A DNA stretch of 60,914 nucleotides from contig JBDTZG010000031.1 in NCBI GenBank assembly GCA_040005235.1, positions 1 through 60,914 on the forward strand, read 5' to 3'. This document shows positions 1 to 60,914 of the stretch, piece by piece. Position numbers and translations under genes: made by a program. The stretch is from Acidobacteriota bacterium. GTDB taxonomy: Bacteria; Acidobacteriota; Thermoanaerobaculia; Multivoradales; UBA5704. The first letter of the stretch is position 1; every line of letters begins with the position of its first letter. The notes under the pieces are model-generated. The model was not told the DNA's origin, did not search any database, and saw only the letters and a list, made by a program, of their open reading frames with translations.

Positions 1-133
1 AGTAGTGGTCTGGTCCAGCTCAGTAGTGGTCTGGTCCAGCTCAGTAGTGGTCTGGGCCAGCTCAGTAGTGGTCTGGGCCAGCTCAGTGGTGGTCCGGGCC
101 AGCTCAGTGGTGGTCTGGGCCAGCTCAGTGGTG
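1..133. repeat. 21-bp tandem repeat, about 6.3 copies (AGTRGTGGTCYGGKCCAGCTC), probably truncated by the window edge
   Basis: Six consecutive units are read directly from 1-126, plus a partial unit. Confidence 0.95.
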
Positions 134-322
134 TTTCAGCCGAGCCCGGTAGCGAGCTGGTCGAACTTCCTGCCTTGCCAGTCTATGCTACCGCTATCCG
201 CGCTCCGCTCGCGAGCCGCGCCGGGGGCGGCGGGACACGAGCGCCGCGTCGAGTGTCAAGTCGCGCTCCGCGAACGCTCTCCGCACGGCGGGGTAGCGGG
301 CCAGCGCCTCGGCCGGTCAGCG

Positions 323-1378
323 TTAGGGCGACACCCCAATCGGCCGATCCCACGCCGTCCCGCGCAGCAACTCCGGCCAGGGCACGTCGTCGGTGAGGAT
401 GTTCTCGTCGCTGTTTGCTTCGGAGATTACGTTCAGGAACGCCCCGCTGCGGAACTGTGCTTCGGTCTGCTGCTCGTGGCCGGCGAAGATCGGCGGCGCC
501 ACGATCACTGCAACGCTCGGTGTCAAAAGCTCGGTGCAAGGCGGTACGCTGTCGCGGCACCAGGGCAAAGTTTCGATCCGACCAGAGGCCAACTTGCCTG
601 CGGCATCGATTGTGAAACGGAGCCGGAATTGAAAGCTGCTTTCTCCATAGCCGCACTGGGGGTCACAGGTGACAAGGTACGAGAAGACTTTTGCCCGGTA
701 GGTCAACGGCTCGACATCGCGAAAAAAGACCGTCTTGTAGCGCTCCTGCCCAGGCCCTGGGAACGGCTGTTTGAGGGCATCGGTGATCCGCAGCGTCCGC
801 GACAGGATCTCGAACACCTGAAGGTCAAACGCCGAAGGCGCGTCCGTCGAGCAGAGCTCGAACAGGTTCTCGGCCGCGAGGCTTCGCGAGGCACCGCTCG
901 CCGAGCCGGTGGGGGTGCTGCTGTACTGGCTGTTGATCAGGAGGCCCTGGGTGGGCTGGGTCGGGTCCACGACCCTCGGCGCCAGTTCCAGGCTTACGTC
1001 GATCCTCACCTCCTCCTCCGGCGAATGGAACGGCGTCGTCAGCAGATCCTTGCGCGCGAGAACGGCTTGCGGCAGCAGCGACCGGCGCGGGTTGAGGAGG
1101 TCCCTTTCTCGCTCCAGCAGGAGATCGAACCCCATCTGCCAGTCCCGGCGAATCAGGCCGGCGAAACTCGGATACACCCCCAGGCCCGAGTACCGGTCGA
1201 TCCCCGCCGACCAGACGAACAAGTTGACGCTCGGCCCATCGGTTGCCATGCGATGAACCAGACGCCCGAGCCTCGCTTCCTCGCAAGCTACCTCCAAAGG
1301 GGTGAGGGCGTAAGCGGTCGACGAAGGAGCCAGCATGGGCAATAAGGCGAGGAGCGATGCGCGTGTCTTCAGTCTCAT
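323..1378 (-). CDS. Secreted hypothetical protein
   Basis: ATG at 1378 gives MRLKTRASLLALLPMLAPSSTAYA, a Sec-type signal peptide. Several Cys pairs. Starts 13 bp after the upstream gene. Confidence 0.75.
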   Translation of the reverse strand: MRLKTRASLLALLPMLAPSSTAYALTPLEVACEEARLGRLVHRMATDGPSVNLFVWSAGIDRYSGLGVYPSFAGLIRRDWQMGFDLLLERERDLLNPRRSLLPQAVLARKDLLTTPFHSPEEEVRIDVSLELAPRVVDPTQPTQGLLINSQYSSTPTGSASGASRSLAAENLFELCSTDAPSAFDLQVFEILSRTLRITDALKQPFPGPGQERYKTVFFRDVEPLTYRAKVFSYLVTCDPQCGYGESSFQFRLRFTIDAAGKLASGRIETLPWCRDSVPPCTELLTPSVAVIVAPPIFAGHEQQTEAQFRSGAFLNVISEANSDENILTDDVPWPELLRGTAWDRPIGVSP

Positions 1379-1391
1379 CTCGATCTCCGAG

Positions 1392-3560
1392 CTACCGCTG
1401 AACAATTCGCAGTAGGGCGTCGTAAGGGTATCTGGGGGAGGTGATCTTGCAGGGGCCGCTCCCTCGGCAGAATTCTGGGGACGGCTTCCAGTCGATTTGC
1501 CCTTGATCCAGAGGCGCGGCCGAAGGGTTTGTCGGGTCGAGCCAGAAGAAGTCGAAATTTCCGGGCTGTGTGCCCAGGTGTAAGGTCAGGTCTACTTCTT
1601 GGTAGCGCGCGGTAGGTCGGCGCCGGCCGTCGTACGCGTCGAAGGCGAGGTTCACGCCCGTACAGCGGAGTAGTCCACTGTCCTGCCGCTTGAAGTCGTC
1701 CTCGTTGGCCTTGCACCGCGGCGTGCTCCGATGCACGTAGAGCAGAAACTGCCGGCCGCTCGTCGCCGTCCGAAAGTTCCTGGACTCCATCGCCGCCCAA
1801 TGCTTGCGGGACAGAGTGCCCGCGTCCCAGCTCGTGTTCGTCGGATAGGGGCCGACATCCGCCCAGCCGGCTCCCGTAGAGCCAGCCGTCGAAGCGATCA
1901 TCTCGTGGATCTTGATTCCGGCGAGATAGGCCCGGATCCGCCCGAGTTGGTCGCGCACCTTCTGGGCGTTGGTCTCGGTGTAGCTGTACCCGAAATGATC
2001 GAAGCTGCCGCCGCCGTGGAGCAGGAATTCCCAAGCTTCGGCCCGCACCGGATCGGGTAGGCCGAACTGGCGGGCATCCGGGGTGGTGGGCGGGATGTCG
2101 GTCTTGAACGTGCGCGTCCCTTTTTCCCCGCCGAGCGGCGTGATGTTGTCCTCGTTAAGGCCGAACACCTTCATGGGATCGCTGAACTCGCGGATCAGAC
2201 GGATCGCGCCGACCTCGAGCCGGTTGTTTCCTGATGTCGCGGGAAACGGCGCTGCTGGATTGGTCAGTACCTGCGTGTAGTGCCCGTTGATTACGTCCGG
2301 CCGGCAGCCCTTGTAGTCCGTTGCGGGTGTCGTCCGGCAAGGCAGACTGGTCGCTGTTCGCCACAGCTTGGCCGCGTCCTGGTGGTACAGCTGTACCGCA
2401 ATCGGGTGCCGGGCTTGAAGCGGCTTGCTGGGCGTCGCGTTCGTCTTCAGGTAGCGCGCCTCGGAGGCCTTGGTGTAGGCGATCATCTGCTGCTGCCAGG
2501 CGATCACGCGGTTGGGATCGATGTTGGCCTGCTCGGGTTCGTTGGCGATCTCCCACCAGACTTTGTCGTAGCACCAGAGCCAGTCGAGCGTCCAATCGAC
2601 GATCTTCTTTTGAAAACCCTGCATCCGCGCGTTGGCGGCGTTGGGTGGATCGGAAATGACGAACCAACGCGCATCGGTGAAGCCGACCTGTTCGATCAGC
2701 CCGGACGTCGGGTTGGGCGCGCCCGCCTGGTTGTTGCTCGCGACCCAGGGGCTGCGCTCCCCCTCGAACGGCGCGAAGAAAGTCACCTCGACGAACAGGT
2801 CGTTGCGCTTCGCCTCGCGGACGACGTTGCGAAGGCTCTCAAAGTACGCCCGGTTGATCATGTCAAATCGGTAGTAGCTCGAGGACTTCGCGCCGGGGAG
2901 AGGTTCGTTGACGAACAGGAAGGGTTGGTTCGCCGGCTCGCGGGCGGTAGTTGCCGGGAGGTGGCTGGGGTTTTCGTTGGCATGGCCCGAAAGTGCCACC
3001 CAGAGGCGGATCTTGTTAAGCCCCCGGGCTTTCAAGTCCGCGAAGATCGCCTTGTAGGTGCCGATCCGGCATTTGAAAGGGTCCAGATTCCCCATCTTGT
3101 CGACCAGGTCCATGTGGCAGGCGGCGTCGGCCGAAACGCCGACCAGGAGGGTCGTCTGAGGTGTCGTCGGCGCGCCGTAGGAGAAATAGTGCGGATAGGT
3201 CGCGGAGACTTGAATCGGCGTGACTGCGCCGGTATAGCCATCGCAGGTCGTAGGATTCGGGGTCTGGGAGGGGCCGAGTGAGGCAAAACTATCCGGGAAC
3301 GGCACGTCGGCGACGGCGATGTCCTGCTCTTGGGTTCCCTCGATCAACGGTTGGCCGAGGACCGAGAGGTCCACCGCGGGCAGCGGGTCTTCGTCCACGC
3401 CGGGATCGCTTCTCGGGGCGTCGGGCGGCGGCTCGTACTTCTCTTCCGGCGGATCGGGAGGATCGGTCTGAGCCCATGGCGACGCGGGGGCGAGGAGTAG
3501 AAGTAAGGCGGCGGCGAGCGCCGGGCGCCAGTGCAGCGAGAGCTTCTTTGCGTATACCAT
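1392..3560 (-). CDS. Secreted glycoside hydrolase clan A-like (GH5/DUF4038-like TIM barrel) protein
   Basis: Signal peptide ending PWA-Q, Pro/acidic linker, GLNKIRLW, VWWEIANEPE (NEP acid/base-like motif), GLNED (possible nucleophile), C-terminal beta domain with WLDP. Confidence 0.6.
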   Translation of the reverse strand: MVYAKKLSLHWRPALAAALLLLLAPASPWAQTDPPDPPEEKYEPPPDAPRSDPGVDEDPLPAVDLSVLGQPLIEGTQEQDIAVADVPFPDSFASLGPSQTPNPTTCDGYTGAVTPIQVSATYPHYFSYGAPTTPQTTLLVGVSADAACHMDLVDKMGNLDPFKCRIGTYKAIFADLKARGLNKIRLWVALSGHANENPSHLPATTAREPANQPFLFVNEPLPGAKSSSYYRFDMINRAYFESLRNVVREAKRNDLFVEVTFFAPFEGERSPWVASNNQAGAPNPTSGLIEQVGFTDARWFVISDPPNAANARMQGFQKKIVDWTLDWLWCYDKVWWEIANEPEQANIDPNRVIAWQQQMIAYTKASEARYLKTNATPSKPLQARHPIAVQLYHQDAAKLWRTATSLPCRTTPATDYKGCRPDVINGHYTQVLTNPAAPFPATSGNNRLEVGAIRLIREFSDPMKVFGLNEDNITPLGGEKGTRTFKTDIPPTTPDARQFGLPDPVRAEAWEFLLHGGGSFDHFGYSYTETNAQKVRDQLGRIRAYLAGIKIHEMIASTAGSTGAGWADVGPYPTNTSWDAGTLSRKHWAAMESRNFRTATSGRQFLLYVHRSTPRCKANEDDFKRQDSGLLRCTGVNLAFDAYDGRRRPTARYQEVDLTLHLGTQPGNFDFFWLDPTNPSAAPLDQGQIDWKPSPEFCRGSGPCKITSPRYPYDALLRIVQR

Positions 3561-3703
3561 GGCAAGCTACCATAGCACACCCATAATAGAATTATCTGGG
3601 GTTCAGCTTCAGGTGGCAACGGTTGACACTTGGGTCCAAAACGTCTGGGCCTGAAGGGTGACAGCCAGTTTGGGCCGGGCCGGCAACCCCGTAGTTCTGC
3701 AGC

Positions 3704-5134
3704 TCAACCCATCGAGCCGAGCCGGGGCCGCCGGGACAGCTCTTCGGCAGCCTTCCGGGCGAGCGCGGCGGTGGCGGTGTCTTGGACCACGGCGTCGAGG
3801 AACAGCCGGAGCGACATGTGCGCTTCGCGGTGGAGTTTCTCGCTTTCGAAGGTCTTCCGCATCTCGCGCACCATCGCGCGCACTTCGGCCCCGCGGCCTT
3901 GCGCAAGCAGGAGCGCCGCTTCTTCCAGGCCCACGAGCGCCGCGTCGAGCGCCAGATCGCGATCCGCGAAGGCTCTGCGGACGGCGGGGTAGCGAGCCAG
4001 CGCCTCGGCCGTCCGCCCGCTCGCGGCACAGATCCAGGCTTCCAGCCAATCGACGCGGAGGCGGTCGAGATCATTGCCCAGCTCTCCGGCGAGGGTGCGG
4101 ATTTCGGGCAACAGCGCCTCGGCCTCTGCGGGTCGGCCCAGGTGGAGCAGGTTGGTCGCCAGGCTGAACCGCAAGACGCAGCGCGGGCGGATCTCGTTGC
4201 CCGCATCGACAAGGGGCGCGGCCTCGCGCAAGGTCGCTACGGCCGCTTCCGGGTCGCCTTTCTGTTCGAGGGTGGTCGCTCGTTTTAGCAGCAGGCGCCC
4301 GCGGAGCGGCCCGTCCCCTTCGAGTTCCTGAGCACGATCGTGGGTTTCGAGCGCCCTTTTGAACTTTCGCTGATCGCGGAACAGAGAAGCTTCCAGGTCG
4401 AGCACGCGAACCTCGGAGAACAGACCCGGATCGTCGGCCGCCCCGCGGTCGAACCGCTCGCGGGCGCGGCGCATGGTGGTATCTGCGCTCTGGGGCAGAT
4501 TGCCGACGCGCGTCGCATTGCCAAGAAAAATGCCCGCGTAGCCGCTCACTCGGTCGCGCCAGGGGTCGCCGCCTGAAACCAGTTCCGCCGTTCGAACCGC
4601 CAATTGGGCCAGGTCGAGCGCGTCGCGCGCTGTGGCGCTGGCCGCGTTTTCGCTCTCGTGGCACAGAATCTCCACGAGCGCCCAGGAGTGGAAGCCGGGG
4701 AGCGTTTCAATCAGCAGGCGCCGCTCCGCGGGGGTACACGGCTCCAGCCGCCGCCAAAGGTCGAGGGCCGGGAGGCGCTCTTCTGCGCGCGGCATGGTGG
4801 GTTCGAGAGGCTCTGCGCAGAGCGACATTAAGGCCGGAACCATGGCTGCTGCCGCGCGTCGGCCAGCTTCAGCGCCGAATTCGGTCCCGAACCCGCCGCA
4901 GCTCCGGCCGTAGAGCTCGCGATCGGCTTGCGCCACGCTCTCCAAGAATCTCAACGGGCGGTGGACGGCCCCGGCGATTCGTTCGAGCTGAGCAGGAAGA
5001 GGGGTCACCTCGCCCCGTTCGTAGTCCGAAACCTGGCCAGGGTGCATCGACGCTTGCTCGGCCAGCTCGCGCTGCTGTAGTCCGGCGAGCGCCCGGGCGA
5101 GCCTCACCATCACTGCCTCCAACGCATCGCTCAT
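3704..5134 (-). CDS. XRE-family HTH + TPR-repeat transcriptional regulator (copy 1)
   Basis: N-terminal RALAGLQQRELAEQASMHPGQVSDYERG HTH followed by about 350 aa of TPR-like helices. Start ATG 5134 or TTG 5143. Confidence 0.85.
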   Translation of the reverse strand: MSDALEAVMVRLARALAGLQQRELAEQASMHPGQVSDYERGEVTPLPAQLERIAGAVHRPLRFLESVAQADRELYGRSCGGFGTEFGAEAGRRAAAAMVPALMSLCAEPLEPTMPRAEERLPALDLWRRLEPCTPAERRLLIETLPGFHSWALVEILCHESENAASATARDALDLAQLAVRTAELVSGGDPWRDRVSGYAGIFLGNATRVGNLPQSADTTMRRARERFDRGAADDPGLFSEVRVLDLEASLFRDQRKFKRALETHDRAQELEGDGPLRGRLLLKRATTLEQKGDPEAAVATLREAAPLVDAGNEIRPRCVLRFSLATNLLHLGRPAEAEALLPEIRTLAGELGNDLDRLRVDWLEAWICAASGRTAEALARYPAVRRAFADRDLALDAALVGLEEAALLLAQGRGAEVRAMVREMRKTFESEKLHREAHMSLRLFLDAVVQDTATAALARKAAEELSRRPRLGSMG

Positions 5135-5271
5135 TTCACTCAATCTTCGGCTCCCCGGGCGGCCCGCCGATGCCGCATGATCCCCCGGGCGACAAAGTTC
5201 GGCGATTTCTTCGCCGCGTCTCGCGCGGGCCGGACGGACCGGCAGCGCCTTCTACGCCCGGGAGAATCCTC

Positions 5272-5616
5272 ATGACTCGTTGCAAGGTCTTCGTGCCCCT
5301 CGTACTCGCCCTGTTGCTCGCCATTCCCGCGACCGCCTCGGCCGCCACACTCTCCCACGGGTCGGCGGAGGACTGGTCCGGCTGGATGCGCTCGATTTGG
5401 GCTGCGATCGGCTGTATTCTCGACCCCAGTGGCCTTTGCGCACAAGAGCGGCAGTCCGCCATTGGCTGTGGGATCGACCCGAGCGGGCACTGTGGCGCCG
5501 CGCCCGCGCCGGCCGAGATCGGCTGCGGCCTCGATCCGGATGGACACTGTGGCGCCGCGCCTGCGCCAGCCGAGATCGGCTGCACAATCGATTCAGGCGG
5601 ACGCTGCCGCGGGTGA
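5272..5616 (+). CDS. Small secreted repeat peptide precursor (114 aa; signal peptide + 4x IGCxxD[P/S]xGxC)
   Basis: GGAGA RBS at 5261, ATG 5272, signal peptide MTRCKVFVPLVLALLLAIPATASA, four Cys-x7-Cys units. Confidence 0.85.
   Translation: MTRCKVFVPLVLALLLAIPATASAATLSHGSAEDWSGWMRSIWAAIGCILDPSGLCAQERQSAIGCGIDPSGHCGAAPAPAEIGCGLDPDGHCGAAPAPAEIGCTIDSGGRCRG
5410..5607 (+). repeat. Intragenic 54/57-bp tandem repeats encoding the Cys-loop units
   Basis: The Gly codon of each GC motif starts at 5410, 5464, 5521 and 5578. The GAAPAPAEI spacer is duplicated. Confidence 0.9.
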
Positions 5617-5667
5617 ATCCTGGAAACCGGGAAGGGCCTTCGAGCGAAGATCCTCCAAGTATTAATT

Positions 5668-7113
5668 TCAGCGTTCAGGGTGTACCGCGCAGGCGCGCAC
5701 CCAAGCGCGGGCCGCTTCTCGGGCGAGTGCTACGGTAGCGGTCTCGCGTTCGGCGGCTTCGAGGAAAAGCCGGACCGAAGCCAGCTCCTCCTGTTCGAGC
5801 CCGTGAGCACCGAACTGGGGGCGCAGCTCGGCGGAGAGCTGCTTGACCCTGCCGTGGCGCCCGACTTCGAGATGGAGGGCGGCGGCTTCGAGACCGGCGA
5901 GCGCCGCATCCGCCCCCTGGTTCAGGCGGCAGAACTCGCCGACCAGGCTCTCGTAAGCAACGATCGCTTCCTCCCTGCGCCCGAACGCTTCGGCGACCCG
6001 GCCTTCCAGCCAGCGCAACCGGAGGGAGTCGAGCTCACCCCCGAGCTGGAGCGCAAGGGCGCGCACCTTCGGTAGATGCGATTGGGCTTCGTCGGCGCGC
6101 CCTAGACTCAGTAGGCTCACGACGAGGTTGAAGCGGACGACCAGCCGTTGCCGCTGATCCTCGGCCCGTTCGACCAATGGGAGGGCTTCGACCAAGTCTA
6201 GAAGCGCGGACTCAGATTTACCCATCACTTCCAGGGTGAAGGCCCGCTTTAGGAGCAGCCGGCCGCGCAGCCCTTCGCTCCCCTCCGCCAGTGCCTTGTC
6301 ATGAAGGTCCATCGCCTTCGCAAACTGCCGCTGGTCGCGCCAGAACGAGGCTTCCAGGTCCAACAGGCGCACCGGATCGAGCAGCCCCGGGTCCTCCTCC
6401 GCGCCGCGCGGAAACAGATCGTTCGCCCGGCCGAGCGCCGTCCGGGACCGTTCAAAATCGTTCGCCACCCGACAGGCGCTACTCAAATACCCCCAGGCGT
6501 AACCCTGCACCCGCCCACGCCAACCTTCGCTGCCGGAGACCCGCTCGGCGACCCATAGCGCCAGCTCGGCCAGCTGGACCGCTTGGCGGGCCGAATCGCT
6601 CGCTTCGATCCCACTCTCGTGGCTGAGCCGCTCCACCAGAGCCCAGCTCCAGACCTCCGGGGCCTGTTCGACCACGAAGCGGCGTTGCTTGGCGGTCTTG
6701 CCGGCGAGCCGACGCCAGAGGGAGGTTGCTTTGGCGCGCTCCTCCTCCGCGTGCCGCTGACGCATCTGTCCGAGCAGGCTCGAACGCAGCTCCAGCGCTC
6801 CGGCGGCCACCGCCTCTTCGATGCTTCGGCGTTCGGCGAGAGTCGGCTCGGCGGGGCCGGCTTCGGCGTCGACCCAGGGCACGAGCGTCGCCACGAACGC
6901 CAACGCGGCGGCGACCGCCCCGGGCGGAGCGTTCATCAGGGCGGCGAAGGTTTCGAGGCGCTCCCAGGTGATGTGAATGTCGCCCGACTCGATCTCCGAC
7001 ATCGCGCTCCGCGACAGGCCGGCGGCCTGGGCGAGCTGCGCCTGGCCCCAGTCGAGGGCGATGCGCAAGACCTTGAGCGCGCGGTGAAACGGAAAGCCGG
7101 TGGAGGTGGCCAT
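5668..7113 (-). CDS. XRE-family HTH + TPR-repeat transcriptional regulator (copy 2, paralog of 3704-5134)
   Basis: HTH LRIALDWGQAQLAQAAGLSRSAMSEIESG. Shared blocks with copy 1: SWALVE..HES, DPGL...R.LDLEAS..RDQR.F, LRGRLLLKRA. Confidence 0.88.
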   Translation of the reverse strand: MATSTGFPFHRALKVLRIALDWGQAQLAQAAGLSRSAMSEIESGDIHITWERLETFAALMNAPPGAVAAALAFVATLVPWVDAEAGPAEPTLAERRSIEEAVAAGALELRSSLLGQMRQRHAEEERAKATSLWRRLAGKTAKQRRFVVEQAPEVWSWALVERLSHESGIEASDSARQAVQLAELALWVAERVSGSEGWRGRVQGYAWGYLSSACRVANDFERSRTALGRANDLFPRGAEEDPGLLDPVRLLDLEASFWRDQRQFAKAMDLHDKALAEGSEGLRGRLLLKRAFTLEVMGKSESALLDLVEALPLVERAEDQRQRLVVRFNLVVSLLSLGRADEAQSHLPKVRALALQLGGELDSLRLRWLEGRVAEAFGRREEAIVAYESLVGEFCRLNQGADAALAGLEAAALHLEVGRHGRVKQLSAELRPQFGAHGLEQEELASVRLFLEAAERETATVALAREAARAWVRACAVHPER

Positions 7114-7118
7114 GGAAG

Positions 7119-7155
7119 TTGGTTCCTTTTAGATAAGGGTCTCTAAAAGAACCAA
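7119..7155. promoter_or_regulatory. AT-rich inverted repeat overlapping the RBS of regulator copy 2 (operator or translational hairpin)
   Basis: TTGGTTCCTTTTAGA-N8-TCTAAAAGAACCAA: 14-bp arms with one bulge, ending 5 nt before the ATG at 7113. Confidence 0.65.
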
Positions 7156-7390
7156 GTTGCCGCAGCCCCCCCTCAGGTGGACAAGAAATTCGACTTTCGG
7201 TAGATGGGGTGCGACCCGTCCGAACTCTGCCGCCCGGGTACGTACGCCACACCAGCAGTTGAACGTGTCGTGCCGAATCTCGATCGCAGGCGTTTACCGT
7301 CTCTCTCATGGACACCCCTTTCCCCCTCGGGCGTCTCGCACCCCCTCTCGCGCCCGAGGGGCTCGCGGATGCGCCGCTCTCGGTGGAGCC

Positions 7391-7834
7391 GTGACCGGCT
7401 TGACCTTTCGCCACGAGGCTCAAGAGATTTTCGCCCGCGCCGAAGCGGCGCTCGACCAAGGCCTGGTAGAAGACGCCGCAAGGCTCTTCGGTCTTTCTGC
7501 GGCGAAATGGCGCGCGACCGGCGATGTGTTTCCGGCGGCCGACGCCTACTTCGAGCTGGGGGCCATTCTCCTTCTTCAAGGGAGAGGAGGGCTGCTTTCC
7601 GATCTCGCCGATCGGTTGCTCGAACTGTTGAAGCAAGACCCACTTCCACCGGGCTCCCACGCGAAGCTTCGGATCTTTGCCGCATTGATGAGAAAGGGCG
7701 CAGCGAACCAGGACGCATTTTTCAGTCTAGTTCACGAACAGCGCCGTCATCGAAAGGCGGAGGCGTGCAACCTTTCGTTTTTGAAGGGTCGAGAAGTGGA
7801 CGCTCCCGACCTGGAAGGAGGAGATCGTCAATGA
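7391..7834 (+). CDS. Stand-alone TPR-like protein homologous to the C-terminus of the neighbouring regulators
   Basis: GTG 7391 after GGTGGAG. Ungapped match to the regulator C-terminus (AA....E..A.LL.QGRG...H..LR.F). Confidence 0.7.
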   Translation: MTGLTFRHEAQEIFARAEAALDQGLVEDAARLFGLSAAKWRATGDVFPAADAYFELGAILLLQGRGGLLSDLADRLLELLKQDPLPPGSHAKLRIFAALMRKGAANQDAFFSLVHEQRRHRKAEACNLSFLKGREVDAPDLEGGDRQ

Positions 7835-8238
7835 ATCCCGAAGTCGTCAAGTACCGGCTGGTCCTCGATCTGGACGTGGTGAGAGGAAGCCGCTGGCGCG
7901 AGTTGGCGCCGTTTCGCGAAGCGGTGTTGTCCCACTTCGCAAATCCGGATCTTCGCGCCGAGCTGGCCGTCGTGTGCGAGGCCATCGCCGATCAAATGCT
8001 CGAACGGGAGGAAGAAGACCTCGCCCCCGGGGAATCGTGGGCTACGGCGCGCCTGCGCGCGGTGCTCGCGGACCTTCTGTTCTCCAAGAAGGCGCTCGAT
8101 GAAATTCTGACCATCCTCCCGGACGATGATTCGATTCCGAACCGGCAGCAGTTGTCCCAACGTGCCGCCGCGCTGGTCCGGCAGCTCGACCGCGACCTGG
8201 CGAACCTCGAAAGCGACCTCGGCCCGCCGCCGGAGTAG
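7831..8238 (+). CDS. Hypothetical helical protein, translationally coupled to the upstream gene
   Basis: GGAGGAG RBS and ATGA overlap at 7831-7834. Confidence 0.75.
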   Translation: MNPEVVKYRLVLDLDVVRGSRWRELAPFREAVLSHFANPDLRAELAVVCEAIADQMLEREEEDLAPGESWATARLRAVLADLLFSKKALDEILTILPDDDSIPNRQQLSQRAAALVRQLDRDLANLESDLGPPPE

Positions 8239-8284
8239 GGCTCGGCGCGCACCGTCCGTCCGGGGTAGGATGAGGCGGATTCCC

Positions 8285-8911
8285 ATGACCCGCCTCTGCC
8301 ATCGAGTCGTCCCTCTTCTGGCCGCCGTCGCGCTGCTCGCTGGTTGTTACGTCGAGCAGCCGGCGGAGCAGCGTTCTTCTTCCCGCCCGTCAAGATCGAC
8401 GGCCGGCGGGGAACGTGACCAGTCGCCCCGGGCGAATCCCGAGCGCGATTCGCGGCGGTCTTCCGGGCACTCCTCTTCGACCTCCTCTCGATCCCGCGGC
8501 GATATCCGTTGGAGCGAGACCGACCCTCCGATCAATCTCTCCCATCTGTTCGAGGGGCAGATCAACAAGCGGGGCAAGCCGGTTGGATTCCATGCCAGGC
8601 CGGGGGGTGTCGATCCGGAGGGGGCTCGGCTGGTGCGGGTGGTGGACGGGCCGAACCGCGCGGGGGTGTATGTCGCGAAGGTCGAGATCCGCTCCGGTGG
8701 AGGGGAGTGGTTGGGTAAGACCTCCACGCTCTATCCGGACGAGCTCTCGGAAGACGACGTGGTGGCCGCGGTCCTCGCCGCGTTCGAGCAGTCGAGCGGC
8801 AGCGAGAAGTGGCGCGGCGATTCGGGGAAGGGCTTTACGATCGAGGGTTACTTCCAGGACGGCCGGATCAATACGGCCTATCCGATTTTTCGGGGATCGG
8901 GGGGAAGGTGA
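8285..8911 (+). CDS. Lipoprotein with bacterial EndoU-like ribonuclease domain
   Basis: Lipobox LAGC, Ser/Arg-rich linker, HLFEG..GFH..K.STLYP..TAYP pattern typical of bacterial EndoU domains. Alternative start 8270. Confidence 0.8.
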   Translation: MTRLCHRVVPLLAAVALLAGCYVEQPAEQRSSSRPSRSTAGGERDQSPRANPERDSRRSSGHSSSTSSRSRGDIRWSETDPPINLSHLFEGQINKRGKPVGFHARPGGVDPEGARLVRVVDGPNRAGVYVAKVEIRSGGGEWLGKTSTLYPDELSEDDVVAAVLAAFEQSSGSEKWRGDSGKGFTIEGYFQDGRINTAYPIFRGSGGR

Positions 8912-8913
8912 TC

Positions 8914-9297
8914 ATGGCGATGAATGTGAACCAGGGTGCCGAGCCGCCGCTGCTGCGAGTCTTCCGCGACGACGCGGGCGACCTGCGCGCCGAGGATCTT
9001 TCCAGGCGGACGAGGCGCGGGCTGCTGATCTCGTTCCTCGAAAGCGAGGTGCAGGGCAGCGTCGCGGCCGGTCGCGAGATTTTGGAGCAGCTGGCGCAGG
9101 TGGTCGCCGGGGAGCGCCCGCGGGCCACCTGGATCGGCAATGCGCACTCCCTAACGATGAGCAAGAAGACGGCTCGGATCACCGACGAGATGGACACCGT
9201 GGCCCCCGTGCTTCGCCTTCCGCTGGGCGACCTCTACAGCGCCCTGGATGCCTGGTTGGACGTGCTGGAAGGCAACGGCGGCCCCGCGGAGGATTGA
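8914..9297 (+). CDS. YacL/UPF0231-like protein (possible immunity partner)
   Basis: FRDDAG...FLESEVQG...WIGNAHSLT...ALDAW resembles the YacL family. Starts 2 bp after the EndoU gene. Confidence 0.55.
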   Translation: MAMNVNQGAEPPLLRVFRDDAGDLRAEDLSRRTRRGLLISFLESEVQGSVAAGREILEQLAQVVAGERPRATWIGNAHSLTMSKKTARITDEMDTVAPVLRLPLGDLYSALDAWLDVLEGNGGPAED

Positions 9298-9301
9298 TCC
9301 G

Positions 9302-9688
9302 ATGCCGCTCTCGCCGGACTATCGGGCCTACGCCTTGGAGCAGCTCGAACGGGCCGCACCGGTCACCGCGAAATCCATGTTCGGCGGCGCCGGGATCTAC
9401 CTCGAAGGGCTGATCTTCGGCCTCCTGGACAACGACCGGACGTTCTTCAAAGCCGACGAGACGAACGCCGCCCGGTTCGATGCCCACGAGGCGGACTGGT
9501 TCCACCCGTACGGCGACGAGCGGACCATGCCCTACCGCGAAGTGCCGCTTGAGGTGATGGAAGATCCGGAAGAGCTGCGGATCTGGATCGATTCCGCCGT
9601 GGCGATCGCGGCCAAGAAGAAGGCGGCGAAACCGGCGAAGGCCCCCGGGGCCAAGAAGGCGCCCCGAGGGCGGAAGACCAAGCCCTAG
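9302..9688 (+). CDS. TfoX/Sxy N-terminal domain protein
   Basis: KSMFGGAGIY...FFKAD...MPYREVP motif and Lys-rich tail. Confidence 0.88.
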   Translation: MPLSPDYRAYALEQLERAAPVTAKSMFGGAGIYLEGLIFGLLDNDRTFFKADETNAARFDAHEADWFHPYGDERTMPYREVPLEVMEDPEELRIWIDSAVAIAAKKKAAKPAKAPGAKKAPRGRKTKP

Positions 9689-11130
9689 AACCGTCCCCAG
9701 AGGTACTGGTTCGTCACCTCGTGGTGGAACTGGATCTCGCCCGCTTTGATCAACGTTCCCAACGCTTTCGGGCAGCGCTCCGCCTGGGCGTGCTTGATCT
9801 CCGCGTACTTGCCGTGGACCTCTTCCCCGAGCAGGTCGGCGGCGAAGCGGCTCCCTTTGAACAGGCGGATCGCGTCGTAGATGTTGTCCGGCAGGAAGCG
9901 GGTACGCGGGCGCTTGTTCTCCGTCTCCTCCTCGGCGAGGGGACCTTCGAGGCCGGTGCGCAGCAGCGAGTAGATCGCCATGTAAGGGTTCGAGTCCGGG
10001 GCGATCGAGCGGATCTCCACCCGCGCCGACTTCTCGTTGCCGAGAGGGATGCGGACCATCGAGCCGCGGTCGATCGCCGAGGCCTTGATCTGGTTCGGTG
10101 CTTCGAAATGCGGATCGAGCCGGCGGTACGAGTTGACGCTCGAATTGAGGATCAGGCAGACATCCGAGGCGTTGGCGAGAATCCGCTGGATGTAATCCCA
10201 ACCCGCGGCCGACAGGCCGTCCTTGCCTTCTGGGTCGTAGAACAGGTTCTTGCCCGCGGCGGTGATCGACATGTTGGTATGCATGCCGCTGCCGTTGATG
10301 CCGGTGACCGGTTTCGGCAGGAAAGAGGCCGTCATGTCCATCCGCGCAGCGACCTGGCGGGACAAGAGCTTGTAGAGCTGCACCTGGTCGGCGGCGATCG
10401 TCGCCTCGGTGTAGCTGTAGTTCATCTCGAATTGCGAGGGGGCGACCTCCGGGTGGTCCTTCTCGTTTTCAAAGCCCATCGCCCGCTGCACCTCGGCCGC
10501 GCTGTCGATGAACTGCCGCAGGGCGTCGCCCGGCAGAGAGTGGTAGTAGCCGCCGGTGCTCAAGAATTCGAACTGCCGGGTCTCGGGGAAGCGCCGCTCG
10601 GCGTCGCGTCCCTTGAACAGGAAGCCCTCGATCTCGTTCGCGACATTGGCGACCTTTCCGCCGTCGGCGTACAGCTGATCGCAATAGCTCTTGAGGCGGG
10701 CACGAAGGTCGGCGCGGTAGGCCGCGCCGTCGCGTTCGCGGACCTCGCCGAACACCAGCACCTTGCCCGGGCCGAAGACGTCGGACGGCAGCCAGTAAAA
10801 CGCCGGCCAATCGATCGCCAGGCGCAGGTCCGACTCCTGCTGCGCCGAGAAACCACGGATCGACGAGCCGTCGAACGTCAGGTTGTCCGCCGACTTCAGG
10901 AGGAACTTCTTGTCATAGTCGAGCATGTGGAGCCGACCTTCGAGGTCGGTGAAGCAGACCGTGACGGCCTTGATCCGTTTCTCGTCCTGGAGGTAGCGCA
11001 TCCGCTCCTCCTGGATCGACTCGGGCGCCTTGCGCGCCAAGCGGTCCGCCTTGGCCTGGATGTTCATCTCTTCCAGGCGGTCGTAGGGAATCTCCAGAAA
11101 ATCGCGCAACGGCGGCGTGAAGGTCGTCAT
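9685..11130 (-). CDS. glnA: Glutamine synthetase (type I family)
   Basis: FDGSSIRGF, HPEVAPSQFE, PKPVTGINGSGMHTNMS, NSYRRL, RVEIRS. Confidence 0.92.
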   Translation of the reverse strand: MTTFTPPLRDFLEIPYDRLEEMNIQAKADRLARKAPESIQEERMRYLQDEKRIKAVTVCFTDLEGRLHMLDYDKKFLLKSADNLTFDGSSIRGFSAQQESDLRLAIDWPAFYWLPSDVFGPGKVLVFGEVRERDGAAYRADLRARLKSYCDQLYADGGKVANVANEIEGFLFKGRDAERRFPETRQFEFLSTGGYYHSLPGDALRQFIDSAAEVQRAMGFENEKDHPEVAPSQFEMNYSYTEATIAADQVQLYKLLSRQVAARMDMTASFLPKPVTGINGSGMHTNMSITAAGKNLFYDPEGKDGLSAAGWDYIQRILANASDVCLILNSSVNSYRRLDPHFEAPNQIKASAIDRGSMVRIPLGNEKSARVEIRSIAPDSNPYMAIYSLLRTGLEGPLAEEETENKRPRTRFLPDNIYDAIRLFKGSRFAADLLGEEVHGKYAEIKHAQAERCPKALGTLIKAGEIQFHHEVTNQYLWGRF

Positions 11131-11279
11131 CGAAGTTCTCCTCGCAAGGGGCTCAGATTCCCCAAAGATCTCTTGTCGAGGACAAAATCTAACACGCCTA
11201 ATCTAAAAGTGCCAGGACTTAAGCTAAGAATCGATCCGTCAAGGTTTCATGACGGGGAGGGAGCCCGGCGACAAGCGGT

Positions 11280-13139
11280 TTACAGCTCGATCGCCTCCAG
11301 CTCGTCGATCCGCTCGCGGACGAGGTCGAAGCCGCCCTGCCAGAACGCGCGGTCGGTGGGATCGATTCCGAATTCGGCCAGGATCGTCATCGGCCGTGCC
11401 GCGCCGCCGTAGGAGAGCAGCTTGAGGTAGCCCGGCTTGAACGCCTCGCCCTGCTCCTGGAATCGGCGATAGAGCGCGAGCACGAGCAGCTGGCCGAAGC
11501 TGTAGGCGTAGCAGTAGAAGGGGGTTTGGTAGATGTGGGGGATCGACAGCCACTCGTAGCGGAACTCTTCCGAGACCTCGACCGAATCGCCGAACTGCTC
11601 CCTGAGCTTTGCCAGATAGAGGTCGGATAGCTCGTCGAGCGAGCGGCCGGCGAGGATGCCGGCGTGGGCTTCGAGCTCGAACAGCACGAAATAGGTCTGG
11701 CGCAGGACGGTCGCGTAGACGTCGTCCACGGCGGAGGCGAGCAGCTCGCGCCGGGCCAGGGGGTCGGACTCTTCTTTGAGCAGCCGATCGGTGATCAGCA
11801 TCTCGCCAAACACCGAGGCGGTCTCGGCGAGCGGCAGCGAAGCGTGCTGGGTGAGCATTGAATGGCGCTCGGAGAGCATGCTGTGGATCGCGTGGCCCAG
11901 CTCGTGGGCGAGGGTCGCAACGTCGCGGACCCGGCCGGTATAGTTGGTCAAGACATAAGGGGTGATACCGGGCAGGACGGTCGCGCAGAACGCGCCGCCC
12001 CGTTTGCCGCGCCGGGTATCGCTATCGATGTGGTGCTCCGCGAACACCCGCTCCGCCTGGTCGGCGAAGGTCGGGTGGAATTCTCGGAAGGTGTTGAGCA
12101 CCAATTCGGCTGCGTCGGCGTAGGGGACCTGTTTGTCCGAGGTGGCGAGCGGCGCGTAGAGGTCGTAGCGCCGCAGCTTGGGCAGGCCGAGCCAGCCCGC
12201 CTTGAGCCGGAAATAGCGCTGGAACACGGGCGCATTGGCGCGCACGGTCTCGAGCAGAGCCTCGACCGCCTGATCCGGGATGTCGTTGTCGACGTTGCGC
12301 ACCGCGATCGGCGAGGCGTAGCCGCGCAACGTTACGTTTTCGTCGTGCCAGTCGCGAACCCGGTTGACGTAGATCTGGCCAAGGACGGTCGCCTCTTCGC
12401 CGTAGACCTTGTACAGCTCGCGGTAGGCCGAGACCCGCAGCTCCGGGTTGGGCGAGAAGGCGTAGCTCGTCAGCCCGTCGCGGGTGAGGAGCTTAGTTTC
12501 GCCCTCGACTTCGAGCTGGAATTCGATCCGATTGGTGAGCATCGAGTAGAGCGTGACGACGGCGCCGATTCCGTTGTCGTCCTTCAAGTTGATGATCTGT
12601 TCGGAGCGCTCGTCGAGGGTGTGGGGTTTGAGCCGCCGAAGGTCGAGCAGGTAGTGCTGCTCGTCCGGATGCGTCTCTCCAGAAGGTAGCAAAGCTTCGG
12701 CCTCGGCGTCGCTCAGGTTCTTCCACCAGAGGCTGAAGAAGAGGATGCGATTGCTGAAGCCGGTCATCCGCTGGTTCGTCCGATTGCGGAAATTGAGCGC
12801 GTCGCGGTCGCCGGTATTTTCCGAAAACCAGAGCGAAGCGTAGCCGGCGAGGATGTTCATCGCTTCGCCGAGCCGTTCGTACCGGTGGAGGACGGCCAGG
12901 AAGGCGGGGCGCCCAATCTCCGGGTGAAGCTCGGCCCGGCAGGCTTCAAAAGCGGTCACCTGCGCGTCGAGGTCGGCGAAACGGGCGGCGATCGCCGCTT
13001 CGCTCCGCTGCGGCAACAGGTCGGTGAGGTCCCAGCCGCGGATCTCGTAGCGGAGCGGCGACGCGATCGGTTCGGTCGTCTCGGCGATCTCGGTGATCTC
13101 AGAGATCTCGGTCGTCGGTTCGGTCGGGGGAGCAATCAT
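11280..13139 (-). CDS. pepF: Oligoendopeptidase F (M3B family)
   Basis: WDLTDL, GKRGGAFC, TLAHELGH, AETASVFGE, HIYQTPFYCYAYSFG. Confidence 0.93.
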   Translation of the reverse strand: MIAPPTEPTTEISEITEIAETTEPIASPLRYEIRGWDLTDLLPQRSEAAIAARFADLDAQVTAFEACRAELHPEIGRPAFLAVLHRYERLGEAMNILAGYASLWFSENTGDRDALNFRNRTNQRMTGFSNRILFFSLWWKNLSDAEAEALLPSGETHPDEQHYLLDLRRLKPHTLDERSEQIINLKDDNGIGAVVTLYSMLTNRIEFQLEVEGETKLLTRDGLTSYAFSPNPELRVSAYRELYKVYGEEATVLGQIYVNRVRDWHDENVTLRGYASPIAVRNVDNDIPDQAVEALLETVRANAPVFQRYFRLKAGWLGLPKLRRYDLYAPLATSDKQVPYADAAELVLNTFREFHPTFADQAERVFAEHHIDSDTRRGKRGGAFCATVLPGITPYVLTNYTGRVRDVATLAHELGHAIHSMLSERHSMLTQHASLPLAETASVFGEMLITDRLLKEESDPLARRELLASAVDDVYATVLRQTYFVLFELEAHAGILAGRSLDELSDLYLAKLREQFGDSVEVSEEFRYEWLSIPHIYQTPFYCYAYSFGQLLVLALYRRFQEQGEAFKPGYLKLLSYGGAARPMTILAEFGIDPTDRAFWQGGFDLVRERIDELEAIEL

Positions 13140-13236
13140 CGTTCGGCTGGGGCTCGGAGAAAGTCTCCCGTGCGGCCCTTGGCGGCCCGCCGGATTTCAG
13201 GAACGTCGATTCTAGTCGATTGTCGCGCTCGAACCG

Positions 13237-16200
13237 TCAAGGTACGGCCTCCGGGTCCAGGGGCGTCGGGATCTTGGCTGGCAGCAATGTGATTCCGGCT
13301 TCCCGGGCCTGGCGCTCGAAGGCGGGCAGCCGCTCGCCGACGATCTCCTTAAGCTTGGCCAGCTGAACGTCGATCGCGGCCACCAGCTCGTCGCGCACGG
13401 CGATGGCCGAAGCGGTGGGGGGGAAATCGCCGGTACCGGCGGCTCCCGCGGCCCCCGCAAGCTTGTCGTTCAGGCGGATCGGAAAGTTCAGCGGATCTTG
13501 CCGGCTCTCCATCTTCGTCTGATAGAGAGCTTCTTCCACCCCCGAGAGCTCCTTCTTGAGTGCCTCGGCGGCCTCACGGATCGGCTTCTTGTCATCGCCT
13601 TCGAGGCGGGTGGTAAGGGCGTCGATCGAGCCGCGGGTGTCGCGGATGAAGCCGACGGCCCGATGGACCTCGGACAGCTTGTCGCGGATCGAGCGCAGGA
13701 AATCGAACTGCGCCGATAGGTCGGCGGCGCTCGCCGACGAACGCGGATCGGGGAGAACCTCGAAATCGGCGGTCTCGACAGAGCCGTCGACGCTCAGTCG
13801 AACTTGATATCGGCCCGGCACGACCCGCGGTCCGGCCGGGTTGCCGTTCCACAGGATCATCCCCGGAAAATCGACCGCCTGTTCGAGCTGCAGATCCCAG
13901 ACGAAACGGTTCAGGCCCACATCCGCGGGAGCCTTCGGCTCTTTCTTAGCCTTAGGGTCCTTCTTCTTGTCCGCGGTGGCCTTCTCTACCTTCTCGTCTG
14001 GGGCACCTTTGTCGTCCTTGGCGGCCTTTTCGTCTTTTTTGTCCGTGCCGTCCTTGGAGTCTTTTTCGTCCTTCTTCAGCGCCTCGCCGGCAAAGCTGCG
14101 CAACACCTTGCCGTCCGCCCCCAGGAGCTCGATCGTGAGCTTCTCCGGCGCCTTGTCGAGCCGGTAGTACACCACCGCGCCGACCGCGGGGTCGGTGCCG
14201 ACCGTGGGGGAGGGAGCGTCATCGCCGCCGCGCCGGCCGCCGCCGGGCAGCCGCAGAACCGGGCCTGGGGTGTAGAGGTGACGGGAAGCCGCCGGTTTGG
14301 CGCCGGCCTTCGTCGGCTCGCCGAGTCCCTGCCGGAGTAGCGCGAGGTCGTCGAGAGCCCAGAACGCGCGCCCTTGCGTCGCGGCGATCAGGATGCCGTC
14401 GCGGACGATCAAGTCGGTGACCGGCACGATGGGTAGGTTCAGGTTGAACCGCTGCCAGCTCGCGCCGTCGTCGAACGAGGCGTAGACGCCGCGCTCGGTG
14501 CCGGCGAACAAGAGACCCTTCCTCTCCGGATCGGCGCGGATCACCCGGGTGAAGTGCTGCGGATCGATCCCTTGGTCGATCCGCGTCCAGGTGGCGCCCC
14601 AGTCGTGGGTCGCGAACAGATAGGGGTGGAAATCGTCCGACTTGTAGCGGGTGGCCGCGACGTACAGGCCGCCCGGCTCGAACGGGCTGGGCTCCAGGCT
14701 GTTGATCAGCGCCCATTCCGGCATCGCCTTCGGCGTGACGTCCTTCCAGCTGGCGCCGCCGTCGCGCGACAGGTGGATCAGCCCGTCGTCCGAGCCGGTC
14801 CAGAGGACGCCTTTTTCCTTCGGCGATTCGGCGGCGCAGAAGATCGTGCCGTAGTACTCGATGCTCGTGTTGTCCTGGGTGATCGGGCCGCCGGACGAAG
14901 CCTGCTTGGTCTTGTCGTTGCGCGTGAGGTCGGGCGAGATCGCGCGCCAGGTCGCTCCCTGGTCGCGGGTCTCGAACAGGACGTTGCCCCCGGCGTAGAG
15001 CACGCTCGGATCGTGGGGCGAAAAGAACATCGGGTAGTTCCATTGGAACCGGTAGCGAAGGTCCGCGGCGCCCCAGCCCATCGGGATGTCCGGCCAGACG
15101 TCGACCTGGCGCACCTCGCCGGTGCGATGGTTGATCCGCACCAGCAGGCCGTCGTACGAGCCGCCGTAGACGACGTCCGGGTCGCGCGGATCCGCGAGGA
15201 TCGTGCCGCTCTCGCCGCCCGCGGTCGGTTCCCAATCCTGGTCGCCGATCCCCCGGCCGGCAGACGATCGGTGGCGAATCCGCAGGGCGCTGTTGTCCTG
15301 CTGGGCGCCGAGCAGGCGGAACGGAAACGCGTTGTCGGTCGAAACCCGGTAGATCTGCCCGGTCGGCTGGTTGTCGATCGTGCTCCAGGTCACCCCGGCG
15401 TCGTTCGAAACCGAGGCGCCGCCGTCGTCGGCGCGGATCATCCGCAAGGGATCTTCCGGAGCGATCCACAGGTCGTGGTTGTCGCCGTGGAGGGTGTCCA
15501 CCTCGGTGAAGGTCTTACCGCCGTCCTTCGAGCGATGGAAATTGACGTTCACCACGTAGACGGTTTCGACGTCCTTCGGGTCGGCGTAGATCCGCGAGTA
15601 GTACCAGGCGCGCTGGCGTAGCTCGCGGCTGGCGCTGGTGAGCTGCCACGTCTCGCCGCCGTCCCGCGAGCGGAAGACGCCCCCTTCCGCCGCCTCGACG
15701 ATCGCGTAGACGTTCTGCGGGTCGGTCGGGGAGACGGTGATGCCGATGATGCCGAGCGGCGCCTTGGGCATCCCCTTCTTGGCCGACAGGTCGGTCCAGT
15801 GGTCGCCGCCGTCGATCGATTTCCAGAGCCCCGATCCAGGGCCGCCGCTGTCCAGGCTGTAGGGCGTGCGCCGGACCCGCCAGGTCGAGGCGTAGAGGAT
15901 GCGCGGATTGGTCGGGTCGAACGTCAGATCGGCCGCGCCGACTTCCGGAGAGACGAACAGGATGCGCTCCCAGGTGGCGCCGCCGTCTTTCGAGCGGTAG
16001 ACGCCGCGCATCTCGTTCGGGCCGAACAGGTGACCGAGCACGGCGGCGTAGACGAGATCGGGGTTTTTCGGGTGGATGCGAATCCGTGGGATGTGGCGCG
16101 AGTCGGCGAGGCCCACGTGCTTCCAGGTGGCCCCGGCGTCGGTCGATTTCCAGACCCCGTCGCCATGGGAGACGTTGCCGCGCACCGTGACCTCGCCGCC

Positions 16201-16599
16201 GCCGACGTAGATCACGTTGGGATCCCATTGCGAGACCGCGACGGCGCCGATCGAACCGCCGAAGAAGCCGTCCGAGACGTTCTTCCAGGTCGCTCCGGCG
16301 TCGATCGTCTTCCAAACCCCGCCGCCGGTGGCGCCGAAGTAATAGGTCTTGGCGTCGCCGGGACTGCCGATCACCGCCGCGGAGCGGCCGCCGCGAAACG
16401 GTCCGACCTGACGCCACGAAACCGCCTTGCCGAAAGCGGTTTCTAGCGCGGTCGTACCCCTCGGGCCGCTCGCGGCGGTCCCCGCTGACGGCGTCGAGAC
16501 CGTCGGCGGGGTCGCTTTGGCGTGGGGGGAGCCCGCCGCGGCGGCGGGCGGTGCGAGAAGGAGCGCTACGGCGACGAGGGTGAGCAGAGCGGTACGCAT
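13237..16599 (-). CDS. Secreted VPS10/BNR (Asp-box) repeat beta-propeller protein, glycosyl hydrolase-like
   Basis: Signal peptide, many SxDGGxTW Asp-boxes, WRQVGPFRGGRS start, C-terminal helical region. Confidence 0.9.
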   Translation of the reverse strand: MRTALLTLVAVALLLAPPAAAAGSPHAKATPPTVSTPSAGTAASGPRGTTALETAFGKAVSWRQVGPFRGGRSAAVIGSPGDAKTYYFGATGGGVWKTIDAGATWKNVSDGFFGGSIGAVAVSQWDPNVIYVGGGEVTVRGNVSHGDGVWKSTDAGATWKHVGLADSRHIPRIRIHPKNPDLVYAAVLGHLFGPNEMRGVYRSKDGGATWERILFVSPEVGAADLTFDPTNPRILYASTWRVRRTPYSLDSGGPGSGLWKSIDGGDHWTDLSAKKGMPKAPLGIIGITVSPTDPQNVYAIVEAAEGGVFRSRDGGETWQLTSASRELRQRAWYYSRIYADPKDVETVYVVNVNFHRSKDGGKTFTEVDTLHGDNHDLWIAPEDPLRMIRADDGGASVSNDAGVTWSTIDNQPTGQIYRVSTDNAFPFRLLGAQQDNSALRIRHRSSAGRGIGDQDWEPTAGGESGTILADPRDPDVVYGGSYDGLLVRINHRTGEVRQVDVWPDIPMGWGAADLRYRFQWNYPMFFSPHDPSVLYAGGNVLFETRDQGATWRAISPDLTRNDKTKQASSGGPITQDNTSIEYYGTIFCAAESPKEKGVLWTGSDDGLIHLSRDGGASWKDVTPKAMPEWALINSLEPSPFEPGGLYVAATRYKSDDFHPYLFATHDWGATWTRIDQGIDPQHFTRVIRADPERKGLLFAGTERGVYASFDDGASWQRFNLNLPIVPVTDLIVRDGILIAATQGRAFWALDDLALLRQGLGEPTKAGAKPAASRHLYTPGPVLRLPGGGRRGGDDAPSPTVGTDPAVGAVVYYRLDKAPEKLTIELLGADGKVLRSFAGEALKKDEKDSKDGTDKKDEKAAKDDKGAPDEKVEKATADKKKDPKAKKEPKAPADVGLNRFVWDLQLEQAVDFPGMILWNGNPAGPRVVPGRYQVRLSVDGSVETADFEVLPDPRSSASAADLSAQFDFLRSIRDKLSEVHRAVGFIRDTRGSIDALTTRLEGDDKKPIREAAEALKKELSGVEEALYQTKMESRQDPLNFPIRLNDKLAGAAGAAGTGDFPPTASAIAVRDELVAAIDVQLAKLKEIVGERLPAFERQAREAGITLLPAKIPTPLDPEAVP

Positions 16600-16695
16600 G
16601 GCGCGAGCCTCCGAGGCCCGGGACCCAAGCGGCCGGTGCCAGGAGAGCGCGAAATCCGAGGGCTCAAAGCCTGCGGATTCCGCGCCGGGGTCAGA

Positions 16696-17163
16696 TTAGC
16701 GGTAGTCCTCGACGGTCAGTTTGTCGAGCGGAAGGCCGAACGGATAGAAGAAATTGAACACCGGCAGCTCGACCACCTCGGCGAAGTTGAGCAGCCGCGG
16801 TCCCCAGACCTCGATTTCGCTGTCGCCGGCCTCGATACGCCGGTATTCATCGGCCGAGATCTCCAGTTTTTCGGCCATCTGCTCGACCGTTTTGCTGCGC
16901 CTCTCCCGATGGCCGGTAATCAGTTTGCCCGCCTGGCCGGGCTTGCAGTCGGCCGACTTGCCGCTCTCCGCGAGCAGGCGGGAGGTTGGAGTCTCAAGCT
17001 GAATCGCGATGTTTGCGAGCAGCGGACCCCAAGTTTCGGCCGGGGTTTCACCCGATTCGAGGGACCGAAGCTCGTCGGCCGAAAGGCCGACCCTGCCTGC
17101 TGCGTCCTCGACCGAGATCTTTTTACGCTCTCGCTCCTTTTGAATGACCTCTCCAAGCTTCAC
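16696..17163 (-). CDS. Tandem double XRE-HTH regulator, divergent from sbnAB
   Basis: Two internal repeats (ERKKISVEDAA..LESG..WGP and ERRSKTVEQMA..IEAG..WGP). GTG start after GGAGG. Confidence 0.85.
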   Translation of the reverse strand: MKLGEVIQKERERKKISVEDAAGRVGLSADELRSLESGETPAETWGPLLANIAIQLETPTSRLLAESGKSADCKPGQAGKLITGHRERRSKTVEQMAEKLEISADEYRRIEAGDSEIEVWGPRLLNFAEVVELPVFNFFYPFGLPLDKLTVEDYR

Positions 17164-17389
17164 GTTTCGTTCCTCCGCGGTTGGTGTGATCGCCGGAAAA
17201 TGCTAGCACAGGGGCTCCGGCTCGCAGCCGAGATCAAAGCTGTCCCGCATTGCGCGCGTTTTCTCACTGTAGACAGGCGAGAGTCGTGTCTCTTCGGCTT
17301 TTGTGGGGGAGTGGTCCGGATTTTCGTTGGCGCCGTGGATGTGGCGATCCGCCGGGTTGGGTTTAGGTCTTAAAAAAAGGAAGTGCGGG

Positions 17390-18415
17390 ATGGCGGACGG
17401 AGCCCTTCGACGGGAGTCGGACGAGGAAGATCTGGGAATTCTGGCTACGGTGGGCCATACGCCCCTGGTGCGTCTGAACCGAATCCTCTCCGGTTTTGAC
17501 TTGAAGGTGTACGCGAAGCTCGAAGGCTTCAATCCCGGAGGTAGCGCCAAGGACCGGCCGGCGACCGCGATCCTCACCCATTGCCTGGCGACGGGCAAGA
17601 TCGACCGCCGCACGGTGATCATCGAATCGAGCTCCGGCAACATGGGGATCGGCCTCGCGCAGGCGTGCCGGTTTTTCGGTCTCCGCTTTATCTGCGTCGT
17701 CGATCCGAAGACCGCGCCGCAGAATCTGAAGATGCTGGAGGTCTACGGCGCCGAGATCAACCACGTGTTGGAACCCGATCCGGCGTCGGGCGAGTTCCTC
17801 CAAGCGCGGCTCGCGCGGGTGCAGGAGCTGCTGGGCACCATCCCCGGCAGCTTCTGGCCGAACCAGTACCAGACCGCGCTCAATCCGCAGTCGCACTATC
17901 AGACGACGATGCACGAGATCGTCACCGAGCTGGGCCATCTCGATTACCTGTTCGTCGCCACCTCAACCTGCGGGACCATCACCGGCTGCTCGTCGTATTT
18001 GCGCGATCATGGGATCGCGGCCACGGTGGTCGCGGTCGATGCGCGCGGCAGCTTGATCTTCAGCGACAAGAAAGAGAAGCGTTCGGTTCCGGGGATCGGC
18101 GCCGGCATTCGGCCGCCGCTGTGCAATCTGGATCTGATCGATCGCATCGAGTGGGTGAGCGACGCCGATTGCGTCGCCGGCTGCCGGCGCCTGGTACGAT
18201 GGGAATCGATCCTAGCGGGCGGCTCGTCCGGCGGCGTGATCACCGCGGTCGAACGCGTTGCGCCGGAGATTCCGGCCGGCTCGACGGTGGTGGCGATTCT
18301 CGCCGACCGCGGCGAGCGCTATCTCGAAACCATCTATTCAAACACCTGGGTCCACGAGCATGTCGGCGACATCTCGGACAGGTGGGAAGGCGCGGGAGTG
18401 GTGCCATGGCGGTGA
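17390..18415 (+). CDS. sbnA: SbnA-family PLP enzyme (2,3-diaminopropionate biosynthesis)
   Basis: TPLV, KLEGFNPGGSAKDR, ESSSGNMG, VVDPK, WPNQY, TSTCGT; adjacent to sbnB. Confidence 0.9.
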   Translation: MADGALRRESDEEDLGILATVGHTPLVRLNRILSGFDLKVYAKLEGFNPGGSAKDRPATAILTHCLATGKIDRRTVIIESSSGNMGIGLAQACRFFGLRFICVVDPKTAPQNLKMLEVYGAEINHVLEPDPASGEFLQARLARVQELLGTIPGSFWPNQYQTALNPQSHYQTTMHEIVTELGHLDYLFVATSTCGTITGCSSYLRDHGIAATVVAVDARGSLIFSDKKEKRSVPGIGAGIRPPLCNLDLIDRIEWVSDADCVAGCRRLVRWESILAGGSSGGVITAVERVAPEIPAGSTVVAILADRGERYLETIYSNTWVHEHVGDISDRWEGAGVVPWR

Positions 18416-19437
18416 TGGCGGCAAAAACGCAGGAAAACGAACTGTTGATCCTCGGCGCGGCGGAGGTCGAAGCGGCCCTCTCCGGCCGCGACCTCGAGGT
18501 GATCGATACGGTGCGCCGGGCCTACGAGGCTCACGCGGAAGGGAAGAGCTCGCTTCCGCACTCGATTTTCCTGCGCTTTCCGGACAACGACAGCGACCGG
18601 ATCATCGGGCTGCCCGGCTACCTGGGCGACGGCTTCGAGATCGCGGGGCTCAAGTGGATCGCCTCGATGCCGGGAAACGTCGCCCGCGGCATCGACCGGG
18701 CTTCCGCCGTGGTGATCATCAACGACCGGACGACCGGCCGGCCGCGGGCGATCCTCGAAGGTTCGATCATCAGCGCCCGGCGGACCGCGGCCTCGGCGGC
18801 GCTCGCCGGCAAGACGCTCCACGGCGAGACGGCTCCGGAGACGATCGGCGTCGTCGGCTGCGGACCGATCGCTTTCGAGATTGTCCGTTCGCTCCGCGCG
18901 GTCTGGCCGGCGGCGGGGCACTTCCTGGTCTTCGACCTGAACGCGGCGCGCGCCGCCGAATTCTGCGGCCGGTGCGCGGCGCTCCATGCCGGCGCCCGGT
19001 TCGAAGTTGCCGGATCGATGGCCGATCTATTGGCCGCGAGCCCGGTCGTGGCGTTCGCCACCACCGCGGGAACGCCGCACCTTTCCGACCTGTCGATCTG
19101 CCCGGAAGGTGCGACGATCCTCCACATCTCGCTGCGCGACTTGACGCCTGAGGTGATCCTCGCCGCGGACAACATCGTGGACGACGCCGATCATGTGAGC
19201 CGGGCTTCGACCTCGATCCACCTCGCCGAGCAGAAGGTGGGGAACCGCGATTTCATCCGCTGTGCGCTCGCCGACATCACCGCAGGGCGGCAGCCGGCGC
19301 GGGTCGATCGGACGCGGCCCGCGATCTTTTCTCCGTTTGGCCTGGGCGTGCTCGACCTGGCGCTCGCCCAAATGGTGCTGGACGACGCCGCACGAAGCGG
19401 CGGCGGTGTTCGAGTTTCGGGGTTCCTACCGTCATGA
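18406..19437 (+). CDS. sbnB: SbnB-family ornithine cyclodeaminase-like dehydrogenase
   Basis: PHSIFLRFP..RIIGLPGYLG, GLKWIAS.PGN, ISARRTAASA, LHISLRD, FSPFGLGVLD. Start 18406 or 18415. Confidence 0.92.
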   Translation: MAVMAAKTQENELLILGAAEVEAALSGRDLEVIDTVRRAYEAHAEGKSSLPHSIFLRFPDNDSDRIIGLPGYLGDGFEIAGLKWIASMPGNVARGIDRASAVVIINDRTTGRPRAILEGSIISARRTAASAALAGKTLHGETAPETIGVVGCGPIAFEIVRSLRAVWPAAGHFLVFDLNAARAAEFCGRCAALHAGARFEVAGSMADLLAASPVVAFATTAGTPHLSDLSICPEGATILHISLRDLTPEVILAADNIVDDADHVSRASTSIHLAEQKVGNRDFIRCALADITAGRQPARVDRTRPAIFSPFGLGVLDLALAQMVLDDAARSGGGVRVSGFLPS

Positions 19438-21020
19438 GCGCAGCGCGAATTCTGGTTGCCGATCCATTGAGCCCGGCGGGGCTCGACATCTTGCGCGCCG
19501 GAGGCGCCGAGGTGATCGACGTCTCTGCCGAAGGACGCGCCGCAGTCGAAGCGGCGATCGGCGATTGCACCGCCCTCCTGGTGCGCAGCCGGACTCAGGT
19601 GGATGCGGCGCTGCTCGCGCTCGGGACCCACCTGCGGGTGGTCGGCCGCGCCGGAGTGGGGGTCGACAACGTCGACGTCTTCGAAGCGACGCGGCGCGGC
19701 GTGCTGGTGCTCAACGCGCCGAACGCGAATCTGATCTCGGCGACCGAGCACAGCTTCGCGCTGCTGCTGGCGCTCGCGCGCCAGCTGCCGGCGGCGGACG
19801 CTTCGATGAAGCGGGGGGAGTGGGAGCGCAGCCGCTTCCTCGGCGTCGAGCTTCAAGGCAAGACCTTGGGCGTCATCGGCTTCGGTCGGATCGGCCAGAA
19901 GGTCGCCGCGCGCGCTCAAGCCTTCGAGATGAAGGTGGTGGCGTTCGACCCCTGGCTCGACAAGGGGATCGCCGAGCGGCTCGGCGTGCCGCTGCTCGCG
20001 CTCGACGCGCTGCTTGAAACGGCGGATGCGGTGACCTTCCACGTGCCGCTTACGCCGGAGACCAAGAACCTCCTTTCGGCCGAACGGATCGCGCGGATGA
20101 AGCCGGGGGCCCTGCTGGTCAACTGCGCCCGGGGCGGCGTGGTCGACGAGGCGGCGCTGCTCGCAGCGCTCGACTCCGGCCACCTCGGTGGCGCGGCGCT
20201 CGACGTCTTCGCCCAAGAGCCGCCGTCCGACCCTCGGCTGATCGGCCACCCGAAAGTGGTTGCGACACCGCACATCGGCGCCCAGACCGCCGAAGCGCAG
20301 GAGCGCGTGTCGAGCGAAGTCGCCCGCATGGTGCTCGACGCACTCGCCGGCTCCTATGCGGTGTCCGCGGTCAACCTGCCGTTTTCCGCCGACGCGAGCG
20401 GCGCCGGTCCGTTCCTGCTGCTCGGGGAGCAGTTGGGCCGACTCGCGACCGCCCTGGCGGGGGGAAAGGTCCAGAGCTTGGAGGTCGATCTCCGCGGCGT
20501 CCCGGAGGCGTTCGGCGCCGCGGTCTCGCTCGCGGTCGCCAAGGGCGCGCTCGACCGGGCGCTCGGCGATGCGGTCAACTATGTGAACGTCGAGTGGCTG
20601 GCCCGCGATCGGGGCATCCAGCTGGTCCGCACCCTCCATCCGCGCCGCGGCGAAACCGGCGAGCAGGTGGGGCTAAGCATCGTCGGAGACGAAGGTGAGT
20701 TTTCGATCGGCGGCATGCTCTACGCCGATCGCCAGCCGCGCCTGATCCGGCTCGCCACCCTGCCGCTCGAATGCCGCCTCGAAGGGAATCTCCTGCTCCT
20801 GCGCAGCTGGGACGTGCCGGGGGTGATCGGCAAGGTCGGCACCAAGCTCGGCACCTTAGGCGTCAACATCGCCGACATCCACCTCGCAAGGAAAGACGGC
20901 GAGCGCGACGCCTGGACGGTCTACCGGGTCGATCAGCAGCTCACCCCCGAGATGATCGCCGAGCTCGCCGCCCTGCCGGAAATCCGCCGGGTGTTCGAGC
21001 TGGACCTGACTCGCGGTTGA
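19434..21020 (+). CDS. serA: D-3-phosphoglycerate dehydrogenase
   Basis: GRAGVGVDNVD, GFGRIG, NCARGG, TPHIGAQT, C-terminal ACT domain. ATGA overlap with sbnB. Confidence 0.95.
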   Translation: MSAARILVADPLSPAGLDILRAGGAEVIDVSAEGRAAVEAAIGDCTALLVRSRTQVDAALLALGTHLRVVGRAGVGVDNVDVFEATRRGVLVLNAPNANLISATEHSFALLLALARQLPAADASMKRGEWERSRFLGVELQGKTLGVIGFGRIGQKVAARAQAFEMKVVAFDPWLDKGIAERLGVPLLALDALLETADAVTFHVPLTPETKNLLSAERIARMKPGALLVNCARGGVVDEAALLAALDSGHLGGAALDVFAQEPPSDPRLIGHPKVVATPHIGAQTAEAQERVSSEVARMVLDALAGSYAVSAVNLPFSADASGAGPFLLLGEQLGRLATALAGGKVQSLEVDLRGVPEAFGAAVSLAVAKGALDRALGDAVNYVNVEWLARDRGIQLVRTLHPRRGETGEQVGLSIVGDEGEFSIGGMLYADRQPRLIRLATLPLECRLEGNLLLLRSWDVPGVIGKVGTKLGTLGVNIADIHLARKDGERDAWTVYRVDQQLTPEMIAELAALPEIRRVFELDLTRG

Positions 21021-21095
21021 CCGGCGTCGCCCTTCGATGCTCTCCTCTCCTTCGACAGTGCGAGCGTAAACCGCACCTGTCGAGCAAGAACGGAA

Positions 21096-21902
21096 TTGGA
21101 GGAGTGGCGATTGGCGCGGGCAGTCCCTGGCGCTTCCTTGGCGGACCTCGACCTGCGCAGGCTCCGCGACTACCTCGTGAGAGTGCTGGCCGGTTCGGCT
21201 CCTGCCGACGGCGATCAAGAGGCGTGGGAACGGTTGCTCACTAGCCTGGATTTGATGACTCCGGCCGCGGGCGCCAATACGCCGGGCATCGACGGCGTGC
21301 TGCTCTTCGGCAAAAATCCGAAGCGGTTCCTTCCGCAGTCCGGGATCCGGGCGCTCTGCTATCCAGGAACCACTCCGGACTATGCCACTCGCGCCGACCA
21401 GGATCTCAAGGGCCCTCTGGTTCCGCTGGGCGCGGCCGATGGGTCGATGGTCGAGATCGGGCTCGTCGAACAGGCGCTCGACTTCGTCCGGCGAAATACC
21501 GAGCCGACCGCCTACCTGGAAGGCGGCCGCCGGATCGATCGGACCGAGTATCCCGAGGCGGTGATTCGGGAAGCGGTGGTCAACGCACTCGTTCACCGCG
21601 ACTACAGCCTCTCGGGCAGCGACATCACGCTAGTGATCTTCTCCGATCGGCTGGAGATCCAAAGCCCCGGCCGTTTGCCGAACACGGTCACGGTCGAGGG
21701 GATGAAGGCCGGCTTGCGCTATGCGCAAAACCAGAACCTGGTAAACATCTTGCGAGACTACCGTTATGTCGATTTCCGGGGCATGGGGGTGAGAGAGAAG
21801 ATCATTCCCGGCATGCGCCAGCACAACGGTACCGAGGCGGAGCTGGTGGCCGAGGATGCGCGCTTCATCGTTCGGTTGTGGAAGGAACGTCCGCCCGCCT
21901 GA
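21096..21902 (+). pseudogene. 5'-truncated Schlafen/AlbA_2-RecG-C-terminal-like ATP-binding protein
   Basis: REAVVNALVHRDY, DRLEIQSPG, GMGV motifs are present. The usual N-terminal AlbA_2 domain and a good start codon are missing. Confidence 0.6.
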
Positions 21903-22051
21903 TCCCAATCGACCCCAGCCTGTCCCCTTTTGGCCTCCGGAGGTTACTTATAGGGAGGCGGGTGCGTTATCCGTCGGATTCTTCCATCCCAGCATCCCAG
22001 CGAACCTTGCGGGCGGAGCCATCAGCCGCCCGGCCGTCGGAGGGTGGTACC

Positions 22052-23371
22052 TTGATCGAGAATCGTCAGTTTCGCTTGAAAAAGTTCGACGTGATCGGCT
22101 CCCAGTCGGTCGCCGAGATCGTGGAGCAGAGGATCGGCCGGGAGGCGCTGCGCTGGTACATCTCGGAAGTCACCGACAAGGAGATCGTCGTCGAGGCGAC
22201 GTTTGCGGAGATCGAGGACGAGCGGGAGAACGAATCCACCGCCAGCACGCTTTCCGAGCGCGCCCACTACCCGGGCAAGGCCGTTGCGGTCTCCGTGATC
22301 CCCACCGGCATCGGCTGCGACCTCGGCGGTTACGCAGGCGACGCGGCGCCAGCCACCAACCTGCTCGCGGCGGCGACCGACTATCTGGTGACCAACCCGA
22401 ACGCGGTCAACGCCTCGAACTTCATCAGCATGGCCGACAACGTCCTCTACTCGGAGGGCATGTCGATCGACCTGTTGATGAAGGGCTCGGTCGATTTTCA
22501 CGTCCCCTACGGCAACCGGATCGGCCTGGTGGTCGAGCACACGACGCCTGAGGCGCTCGACGTGGTGTTCAACGTCGTGAACACGGTGCGCGCGGTCTTC
22601 GGCATCGACATCGTCGACGTCGAAGTCACCGAGCAGCCGATCGGAACCCATTCGTTCGAGAACGGCTCGGGCGCCTACGTCGGTACGGTCGACCGGCCGG
22701 CCGTTCTGTTCGCCGCCTGCGAACGGTTGATCAAGAAGGGCGCCAACGCGATCGCGATCACCACCAACATCCAGGATTTGCCGGAAGACAACTACGTCAA
22801 GCACTTTGCCGGGGAGTACCCGAACCCGCTGGGCGGTGTCGAGGCGATCGTCTCCCACCTGGTGGTCCGGCGCTTCCACATGCCGGCCGCCCATGCGCCG
22901 ATGCTCAACAGCAAGGAGTTCGACCTGCGCGAGGCGATCGTCGACGCCCGCGGCGCCGGCGAGATGGCCTCGGCCTCAGGGTTGGCCTGCACCTTGATCG
23001 GCCTGCGCCGCGCGCCACAGCTCGGCGGCTCGCACCCGTACCGCTCCGCCGACCTGGTGAACGTCCACAACGTCTTCGCGGTGGTCTGCCCGGCCAGCTC
23101 GCTCGGCGGAATTCCGGCGATTTACGCCCACCGCCATGGCATTCCGATCATTGCGGTGCGCGAGAACAAGACGATCTTCGGCGTCTCGGCGGAGCGGCTG
23201 GGCTTCCACAACGTGATCGAAGTCGACAACTACGCCGAGGCCGCGGGCATCCTGCTGGCATTGCGCAAGGGGATCAGCCTCGAATCGTTCCGCCGGCCGA
23301 TGACCACGATGCGCCACGGCCAGGGAGCGCAAGCCGCCGCGGCGGGCGGGGTGCGGTTGCGGTTCGCCTGA
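22052..23371 (+). CDS. DUF3326 family protein
   Basis: IPTGIGCDLGGYAGDA, LVTNPNAVN, GGVEAIVSHL, PAAHAP, NYAEAAG. TTG start after GGAGGG. Confidence 0.82.
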   Translation: MIENRQFRLKKFDVIGSQSVAEIVEQRIGREALRWYISEVTDKEIVVEATFAEIEDERENESTASTLSERAHYPGKAVAVSVIPTGIGCDLGGYAGDAAPATNLLAAATDYLVTNPNAVNASNFISMADNVLYSEGMSIDLLMKGSVDFHVPYGNRIGLVVEHTTPEALDVVFNVVNTVRAVFGIDIVDVEVTEQPIGTHSFENGSGAYVGTVDRPAVLFAACERLIKKGANAIAITTNIQDLPEDNYVKHFAGEYPNPLGGVEAIVSHLVVRRFHMPAAHAPMLNSKEFDLREAIVDARGAGEMASASGLACTLIGLRRAPQLGGSHPYRSADLVNVHNVFAVVCPASSLGGIPAIYAHRHGIPIIAVRENKTIFGVSAERLGFHNVIEVDNYAEAAGILLALRKGISLESFRRPMTTMRHGQGAQAAAAGGVRLRFA

Positions 23372-23392
23372 TCAGGTCTCAGGGTCTCGCGC

Positions 23393-23398
23393 TATGAT
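23393..23398 (+). promoter_or_regulatory. Probable -10 element of rnpB (TATGAT)
   Basis: Lies 8 nt before the P1 helix. Confidence 0.55.
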
Positions 23399-23406
23399 GC
23401 CCCCTC

Positions 23407-23830
<424 letters not shown>

Positions 23831-23869
23831 GAATTTCTCTCTCCGGCGGTTCTCTCGTAAAGTCGGATC

Positions 23870-24787
23870 GTGATTGCTCCCGCCCAGCTCCCGCCTCCCG
23901 TGTTGCCCGGAGACCGGGTCGGGGTCGCGGCCCTCTCCGGGCCGATTGATCCCGAACGCCTGGCCCTAGGGATGGCCGCGCTCGAACGGCTCGGTTTCGA
24001 GGCCGTTCCGGCGGCGAATTTGGGATCGCGCTCGGGGATGTTCGCCGGCAGCGATGCCGAGCGTCTGGCAGCGTTTCACCAGCTGGCGGCCGATCCGTCG
24101 ATCGCCGCGATTCTGTTTGCCCGCGGCGGCCACGGCGTGCTGCGCGTGCTGCCGGGCATCGATTGGGAGCTGCTCGCGGCGCGACCCCGGGCCTACGTCG
24201 GATTTTCCGACCTCACGCCGTTTCTGCTCGAAGTGGTACGCCGGCTTGGGCTGGTCGCGTTCCACGGGCCGATGGTCGCCGCGGATTTCGCCCGCGGCAT
24301 GGACGAAGCGGAGCGGGCGTCGTTTCTCGGCGCGCTCGCGGGGCGGTATCCGGCCGAGCAGTGGTTCGCCGGGTCGATTCGCGAAGGGTCCGAGCCGGCG
24401 CGCGGCGTGCTGCTGGGCGGTTGCCTGAGCCTGATGACCGCGACTCTCGGCACGCCCTATTCCGCCGATCTCGAAGGGGCCATCCTGCTGCTCGAAGACG
24501 TCGGCGAGCCGCCCTACCGGATCGACCGGATGCTCACCCAGCTGCGCCTATCCGGAGGCTTCGACCGGCTCGCCGGCTTGGTGGTAGGACACCTGGACGA
24601 CGGCAATCGGCCGCTCGCCCCGGAGGCGGCCTGGCGCGAGCTGCTCGCCGACGCGCTCGGCTCCTTCACCTGGCCGGTCGCGATCGGCCATAATAGCGGT
24701 CACCGTAGCCCGAATTGGACGCTGCCCCTCGGCCTTCCGGCAGTCTTGGACGCCGGGGGCCGGCGATTGATTCTCGGAGCGAGCTAA
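23870..24787 (+). CDS. ldcA: LD-carboxypeptidase (S66 family)
   Basis: ARGGHG, GFSDLT, HGPM, GGCLS, LEDVGE..YRIDRML, GH. Confidence 0.9.
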   Translation: MIAPAQLPPPVLPGDRVGVAALSGPIDPERLALGMAALERLGFEAVPAANLGSRSGMFAGSDAERLAAFHQLAADPSIAAILFARGGHGVLRVLPGIDWELLAARPRAYVGFSDLTPFLLEVVRRLGLVAFHGPMVAADFARGMDEAERASFLGALAGRYPAEQWFAGSIREGSEPARGVLLGGCLSLMTATLGTPYSADLEGAILLLEDVGEPPYRIDRMLTQLRLSGGFDRLAGLVVGHLDDGNRPLAPEAAWRELLADALGSFTWPVAIGHNSGHRSPNWTLPLGLPAVLDAGGRRLILGAS

Positions 24788-24793
24788 GACCCC

Positions 24794-25608
24794 ATGTCGA
24801 AACCCGTGTTCAAGACCACCGGCGGTCCGTCGCCCCCCGAAGGGGTCGGCAAGCGGAGCGAGGATCTGCTGGTCGACTTCGCGGCGGGCGAGCTCATCTT
24901 TCGCGAAGGGGACCTCGGGACCGAGATGTATATCGTCCACGAGGGTCAGGTCGAAGTGCTCAACCGGGCGGGCGAAGAGGACCACCAGATCGCGGTGCTC
25001 GAGAAAGGCGATTTCTTCGGCGAGATGTCGCTGCTCGAAGAGCTGCCCCGGGCGGCGTCGATCCGGGCAATCTCGGACGTCAAGCTGGTGACGATCAACG
25101 GCACGATGTTCGCCGGCATGCTCCAGCGGAACCCCGAGATCGCGGTGCGCATGATGCGCAAACTGTCGCGCCGCCTGCGCGAAACGGATGCAATGCTGGT
25201 CGACACCCTCGCTTCGGTCGGTCAGAGCCGCGCGGCGAGCGAGTTGCCGCGCCAGGACGAACCGGCCGCGGAGTCGACCGCGCCCGAACGGGTGGTCCAC
25301 GTCGCCTCGGGGATGGAGTTCGCGATCTCCACCGGACCCGAAACCTCGCTCGGCCGACGCGATCCGGTGACCGGCATCTATCCCGACATCGACCTGACGC
25401 CGGTCGACAGCCAGCGCGCCGTGTCGCGCCGCCATGCGAAGATCTATCGCCAGGGCAACAAGTTCTTCCTCGGCGAAGAGATCGGCACGATGAACAACAC
25501 GTTTCTAAACGGCGCGCGGCTCGAAAAAGGCGTTCCCTCGGAGCTCAAGCACGGCGACGAGATCAAGCTGGGGGTGGTCGCCCTCCGCTTTGAGATGCCC
25601 GAAACCCC

Positions 25609-25612
<4 letters not shown>
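24794..25612 (+). CDS. cNMP-binding domain + FHA domain protein
   Basis: FFGEMSLL..PRAAS (cNMP); LGRRD, VSRRHAKI, NNTFLNG (FHA). Confidence 0.9.
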
Positions 25613-27729
<2,117 letters not shown>

Positions 27730-27789
27730 ATCGGTCGCGCGAACGGCAGAGGTTCCGGTGCGCGGAGGCGAACCGCCGAGGTGGCTTTG

Positions 27790-28914
27790 TCAGTCGGAGG
27801 GTGGATTCGGCTGCGCCGGGACTTCCAAGATGCTCTGATCTGGTGGTACAACGTGACAGGTCTCTGCCTCTTTGGCTGAGGTGAGAGCCGCTTCGCGGAC
27901 TTCCGAGTAGCGAATTTTGACGTCGGCAGCCGACCAAGTGAAGTCCGTCCGACCTTGGCTCAGGAATTCGGTGAAAGCATCGAGGAGTGGAATTCCGGAG
28001 TAGGTCTCTACGAAAAGGAATTGCCCTGCTTCGTTGATCTCCAGAAACACCGTCTCGCCCTCTGGCGTGACGATCAAGTCGATGCAGCCAAAGACCAGCC
28101 CAAGCCGTTCGCAAAGGAGCCGACACTTCCGGGTGATCTCGGCTGAAAGCTCGATGGGCTCCATCTGAAGTTCGGCATACGCCTTGCGCCAATCGAGTCG
28201 TCCGGCCCCCGTCTCCTGCGACAAGATCTTGGCCGCGAAAAGATGCTGGCCCATGGCGGTAACCCGGAGCTCATACGATTTCGGGACGACCTCTTGGAAA
28301 ATTCCAGGGGTCAGCCGCAACGTTGCGTCTTCAACCAGCTGATTGGTGGTTACGACCGATGTGTAGGGTGCCCAGGAGGTGTTCTCGCCGCGCCAGAGGA
28401 CCGGGTGTAGAACCTTGTAGATCGCCCGGCCGCCGTGTGAAGCCAGGAAATCTCGAATCTGCTCTGGATCGTTGCTGTAGAGGGTGTCGGGTGTCTCAAA
28501 GCCGATGGCGACCGCGGCCGTGTGCTGCACTAGCTTGAGACCCGCTCGCGATGCGGCATTCGGAGAGTTGACCCAAAACGCCGTAGGAAGCAAAACCTCG
28601 AACAGACCTCGTCGAAAGAGTCGGCACTCTTGCTCGGCAAATTCGCGGTCGGCCGGGTCTAGGGCATTTGCCGGAAGAACGAACGAAGGTCGGCGCCGCC
28701 AAACTGTCCTGACATCGTGAAGGGATGAAGATTCAGAATCCCCGATCTCGAAGCTGAGTGTGCTCTTGAAGAAAGAGACGGACTCACTGGCGACGCTTGG
28801 AAAATCCGGTGTATGCCAGAAAATCGAATCGACTCCCCGGTGTCGAAGTGCAAGGGCCACAGCATGCGCGTGAACGTCGCTCGGTTCACTCAGGATCAGG
28901 ACTGTGGGCTGCAT
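27790..28914 (-). CDS. ATP-grasp peptide maturase (MvdC/MvdD-like graspetide ligase)
   Basis: DVHAHAV, VWRRRP, WVN...KLVQ, PDTLYSND, FQEVVPKSYELRVT, DWR, GLVFGCIDLIVTPEG..FLEINEAGQFLF. Confidence 0.88.
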   Translation of the reverse strand: MQPTVLILSEPSDVHAHAVALALRHRGVDSIFWHTPDFPSVASESVSFFKSTLSFEIGDSESSSLHDVRTVWRRRPSFVLPANALDPADREFAEQECRLFRRGLFEVLLPTAFWVNSPNAASRAGLKLVQHTAAVAIGFETPDTLYSNDPEQIRDFLASHGGRAIYKVLHPVLWRGENTSWAPYTSVVTTNQLVEDATLRLTPGIFQEVVPKSYELRVTAMGQHLFAAKILSQETGAGRLDWRKAYAELQMEPIELSAEITRKCRLLCERLGLVFGCIDLIVTPEGETVFLEINEAGQFLFVETYSGIPLLDAFTEFLSQGRTDFTWSAADVKIRYSEVREAALTSAKEAETCHVVPPDQSILEVPAQPNPPSD

Positions 28915-28916
28915 TG

Positions 28917-28948
28917 AAAAGGGGGCCTCTCACTTCAGTGGGAGGCCC
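28917..28948 (-). terminator. Hairpin + U tract between precursor and maturase (terminator/attenuator)
   Basis: Minus strand reads GGGCCTCCCAC-TGAA-GTGAGAGGCCC CC TTTT, immediately before the ATG at 28914. Confidence 0.65.
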
Positions 28949-28956
28949 GCATAAAC

Positions 28957-29124
28957 TCAGTCGTGGTCGCCTTTGCCGTTCGTGATGTCAGCGCGCCCAC
29001 CGGGCTGGGGGGGATCCGTAACCTCGGTCGTTGCACCTGCGCCACGGGCAACCTGAATTTCGCGCATGTCGACGGCGAGGACGCGAGCCAGGACTCGGGA
29101 AGGGGGAGAGGCGGGCTTTTTCAT
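28957..29124 (-). CDS. Graspetide RiPP precursor peptide (55 aa)
   Basis: MKKPASPPSRVLARVLAVDMREIQVARGAG-ATTEVTDPPQPGGRADITNGKGDHD. AAAGG RBS, T/K/D/E-rich core, directly upstream of the ATP-grasp gene. Confidence 0.8.
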   Translation of the reverse strand: MKKPASPPSRVLARVLAVDMREIQVARGAGATTEVTDPPQPGGRADITNGKGDHD

Positions 29125-29157
29125 TTCGGATCGCCTTTCTGGTAGAACTGCGTTGAC

Positions 29158-30081
29158 ATGAATATAATACAGAGAATTTGTCGCATCGGCGCAATTCTTG
29201 GGCTCGGGAGCTGCGCGCTCTCGCGCGGTTCGTTGTGCGGTCCGCCCCCGGCGCCTGGTACGTCCTGGGTTCGAGAAGGCAGGCCTGGAGTCTCGCTTCG
29301 CTTCGATCGCGATCGGATCCTGGTGGCGGTAGAAGGGCAGCCGATCCATTTCGCCGGGGTTGAGGAGGGACTGGGTTCCAAGATGTTGGTTCGAAACGGC
29401 GGCTTACGCGAAACTTGGGAGCTGTCCTGCCCAGCGGGCCGCCTTGGCGTAGTCTCGCCCTCGGTCCGCGGAATGTTCCGCAAGTCTTCTGGATCTCCCG
29501 GGCGGGGGCTCGATCGCCCTTTGGACCTACCTCCACCACACTCTCTCTCGGCACACCGAATCGTCGAGATCCGACGGCAGCTCTCAGAGTGGATCGCGAA
29601 AGACCAGTGGAGTCGGAAAGATCGGAATCTGTCGATTGCCGACCGCATCGCCGTCAATCGGAAGATCTTTCGGCAGTTTCTCGGCCTTTTGAGGAATGAG
29701 GGCTGGATCGACGCTCAAAGGTTCGGTGTCCAGGCTGCAAGTGATGCCAGCGTTCTCGCCAAACATTCCAATCACCTGCCGCTCTTGGCGGCGGTACTCC
29801 CCCTCGTCGAGCGGGATCTTGGTCATTCCGAGGATACGTCGCAGGTTTTCGCGATCTTCTATGACGAGGCTCAGATCGAGCTGGGACGGAAGCAGCGGTA
29901 CGGATCCCAGCTCAATACTGATGCCCGGGGGGAGCCCTTCGTCCTACCTCTCGAGGATCCCGACCGAGTCGGAGAGCTGCGGCGGTCAATTGGGCTCCCG
30001 CCTCTTGTCGACTACTTGAGAGATGCGAGCGAAGCTCTGTTCGAAGGCCGTGCCATTCGCATGGCACGGCCCGATGAATGA
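29158..30081 (+). CDS. DUF6624-like protein, possible lipoprotein
   Basis: DQW.R, GW, YD...GRKQRYGSQ, LEDPDRV..LRRSIGLPPL..Y. N-terminal LGLGSC. Start uncertain. Confidence 0.72.
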   Translation: MNIIQRICRIGAILGLGSCALSRGSLCGPPPAPGTSWVREGRPGVSLRFDRDRILVAVEGQPIHFAGVEEGLGSKMLVRNGGLRETWELSCPAGRLGVVSPSVRGMFRKSSGSPGRGLDRPLDLPPPHSLSAHRIVEIRRQLSEWIAKDQWSRKDRNLSIADRIAVNRKIFRQFLGLLRNEGWIDAQRFGVQAASDASVLAKHSNHLPLLAAVLPLVERDLGHSEDTSQVFAIFYDEAQIELGRKQRYGSQLNTDARGEPFVLPLEDPDRVGELRRSIGLPPLVDYLRDASEALFEGRAIRMARPDE

Positions 30082-30278
30082 GGCACCGATTGTGGACCCA
30101 GAGATTGGGGTGCGGTACCAAACCCGCCGCGCCCCCTAGAGCCACCACTTTCCACGTGCCGCCCCGCACCGGATCAGGCGTGCCGGCCGATCCGCATAGT
30201 TGCCGCTTGCGACGCGGCTGGTGCTGGCCGGCCCTTGGGATCCGAGAGGGCCCCTCCTATGCTCTCTCGCGAGCCGCC

Positions 30279-31661
30279 TTACTCCGTCGCGTCGTAATAG
30301 ACCCCGATCGTCGCCCCTTGGGCTGCGTTGATGATCCCTTCCTGCTCGCACGGCTTGTGGCGGAGGAAAGCGCCCGCATAGGTTCCGCCGTAATCGAAGG
30401 TCCCCCAGACGATGTCCTGCCAGGCGGGATGGCCCTGGGCGTCGCCGAGCAGGAAGGGGCGCGAATCGGCGAATTCCTGGACGATCCAGCCCTCCTCGGC
30501 GAGCGCCTGGTCGAGCCATTTCTGCCAGGTGTCGGGGGGGGTGTTGCGCCCGAGGTGGACCGCCAGGCCCGAGGAGGAGAGTCCCGCCTTGAGCACCAGG
30601 CGGTCGCGATGTTCGATGACCAGGTCGGGCAGGTAGCCGCGCTCGCCGGAAAAGTCGGTGAAATCGCCGACCACCCGCCGGGTCCAGGGGAAATGCCGGC
30701 GCACGATTTCGGCGTCTACGGGAGCGAGGTCGCCGCTACTTTCCAGCTCGGAGAGCAGCGCCAGGTTCGTCTTGTCGGAGAGCAGCGTTGAGAGTGGTCC
30801 GTTCCAGGCGAACGCCGTGCCGGCCATCAAGGCGGTAAAGACGCTGCGGCTGAATTGGGTGGGGGAGGCATCGAGCACGAGCTGGATCGGCAGTCCGCCG
30901 ACCTCCAGCCGCCCGGAGCGTTCGATCACCTGCTCAGGCCGGCAGAGGACGACCCGGCCCGCGACGCCGGGCAAACGCTTTTCCAGCATTGCGCGATAGC
31001 CCCGATCGACGAATGCCGTGAAGGGCTCGTTGATCACCTCGCCGCTGGTCAAGGCGAGGTTCAGCTCGCCGGACGCCGCGAGACCGCGGGCGCGGCCGAC
31101 CTCGATGAAATGGACGTACGACTCGTCGAGCGGATCGGTGAGCGACACCTTGCCGCCCTGTTCGTCGAGAAAGCGCGCGAGCGGCGGCACGCGCCGGTAG
31201 CGGCCGTGCCAGCCGCCGACCTCCCAGCCGCCCAAGTTGCCGGCGGCATTCACCTCGCACACCTGCAAACCCTCGGCGGTCCAGATCAGGTCGGCGCGGG
31301 AGACCATGTCTTTCAAGCAGTCGGTCTTGGTCACCAGCGCGGCGATCAGTTGCGCGATCTCTTTCGGCATGCGATAGAACTCGGCGAGCGCCTGCGGGTC
31401 GAGGGCGAAGACGCGGCTCGGGATTTCGCACACCAGACGGCAGACGTCGGTGGTCGCCCGCGCCAGCTCCTGTTTCGCGGCCGGTCCCAGGAACATCAGC
31501 CATCGCTGGAGGTCGTAGCGCAGAAAGGCGTCGCGTTCGGCGAGCGCAGCGAAGGCGGCCTCGTCGCGGCACTCAGGATCGGCGAGGAAGAACTCTGCGA
31601 AGCGTTGCTGCACGGCGGACCACTCGCCCTGGTCGCTTAGCATCTGAGGGGTGACTTCCAA
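30279..31661 (-). CDS. Circularly permuted ATP-grasp (glutathionylspermidine synthase-like) amide ligase
   Basis: RADL, VCEVNAAGNLGG, DKTNLALLS, PWTRRV, LVLK...SG..VHLG, WIVQEF. Start TTG 31661 or ATG 31643. Confidence 0.75.
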   Translation of the reverse strand: MEVTPQMLSDQGEWSAVQQRFAEFFLADPECRDEAAFAALAERDAFLRYDLQRWLMFLGPAAKQELARATTDVCRLVCEIPSRVFALDPQALAEFYRMPKEIAQLIAALVTKTDCLKDMVSRADLIWTAEGLQVCEVNAAGNLGGWEVGGWHGRYRRVPPLARFLDEQGGKVSLTDPLDESYVHFIEVGRARGLAASGELNLALTSGEVINEPFTAFVDRGYRAMLEKRLPGVAGRVVLCRPEQVIERSGRLEVGGLPIQLVLDASPTQFSRSVFTALMAGTAFAWNGPLSTLLSDKTNLALLSELESSGDLAPVDAEIVRRHFPWTRRVVGDFTDFSGERGYLPDLVIEHRDRLVLKAGLSSSGLAVHLGRNTPPDTWQKWLDQALAEEGWIVQEFADSRPFLLGDAQGHPAWQDIVWGTFDYGGTYAGAFLRHKPCEQEGIINAAQGATIGVYYDATE

Positions 31662-31741
31662 GGGTAATCCTCCGGATCGGCGAAGTTTACCGCGAACCCC
31701 GGACCTTGGCGGCGGGGGGGGCGTGCCGATACAATCGTCCC

Positions 31742-32188
31742 ATGAGCAACGAAAGTCAGGTTCTGGTGCGTCAGATCGACGATCTCGACATCTCGGCGGT
31801 CGTGGCGATCGACGAGCGGATCGGCGGCGCCTACCGTCCGGAAGTTTGGGAGCGCCGAATCAGTTATCACCTTCGTCGCGATCCGGAGACGGCGCTCGCG
31901 GCCGAGCACGAGGGAGAGGTCGTCGGCTTCATGCTCGGCGACGTGCGCTCCGGCGAGTTCGGTCTGGAAGAGGCGACCGGCTGGATCGAAGTGGTGGGCG
32001 TCGACCCGCGTACCCGCGGACTGGGGATCGGCAAGAAGCTCGCCGAAGAGATGTTCGCGCGCTTTCGCGCCCGTGGCGCCGCGAGCGTGCGAACGTTGGT
32101 CGAGAACGATCGCGACGAGCTGGTCAAGTTCTTCGGCTCGGTCGGATTTGAACCGGCGAAGCTGACCGCGCTGGTACGAGCGATCTGA
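31742..32188 (+). CDS. GNAT family N-acetyltransferase
   Basis: VVGFMLG, VGVDPRTRGLGIGKKL, FFGSVGF. Confidence 0.9.
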   Translation: MSNESQVLVRQIDDLDISAVVAIDERIGGAYRPEVWERRISYHLRRDPETALAAEHEGEVVGFMLGDVRSGEFGLEEATGWIEVVGVDPRTRGLGIGKKLAEEMFARFRARGAASVRTLVENDRDELVKFFGSVGFEPAKLTALVRAI

Positions 32189-32208
32189 CCTGACCTGACC
32201 TGACCTGA
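32185..32208. repeat. Pentanucleotide microsatellite (CTGAC) x about 5
   Basis: ctgacctgacctgacctgacctga, overlapping the GNAT stop codon. Confidence 0.85.
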
Positions 32209-32265
32209 TTGGATCGGACGAAAAGCGAGCAGGACGGCCTACCCTGCCGAGGAGCTATAGAGACG

Positions 32266-33597
32266 ATGAGCCAGAGAACCGAAGAGCTGCCAGCTAAGTT
32301 CCACGGCGCCGTAATCAACTGGCGCGAGGCTTACTTGCCCGATTTTCCGCTACTGATGGAGAGCTGGGAGAAGTTTTTCCCGACCGAGCCGAAGTTCAAG
32401 CTCTGCGCGTTCCGCCAATTGGGGATGTGCACGACCATCGAGTGCGGCGAGCACACCGGCAAGCCGAAATACCAGAAGGCGGGGGAGATGGCTCCCGAGA
32501 CGGCGCACCACCTGTACGGGGCGATTCGCGCCCAGGCCTCGACCGAATTCGGCTCGATCCAACAGCATCGGCTCACCCTCGCCCGCGCCCAGAACGAAGA
32601 GGAGCAGTTCTGGGTCTTGCGCATGATGGCCGAAGAGCTCCGGCACGGCTACCAAATGCTCCACCTGTTGGCCGGCGACGACTGGAGCAACGTCACCTCG
32701 GAGAGCACCGAGCAGATGATCGAGGGCATCCTCTCGATGAACACCGGCTCGCACCTCTTGAGCGCGTTCAACATCGATTTCGATTCGTTCGTCGACAGCG
32801 TTGTGTTCTGCGGCCTGATCGACCGGGTGGGCAAGTACCAGCTTTCGATGCAGAAGGTGAGCGCCTACCAGCCGATGGCCGAGAGCATGCCGCGGATGCT
32901 GCAGGAAGAAGCGTTCCACCTCGCGGCCGGCGTCGTGCCGATGCGCCGCTGGGTGACCCGCGCGGCGGCGGGCGACGTGACGATCACCGTCTCCGCGCTC
33001 CAAAAGACGATCAACAAGTGGTTGCAGCGCGGCCTCGAAATGTTCGGCGACGAGCGCGGCGGCGCCTCGAACGTAAAGATGGGCCTAAAGCCGCTCAAAA
33101 ACTACGAGGCGCAGCAGCAGTATCGCGACGAGGTGGGCAAACTGGTCCGCGACCTGAACATGCGCCACCTGCGCGCCCGGGTGCCCAGCCTTTCGATCGG
33201 CGAAGCGGAGAAAACTCTCGACCGCATCCTCGCCGGCGAGGTGCTCGAGGGGATCGGGCGCGACGATCTGCTGCGCCTGCCTCACGCGGATTTCTTCCGC
33301 CGCCGCGGCGCCCCGGCGTTCACGATGATCGGTCGCGACGGGGAAAAATTCGACGACGTCGTGGCCTACGCCAAGCATCTCGCGCAGAACCTCCCCGAGC
33401 CGTATCTCGCGAACCGCGACTTTTCGGAATATCTCGACCTGCTCGGCCAGGTGACGCGGGGCGAAACGACCGCCGAGGCGGCCGGCGCCAAATCGCCGAC
33501 TCTGCGGCGCGTCGGCGGCGCCTGCCCCTGCTCGAAAGCCGTTCGCTGGGTGGTCGACGATCCGACGCCAGCGTCCCCGGTTCTCGTCGGCGCGTGA
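32266..33597 (+). CDS. Ferritin-like diiron aryl-CoA epoxidase subunit (BoxB/PaaA-like)
   Basis: QASTEFGS, EELRHGYQM, DRVGKYQL, EEAFH (two ExxH motifs), INKW..RGLEMFG. Confidence 0.78.
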   Translation: MSQRTEELPAKFHGAVINWREAYLPDFPLLMESWEKFFPTEPKFKLCAFRQLGMCTTIECGEHTGKPKYQKAGEMAPETAHHLYGAIRAQASTEFGSIQQHRLTLARAQNEEEQFWVLRMMAEELRHGYQMLHLLAGDDWSNVTSESTEQMIEGILSMNTGSHLLSAFNIDFDSFVDSVVFCGLIDRVGKYQLSMQKVSAYQPMAESMPRMLQEEAFHLAAGVVPMRRWVTRAAAGDVTITVSALQKTINKWLQRGLEMFGDERGGASNVKMGLKPLKNYEAQQQYRDEVGKLVRDLNMRHLRARVPSLSIGEAEKTLDRILAGEVLEGIGRDDLLRLPHADFFRRRGAPAFTMIGRDGEKFDDVVAYAKHLAQNLPEPYLANRDFSEYLDLLGQVTRGETTAEAAGAKSPTLRRVGGACPCSKAVRWVVDDPTPASPVLVGA

Positions 33598-33637
33598 TCG
33601 CTCGGCCCATCAACGGAGAACGGGAGGGGAGGTCGCA

Positions 33638-34537
33638 ATGAAGCTCTTCGATCGGCTGATCGTCACGGGCCTGCCCCTGGTCCCCAAGGCGATCGTCGGC
33701 AAGGTCGCAGCCCGCTACGTTTCGGGGGCGACGCTCGACGACGCGATTCGCACGATCCGCGAGCTGAACGCGGCGGGCGCCATGGTCACGCTCGACCTAC
33801 TCGGCGAGGAGGTCGCCGAACGGGCGAAGGCGACCGCCTCGGTCGATGAGTATCTGCGGATCTTGAGCCAAGTCCATGCGCTCGGCCTCGATGCGAACGT
33901 TTCGATCAAACCGACCATGCTCGGGATGAAGATCGACCTCGGCTTCTGCCGCGAATCGATCGAGCGGATCGTCGCCGCCGCCAAAGGGTTCGGCAACTTC
34001 GTCCGCATCGACATGGAGGACGCCTCGACCACCGATGCGACGCTCGCGATCTTCCGCGAGCTGTTCGAAAAATACGGCAACGTCGGCGTCGTCCTCCAGG
34101 CCTACATGCGGCGCACTCTCGCCGACATCGCGGCGCTGCCGGAAAAGGGCGTCAACATCCGGATCTGCAAAGGGATCTACATCGAATCGCGGAAAGTCGC
34201 CTGGAAGGGGTACGAGACGGTCCGCGCCAACTACGTCCAGGCGCTCGACAAGCTGATCCGCCAAGGGGTCTATCCGGCAATCGCCACCCACGACGAGTAT
34301 CTCGTCTGCGCGGCGCTCGGGCTGATCGAAAAGCATGGCCTGGCGCGCGAGCAGTACGAATTCCAGATGCTGCTCGGCGTGGACGAGGAGCTGCGGAAGA
34401 TTCTGATCGCCGGAGGGCACCGGCTGCGCGTCTACGTGCCGTACGGGCGCGACTGGTATCCCTACTCGATCCGCCGCCTACGCGAGAACCCCGAGATCGC
34501 CCGCCACGTCATGCGCTCGATGCTCGCGGGCAAGTAG
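33638..34537 (+). CDS. Monofunctional proline dehydrogenase
   Basis: DLLGE, SIKPT, RIDMED, QAYMRR, RICKGIY.E, IATHD, FQMLLG, YVPYG..WYPY..RRL.E. Confidence 0.93.
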   Translation: MKLFDRLIVTGLPLVPKAIVGKVAARYVSGATLDDAIRTIRELNAAGAMVTLDLLGEEVAERAKATASVDEYLRILSQVHALGLDANVSIKPTMLGMKIDLGFCRESIERIVAAAKGFGNFVRIDMEDASTTDATLAIFRELFEKYGNVGVVLQAYMRRTLADIAALPEKGVNIRICKGIYIESRKVAWKGYETVRANYVQALDKLIRQGVYPAIATHDEYLVCAALGLIEKHGLAREQYEFQMLLGVDEELRKILIAGGHRLRVYVPYGRDWYPYSIRRLRENPEIARHVMRSMLAGK

Positions 34538-35826
34538 TGGTTTCCGACCCACCGCCGGCCGCCGCGCCGGATTCCTCGGCGAATCCCTCTCCGGATTCAT
34601 CGTCCAACCGCTCGCCCGACGCGGCGATCCGTTTCATCGTCGATCTCGCCCGCGCCCTCCATCGCTACGGCACGACGGCGCACCGGCTGGAAAACGCGCT
34701 CCAGGGGGTCGCCCACCGGCTGGGCCTCGAAGCGCAGTTCTTCTCGACGCCGACGGCAGTCTTCCTCTCCGCCGGCTTGCCGGGCGAAGAAGCGAAGACA
34801 GTGCTGATTCGGGTCCAGCCCGAAGCGATGAACCTCGAGCGCCTGGCGCTGCTCGACAGCCTGGCCACCGAAGTCATGCTCGGCGAGGTCTCAGTCGAAA
34901 CCGCGGCGGAGAGGATTGCCGCGATCAACACCGCGCCGCAGCGCTACGGCCAAGGCTTGGTGCTCATCTCTTCGGCGATCGCCTCGGCCACCGCGGCGCG
35001 CTTCTTCGGCGGCGGCTGGCGGGAGGTTCTGGCCGGCGGCCTCCTCGGCCTGGTGATCGGCCTGCTGGGGCTCTACTCGGGTCCTCGTCCCTGGCTCGGC
35101 CGCCTGTTCGAGCCGATGGCCGCGGCGCTCGCCTCTTTCCTTGCGACCTTCGCCGCGGCGCACGGCGACCGGATTTCGGTCTACATCGTCACCCTCTCGG
35201 CGTTGATCACCCTGGTGCCGGGGCTCTCGCTCACGGTTGCCATGTCGGAGCTATCCACCCGCGACCTCTCCTCAGGCAGCGCCAGGCTCGCCAACGCGCT
35301 GATGATCTTCCTGGCGCTCGCATTCGGCGTGGCGTTCGGAGCGCAGCTCGCCTCGCTGTTGATCGCCGGAACGCCCGCCGTGGGGCTGATCCACCCGATT
35401 CCGCTGCCGGCTTGGACCGAATGGGTCGCCCTGCTGATCGCACCGCTCGGCTTCGTCGTCCTCCTCCGGGCCAGCCCGCGCGACATCCCCTGGATCTTGA
35501 TCGCCGGAGTCACGGCCTATTTCGGCGTCCGCCTCGGAGCCCGAGCCCTCGGCCCCCAGCTTGGCGCCTTCGCCGGAGCGGTGGCAGTAGGAGCTGGCAG
35601 CAACCTCTACGCCCGCTTCCTCGACCGGCCCGCCGCGGTTGTGCAAGTCCCCGGCATCCTCTTCCTGGTCCCCGGCAGCATCGGCTTCAAAAGCCTCGCT
35701 GCCCTCCTCGAAAGCGACGTCGTCTCGGGCATCGAGACGGCGTTTCGCATGACGCTCGTCGCGATCGCCCTGGTCGCGGGTTTGTTAGTCTCGAACGTCG
35801 TTGTGCCCCCCAGAAAAGCGTTGTAA
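34537..35826 (+). CDS. Threonine/serine exporter family (ThrE)
   Basis: G....RLE, FSTPT, LVPGLSLT..MSEL, PGILFLVPGS, about 10 TM segments. Confidence 0.88.
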   Translation: MVSDPPPAAAPDSSANPSPDSSSNRSPDAAIRFIVDLARALHRYGTTAHRLENALQGVAHRLGLEAQFFSTPTAVFLSAGLPGEEAKTVLIRVQPEAMNLERLALLDSLATEVMLGEVSVETAAERIAAINTAPQRYGQGLVLISSAIASATAARFFGGGWREVLAGGLLGLVIGLLGLYSGPRPWLGRLFEPMAAALASFLATFAAAHGDRISVYIVTLSALITLVPGLSLTVAMSELSTRDLSSGSARLANALMIFLALAFGVAFGAQLASLLIAGTPAVGLIHPIPLPAWTEWVALLIAPLGFVVLLRASPRDIPWILIAGVTAYFGVRLGARALGPQLGAFAGAVAVGAGSNLYARFLDRPAAVVQVPGILFLVPGSIGFKSLAALLESDVVSGIETAFRMTLVAIALVAGLLVSNVVVPPRKAL

Positions 35827-35904
35827 AGCCCGCGAACGCCCCGAGCGGACTCAGTCTGAAGCGAGCGCACAAGTTTCTGCCGGCCAACGTCGCCGGGGAA
35901 ACGC

Positions 35905-36290
35905 CGAGGGCCGCTATCCGCTCCGTGCGCTTCACCATCCTGCGCGGCAATCGTTGATTCGGCGAATTCCGCGAAAATCCGCCGGAGACGACGCCGAAAC
36001 GGCCTCGTAAAGCCGCTATCGGCTGCTGACAGCGACTCTTCGGTCTTCGCTAGCGGCTATCTGGCTCCGGATCGCTGCATCGCCCGTGTATTCCCGCTAT
36101 CGGCGCCTGGATTGCGGGCAGCGCTCCTCGAAAGCCGCCATCGCTCGCAGAGAGCGGCGTGGCGGCGCCGGATCGCGGCTGCCGGTCTCGGATAGCCGCT
36201 ATCGGCCAAGGGATCGCGCGTTTTTCCTCTCGAATCCCGCTCTCCGCGCCGGACGCCCGAATCCAGCGGCGGAAAGCCGCTATCGGCCGT
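35905..36290. repeat. Degenerate non-coding tandem array, period 20-21 bp, palindromic core GATAGCCGCTATC
   Basis: Core copies at 35910, 36012, 36053, 36093, 36134, 36195 and 36276, with weaker copies in phase between them. Confidence 0.7.
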
Positions 36291-36609
36291 CACCCCGCGA
36301 GCGCGGCGGGCGCTGGCGCCCAGCGGGACTCGCTGAGCGCCAGCTGAGGGCCCACTAAGGGATCGCCACCTCTCTCCGGGTGAAGAGAGAGGCCGGCGCA
36401 TTTCAGCCGTCGGTCCCCGGCGGGAGCAGGCGCCCGGCTCGTCACCCCCTCCCGTGGTATCCTCCCAGGTCACGCCGTGCAAGCGGCGTCCATCCGCCGG
36501 GAATTCCGCGCGACAGTTCAATTGGAGATCGAGCCGGGCCGCTTCGCTCTTGCGGTGGGGCCGAGCCTCGAATAGGGAGAGCGGGTTCGCTCTCTCCGAA
36601 GGAGTATCT

Positions 36610-38439
36610 GTGACCCGCGAACATAGCGCCAATAAAAATACTGCCCGCCGCGAGGACGTTCGAAACCTCGCGATCATCGCCCACGTCGACCATGGCAAGA
36701 CCACTTTGGTCGATGCCATGCTCTGGCAGAGCGGCATCTTCGGCGCCCATGAGCACATCGTCGAACGGGTCATGGACTCGAACGATTTGGAACGGGAGCG
36801 AGGCATCACCATCCTCGCCAAGAACACCGCGGTCATGTTCCGCGGCACCAAGATCAACATCGTCGACACCCCCGGCCACGCCGATTTCGGCGGCGAGGTG
36901 GAGCGGACGCTCAAGATGGTCGACGGCGTCATGCTGCTGGTCGACGCTTCGGAAGGGCCGTTGCCGCAGACCCGTTTCGTGCTCAAGAAGGCACTCGAAG
37001 CGGGGCTCGCGCCGATCGTCGTGATCAACAAGATCGACCGCCAGGACGCCCGCGTGTCCGAGGTGGTGAACGAGGTCTACGACCTGTTCATCGACCTCGA
37101 CGCGACCGAGGACCAACTCGACTTTCCGGTCCTCTACGCCAACGCCCGCGCCGGCCGCTGCCGGACCGAGGCCGAAGGGCCGGAGACCAATCTGCAGCCG
37201 CTGTTCGAACAGATCATCAAGTCGGTGCCCGCCCCGACCTACGATCCCGATGCGCCGCTTCAGATGCTGGTCGTCACCCTCGATTACGACGACTACGTGG
37301 GGCGCTTGGCGATCGGCCGGGTGTTCAACGGCACGATCAAGAAGGCGCAGGAAGTGGCGCTCTGCGAGCTGAACGGCAAGATCAGCCCGGGCAAAGTCGC
37401 GCAGCTCTACGGCTACGAGGGGTTGAAGCGGATCGACATCGCTGAGGCCGGGCCGGGCGACATCGTGGCGATCGCCGGTCTCGACCCGGTCTCGATCGGC
37501 GAGACCGTCACCGTGCGCGACGACCCGCGGCCGCTACCCGCGATCCACGTCGACGAGCCGACGATCGCGATGGTCTTCTCGGTCAACGACTCGCCGTTCG
37601 CCGGTCTCGAGGGCAAGCACGTCACCTCGCGCAAGCTGAAAGAGCGGCTGGAAAAAGAGATCCTCACCAACGTCTCGATCCAGGTCGAGCCGGGCGACAC
37701 CCCCGACGTATTCAAGGTCGCGGGGCGTGGCGAGCTGCAACTCGCGATCTTGATCGAGATGATGCGCCGCGAAGGGTTCGAGCTGGCGGTTGGCAAGCCG
37801 GAAGTTCTGACCCGGCACATCGATGGCGTTTTGCACGAGCCGATGGAACACCTGGTGATCGACTGCCCGGAAATCTCGATCGGCGTCGTCACCCAAAAGA
37901 TCGGCGAGCGCAAAGGGCGGATGATGAATTTGGTCAACCACGGCTCGGGTCGCGTGCGGATCGAGTTCCGCCTGCCTTCGCGCGGGTTGATCGGCTTCCG
38001 CGGGGTGTTTCTGACCGACACCAAAGGGGCGGGGATCATGAATCACCTGTTCGACGGCTTCGCGCCCTGGCAGGGGGAGATCGAGCACCGGGCGACGGGG
38101 GTGTTGATTTCCGACCGCCCCGGCAAGGCAACCGCCTACGCGATCGAGCATCTCCAGCCGCGGGGCGAGCTGTTCGTCGCGCCGACCGACGAGGTCTACG
38201 AAGGCATGGTGGTGGGGGAGCACAGCCGCGACAACGACCTGGACGTCAACGTGGTGCGCGAAAAGAAGCTCACCAACATGCGCGCTTCCGGCTCGGAAGA
38301 TCTGGTCCGGCTGGTGCCGCCGCGGCTGATGAACCTGGAGCAGGCGCTCGAATTCATCCGCGAGGACGAGCTGGTTGAGGTGACGCCGAAGGCATTCCGG
38401 TTGCGGAAGCGCATCCTCCAGGCGAACCGCCGGAAGTAG
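36610..38439 (+). CDS. typA: Translational GTPase TypA/BipA
   Basis: [53 protein letters not shown] after GAAGGAG. Confidence 0.97.
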
Positions 38440-38591
38440 GGCCGGCCTCTTGGCCGCCCTTGATTCGGCGGCGCTCGCGTTCGGGCCGTCGGTCGTTTAT
38501 ACTGCCGCAGCATATTTTGACGACAGTCGACCGACGGTCCGGCGCGGTATCCGCCGCGGGGAGGGTGCCGGCGGTGAGGAGGGGGCCTCTT

Positions 38592-39929
38592 ATGACTCGA
38601 GCGCTACGCCTGCCAGTCTTCCGCCATGCCCTCTGGGCATTGGCAATCCTGCCGTTCGCCCAGGGTGCCCACGCGGTGATCTGCACTGCCGATCCGACCC
38701 CCGCCGCCACCCTGCTGCTACCTTATTTTGAGGTCGATCTTGACGACCCGAACGGTATCGACACGCTGTTCTCGATCAACAACGCGTCGTCCGCCGCGGT
38801 GCTCGCCCACGTCGTCCTATGGACCGACCTGTCGGTGCCGACGTTCGATTTCAACGTCTATCTGACCGGCTACGACGTCCAGACGATCAGCCTGCGCGAG
38901 ATCTTTTCGGGCACTGCGCCGCGCACCGCGCCGGTCGGCCAAGACCCGGGCGACACGATCAGCCCGCGCGGTCCCTTCTCTCAGGATGTGAGCTTCGCGA
39001 GCTGCGCGGGCCAGTTGCCGCCGCCGCCGATCCCGGCGTCGTTCCTCGCCCACCTGCGCGCGGCGCATACGGGGAAATTCTCGCCGTTCTTGAACGGCTG
39101 CTCGGGTCTCGCGTTCGGCGACTCGATCGCCCGGGGGTACGTGACGGTCGACGTGGTCAACAACTGCACCCTGCGCTTTCCCGGCGACGCCGGGTATTTC
39201 GCCTCCGGCGGCACCGGCGATGCGACGAACCAGAACGTTCTATGGGGCGATTACTTCGCGGTCAACGGAAGCGAAAACTCGGCGCATGGCGACAACCTGG
39301 TCCACATCGAGGCGTCGGCGAAGAATCCGGAGACTTCGGTGCCCGGCCAATACACGTTCTATGGTCGCTACGTGAACTGGACCGCGGCGGACAACCGCGA
39401 GCCGCTCGCGACCAATTTCGCGTTCCGCTACCAGAACGGCGGCGCCTTCGATGGCGGGACCGACGTGATCGTCTGGCGCGATTCGAAGGTCGACCAAAAC
39501 GCCTTCAAATGCGGCCAGGTGCCGTCGTGGTATGCGTTGGGCGCGGAGTTGATCCTCCTGTTCGACGAGGAGGAGAACCCGACGATGTTCATGACGCCGC
39601 CGTTCTCGCCGCAGCCGCCTTCGTTCGACATCATTCCGTTTCCCGCCGAAACGTCGCGCGTCCGGGTCATCGACGAGGAGGTCACCAACGGTCCCTACTT
39701 CATCATCCCGGCGAACGCCGATTTCGGCTGGATGTATTTGAACCTGAGCTCCACGGTGGGTCCCGCGGGCAATAACCCTCCCGAAGATCCGGCCGCGGCG
39801 CAAGCCTGGGTGAGCGTCGCCACCCATGCCGAGGGGCGCTATAGCGTTGGCTACCCGGCGATTCAGCTCGACAGCGCCTGCGACGCGGCCCACATCACAT
39901 ACGACGACGGAGGTCCGGTGCTTCCATGA
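38592..39929 (+). CDS. Secreted Cys-containing protein of unknown function (ATLLLPYFEVDL family), paralog 1
   Basis: Signal peptide ending AHA-V; strong similarity to the downstream gene. Confidence 0.85.
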   Translation: MTRALRLPVFRHALWALAILPFAQGAHAVICTADPTPAATLLLPYFEVDLDDPNGIDTLFSINNASSAAVLAHVVLWTDLSVPTFDFNVYLTGYDVQTISLREIFSGTAPRTAPVGQDPGDTISPRGPFSQDVSFASCAGQLPPPPIPASFLAHLRAAHTGKFSPFLNGCSGLAFGDSIARGYVTVDVVNNCTLRFPGDAGYFASGGTGDATNQNVLWGDYFAVNGSENSAHGDNLVHIEASAKNPETSVPGQYTFYGRYVNWTAADNREPLATNFAFRYQNGGAFDGGTDVIVWRDSKVDQNAFKCGQVPSWYALGAELILLFDEEENPTMFMTPPFSPQPPSFDIIPFPAETSRVRVIDEEVTNGPYFIIPANADFGWMYLNLSSTVGPAGNNPPEDPAAAQAWVSVATHAEGRYSVGYPAIQLDSACDAAHITYDDGGPVLP

Positions 39930-40035
39930 TCGCCCTCGCTACGAGATATATTCAACTTTGTATTACCCCACTGCCAACTTCGCCGTGCGAGCTTCGAACC
40001 CTCGCGCGGCGTCCGATCGATCGACCGGAGGCTCT

Positions 40036-41328
40036 ATGAAGAAATCCGTCCTGGCGGCGAGCGTGCTGCTCGCGGTCACCCTGCTCACCAGTCCCGTGGC
40101 GACCCACGCCGTGATCTGCACGATCGACGACGTGCCCGCGGCGACCCTGTTGTTGCCCTATTTCGAGGTCGACCTCGACAACCCCTGGGGCGTCAACACC
40201 CTGTTCTCGATCAACAACGCCTCGGCCTCCGCGGTGCTCGCCCACGTCGTTCTTTGGTCGGACCTGTCGGTGCCGACGTTCGACTTCAACGTCTACCTGA
40301 CGGGCTACGACATCCAGACGGTGAGTGTCCGCGACATCTTTTCGGGTACGGTGCCGCGTACGGCATCGGACGGCCAGGACCCGCAGGACACGATCAGCCC
40401 GCAGGGGGCATTCTCCCAGGACATCAACTTCGCCAGCTGCACCGGCCAACTGCCGCCGCCGAGCGTGCCGGCCTCGTTCGTCACCCATCTGCGGGCGGCG
40501 CACACGGGCAAGTTCTCGGCGATCCTAAACGGCTGCGCCGGGCGCGACCTGGGCGACAACATCGCCCGCGGCTACATCACGGTCGACACGGTGAACAACT
40601 GCACGCTGCGCTTCCCGGGCGACACGGGTTATTTCGCCTCCGGGGGCTCCGGCGACGCGACGAACCAGAACGTCCTTTGGGGCGACTATTTCTACGTCTG
40701 GGATCTCGCGAACACCGCCCAGGGTGAGACTCTGGTCCACATCGAGGCTTCCGGCACGAATCCGGAAACCTCGACCTCCGGCCAGTACACGTTCTACGGC
40801 CGCTATGTGAACTGGACCGCGGCCGACAACCGCGAGCCTCTGTCGACCAACTTCGCCGCGCGCTATGTCAACGGCGGCGCGTTCGATGGCGGCACGGACT
40901 ACCTGGTCTGGCGCGATTCGAAGGTCGATCAGAACGCATTCAAGTGCGGCACAGTGCCGACCTGGTACCCGCTGTCGCAAGAAGGGATCGTGGTGTTCGA
41001 CGAGGCCGAGACGCCGGAGGTGCAGCAAGTGCCGCCGTTCTCGCCGCCGCCCCCGGGCGACTTCCTGATTCCGTTCCCGGCCGAGGCGCAGCGGACGGCG
41101 ATCGACGGCGATGATTTCCCGGTGTCGTTCGATTTTGGCTGGATCTTCCTGAACCTGAACACCACCGTCGCCTCGGCCGGATCGAATCCGCCCGAAGATC
41201 CGGCGGCGGCTCAAGGATGGGTGACGGTGGTAATGGAAGCTTCCGGCCGCTTCAGCGTCGGGTACGACGCGATCCAGCTCGACGACGCCTGCCGGGCCGC
41301 CCACTTTGCTCCGGGCGGATTGCTCTGA
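40036..41328 (+). CDS. Secreted Cys-containing protein of unknown function, paralog 2
   Basis: GGAGG RBS, signal peptide ending THA-V, long blocks identical to paralog 1. Confidence 0.88.
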   Translation: MKKSVLAASVLLAVTLLTSPVATHAVICTIDDVPAATLLLPYFEVDLDNPWGVNTLFSINNASASAVLAHVVLWSDLSVPTFDFNVYLTGYDIQTVSVRDIFSGTVPRTASDGQDPQDTISPQGAFSQDINFASCTGQLPPPSVPASFVTHLRAAHTGKFSAILNGCAGRDLGDNIARGYITVDTVNNCTLRFPGDTGYFASGGSGDATNQNVLWGDYFYVWDLANTAQGETLVHIEASGTNPETSTSGQYTFYGRYVNWTAADNREPLSTNFAARYVNGGAFDGGTDYLVWRDSKVDQNAFKCGTVPTWYPLSQEGIVVFDEAETPEVQQVPPFSPPPPGDFLIPFPAEAQRTAIDGDDFPVSFDFGWIFLNLNTTVASAGSNPPEDPAAAQGWVTVVMEASGRFSVGYDAIQLDDACRAAHFAPGGLL

Positions 41329-41367
41329 TCGCCGCAGCCGTCGCGGGCTTCTTGGCCCGGTCCCAGT

Positions 41368-41404
41368 AAAAAAGGGCGGCCCCGTTTGCGGGGCCGCCCT
41401 TTTC
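41368..41404. terminator. Bidirectional rho-independent terminator
   Basis: AAAAAAGGGCGGCCCCG-TTTG-CGGGGCCGCCCTTTT between convergent genes. Confidence 0.92.
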
Positions 41405-41443
41405 ACGTCAGGACGCCGACGGAAACTTCGTCGGCGTTCGTCC

Positions 41444-44400
41444 CTACTGGAAGAACCCGGAGACGTCGAGGATGACGTTCGTCGTACCGGACGACTCGTT
41501 GAAGATCGAGATCGACTGCGAGCCGTCGGCCGGCAGCGTCACGACCGCGTTGTTGGTGCGGGTTTGGTTCGCTCCGAAGTTGATCGCGCTGGTGAGCGGT
41601 ACGGCGGCGTCCGACGGATAGATCCGTAGATCTCCGGCGGCCGCCGGCGCCACGACCGTGACGTTCACCGCCAAGGCTTTGGCGGTCGACGGGATTCCGC
41701 AGGCGCCGGCCGCGATGAAAGCGCGGGTCGAAGCGGGGGCGAGGACCGGTCCGCCGAGCGGGCCGGAGGTATTGCGGGTGTCGAGGATTCGGCACGGGGT
41801 GAGAGTGTAGTAGTTGAACGAGTTCGCGGGAGCCGCCGTGCACGAGGCAGGCTGGGCGACGTTTGCGATGTTTACCGAGTCGACGAACCAGCCGGTGCCT
41901 GCGACGCTGTCGTCGTCGCCCTCGCGCCAGCGAATCCGCAGCGTCTGGCCGGCGAACGAGCCGAGGTTGATCGACACCTGGGTGAGAGCGCCGATCGTTC
42001 CGGCGCAGTAGCCGCGCAGGGCGCCGATCGGATTACCGCCGTTGATCGTGCCGTTGAACAGGCCGGCGGTGAAGTTGGCGTCCGGAATGGTCGCCCAGGT
42101 CAGGCCGTCGGTCGAATACTCGACCGTGCCGCCGTCCCAACAGGTGCCCGAGCTGAACTCGAAGTTGAACGTATGGAAGAAGCTCAACGTCGTCGTGGCC
42201 TGCACCTGGAACGCCGGGGAGACCAAGACGCGCTCGCCCGGGCTCGCGAGTCCGGGGGAGAACCAGGAATGGGTGGGAGTCTGCGATTGCGCTGTCGAAA
42301 GCGTCCAGTCGTTGGCGCCTTGGACGGCGGTGTGAGTCCAGCCGGCTAGGTCGAAACCACCCGCCGCCTCGAACGTGTCGACGAGGGCTACGGTGGCGAC
42401 CGGTCCGGTCGGGGTGGCGCTCCGGCGGACGGTGTTCGTGTCCGTATTGCCGTTGCTCGAATCCTTCGCCCGGACGACGTAGTAGTACGGGGTATTGAAG
42501 GTGAGTGGGCTCCCGTCATTGTAGGAGGTGCTCGATACCCCGCTGACGAGCAGGTTGGCGCCGCTCGGGGTGAAGGTCGGGTTGGTCGAGCGGTAGACGT
42601 CGTAGGTGACCGGGCCGGCGCAGACCGCCGAGGCGGCTGCCCAGGAGACGGTGAGGCCGCAGGTGGCCCCCGCGTTGTTGGACACGCCGGTGGCTCCGGA
42701 GAAGTCGGGAGCCGCGACGCAGGGGCCGGTGCCGACCGCCTCGACGCAGGTCGTCTGCGGGGATTCGCAGACGCCGGTCGATTCGGTGCCGGAGATCTTG
42801 TAGGCGTAGGAGATGGTGCCCGAAACGGTGTTGTCCTGATAGGACGAGCCGGTCACGCCGATCGCGAGCGGGGTGAAGCCGTTGTTCGCAGCGCAGGTGC
42901 CGCGCGCCCGGAAGACGTTGAAATTGGTTGCCGCCGGGGCGCCGTTGGTCCAGGAGACCGTGATTTGATTGGGCGCTGTGGCCGCAGCGGTCCCGATCAG
43001 CGGGGAGCCCGGCGCGGTGCAGGGGATCGGCACGGCGCTCGCGCAGTTGCTCGGCGGCGCACCGCATGCCTCGGTGCCGGTCGGGTGGGCGATGATCTGG
43101 TAGTTGTAGTTGAAGGTGTTGGCGACGCCCTGGTCGGTGAGATTGAGCGAGGCGACGTCGTTGGCGATCTTGACGAAGCCGGCGTTGCAGCCCAGCTCGT
43201 TGCGATAGACGTCGTAGACGACGCCGGCACCGGCCGAAGTCCACGACAGGAGCATCGTGTTGTCCGAGGGGACCAGCGAGAGCGTGGGCGAGGTCGGGAT
43301 CGTGCAGGCGGCGAACGTGGTGTTCGATCCCGCATCCGAGGCGCAGGCGATGTTGTGACGGTTGAACGCGGCGAAGATCGCGCCGCCGTGCGGAGTGCCG
43401 TTCGACAGGTTGCCGTCGTCGTCGTCGGCAACCCGGAAGGTCCGGAACAGGGTGCCGGCGGCACAGCCGTCGGAGGTCCAGGTGGTGGGCATTGTGTTGC
43501 AGGTAAAGAAACTGGTGGTGGTCGCCCGGGTCAGGTACCAGAGCCGGTCGGAGATCGACCAGGCGCCGCCGGTGCCGGGACTCGGCAGGTCGCGGTTCGC
43601 GAGGTCCCAAAGTGCCTGCGACGAGATGTACGACTCGCAGTGCCCTTCGCGCTTCTTGGTCAAGGTCGCGTTGGCGATCGCGTTGGCGCCGCAGGGGCCG
43701 ACGTAGTTCGGGTTGTTGGGGTTGGGCTGCGGGCAGGTGGTCTGGGTAAAGTTCGCCGGAGTCGAGGGGGTGTTGGCGGTGTGCTTCGCCCAATCGATGT
43801 CGCGGACCCCGGTGCAGGCGGTGCAGGTGTTGCCGTAACCACCGCAGTTGCCGCCGAGGAAACCCGAGCCGATGCAGGAGAGGTGGGTGGCGAGCGACGC
43901 GGTCCAATCGCCGACCGTCTCGCCGCTACCGTTCTCCGGCGGTGAGCCGGTGCCGTCGTTGCTGTCCAGCCCGTGGCCGTATTCGTGGAGCGAGACGCCC
44001 GGCAGCTCGCCGGTGTTGTTGCAGCCGCCGCCCGACTTGAAGAAGTTGAGCGTCGAGCCGTTCCAATAGGCGTTGCAGGTCTGGTTCAGGTTGACGTTGG
44101 TGGTCAGCTGGGCGGAGAGCCAGGCGACCGACGGGAGCCAGCCGCGGCCGACTTCCTTCACCCGGTTGACCCAATAGAACTGGGTGCGCGACGAGCGGGT
44201 GTTGCCCGCTCCGCCGAAGCCCGGGGTCGAGCAGTCGCTGGCGGCCGAGGTGCTGAAATCGAAGTTGCCCAAGCCGTCGGCGGCGAGTGAGATCGCGCCG
44301 CAGGTGTCGACCGGCCGGACGAACTGGCCGGTCAGGCTCGAGGTGGTCGCGGCGTTGGTAAAGGTGTAGACGCCGGCCGAGTTGGTGAAACCGCCGGTCG

Positions 44401-45388
44401 AAATGTTGGTGAACGGTACCGGCTTGCTGGTTTCGCCGAGCGAGGGCTGGACGAGCACGACGCCCCCCTTGGCCTGGGCATACTCGTTGACGTCGCCGAA
44501 TTCGACGACCTTGCCCGTGAGCGCGTCGATCCGGGCGCGCCAGGTGCCGACCGTCCCTTTCCGCCGGAACGACAGCTCCCAGACCGGCAACAGGCCGTAG
44601 CCGTCGCCGGGCTGGAAGCGCTCGGGGGCCGCGGTGTCGATCTTGGCGCGGGTCATCATCTTGAGCGATGCCGCGCCGACGGGCGCGTCGAGGTCGGAGA
44701 AGCCGCCGATGTAGCTCGCGAGCGCCTGCACGGCCTCGTCCTGCGTCAGGCGCGGGAACGGAACGGCGAGGCCCGGCGGCGGTACGCCTTCGGTGCCGAA
44801 CTGCACCATGTTGCCGTGGTTGATCCGGAACATGACCCGGGCGCCTTCGACCTTCCAGCCGCCGCGATACACGTCGTAGTCGACGTACCAGAGGTAGTCC
44901 GACATCGGGCCGGAGCGACCCTCGGAAAGCTTCAGGTCTTTGGCCTGGATCCCGAGCAACCCTTCAACCTGGGGCAGGAACGAGCGGGCGATGCGGTCCA
45001 TCGTGGCCAGGTCGACCGCGCGGGAGGCGCCGAGAAAGGGCGCGATGTCGGCATCGGAAAGGTTGTTGCCCGCGCCGGGAATCCAGGGCCAGCCGGAGCC
45101 CTCGGCATACTCCAGGTAGCCGCTGCGGCGGTCGACGTAGGCGGTCCAGGTGCCGCCCGCTTCGGTCTCGAAGCGGGACCAGGCGTCGGGAAGGTTCGCC
45201 GCGATGCCGGCGGGGGCCTGGTCGAGCAGGGCGACGGAGGGCGGCGGGCTCAGAGCTTCTCGGACGGTGGCCAGGCGGCCGAGCGGTCCGGGATCGTTCT
45301 TCTGCATTATTTGGGCCGAAGCGGTTGCCGCGAGCAGGGCGGCCAGCGAGGCCGCGAGCCCGGCCATTTTCAAGGTTTTTCGATTCAT
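41444..45388 (-). CDS. Secreted zinc metallopeptidase (M4/M36-like) with propeptide, FN3-like repeats, a jelly-roll domain and a C-terminal LTPCRILDTR domain
   Basis: Signal peptide, CNAYWNG, HEYGH, DDDDGNLSNGTPH, FN3-like YYYVVRA, WDGGTVEYSTDG, GWFVDSV. Confidence 0.85.
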   Translation of the reverse strand: MNRKTLKMAGLAASLAALLAATASAQIMQKNDPGPLGRLATVREALSPPPSVALLDQAPAGIAANLPDAWSRFETEAGGTWTAYVDRRSGYLEYAEGSGWPWIPGAGNNLSDADIAPFLGASRAVDLATMDRIARSFLPQVEGLLGIQAKDLKLSEGRSGPMSDYLWYVDYDVYRGGWKVEGARVMFRINHGNMVQFGTEGVPPPGLAVPFPRLTQDEAVQALASYIGGFSDLDAPVGAASLKMMTRAKIDTAAPERFQPGDGYGLLPVWELSFRRKGTVGTWRARIDALTGKVVEFGDVNEYAQAKGGVVLVQPSLGETSKPVPFTNISTGGFTNSAGVYTFTNAATTSSLTGQFVRPVDTCGAISLAADGLGNFDFSTSAASDCSTPGFGGAGNTRSSRTQFYWVNRVKEVGRGWLPSVAWLSAQLTTNVNLNQTCNAYWNGSTLNFFKSGGGCNNTGELPGVSLHEYGHGLDSNDGTGSPPENGSGETVGDWTASLATHLSCIGSGFLGGNCGGYGNTCTACTGVRDIDWAKHTANTPSTPANFTQTTCPQPNPNNPNYVGPCGANAIANATLTKKREGHCESYISSQALWDLANRDLPSPGTGGAWSISDRLWYLTRATTTSFFTCNTMPTTWTSDGCAAGTLFRTFRVADDDDGNLSNGTPHGGAIFAAFNRHNIACASDAGSNTTFAACTIPTSPTLSLVPSDNTMLLSWTSAGAGVVYDVYRNELGCNAGFVKIANDVASLNLTDQGVANTFNYNYQIIAHPTGTEACGAPPSNCASAVPIPCTAPGSPLIGTAAATAPNQITVSWTNGAPAATNFNVFRARGTCAANNGFTPLAIGVTGSSYQDNTVSGTISYAYKISGTESTGVCESPQTTCVEAVGTGPCVAAPDFSGATGVSNNAGATCGLTVSWAAASAVCAGPVTYDVYRSTNPTFTPSGANLLVSGVSSTSYNDGSPLTFNTPYYYVVRAKDSSNGNTDTNTVRRSATPTGPVATVALVDTFEAAGGFDLAGWTHTAVQGANDWTLSTAQSQTPTHSWFSPGLASPGERVLVSPAFQVQATTTLSFFHTFNFEFSSGTCWDGGTVEYSTDGLTWATIPDANFTAGLFNGTINGGNPIGALRGYCAGTIGALTQVSINLGSFAGQTLRIRWREGDDDSVAGTGWFVDSVNIANVAQPASCTAAPANSFNYYTLTPCRILDTRNTSGPLGGPVLAPASTRAFIAAGACGIPSTAKALAVNVTVVAPAAAGDLRIYPSDAAVPLTSAINFGANQTRTNNAVVTLPADGSQSISIFNESSGTTNVILDVSGFFQ

Positions 45389-45533
45389 GAACTTCCCCTA
45401 TCGGTGAGGATCGAATATGCCTGGTGCGCTTCTAACAGGCCGGTGGTAGCCGAGTCAACCTCCGGACCGGATTTTTACATCGTCGCGGGCGGACGAAACC
45501 GCGAAGTCGGCGTCCTATGCCTGTGTTACCGCT

Positions 45534-45560
45534 GAGGCGTTGTTGATCGAGAACAGGGTG
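45534..45560 (-). repeat. 27-bp exact inverted copy of 40197-40223 (fragment of the secreted paralog genes)
   Basis: The reverse complement is CACCCTGTTCTCGATCAACAACGCCTC. Degenerate similarity continues to about 45580. Confidence 0.85.
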
Positions 45561-45620
45561 CCGTTCGGGTAAGGTCGACCAAAATCGGCGGCTAAAGTCC
45601 CAGATTCATCGAGTGCCGGT

Positions 45621-45654
45621 AACGGGCCGGGGGCAACCCCCGGCCCCGTTTTTT
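45621..45654. terminator. Rho-independent terminator-like hairpin at the 3' end of imuB (T tract on + strand)
   Basis: AACGGGCCGGGG-GCAA-CCCCCGGCCCCGTTTTTT. Confidence 0.8.
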
Positions 45655-47269
45655 AGTCATAAATCCCATCGGCGAACCAGTCGCCGGTCGTCCGGTCGCG
45701 AAACAGCCGGTAGACGCTGCCGCCGAACAACTCGACGTCCCAGTATTCCCGGTCGGCCGGATCGTCGGTCCACCAGCCTTCCTCCAGTGCCCACGGCCCA
45801 GCGGCGACCCGCACGCCGCCGCGAATCTCCATGCGGCGGGTGGCGTCCTCGCCGCCGGCGACCACCGGGCGCACCTCGATCGGCCGCGCGGTGATCGAAA
45901 TCGCCGGACTCGCTGCTGCCTCGGGGGCCGGTCCCTCGGTAATCACTTCGATCGGCAACGGCGGGCGGAGCGCCCGGACGCCGAGCAGCCCGCGGCCCTG
46001 GCGCGCCGCCGCGCGGTCCATGACCAGCGGCGGCGGGGGAGGGGCGAACGCGACCAGAGCGGCGCGCTCCGGCCGGTGGCCGTCGATCGGGCGCGGCGAG
46101 CCGACCCGCTCCGGGCCGAGCAGCGCGAACAGGCGGGCGAGCGTCGCTGCCAGGCGATCGGGCGACAGGGCGGCGGGACCGAGCAGCGAGAGCTGCGCTT
46201 CGCGCGGACGGTCGGGGTGGGCGCGGAAGAGGAAGCCGATCACCGGCGCGCCGGGCGGGTTCGCTTCGAGGTCGAGGCGGATCAGCGACAGGAGCGTTTT
46301 GACGTCGCGGCTGGGCGCCGGCAGCTCGATCGAGCGACGTAGATTTCCCTCCGGTTCGAGGGTCAGGTCGAGCTCCAGCCGCAGGCAGGCGAGCCCCGCG
46401 TTCTCCAGCCGTTTGGTAAGACGTTCGAGCGCCGCCCGGCCGATGAAGAGAAACGGCTCGATCGTCGCGAGCGGCCATTCGAGGCTCATCCCCTCTTCGA
46501 AAGAGGGGGGCGGCTCGCGGGGGACCAGCGGTCGCGGATCGAGCCCGCGCGCCACCGTGTGCAGGTCGCTCCCCGAACGGCCGAGACGGCTCGCCACCTC
46601 CGCGGGCGGAAGCCGGGCGAAGTCGCCGATCGAGCGAACGCCCCAACGTTCAAGCGTCGAGGAGAGATCGACCTCCGGCGCAAGGCGCGCGAGCGGCAGC
46701 GGCGCCAAGAACGCCGCCTCCTCGCCCGCCGGGACGATCACCGGCGAACCGGGCAGTCCCGCGGCGACGCGGGCGGCGAGCTTGCTCGACGCGATGCCCA
46801 CCCGAGCGGGAAGCCCCGCGGCGTCGGCGGCGGCGGCAAGGTCGCGTCCGAGCGCGCGCTCCAATCCGCCGGGCTCGGCCGCCGCATCGCGCAGCGAAGC
46901 GGTCTGCGGCAAGCCGTCGAGATCGATGAAGATCGTCCCGTCGCCCGCGCTCTCCACCCGGGGGGAGAAGGCATCGGCGACCTCGATCAACGCCTCTTCC
47001 GCCGCACGTTCCGAGATCGCATCGCGCGGTCGCACCGCGAGCTTGGGGCAGAGCGCGCGCGCCTGGGGGAGCGAAAGCCCCGGGCGCACGCCGGCCGCGC
47101 GCGCGGCGCGGGTGGCGGCGACGATGCGGGCGGCCTGGCCGTTGCCTTCGAGGATCGCGAGCGCCTCGCGGATCAGCTCGGGCTCGCTGCGCAACCGGGC
47201 GGCGAGCGGAAAGAGCGGCACGGTGAGGCACGCAAGGCGGCTGCGGCCGGTCTCTACCTTTCGGCTCAT
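45653..47269 (-). CDS. imuB: ImuB-like Y-family DNA polymerase homolog
   Basis: GVRPGLSLPQARAL, FSPRVE, FLAPLPL, GPW.LEEGWW..DREYWDVEL, YRLFRD..WF.DGIYD. ATGA overlap with imuA. Confidence 0.9.
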   Translation of the reverse strand: MSRKVETGRSRLACLTVPLFPLAARLRSEPELIREALAILEGNGQAARIVAATRAARAAGVRPGLSLPQARALCPKLAVRPRDAISERAAEEALIEVADAFSPRVESAGDGTIFIDLDGLPQTASLRDAAAEPGGLERALGRDLAAAADAAGLPARVGIASSKLAARVAAGLPGSPVIVPAGEEAAFLAPLPLARLAPEVDLSSTLERWGVRSIGDFARLPPAEVASRLGRSGSDLHTVARGLDPRPLVPREPPPSFEEGMSLEWPLATIEPFLFIGRAALERLTKRLENAGLACLRLELDLTLEPEGNLRRSIELPAPSRDVKTLLSLIRLDLEANPPGAPVIGFLFRAHPDRPREAQLSLLGPAALSPDRLAATLARLFALLGPERVGSPRPIDGHRPERAALVAFAPPPPPLVMDRAAARQGRGLLGVRALRPPLPIEVITEGPAPEAAASPAISITARPIEVRPVVAGGEDATRRMEIRGGVRVAAGPWALEEGWWTDDPADREYWDVELFGGSVYRLFRDRTTGDWFADGIYD

Positions 47270-48102
47270 GCCGAAGCCGCGAGCCGGGGGCGCTCGAAGA
47301 GGCGTACCGGCCGTACTTCCGGCGCCGGGGGAGTCAGGCACTCGGCGCTCCGCCATGAGGTTTCGGCGCTCTGCCCCGCCGAACCGCCGCGCCGCTTTTC
47401 CAGCACCAACCGGCCGCCGAGCCCGGCGAGCAGGACGGGGGAGGCGCCGGAGCGCAGCCAGCGCGCATTGCCCCGGTCGAGCTCGACGACTGCGGCCGCC
47501 GCGGTGCCGCTCGCCCGGTAAGGGGCGGAGACCAAGAGCGCCGCGCCGCGCGCCGCCGCCGCGCGCGTCAGGCGGAGCCAGCCAGCCTCGATGCCGCGCC
47601 CTCCGCGCAGGGGCGGCAGGCCGAGATCGACCACCGCGAGCGGGAAGCCCGCGCCGAGCAGCATCTCGGCCGCCGCGAGCGCCTGCTCGATGGTGCGCGG
47701 GCGCACCCAGAGCAGACGCGAAAGGTCGGCGCCCGCCGCCTCGGCGCGCGCCGGGTCGAGATGGTCGCCGAGGTCGATCAGCGCCGCCGCCTCGCCCGCG
47801 CGGGTCGTGGCGGCGAGGACTTCGAGCACCAGAGAGAAGCGCCCGCTCGACCGGCCGCCGACGACCTCCACCAGCTCGCCGCGCGGTAGCCCGCCGTCGA
47901 GCAGACGATCGAGGACCGGCAGCCCCGTCGGCAGCAGCTCGCGTTCCGCCTTGCCCAGCAACTGGCGGGCGCTCTGCATCCGATCCCGCAGATCCTGGGG
48001 GAGGGCGCGGGGTCCCAGCGGCGCGCGGGAGCCAACGTTTGCCGGGATCTCAGGGACCTCGTCGGGCATGTCGAGATAGGCGGTGCGGACGGCGTGAAGC
48101 AT
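47266..48102 (-). CDS. imuA: ImuA/RecA-like protein
   Basis: TGLPVLDRLLDGGLPRGELVEVVG..SSGR, LID..D.LDP, GADLSRLLWVRP. Start 48102 or 48069. Confidence 0.87.
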   Translation of the reverse strand: MLHAVRTAYLDMPDEVPEIPANVGSRAPLGPRALPQDLRDRMQSARQLLGKAERELLPTGLPVLDRLLDGGLPRGELVEVVGGRSSGRFSLVLEVLAATTRAGEAAALIDLGDHLDPARAEAAGADLSRLLWVRPRTIEQALAAAEMLLGAGFPLAVVDLGLPPLRGGRGIEAGWLRLTRAAAARGAALLVSAPYRASGTAAAAVVELDRGNARWLRSGASPVLLAGLGGRLVLEKRRGGSAGQSAETSWRSAECLTPPAPEVRPVRLFERPRLAASA

Positions 48103-48108
48103 GGAGCG

Positions 48109-48146
48109 AGAGTAGGCGCAAGATAGGCGTAAGTCAATCGTAAGTC
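48109..48146 (-). promoter_or_regulatory. sigma70 promoter of imuAB (TTGACT-17-TACTCT) overlapped by three CTTRC direct repeats at 11-bp spacing
   Basis: -35 at 48132-48137, -10 at 48109-48114; repeats at 48118, 48129 and 48140. Confidence 0.7.
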
Positions 48147-48276
48147 TTTCATCTTTAATGACTTCCACGGGAGACCAGATGGTGCGCGGAGCGTAAAAGC
48201 AATCGGCTTGCGGGTCTTGGTGCTCGATCGAGAGAACCGGAAGAAAGCCGTGCCGAGAGATACAATCGATCCCACG

Positions 48277-48915
48277 ATGAGCCTCGCCGACCTCCGCCGC
48301 GAATACACCGCCTCCGGCCTCACCGAAGCCGACGCCGGAGACGACCCGCGCGACCTGTTCCGCCGTTGGTTTGCCCAGGCGCTCGAAGTCGACCCGCAAG
48401 ATGCCAACGCCATGACGCTCGCGACCGCCGACGAAGCGGGCCGGCCATCGGCGCGGATCGTCCTGCTCAAAGGGTGCGACGAGCGGGGGCTCACCTTCTT
48501 CACCAACTACGACAGCCGGAAGGGGCGGGAGCTGGGGCAAAACCCCTACGCCGCGCTCGCCTTCTTCTGGCCCGCGCTCGACCGCCAGGTGCGGATCGAG
48601 GGCCGCGTCGGGCGGACCTCGCGCGAGGCGTCGGAGGAGTATTTCCGCAGCCGCCCGCGCGGCTCGCGCCTCGGCGCCTGGGCCTCGGCGCAATCGCGCA
48701 CGATCGGCGGCCGGGAAGAGCTGGAGCGGGCGGTCGCCGCGCTCGAAGCACGCTTCCCCGGCGAAGAGATCCCCTGTCCGCAGTTCTGGGGCGGATTCCG
48801 CCTGGTTCCGGACACCTGGGAGCTCTGGCAAGGCCGCCCGAGCCGGCTCCACGATCGGCTCCGCTACACCAAGGACTCCGCCGGGGGATGGGTGCGCGAG
48901 AGGCTCTCGCCGTAA
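48277..48915 (+). CDS. pdxH: Pyridoxamine 5'-phosphate oxidase
   Basis: [45 protein letters not shown]. Confidence 0.96.
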
Positions 48916-48956
48916 GCGGTCTCGGCACCTAAAAGCAAACACAGAGAGGCAGCCGG

Positions 48957-50144
48957 ATGAGCGAGAGCGAGCAGATCGCCCGGTGGCGGGTGGATACCCC
49001 CGGGTGCGCGGAGCGGATTCACTTGAACAATGCGGGCTCGGCGCTTCCCGTGGGTTCGGTGCTCGCGGCACAAGTTGGATATCTCGAACGCGAGGCGCGG
49101 CTCGGCGGCTATGAGATCGAGGACGCGGAGATGGCGACCAGCGAGGCGGCGTACGGCCATCTCGCTCGTCTGGTGGGTGCCGTGCCACGGAATCTCGCGA
49201 TCGTCGAGAACGCGACCGTCGGTTTCGCCCTCGCGCTGTCCGCGTTCGATTTTGAGCCCGGCGACCGCTTGGTGACGACGAACGAGGACTACCCGTCGAA
49301 CCATCTGATGTTCCTCTCGCTCGCGGAGCGGCGCGGGGTGGAGGTGGTGCGCGCCGACGATCTGCCCGAAGGCGGGGCGGATCCCGCATCGATCGCGAAG
49401 CTCGCCGCGCATCCGCGCTGCCGGCTGGTCGCGGTCAGTTGGGTGCCCACCAACTCCGGTTTGATTCAACCGGTCGAAGCGATCGGCGAGGTCTGCGAAC
49501 GGCTCGGCGTCCCCTACCTGATCGATGCCTGCCAGGCGGTCGGCCAACTGCCGATCGACCTGGGTACCCTCCGCTGCGACTACCTTTCCGCTTCGGCGCG
49601 GAAGTTCCTGCGCGGGCCGCGCGGCATCGGTTTCCTCGCGGTCTCCGACCGGGCGCTCGATCGGGGCGACTCGCCGCTGCTGCTCGACATGCGCGGCGCC
49701 GACTGGACGAGTGCCGGCGAATTCCGGCGGGTCGATTCCGCCCGCCGGTTCGAGAACTGGGAGTTCAACTACGCGCTCGTGCATGGCCTCGGCGAGGCGG
49801 CGCGCTACGCGGTGGACGAGGCGGGAGAGGCGGGAGGGCGCCGCTCCGTGGCGCTCGCGGCCTACGTTCGCGAACGGCTGGCGGCGCTGCCCGGCGTCTC
49901 GATCGCCGACCGGGGGAAGAATCTGGCGGCGATCGCCACCGCCACCGTTGCGGGAAAAGATCCTCAAGAGCTGGTGCTCGCGCTCCGCGACCGGGGGATC
50001 AACCTGCACGCTTCGAACCGGATCGCCTATTTTCAAGGAGGGGGCCGCAGCCGCAGCCTCTTCCGTGTTTCGCCCCACTACTACAACACCGAAGAGGAGA
50101 TCGATCGGGCGATCGGGGCGCTCGGCGAGCTGCTCGCGGCTTGA
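48957..50144 (+). CDS. Class V PLP-dependent aminotransferase/lyase (cysteine desulfurase-like fold)
   Basis: IHLNNAG, DACQAVGQ, SARKFLRGPRGIG, RVSPHYYNTEEE. Confidence 0.88.
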   Translation: MSESEQIARWRVDTPGCAERIHLNNAGSALPVGSVLAAQVGYLEREARLGGYEIEDAEMATSEAAYGHLARLVGAVPRNLAIVENATVGFALALSAFDFEPGDRLVTTNEDYPSNHLMFLSLAERRGVEVVRADDLPEGGADPASIAKLAAHPRCRLVAVSWVPTNSGLIQPVEAIGEVCERLGVPYLIDACQAVGQLPIDLGTLRCDYLSASARKFLRGPRGIGFLAVSDRALDRGDSPLLLDMRGADWTSAGEFRRVDSARRFENWEFNYALVHGLGEAARYAVDEAGEAGGRRSVALAAYVRERLAALPGVSIADRGKNLAAIATATVAGKDPQELVLALRDRGINLHASNRIAYFQGGGRSRSLFRVSPHYYNTEEEIDRAIGALGELLAA

Positions 50145-50255
50145 GCTGTCCCACTTTCTTCGGTCCGCCACACTCCAGCCCTGGAGCCCGAAAGCTCCAT
50201 CCTGCTACGGTTTAGCTGTCTGCTGTCGCCTCCGAAAGAGCCCCGAGACCATATC

Positions 50256-53200
50256 TTGCACGTACCGTCGTCCATCGAGCCGGTGGAAGAGGATCGCTGG
50301 GGCACGCCGCCGAACCTGAGGCCGGGGCCGGAGCGCGCGCCGCTGTCGTTCGGCCAAGAGGCGCTCTGGTTTCTTTCTCGCCTGGCCCCCGCCTCGCGCG
50401 CCTACCACCTGTGCGGAGCCGCACGGCTTCTAGTCCCCTGCGACGCGAAAACCGGCGAGGCCGTGGCGCGCGCGTTCGCCGCTCTCGCCAAGCACCATCC
50501 CGCCCTCCGCACGACCTTCGGCGAAGGGCCGGACGGCACCCCGGAGCAGCGGGTGGGCAGCGGTCCGGGCCTGGACTTCTCGCAAGTCGTCGTCGCCTCG
50601 GAGGTCGATCTCGCCCTTCATCTGGCCCGGGAGCTGGACGCTCCGTTCGACCTCGAACAGGGGCCGCTGGTGCGCGCGGGGCTGATCACCGCTGCCGGCG
50701 AGACGGTCCTCTGGCTTGCCGCCCACCACCTGGTCGCCGACTTCTGGTCTCTCGCCGTCATGCTGCGCGATGTCGGGGTGGCGTATGCGCATGCCGACGG
50801 CCGGCAGGCGCTGCTCGCCGCGGGCGACGGTGAGCCGCAGCTCTCCTACGCCGAGTGGACGCGCTGGCAGCGCGAGCGGACCGCGGGAGCGGAAGGGGCA
50901 CGCGAGCTGGCCGCCTGGAAGGAAGCCCTGGCGGGCGAGCTACCGCGTCTGGAGCTGCCGACCGACCGGCCCCGCCGCGGCAAGGTCACGTGGGACGGCG
51001 GCGCGGTCGACATCTGCGTCGCGGCCGATGCCGTGCGCGCGCTCGGGCGGGTCGCGCGCGGTGCGAAGAGCAATCTGTTCTCCGCCCTGCTCGCGGCGTT
51101 TCAGGCGTTCCTCGCGCGGCTCTCCGGACAAAACGACCTGATCGTCGGCACCCCGACCACCGGCCGCTTCGGCACGCGGGTGGCCGATCAGGTCGGCTAT
51201 TTCGTCAATCCGGTGCCGGTGCGCGCGGACCTTTCGGGCGATCCGAAGTTCGCCGAGCTGCTCGCCCGCCAGCGGCCGACGATCCAGGCGGCGCTCGCGC
51301 TCCAGGCCTATCCATTCTCGCGCCTGGCCGAAGAGATTCAGCCGGAGCGAGAGCCCGGCCGGTCGCCGATCTTCGACGCGGTGCTCGCCTATGAGAAGGC
51401 GCGCGGCGGCGAAGGGTTCTGGGGTTTCGCGCTCGGGCAGGCGGGGACGCGGGTGGACTTGGGCGGCCTCGCACTCGAATCGCTGCGGGTGGAGCCCTCC
51501 GGCTCGCCCTTCGATCTGTCGCTCGCGGTGTCGGAAGTGGCGGGCGGCCTCGCCGGCTCGCTACGTTACGCGAGCGAGCTGTTCGACCGCGCAACGGTTG
51601 AACGCTGGGCGGGCTGGTGGGTCCGTCTGATCGAAGGGGCGGCGGTAGCCCCCGATCTTCGGCTCTCCGAGCTGCCGTTGCTCTCCCCGTCGGAACGGAC
51701 CGCGCTGCTCGCCTCTGGAGCCTCCGGCCCGTCGGCGGGCGCCGCGTTGTCGGGCGATCGTGCCCGACTCGATTCCGGTTTCGCCCAATGGGAGCAGCAG
51801 ACGCCGGACGCCCTCGCGGTAGCCGATGCCGGCGAGGAGTGGACCTATCGCGAGCTGGGGGAGCGGGCCAATCGCTTGGCGCACCACCTCCGTGGATGGG
51901 GCGTCGCCGAAGAGGCGCGGGTCGCCGTCTGTCTCGATCGTTCGGCAGCGCTGGTCGCCGCGATGCTCGGCGTGCTGCGGGCCGGTGCGGCGTTCGTGCC
52001 AATCGATCCGGCCTATCCGGAGGCGCGCCGCGCCGCGATGATCGAGCTGTCGGGCGCGACCGCCGTGGTGACCTCCGAGTCGTTCGTCGGCAGCTGGTGC
52101 GGCGCAGCTTCGGTCGTCCTGCTCGACGCCCTCTCGGGGCCAGAATCCGCACCGCCGTCCCGCCGGAGCCATCCCGATCAGCTCGCTTACGTGATCTTCA
52201 CCTCGGGCTCGACCGGTACGCCGAAAGGTGTGGCGATCAGTCATCGCGCGGCGCTCCACATGGTCTCCTGGTATGGCACGCGTTTCGGCTGGACGCCCGC
52301 CGATCGCGGATCTCAGATCGCCGGCCCGGGCTTCGACGCCACGGTGTTTGAAATCTGGCCGGCGCTCAGCACGGGCGCAAGCGTTCACGTGCCGCCGGAC
52401 GAGGCACGCCTTTCGCCTGCCGCGCTGCTCGCCTGGCTCGCGGCAGAGCGGGTGACGGTCGCGTTCTTGCCGACGCCGCTCGCCGAGGCGGCGTTCGCCG
52501 AGCCCAGGGCGAAAGACCTGGCGCTTCGCTATCTCACCGTCGGCGGCGATCGTCTCCACCGCGGCGCGCCGAACGGCTTCACGCTGGTCAATATGTACGG
52601 CCCGGCCGAAAACGCGGTCGTGAGCACCGCGGGCGAGGTGCCGACGGACGACCCGCAGCCTTCCATCGGCCGGCCGATCGACGGCGTCCGGGTCTACCTG
52701 CTCGATCGCCGGCAGGGCCTCGCGCCGCCCGGCGCGGTGGGAGAGCTCGCCGCCGCCGGTCCGGGTCTTGCCCGCGGCTATCTCGGCGATCCGGCGCAGA
52801 CGGCGGAACGCTTCCGCCCCGATCCGTTCGGAGCGCCTGGCGAAAGGCTCTATCGCACGGGCGACCTCGCCCGGTTCCGCAAGGCGGACGGCGAAATCGA
52901 TTTCCTCGGCCGCCTCGACCATCAGGTGAAGATCCGCGGCCAGCGGATCGAGTTGGGGGAGATCGAATCCGCCCTAGCGAGCCTGCCCGAAATTCGCGAG
53001 GCGACGGTGCTGGTGCACGAGGCCAGTCCCGGTGATCGGCGGCTGGTCGCGTTCGTCGTCCTCACTCATGAGGTGACAGATGCCGATTTGATCGAGCCCC
53101 TACGGCGCCGCCTGTCGGACGCGATGGTGCCGCGGACTTTCGTGCGGCTGGAACGGCTGCCGGCGAATGCGAACGGCAAGGTCGATCGGCGCGCTCTCGC

Positions 53201-56200
53201 GGTACTCGCCGCGCGGGCAGTCGCCGAGGAAGGGTCGGGAGGCATCGAAGGAGGAACCGCGCCGCGCAGCGAGACGGAACTCCGAGTCGCCGCGATCTGG
53301 CGGGAGCTGCTCGGCCGCGAGCGCGTGGGGGTGGAGGACGATTTCTTCGCGCTCGGCGGCCACTCTTTGTTGGTGACGCAGCTTGCCTCGCGGATGCGGC
53401 GAGTCTTCGGGGTTGAGTTTCCCCTCGTTGAGCTTTTCGCGGGAGCTACCGTCGCCTCGATCGCGGCGCGGGTGGAACAAAAGCTCACCGAGGGAGGAGA
53501 CGTCGAACGGATTGAGCGCGTAGCGAGACCCTCGGACGTCCCTCTGTCGTTTTCTCAAGAGCGGCTCTGGTTCGTCGATCGGCTGGAGCCCGGGAAGGCA
53601 ACCTACAACGTCGGATTCCGGCTTACGCTCGAAGGGCCGCTTTCGACCACTGCTTTAGAAGCCGCGCTCGCCGCCGTCGTCGCGCGGCATGAGCCGCTGC
53701 GCACGCGGTATGCGCAACCGGGTGATGTCGCGCGCCAGGAGATCGATTCTCCCTCGTTGAGTCTCTTCGTCCTTTGGCCGCGCATTGACCTGACGCTCGA
53801 CGAACAAGCATCCGCCGAAGAAGCGGTGCGAATAGCCCGGTCCGAAGGGCGCCGGCCGTTCGATCTCGCCCGCGGCCCGGTCGTGCGCGCGACGCTCGTA
53901 AAGCGGGGTGCGGATCTTCACGATGCGATCTTCACCTTCCATCACATCGCCATCGACGGCTGGTCCCTCTCGATCTTCTCGCGCGAGATCGCTGAGCTGT
54001 ACGCCGCCGCCGCCGAAGGTCGCGAGGCCCATCTTCCCGATTTGCCGATCGAATACGCCGACTGGGCAATCTGGCAGAGAAAGTGGCTTTCGGGCGAGCG
54101 ATACGAGCGTGAGCTCTCCTGGTGGCGAGAGCATCTTCAAGGAGCGCCGGAGGGGATCGACCTGCCCACCGATCGGCCACGACCGTCCGTGCCCCAACGC
54201 CATGCAGGCCAAGTGCGGCGCACTCTGCCGCCCCACCTGTCGCAAGCGCTCGCCGCACGAGCCAACGCCGAATCCTCAACCCCCTTCATGACGCTTTTAG
54301 CCGCCTGGGCAGGTCTCCTCGCCCGCCTCGGTTCGGGCAACGATCTCGTCATCGGCACTCCGATCGCGAACCGCAACCGCGCCGAGACGGAAGGGCTGAT
54401 CGGATTTTTCGTCAACTCGCTCGCCCTTCGAATTGCGACCGAACCCGCGCCGACGTTACGCTCGCTATTGGCGACCGTGCGCGCGGCGTCGGTCGGAGCG
54501 TTCGCTCATCAGGATTTTCCGTTTGAGCGGCTGGTGGCGGAGCTGGGCGGTGCGCGGGGAGGTATCGCCGGGGGTGTCCCGCCGATCTATCAAGTTTCGT
54601 TCGCGTTCCAGAACCTGCCCGCGCCGGTGATGCTGCCGGGTCTGAGGACTACGGTCGAAGAGCTGGACGGCGGCAGCGCGAAACTGGATCTGGGGTTGGT
54701 GGTCACTCCGTTTGAGGAGGGGTTTGTCGCGCAGTTGGAGCTGAATTTGGACCTGTTCGATCCGGCGACGGGGGCTCGGTTGCTGGCGGGGTTCGAGAGG
54801 ATGGCGGCGGAGCTGGCGGCGCATCCGGAGAAGTTGTTGGCCGATGCGGTGCTTCTGGGGTCGGCGGAGCGGCAGCAACTGCTCATCGAATGGAGGGACG
54901 GGAATCTCGCGCTGGCTCCACTTCTGGCGCATGACTTCATCGCGAGGAACGCGCGCGAGCGACCGGAGGCTTTGGCTTTGGAATCGGAGCACGAGCCGGG
55001 GCGGCGGTATACCTGGGCGGAGGTCGCGGCGGTTACGGATGTGTTGGCTCGGCGGCTCGCGGGGTTGGGCGCGGGGCCTGAGAAGGTGGTCGGGGTTTCG
55101 TTGGAGCGCTCGGTCGATCGGGTGCTGGCGATGTTTGCCGTGTGGAAGGCTGGCGCCTGCTACCTGCCGGTCGATCCGGAGCTTCCGGTAGAGCGGCGGG
55201 CGTTGCTGCTTGAAGATGCCGGGGCGTTGGTGGTGATGGTGAGGGATGTGCCGTCGGGGGATTTGGGGTGGATCGGGACGGTGGCTCCGCTTCTTGTCAG
55301 TAAGGAGAATGGATTGCCGGTGGACGGCGGACCGGAGGCGGATCCGCGGAGGGTGTTGCCGGAAAACCTTGCTTATCTGATCTACACCTCGGGCTCGACC
55401 GGGGTGCCGAAGGGCGTGGGGATTTCGCATCGGCATGCGGCCGGGCACTTTGCTGCTGCGGCCGGTTTCTACCGGCTGGTCTCGACGGACCGTGTGGTGC
55501 AGTTTGCTTCGGCGAGCTTTGACGTTTCGCTGGAGCAGGTGGGCGTGGCGTTGGCCTCCGGCGGAACGTTGGTGGTGCGGGGGCCGGAGCTGCCTCCGCC
55601 TCTGGAGCTTTCGGCTTGGATGAGCCGGTTGCGGATTACGAACGCGAACCTGCCGACCGCCGTTTGGACCGAGTGGAGCTGGTCGGAGGCACCGCTGCCG
55701 AAAGGTTTGCGGGTGTTGGTGACGGGGGGCGAAGCGATGACCCCTGCGGCAGCCGATCGTTTTCGGCAAAGACTCGCCGAGATGGACGATCCTCCGGTCG
55801 TCTACAACGGCTACGGACCGACCGAAACGGTGGTGACCGCCACCTGTTATGACCTGCGCTACGGTCGCCTGCCCGAGTCCGGCTCGGTGTCGATCGGTCG
55901 TCTGTTGCCCAAACGCGCCGGCCACGTCGTCGATCCCGAAGGCCGGCCGCAACCGCTCGGCGGTGTCGGCGAGCTGGTGCTGGGCGGCCTGCTCGCGCGC
56001 GGCTATCTCGATCGTCCGGACCTTACGGCCGAGCGATTCCGTCCCGATCCCTTTACTGACGCTTCTTTCGGAGCGAGGCTCTATTGGACCGGCGACCGCG
56101 TCAGGCAGCGGGGCGACGGCTCGTTCGACTACCTCGGCCGAACCGACCAGCAGATCAAGATCCGAGGTTTCCGAATCGAGCCGGGCGAGATCGAGGCAGC

Positions 56201-59200
56201 GCTCGAATCTCACCCAGAGATCAGAGAAGCGATCGTGCTCGCGCGCGAAGCGCCGGGTGCTTCGGGGATTGGCAAGCGGCTTATCGCTTGGGCCCGGCCG
56301 CACGACTCCATCCCTCTGCCCGACCTGCACCGTTTCCTTGCCGGTCGCCTGCCCGACTACATGGTGCCTTCGGCGTTCGTCGAGGTCGCGGAGTGGCCGC
56401 TCACGCCGACCGGCAAGATCGACCGCCGCGCGCTGCCCGATCCGGTCTTCGAATCCAGCTCTACCGAACGGATTGCGCTGCGCACTGCCACCGAGGAGAT
56501 CGTCGCCGGCGTCTTTACCGAGCTTCTCGGCGTCGCCGAAATCGGCGCCGAAGCCGACTTCTTCGCGCTCGGTGGCCACTCGCTGCTCGCGACGCAACTG
56601 GCGTCTCGTTTGCGCAGAACTTTTTGGGTCGAGCTTTCCCTCGCTGAGCTTTTCGCTGGGGCGACGGTCGCCGCGATCGCCGAGCGGATCGACGCGCTCG
56701 CGGGTGGTCCGTCGGCGCCGGCTTTGAAACGAAGAAAAGCGTCTGGTGAGGAGGGTGAAGGCGAGCTTTCGTTCGCGGAGGAGCGGTTGTGGTTTCTCGA
56801 CCGGTTGGATCCCGGGACGGCGACGTACAACGTCGGTTTTCAGCTCACGCTCGACGGGCCGCTTTCGTTCGCACCGTTTGTCGCGGCGCTTTCCTCGATC
56901 GTCGCGCGGCATGCGCGGCTGCGAACCCGGTTCGGCGAGCGAGCGGGCAAGCCGTTCACCACGGTGGAGCCGCCTAGCGCCGTGCCGGTACCGAGGATCG
57001 ATCTCTCCGCGATCGAGAGCCGGGCCGAAGCCGCGCGGCTCGCTGCGAACGAAGGGCGGCGACCGTTCGATCTGGAGCGCGGGCCGCTTCTTCGCGTCAC
57101 CCTTTTGAGGCGTGCTCCCGATCGTCTCGACGCGCTATTCGTGTTCCATCACATCGCGACCGATGGCTGGTCGATCTCGGTCTTCTCGCGCGAGATGGCG
57201 GAGCTGTATGCCGCCGCGATCGAGGAGCGCCCCGCGGGGCTTCCCTCGTTGCCGATCGAGGTTTCGGATTGGGCAGCCTGGCAGCGCGATTGGCTATCCG
57301 GCGAGGTCTACGACCGGCAGCTCGCATGGTGGCGGGAGCGGCTCGCGGGCGCTCCGGAGGTTCTGGATCTTCCCGTCGATCGTCCGCGGCCGGCGGCTCC
57401 GAAAAGCCCCGCGTGGCTGGTGCGCCGTGAGCTTCCTTCGGCGATCCTTTCTTCGGTTTCCGCCCGCTCGCGCGCGGCGGGTGCCACTCCGTTCATGGTT
57501 CTGCTCGCCGCGTGGGCGGGGCTGCTGTCGCGGTTGGGCGCGGGCCGCGACCTGGTGATCGGGGCTCCGATCGCGAACCGCAATCGGGCGGAGACGGAGG
57601 GGCTGATCGGCTTCTTTATCAATTCGTTGGCGATGAGGATTTCCACGGAAGAGTCGACGCTGCACGGTTTGCTGGCTCGAACGCGGGAGGTTGCACTGGG
57701 TGCGTACGCCCACCAGGATTTCCCGTTCGACCGCTTGGTCGCGGAGCTGGGCGGCGCGCGGGGCGGCAAGGTTCCGCCGCTTTTCTCCGTCTCGCTGGTG
57801 TTTCAAAACCTCCCCGAGGCGGTGCTGCTGCCGGGGGTGACGACGACGATCGAGCCGCTCGGCGGGGGAGTGGCGAAGCTCGATCTCGCTCTCGTCGTCT
57901 CTCCTGTGCGGGAGGCAGGGGGCGGTCGGTTGTCTGCGCTGTTGGAGATCGATTTAGATCTTTTCGATCCGGCGACCGGCGCTCGGCTGCTTGCCGGGTT
58001 CGAGCGGATGGTTGCGGAGATGGCGGCGCATCCGGAGCGGCTGTTGAGGGATGCGGAGCTGTTGGGGCGGCCGGAGCGGCATCAACTGCTCACCGAATGG
58101 GGGGAAGGGAATCTCGATCTGCCGCCGGTACTCGTGCACGACTGGATCGGGAAACATGCGCGGGAGCGGCCGGATGGGTTGGCTTTGGAGTCGGAGCACG
58201 AGCCGGGGCGCCGGTACACCTGGGCGGAGGTCGCGGCCCATACGGACCTGCTGGCGCGGCGGCTCGCGGGGTTGGGCGCCGGGCCGGAGACAGTGGTGGG
58301 AGTGTCGCTGGAGCGTTCGGTCGATCGGGCGCTGGCGATGTTTGCGATCTGGAAGGCCGGCGCTTGCTACCTGCCGGTCGATCCGGAGCTGCCCGAAGCG
58401 CGGCGGGCGCTGTTGTTGAAAGATGCCGGGGCGGTGGTGGTGATGGTGAGGGATTTGACGGCGGAGAGGGATGGGTGGATCGGGACGGTTGCGCCGCTTC
58501 TTGTCAGTAAGGAGAGCGGAAGGCCGGTGGACTTCGGGCCGGAGGCGGTTCCGCGGAGGGCGGTGGCGGAAAACTTGGCGTACATCATCTATACCTCGGG
58601 CTCTACCGGGTTGCCGAAAGGTGTGGGCATTTCGCACCGGCATGCCGCCGGGCACTTTGCGGCGGCTTGTGGTTTCTATCGGATGGATTCGACCGATCGG
58701 GTGGTGCAGTTCGCTTCGGCGAGCTTCGACGTCTCGATGGAGCAGGTCGGCGTGGCGCTCGCTTCCGGCGGAACGCTGGTGGTGCGCGGTCCGGAATTGC
58801 CGCCACCTTTGGAGCTTTCGGCTTGGATGACGCGGTGGGGGATCACGAACGCCAATTTGCCGACCGCCGTATGGACGGAGTGGAGCTGGTCGGATGCGCC
58901 GCTGCCGAGGGTGCTGCGCAATTTGGTGACCGGCGGCGAGGCGATGACCCCGGCTGCCGCCGAGCGCTTCCGCCAACGGCTTACCGAAATGGAAAATCCT
59001 CCCGTCGTCTACAACGGCTACGGTCCCACCGAGACGGTGGTGACCGCCACCTGTTACGACCTTAGGTTCGGGCGCCTGCCGGAATCGGGCTCGGTTTCGA
59101 TCGGTCGGCTGCTGCCTTCCCGGACGGGCTTCGTCGTCGATCCCGAAGGCCGACCGCAGGCGCTGGGCGGCATCGGCGAGCTGGTGCTGGGCGGCCTGCT

Positions 59201-60914
59201 CGCGCGCGGCTATCTCGATCGGCCGGATCTTACGGCCGAGCGATTCCGCCCCAACCCCCTTACTGACGCTTCTTTCGGAGCGAGGGTCTACTGGACCGGC
59301 GACCGCGTCCGGCAGCGGGGAGACGGCTCGTTCGATTACCTCGGTCGCACCGACAGCCAAATCAAGATCCGCGGCTTCCGGATCGAGCCGGGAGAGATCG
59401 AAGCGGCGCTTGGCCTACACCCGGGCGTCAAAGAGGCAATCGTGCTCGCTCGCGAAGCGCCGGGCGGTTCAGCGATCGGCAAGCAGCTGATCGCTTGGTA
59501 TGTGGCGCGTCCGGAACACCCCCCATCCTGTCCTTCCCCCGGCTCCAACCCACCCCCTCCCCGGAGGAAGGGACCCTTCGCCGACCTCAAGAGCTTTCTG
59601 GGAGGGCGACTTCCTGATTACATGGTGCCTTCGGCGTTTGTCGAGGTCTCCGAGTGGCCGCTTTCTCCGACTGGCAAGATCGATCGCCGCTCGCTTCCCG
59701 GTCCCGTCTTCGAATCCGGGGGCGGCGCCGAACGGATCGCCCTGCGTACGCCGACGGAAGAGATCGTCGCCGGCCTGTTCGCCGAGCTGCTCGGGGGCTC
59801 CGGAATCGGCGCCGACGCGGATTTCTTCCTGCTCGGCGGCCACTCGCTGCTCGCGACGCAGCTCGCCTCCCGCTTGCGCCGAGCGTTCGGCGTCGAAGTT
59901 CCCCTCGGCGAGCTTTTTTCCGGCTCCACGGTGGCGGCCATCGCCGCCCGCATCGATGCGCTCATCGGCCGGCCCCACGAGGCGCTGGTACCGCTGGTTC
60001 GGAGTATCCGGCCAGCGGAGATCCCGCTCTCGTTCGCGCAGGAGCGGCTCTGGTTTCTCGATCGCCTGGAGCCCGGGACGTCGACCTACAACGTCGGTTT
60101 CCGCCTGATGCTCGAAGGCCCGCTCGATCCCGCGGCACTCGCCGCCGCGCTCTCCGCGCTGGTCGCCCGGCACGAGCCGCTGCGCACCCGGTTCGAGGTC
60201 GTTCTCGACCGGCCGATCCAGCGGATCGATCCGGCGGGCGCCTTCCCTCTCGCGAATGTCGACCTTGCGAGGCTCGAAGGCGGCACGGCAGGCGCCGAGG
60301 CCGCTCGGCTCGCGAAGGGGGAAGGGCGCCGGCCGTTCGATCTCGAGCGCGGCCCGGTCCTGCGCTCGACTTGGGTCCGGCGGGGTCCGGAGCGGCACGA
60401 CGTCCTGTTCGTCTTCCATCACATCGCAACCGACGGCTGGTCGATCGGCGTGTTCTCGCGCGAGTTGGTTGCGCTGTACGGCGCCGCGATCGAGAGCGAG
60501 CCGGCGGTCTTGCCGCCGCTGCCGATCGATTACGCCGATTGGGCTCTTTGGCAACGAGCTTGGCTCTCGGGCGAGATCTACCGCGAACAGCTCTCCTGGT
60601 GGCGAGAGCAGCTCGCCGGAGCGCCGGAGGTGCTCGACCTGCCGCTCGATCGGCCACGGCCGAGCTTGCCGAGGCGTCGTGCTCACACGATGCGCCACGC
60701 GCTTTCAGCGGAGCTCCGGACGGCGATCGGCGCTCGCTCGCGCACGGCAGGTGCCACTCCCTACATGGTGCTGCTCGCCGTCTGGTCCGGCCTGTTGTCG
60801 CGCTTGGGCGGTAGCCGCGATCTGGTGATCGGTTTGCCGATCGCCAATCGCAATCGGGCCGAGACCGAAGGGCTGGTCGGCTTCTTCGTCAACTCGTTGG
60901 CGATCCGGATCTCG
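50256..60914 (+). CDS. Non-ribosomal peptide synthetase, C-A-T / C-A-T / C-A-T / C..., 3' end beyond the window
   Basis: Same frame at every point checked from TTG 50256 to the edge. C motifs HHLVADF (~50725), HHIAIDG (~53940), HHIATDG (~57147, ~60418). A3 cores YxIxTSGSTGxPKG (~52190, ~55375, ~58580). T motifs LGGHSL (~53352, ~56568, ~59832). Missing from the ORF track because it has no stop in the window; start uncertain. Confidence 0.95.
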   Translation, partial: MHVPSSIEPVEEDRWGTPPNLRPGPERAPLSFGQEALWFLSRLAPASRAYHLCGAARLLVPCDAKTGEAVARAFAALAKHHPALRTTFGEGPDGTPEQRVGSGPGLDFSQVVVASEVDLALHLARELDAPFDLEQGPLVRAGLITAAGETVLWLAAHHLVADFWSLAVMLRDVGVAYAHADGRQALLAAGDGEPQLSYAEWTRWQRERTAGAEGARELAAWKEALAGELPRLELPTDRPRRGKVTWDGGAVDICVAADAVRALGRVARGAKSNLFSALLAAFQAFLARLSGQNDLIVGTPTTGRFGTRVADQVGYFVNPVPVRADLSGDPKFAELLARQRPTIQAALALQAYPFSRLAEEIQPEREPGRSPIFDAVLAYEKARGGEGFWGFALGQAGTRVDLGGLALESLRVEPSGSPFDLSLAVSEVAGGLAGSLRYASELFDRATVERWAGWWVRLIEGAAVAPDLRLSELPLLSPSERTALLASGASGPSAGAALSGDRARLDSGFAQWEQQTPDALAVADAGEEWTYRELGERANRLAHHLRGWGVAEEARVAVCLDRSAALVAAMLGVLRAGAAFVPIDPAYPEARRAAMIELSGATAVVTSESFVGSWCGAASVVLLDALSGPESAPPSRRSHPDQLAYVIFTSGSTGTPKGVAISHRAALHMVSWYGTRFGWTPADRGSQIAGPGFDATVFEIWPALSTGASVHVPPDEARLSPAALLAWLAAERVTVAFLPTPLAEAAFAEPRAKDLALRYLTVGGDRLHRGAPNGFTLVNMYGPAENAVVSTAGEVPTDDPQPSIGRPIDGVRVYLLDRRQGLAPPGAVGELAAAGPGLARGYLGDPAQTAERFRPDPFGAPGERLYRTGDLARFRKADGEIDFLGRLDHQVKIRGQRIELGEIESALASLPEIREATVLVHEASPGDRRLVAFVVLTHEVTDADLIEPLRRRLSDAMVPRTFVRLERLPANANGKVDRRALAVLAARAVAEEGSGGIEGGTAPRSETELRVAAIWRELLGRERVGVEDDFFALGGHSLLVTQLASRMRRVFGVEFPLVELFAGATVASIAARVEQKLTEGGDVERIERVARPSDVPLSFSQERLWFVDRLEPGKATYNVGFRLTLEGPLSTTALEAALAAVVARHEPLRTRYAQPGDVARQEIDSPSLSLFVLWPRIDLTLDEQASAEEAVRIARSEGRRPFDLARGPVVRATLVKRGADLHDAIFTFHHIAIDGWSLSIFSREIAELYAAAAEGREAHLPDLPIEYADWAIWQRKWLSGERYERELSWWREHLQGAPEGIDLPTDRPRPSVPQRHAGQVRRTLPPHLSQALAARANAESSTPFMTLLAAWAGLLARLGSGNDLVIGTPIANRNRAETEGLIGFFVNSLALRIATEPAPTLRSLLATVRAASVGAFAHQDFPFERLVAELGGARGGIAGGVPPIYQVSFAFQNLPAPVMLPGLRTTVEELDGGSAKLDLGLVVTPFEEGFVAQLELNLDLFDPATGARLLAGFERMAAELAAHPEKLLADAVLLGSAERQQLLIEWRDGNLALAPLLAHDFIARNARERPEALALESEHEPGRRYTWAEVAAVTDVLARRLAGLGAGPEKVVGVSLERSVDRVLAMFAVWKAGACYLPVDPELPVERRALLLEDAGALVVMVRDVPSGDLGWIGTVAPLLVSKENGLPVDGGPEADPRRVLPENLAYLIYTSGSTGVPKGVGISHRHAAGHFAAAAGFYRLVSTDRVVQFASASFDVSLEQVGVALASGGTLVVRGPELPPPLELSAWMSRLRITNANLPTAVWTEWSWSEAPLPKGLRVLVTGGEAMTPAAADRFRQRLAEMDDPPVVYNGYGPTETVVTATCYDLRYGRLPESGSVSIGRLLPKRAGHVVDPEGRPQPLGGVGELVLGGLLARGYLDRPDLTAERFRPDPFTDASFGARLYWTGDRVRQRGDGSFDYLGRTDQQIKIRGFRIEPGEIEAALESHPEIREAIVLAREAPGASGIGKRLIAWARPHDSIPLPDLHRFLAGRLPDYMVPSAFVEVAEWPLTPTGKIDRRALPDPVFESSSTERIALRTATEEIVAGVFTELLGVAEIGAEADFFALGGHSLLATQLASRLRRTFWVELSLAELFAGATVAAIAERIDALAGGPSAPALKRRKASGEEGEGELSFAEERLWFLDRLDPGTATYNVGFQLTLDGPLSFAPFVAALSSIVARHARLRTRFGERAGKPFTTVEPPSAVPVPRIDLSAIESRAEAARLAANEGRRPFDLERGPLLRVTLLRRAPDRLDALFVFHHIATDGWSISVFSREMAELYAAAIEERPAGLPSLPIEVSDWAAWQRDWLSGEVYDRQLAWWRERLAGAPEVLDLPVDRPRPAAPKSPAWLVRRELPSAILSSVSARSRAAGATPFMVLLAAWAGLLSRLGAGRDLVIGAPIANRNRAETEGLIGFFINSLAMRISTEESTLHGLLARTREVALGAYAHQDFPFDRLVAELGGARGGKVPPLFSVSLVFQNLPEAVLLPGVTTTIEPLGGGVAKLDLALVVSPVREAGGGRLSALLEIDLDLFDPATGARLLAGFERMVAEMAAHPERLLRDAELLGRPERHQLLTEWGEGNLDLPPVLVHDWIGKHARERPDGLALESEHEPGRRYTWAEVAAHTDLLARRLAGLGAGPETVVGVSLERSVDRALAMFAIWKAGACYLPVDPELPEARRALLLKDAGAVVVMVRDLTAERDGWIGTVAPLLVSKESGRPVDFGPEAVPRRAVAENLAYIIYTSGSTGLPKGVGISHRHAAGHFAAACGFYRMDSTDRVVQFASASFDVSMEQVGVALASGGTLVVRGPELPPPLELSAWMTRWGITNANLPTAVWTEWSWSDAPLPRVLRNLVTGGEAMTPAAAERFRQRLTEMENPPVVYNGYGPTETVVTATCYDLRFGRLPESGSVSIGRLLPSRTGFVVDPEGRPQALGGIGELVLGGLLARGYLDRPDLTAERFRPNPLTDASFGARVYWTGDRVRQRGDGSFDYLGRTDSQIKIRGFRIEPGEIEAALGLHPGVKEAIVLAREAPGGSAIGKQLIAWYVARPEHPPSCPSPGSNPPPPRRKGPFADLKSFLGGRLPDYMVPSAFVEVSEWPLSPTGKIDRRSLPGPVFESGGGAERIALRTPTEEIVAGLFAELLGGSGIGADADFFLLGGHSLLATQLASRLRRAFGVEVPLGELFSGSTVAAIAARIDALIGRPHEALVPLVRSIRPAEIPLSFAQERLWFLDRLEPGTSTYNVGFRLMLEGPLDPAALAAALSALVARHEPLRTRFEVVLDRPIQRIDPAGAFPLANVDLARLEGGTAGAEAARLAKGEGRRPFDLERGPVLRSTWVRRGPERHDVLFVFHHIATDGWSIGVFSRELVALYGAAIESEPAVLPPLPIDYADWALWQRAWLSGEIYREQLSWWREQLAGAPEVLDLPLDRPRPSLPRRRAHTMRHALSAELRTAIGARSRTAGATPYMVLLAVWSGLLSRLGGSRDLVIGLPIANRNRAETEGLVGFFVNSLAIRIS
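54760..59960 (+). repeat. Duplicated NRPS module segment (about 54760-56700 vs 57966-59960, offset about 3.2 kb)
   Basis: Long near-identical nucleotide blocks across the end of C, the whole A domain and T. Confidence 0.9.

Follow-up and report, generated by a model that had tools for sequence, protein, structure and literature searches.

A duplicated five-gene cassette in an Acidobacteriota genome combines HTH-TPR regulators with a secreted-type precursor of repeated two-cysteine units

The region at positions 3704-8238 of the window, which is the whole 60,914-nt stretch of Acidobacteriota DNA that was analysed, represents one occurrence of a conserved five-gene cassette with the order regB, peptide, regA, D, and E. 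With a probability of roughly 0.5, we regard this locus as a signal-receptor cassette that has been duplicated many times within one lineage, the Thermoanaerobaculia, and that is analogous to the RRNPP systems without being a member of that family. The features of the locus are listed below.

3704-5143, minus strand: regB (copy 1 of the earlier note), 479 aa, TTG start, XRE-HTH and TPR (ORF and Pfam).
5144-5271, no strand: spacer between regB and the peptide gene, a divergent promoter region with an inverted repeat as candidate operator, conserved in four loci.
5272-5616, plus strand: precursor peptide gene, 114 aa, with signal peptide (by inspection), leader, four units, and tail.
5668-7113, minus strand: regA (copy 2 of the earlier note), 481 aa, XRE-HTH and TPR (ORF, Pfam, AF2, and Foldseek).
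7114-7390, no strand: divergent spacer between regA and gene D, with a degenerate reverse motif copy and ortholog-conserved blocks.
7391-7834, plus strand: gene D, ~145 aa, starting at GTG 7391 or TTG 7400, a small protein that appears TPR-like.
7831-8238, plus strand: gene E, encoding an all-helical protein of 135 aa that carries the invariant motif RWRELAPFREAVL.

In the ORF list, which held 114 ORFs of at least 40 aa within 14 kb, the peptide ORF is separated by 51 nt from regA, with which it is convergent, and by 128 nt from regB, from which it diverges. These orientations agree with the earlier note, as do the two XRE-HTH and TPR paralogs flanking the peptide gene, which Pfam matches support, and the four IGCxxD[P/S]xGxC units of the secreted-type product, which the translation reproduces. 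However, that note described the regulators and the peptide gene and left genes D and E, inside the same coordinates, unmentioned; it saw a single pairing and missed both the massive paralog expansion and a second N-terminal architecture.

The two regulators are 49% identical over 346 aa (BLASTP, 4e-86). Pfam matches were HTH_3 (4.3e-9) and TPR_12 (2.9e-8) for regB, and HTH_31 (3.1e-9) and TPR_12 (1.8e-4) for regA. The HTH_3/HTH_31 match falls at residues 11-68 in both proteins, giving an N-terminal HTH as in PlcR, NprR, Rgg, PrgX, and AimR. The partner occurring in every cassette is regA; the regB slot of most other cassettes holds a short HTH paralog of ~250-330 aa, which matches HTH_31/HTH_3 and is without the C-terminal TPRs. 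In the AF2 model of regA (pLDDT 92.8), five helices make up the HTH, residues 92-136 form a long linker helix, and residues 141 to 477 are arranged in helix pairs. A Foldseek search with this model gave LGN as the best match (E 2.7e-6), along with the RapJ-PhrC complex 4gyo (E 1.7e-5, TM 0.64) and the PlcR-PapR-DNA complex 3u3w (E 3.3e-4); 2qfc was also matched, and TM scores were 0.4-0.64. The modelled superhelix resembles peptide-binding TPR proteins, the Rap-Phr and PlcR-PapR complexes included. However, the best match being LGN, a generic TPR superhelix, this likeness may reflect only the generic superhelix of 8-9 repeats. In the comparison with PlcR-type receptors proposed earlier, PlcR-PapR and Rap-Phr were matched and the best match was a eukaryotic protein. 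LGN/Pins (6hc2, 3sf4, 4wne) has an 8-repeat superhelix in common with the regA model and grips its peptide, in extended form, along the inside of that superhelix, but it is a eukaryotic polarity protein without HTH, and the likeness is at fold level only (16% identity).

No conserved hydrophobic segment was found in the regulators; Kyte-Doolittle windows of 19 residues stayed below 1.8 and peaked at inconsistent positions. A membrane-anchored regulator was rejected, as the hydrophobic stretch at regA 65-83 is not kept among the paralogs, and the regulators are predicted to be soluble TPR-type sensors. Sequence homology to RRNPP receptors was not detected: a profile of 58 regulators searched against the PDB gave only generic TPR/HTH chains among the best 60 of 203 matches (E ≤ 1), and neither regulator matched an RNPP-specific Pfam model at E ≤ 0.1. 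A complex prediction of regA 92-481 with the mature peptide 25-114, run without controls, scored 0.21, below the mark of 0.32, and gives no verdict either way.

The precursor starts with MTRCKVFVPLVLALLLAIPATASA, followed by A, a signal-type N-terminus that resembles a Sec signal peptide by inspection, and its ATG is preceded at 8 nt by GGGAGA, a strong ribosome-binding site. The signal peptide is followed by a W..(L/I)W...G leader, four GCxxD[P/S]xGxC units, and a 2-residue tail. The units translate as IGCILDPSGLC, IGCGIDPSGHC, IGCGLDPDGHC, and IGCTIDSGGRC, and in the DNA they form a 54-57-nt repeat. Orthologs differ in unit count (3, 4, or 5), and precursors across the family carry 2-5 units of the form G(C)xxDPxG(x)C. 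In the family alignment, the W..LW..G leader is the best-conserved segment; the 2-residue tail after the last Cys was present in 78 of 139 short precursors having a Cys-closed unit. The dN/dS of the peptide ORF was 0.22-0.50 against four orthologs or paralogs, and the gene is under purifying selection. The family comprises 1507 representative clusters (50% identity, E ≤ 1e-3). Two long proteins, of 731 and 783 aa, hold many DPNG units.

Paired Cys were present in 413 of 478 units, with Cys-to-Cys loops of 9 residues containing a DPxG turn, although several peptide paralogs are without Cys. The sequence pattern suggests that the paired Cys close a disulfide loop, unlike the short linear signals of RRNPP systems. 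At the four variable positions, units were more similar within a precursor than between precursors (0.37 vs 0.18), and none of 2000 permutations reached the observed within-precursor value. Neither Pfam nor NCBIfam contained a family matching the precursor. Membership in DUF6799, of which no mention was found in a literature search, was rejected for the peptides of this genome (0 of 14 over the gathering score); one distant representative of the peptide family, P0008, scored 31.1 bits with that model.

The genome contains 15 cassettes, and no more than 150 nt from each of its 19 full-length HTH-TPR regulators a peptide-like ORF is encoded on the other strand. The pairing that the earlier note had seen once extends to other genomes: in three of them (G003, G013, and G022), a regulator lies within 1 kb of 45 of 48 strong peptide matches, 39 of them convergent, and 18 of 20 peptide loci from 20 genomes adjoin a regulator match of at least 270 aa. 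Related loci for a synteny count were retrieved with the gene E alignment alone, and 16 of 17 showed the full regB-peptide-regA-(D)-E order, the 17th ending at a contig end. Of 24 genomes sampled from the taxonomic family of the host, 23 carry the peptide family; peptide matches reach 38 in a single genome. Across the phylum the peptide family was present in at least 3 of 401 genomes, a lower bound because that search scored 12 candidates per genome. All named homologs come from MAGs of Thermoanaerobaculia or Acidobacteriota, one of which was submitted under the name Holophagales, and are annotated "hypothetical", in agreement with the acidobacterial host suspected earlier.

In an all-against-all comparison of the 15 cassettes with 9-kb flanks, the gene families found in seven or more loci were limited to those of the regulators, the peptide, D, and E, or to frames overlapping these. 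No modifying enzyme, protease, transporter, importer, immunity gene, export gene, or membrane protein was conserved across the 15 cassettes. Peptide signatures differ from cassette to cassette, and so do the inverted repeats in the promoters of the peptide genes. However, co-duplication of linked genes is enough by itself to explain these signatures and the repeated adjacency.

About 11 further pairs have a different architecture, in which a Cys-less peptide lies beside a TPR paralog whose HTH is replaced by an N-terminus with a Cys motif. Eleven of the 13 weaker Cys-less peptide-like ORFs of the genome adjoin TPR paralogs, and these pairs are co-directional. The match of the Cys-motif paralogs to the regulator profile begins only at about position 110-210, and their N-terminus has an H..C..C motif. 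These paralogs share the motif with ZAS-type anti-sigma factors, and at one locus (C103) the TPR genes are immediately preceded by ECF sigma genes. However, PF13490 (zf-HC2) exceeded its cut-off in only one of nine N-termini, with weak matches in three more, and the spacing is mostly H-x4-C vs the H-x3-C of the ZAS motif. Inspection of the sequences also revealed no conserved hydrophobic segment; a membrane segment is absent, another difference from ZAS-type factors. Among the Sigma70_r2 matches listed, adjacent genes occur only at C103, and most loci have none close by. The Foldseek matches of regA also include DdvA, an anti-sigma factor (8rw5, E 6.9e-4). Judged from sequence, the putative sensor TPR is fused either to an XRE HTH or to a Cys-motif, anti-sigma-like N-terminus, that is, a constant input module with a swapped output. 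The persistence of the peptide pairing despite the swapped N-terminus and gene order is easier to explain if TPR and peptide interact.

Gene D is present in 12 of the 15 cassettes. It showed a weak Pfam match to TPR_16 (E 0.0065), and the gene D slot matched positions 375-455 of the regulator profile in 2 of 17 related loci (E 1.6e-5 and 5e-4); BLASTP gave no match between gene D and regA, the likeness being detected by the regulator profile alone. The putative product resembles the C-terminal repeats of the regulators as a small TPR-like protein. The start of gene E overlaps the stop of D (ATGA) and is preceded by GGAAGGAGGAG. Its 17 homologs are unnamed or recorded as "hypothetical", and an alignment of 17 sequences was built; Pfam and NCBIfam gave no significant match and the Atlas no usable feature match. 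The AF2 model of gene E (pLDDT 70) had no PDB fold match at E ≤ 0.001.

The 128-bp spacer between regB and the peptide gene is strongly conserved in four orthologous or paralogous loci whose proteins are ~75% identical. It contains an imperfect inverted repeat, CCGGGC-N6-GTTCGG, at 5185-5202, with the motif GGCGACAAAGTTCGGCG starting at 5188, and a stem-loop was called in 5144-5271. This inverted repeat is a candidate operator. Genome-wide, GGCGACAAAGTTCGGCG has four perfect copies, including one in a paralogous peptide promoter and one in the paralog's regA-D spacer; other cassettes have their own near-unique palindromes, with GC arms and an AT centre, at the same position upstream of the peptide gene. 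The regA-D spacer of the present locus carries a degenerate reverse copy, CCGAACTCTGCCGCC, at 7220-7234, and its alignment over four loci revealed further blocks conserved among orthologs. Perfect copies occur in the regA-D spacers of the paralog C8:185898, of L065, and of L066. A sigma-70 promoter scan of 5000-8400 returned no sites.

If the locus is a signal-receptor cassette, Sec would export the precursor and proteolysis would release the units, probably disulfide-closed, with cuts possibly at the acidic residue before each G-C. The released peptide would return to the cytoplasm and bind the concave face of the regA and/or regB superhelix. Binding would then alter how the dimeric HTH engages the inverted repeats of the regB-peptide and regA-D spacers, resulting in autoregulation of the peptide and control of a D-E operon as output. 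A wider version of this reading is more tentative, and we would put it below even odds: Thermoanaerobaculia would possess an independent, non-homologous RRNPP counterpart with tens of orthogonal channels, in which disulfide-closed DPxG loops from multi-copy precursors are read by cytoplasmic TPR proteins acting through an XRE HTH or an anti-sigma-like domain, with D as a TPR decoy and E as its partner in the output. The analogy with RRNPP systems drawn in the earlier note is favoured by the tight, repeated linkage, the soluble regulator, and the peptide-binding-type TPR fold, but not by any sequence homology to RRNPP receptors. It should be noted that in this host, which we take to be diderm, a peptide signal would need either two passages through the outer membrane or a way of acting from the periplasm. 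Two further points speak against a signal role: disulfide loops would be reduced in the cytoplasm, and a pro-region that is to be discarded is not usually better conserved than the rest of its precursor, as this leader is.

Like the cassette, PlcR-PapR and NprR-NprX combine a cytoplasmic receptor (N-terminal XRE-type HTH, linker helix, and TPR superhelix, here predicted) with a small neighbouring gene for an exported propeptide and a palindromic box in target promoters. However, sequence homology to them is not detectable, the cassette belongs to an acidobacterial, presumably diderm host, and their peptides are short and linear, whereas the cassette units have a Cys pair and a DPxG turn. The cassette also has two regulator paralogs and the genes D and E, and its convergent arrangement differs from the usually co-directional RRNPP layout. 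The arbitrium system AimR-AimP-AimX of Bacillus phages (PMC13220667) is a compact set of three genes, for an HTH-TPR receptor, its propeptide, and a small output that is encoded next to them and controlled by an operator to which the receptor binds. The cassette shares this compact layout, and D-E could be the output here; unlike arbitrium, the cassettes lie on the chromosome instead of on phages and number in the dozens, their output genes bear no relation to that of arbitrium, and there is no homology. Rap-Phr systems likewise have many paralogous receptor-peptide pairs per genome, arisen by duplication and divergence, and multi-copy propeptides (parts of PMC11343458 and PMC9765709), and Rap TPR structures are among the best fold matches of regA (4gyo, 4i9c, 8rte, and 8rsu). 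However, Rap, which has no HTH, targets response regulators, the Phr peptides are linear and five or six residues long, and the hosts of Rap-Phr are Bacillota and their mobile elements, whereas the cassette comes from Thermoanaerobaculia/Acidobacteriota MAGs. The earlier note knew of no characterised system with this architecture, and a literature search, with supplements and subscription journals outside its scope, found no prior description of the cassette; propeptides with several peptide copies, as tandem-duplicated pheromones, are nevertheless already known among RRNPPA systems (parts of PMC9765709 and PMC11343458).

A possible though doubtful alternative is that the HTH-TPR proteins merely control a neighbouring gene, whose secreted Cys-loop repeat product has its own extracellular job (bacteriocin-like, protease inhibitor, metal binder, or adhesive), while the TPR senses something else. 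The inverted repeats within peptide promoters are consistent with this, the conserved leader and the 9-residue loops with DPxG turn resemble a folded mini-domain, and the 731- and 783-aa DPNG-unit proteins are without known regulator-like context; diversified secreted-peptide paralogs would also fit competition or kin recognition. However, the peptide keeps its TPR partner where the HTH is swapped and the gene order altered, the cassette has no conserved genes for immunity, export, or modification, and the Cys are dispensable in several paralogs. We consider it unlikely that the signal acts in the periplasm or envelope without re-import, the repeat protein being a folding, redox, or protease-sensitive reporter and a membrane component relaying to the TPR regulators. 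A presumably diderm host, a Sec signal with paired Cys as in an oxidised periplasmic protein, the anti-sigma-like N-termini, and the ECF sigma genes directly upstream at C103 would suit such a relay, but the cassette lacks a conserved membrane protein, a conserved hydrophobic segment is absent from both the HTH and the Cys-motif TPR proteins, and only one of nine N-termini passed the zf-HC2 cut-off.

A RiPP-type natural product locus, with the repeats as core peptides of an enzymatically modified precursor, would account for the multi-core layout with a conserved leader, but it is very improbable given that no modifying enzyme, protease, or transporter recurs across the 15 cassettes and their 9-kb flanks. 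GC-rich genomes yield many spurious ORFs, and the 114 ORFs (≥ 40 aa) listed for 14 kb would fit a chance ORF or annotation artefact; this is refuted by the conservation data, with the strong ribosome-binding site, the dN/dS of 0.22-0.50, the 1507 clusters, and the synteny kept in other MAGs leaving it a negligible chance.

Acidobacteriota are an abundant but poorly cultured phylum, and the cassette offers a first handle on their regulation. Even without a ligand role for the peptides, it represents a previously undescribed, highly expanded five-gene family. Peptide pheromones with TPR receptors are treated as a hallmark of Bacillota, their phages, and plasmids in parts of PMC10075063 and PMC9765709. 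If the signal-receptor reading is true, it would imply convergent evolution of TPR-receptor peptide signalling in diderm soil Acidobacteriota and, on the wider version, the first genetically encoded peptide-receptor communication family of a diderm phylum, and it would make available a large natural collection of peptide-sensor-operator triples that are presumably orthogonal. It would also raise the question of how the peptides cross two membranes. The genome contains one Opp/Dpp-type binding-protein gene (SBP_bac_5), at C8:64502-65602.

Five genes fill exactly the span 3704-8238 that the earlier note had marked as a candidate RRNPP-like locus, and together they form what we call the cassette.

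Genes of the cassette in the window
3704-5143, minus strand: regB, 479 aa (ORF list and translation)
5272-5616, plus strand: peptide gene, 114 aa (ORF list and translation)
5668-7113, minus strand: regA, 481 aa (ORF list and translation)
7391 or 7400 to 7834, divergent from regA: gene D (flank comparison of 15 cassettes)
7831-8238, following D: gene E (flank comparison of 15 cassettes)

Both regA and regB, which shared 49% identity across 346 aa, matched Pfam models of an XRE-type HTH over residues ~11-68 and of TPRs towards the C-terminus; NCBIfam gave HTH matches only, all of them sub-threshold. The peptide gene had GGGAGA 5' of its ATG, and the N-terminus of its product, judged by eye to be a signal peptide, had a basic n-region, a hydrophobic h-region and an A-S-A motif. 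Its four units (IGCILDPSGLC, IGCGIDPSGHC, IGCGLDPDGHC and IGCTIDSGGRC) corresponded to a 54-57-nt repeat in the DNA. The description of two HTH-TPR paralogs around a four-unit signal-peptide gene was thus right in every detail, since the ORFs, translations, Pfam domains and units were found as the reader had described them.

Searched in six frames, the 6.2-Mb genome contained 22 occurrences of the motif C..DP.G.C in 11 ORFs, and these coincided with the 45 matches of a tblastn search with regA. Inspection of the loci identified 15 cassettes in the source genome, of which one, on contig C107, was degenerate; in the cassettes of contigs C18, C118 and C137, the units retained G...DP.G and had lost both cysteines. 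An alignment of fourteen precursors showed first a signal peptide, then a conserved leader of the form W..(L/I)W...G with W43 and G47 invariant, and finally two to four units. The wider family comprised 1507 representative clusters at E ≤ 1e-3 and 462 at E ≤ 1e-10. Among the best 150 of the 1507 clusters, the unit consensus was [D/E/K]-[E/N/A]-G-C-x-[I/L]-D-P-[N/D/S]-G-[R/G]-C, precursors typically had three or four units, 413 of 478 units carried both cysteines, and, of 139 short precursors having a Cys-closed unit, 78 ended in a two-residue tail after the last cysteine. No family in Pfam or NCBIfam covered the peptide, and its named database records were all "hypothetical protein" from Thermoanaerobaculia.

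The dN/dS of the peptide gene was 0.22-0.50 against three orthologs and one paralog, and the unit numbers of the peptides so compared were 3, 3, 4, 4 and 5, from which we conclude that this is a genuine gene, evolving as modules. Sharing at the four variable unit positions was 0.37 within precursors versus 0.18 between them (reached in 0 of 2000 permutations), and 0.43 versus 0.23 among 145 representatives; recent tandem duplication could also explain this likeness. Two long signal-peptide proteins, the cluster representatives P0023 (731 aa) and P0099 (783 aa), had 8-10 profile-matched stretches with Cys-less xDPNG(R/K) units, flanked by N- and C-terminal regions that are unrelated, and DEWDGEV.KR repeats occurred in the C-terminal one; no Pfam family was found in either protein.

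The earlier note had suggested testing whether such peptides are enriched within 1 kb of regulator homologs, and the two kinds of gene were tightly linked. Full-length HTH-TPR paralogs, taken as ORFs that match the regulator profile over positions ~1-480 at E ≤ 1e-100, numbered 19 in the source genome, and every one of them had a peptide-like ORF on the opposite strand at most 150 nt away. When one peptide locus per genome was taken, a regulator match of at least 270 aa adjoined 18 of 20; one of the two exceptions was at a contig end and the other had only a weak regulator match. In three further genomes, a regulator lay within 1 kb of 45 of 48 peptide hits at E ≤ 1e-10 (39 convergent), and a peptide hit lay equally close to each of the 25 top-ranked regulator matches, dropping to 6-12 of 25 at lower ranks. 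It should be noted that this comparison used 90 of 95 peptide rows, the other five being second fragments of ORFs already included, and 150 of 216 regulator matches, so that misses may be overcounted. The layout was constant, with regA convergent with the peptide gene and the second paralog, regB, divergent and upstream; regB was full length in the window, and most cassettes had a shorter form of ~250-330 aa with the HTH and the first repeats.

When every ORF of the source genome was searched by profile, 28 proved peptide-like, including 13 weaker ones that were without the paired-Cys loop and had a longer repeat unit, (L/V)W..xG..(I/V)DPxG(R/K)P. Eleven of these 13 adjoined co-directional TPR paralogs whose match to the regulator profile began only at about position 110-210. 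Their N-termini carried an H..C..C motif, which is also known from zinc-binding anti-sigma factors; Pfam zf-HC2 scored above cut-off in one of nine and weakly in three more, and on contig C103 ECF sigma genes were directly upstream of the TPR genes. Weak peptide hits in other genomes showed the same co-directional arrangement. It follows that peptide and TPR module form the constant pair and that the output domain can be exchanged.

The 128-bp spacer between regB and the peptide gene was conserved nearly base for base among four loci with proteins ~75% identical, and contained an imperfect inverted repeat, CCGGGC-N6-GTTCGG. The motif GGCGACAAAGTTCGGCG had four perfect copies in the genome, in the window peptide promoter, a paralogous promoter, that paralog's regA-D spacer and a site on contig C18; two orthologs also had it in their regA-D spacer, and a degenerate copy stood at window 7220-7234. 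Other cassettes had different palindromes at the same place (e.g., ACCCAAAATTTTGGGT, ACCCGTTTAAACGGGT and ACCGGAAAAGTCCGGT), most of them with no second genome copy within two mismatches outside peptide-gene promoters. Such palindromes would fit cassette-specific operators for HTH dimers. The C18 copy (C18:227362 of source genome G000; CGCCGAACTTTGTCGCC) lay in a stretch resembling the regA-D spacer with no cassette nearby; it could be a remnant or serve as an additional target. Another inverted repeat of the window, at 7121-7153 (GGTTCCTTTTAGA … TCTAAAAGAACC), stood immediately 5' of the regA start, where orthologs had a different small palindrome (e.g., GCTCCTCTAAAGGAGC).

An AlphaFold2 model of regA built with 58 homologs (pLDDT 92.8) predicted an HTH of five helices, followed by a long helix (92-136) and by helix pairs up to residue 477. 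The top Foldseek matches in the PDB were LGN/Pins TPR complexes (E 2.7e-6, TM by target 0.52-0.64), followed by RapJ-PhrC (4gyo; E 1.7e-5, TM 0.64), phage Rap-peptide complexes, PlcR-PapR-DNA (3u3w; E 3.3e-4, TM 0.53), and then RapF, RapH and RapI; the anti-sigma factor DdvA was also matched (E 6.9e-4). All except DdvA we take to be superhelices clamping an extended peptide. The likeness to Firmicutes receptors suggested earlier thus held in part: RapJ-PhrC and PlcR-PapR were among the matches, but LGN/Pins ranked first and the similarity was generic. Searched with the regulator sequence profile, PDB chains gave only generic TPR and HTH matches among the best 60 of 203 at E ≤ 1, and hydropathy revealed no conserved membrane segment in the regulators.

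In 12 of the 15 cassettes, all-against-all comparison of the 9-kb flanks revealed a small gene, D, that diverges from regA; the gene after it, E, recurred in seven loci. E had a strong RBS, and its start overlapped the D stop as ATGA. Used as the sole query of public genomes, E found 17 loci in six MAGs, which were Thermoanaerobaculia by title save one labelled Holophagales; 16 of these loci kept the order and orientations of regB-peptide-regA-(spacer)-E, and the 17th was cut by a contig end. D had no BLASTP match to regA. Since the D position matched regulator-profile positions 375-455 in two of the 17 loci, D resembles a stand-alone version of the C-terminal repeats of the regulators. E was helical in its AlphaFold2 model, and sequence, feature and fold searches gave no recognisable relatives beyond unnamed or "hypothetical" homologs.

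We read the cassette as an RRNPP-like signal-receptor system, with a probability of roughly 0.5. Starting from genes encoded side by side, we infer every further step: the precursor would be exported via Sec and its units released; the released peptide would return to the cytoplasm and bind the TPR groove of the regulator, and operator binding of the peptide-bound regulator would be altered; the peptide gene would be autoregulated, with D-E as output. Against this reading stand the generic similarity of the predicted fold, the two crossings of the diderm envelope it needs, a cytoplasm that would reduce disulfides, the unusually strong leader conservation and the single Opp-type binding protein encoded in the genome. 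The main rival, a plain regulator-target linkage with a peptide acting outside the cell, seems somewhat unlikely to us; the strongest genomic argument for a TPR-peptide interaction over such a linkage comes from the constant pair of peptide and TPR module. We find a periplasmic relay quite doubtful, and a RiPP locus very improbable, as no enzymes recurred in the 9-kb flanks of the 15 cassettes.

The logic of the cassette is the same as that of RRNPP/RRNPPA systems, for which passages in the literature already describe multi-copy propeptides (PMC9765709; PMC11343458) and large paralog numbers (PMC7425212). However, the receptors are without detectable sequence homology to those of RRNPP/RRNPPA systems, which a passage of PMC10075063 assigns to Firmicutes and the mobile elements of these, and the host is outside that range. 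We therefore filed the cassette as an analogue, not a member. The earlier note knew of no characterised system of this kind, and our full-text literature search (supplements and subscription journals outside its scope) likewise returned no description of the family.

Of 24 other genomes from the family of the source genome, 23 had matches to the peptide profile (as many as 38 in one genome), as did both genomes sampled from each of another two families in the order; none of 12 genomes from the remaining eight sampled families had any. In a phylum-wide sample, at least 3 of 401 genomes matched, a lower bound because only 12 candidates per genome were scored.

The genome's only SBP_bac_5 gene (Opp/Dpp-type peptide-binding protein; C8:64502-65602) is ~4 kb from the C8b cassette (58018-60782). 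In the window, an ORF at 8126-8911 (+) matched the bacterial EndoU nuclease domain of Pfam (4.4e-23) and had an internal start yielding an apparent lipoprotein signal (…LLAGC); the 162-aa ORF overlapping its end (8809-9297, +) might encode an immunity protein. The two ORFs were not conserved in the 9-kb flanks of the other cassettes. Adjoining regB, outside the cassette, a 722-aa signal-peptide protein (1392-3560, -) had a weak cellulase (GH5) match below cut-off (E 2.4e-4). At the very start of the contig (window 1-133), a 21-nt tandem repeat (AGTAGTGGTCTGGGCCAGCTC) was present in 6.3 copies; similar VVVW(A/S)SS-type translations occurred at other contig ends (end of C137, 3952-4179; locus L023), and the element is probably a dispersed repeat that breaks assembly.
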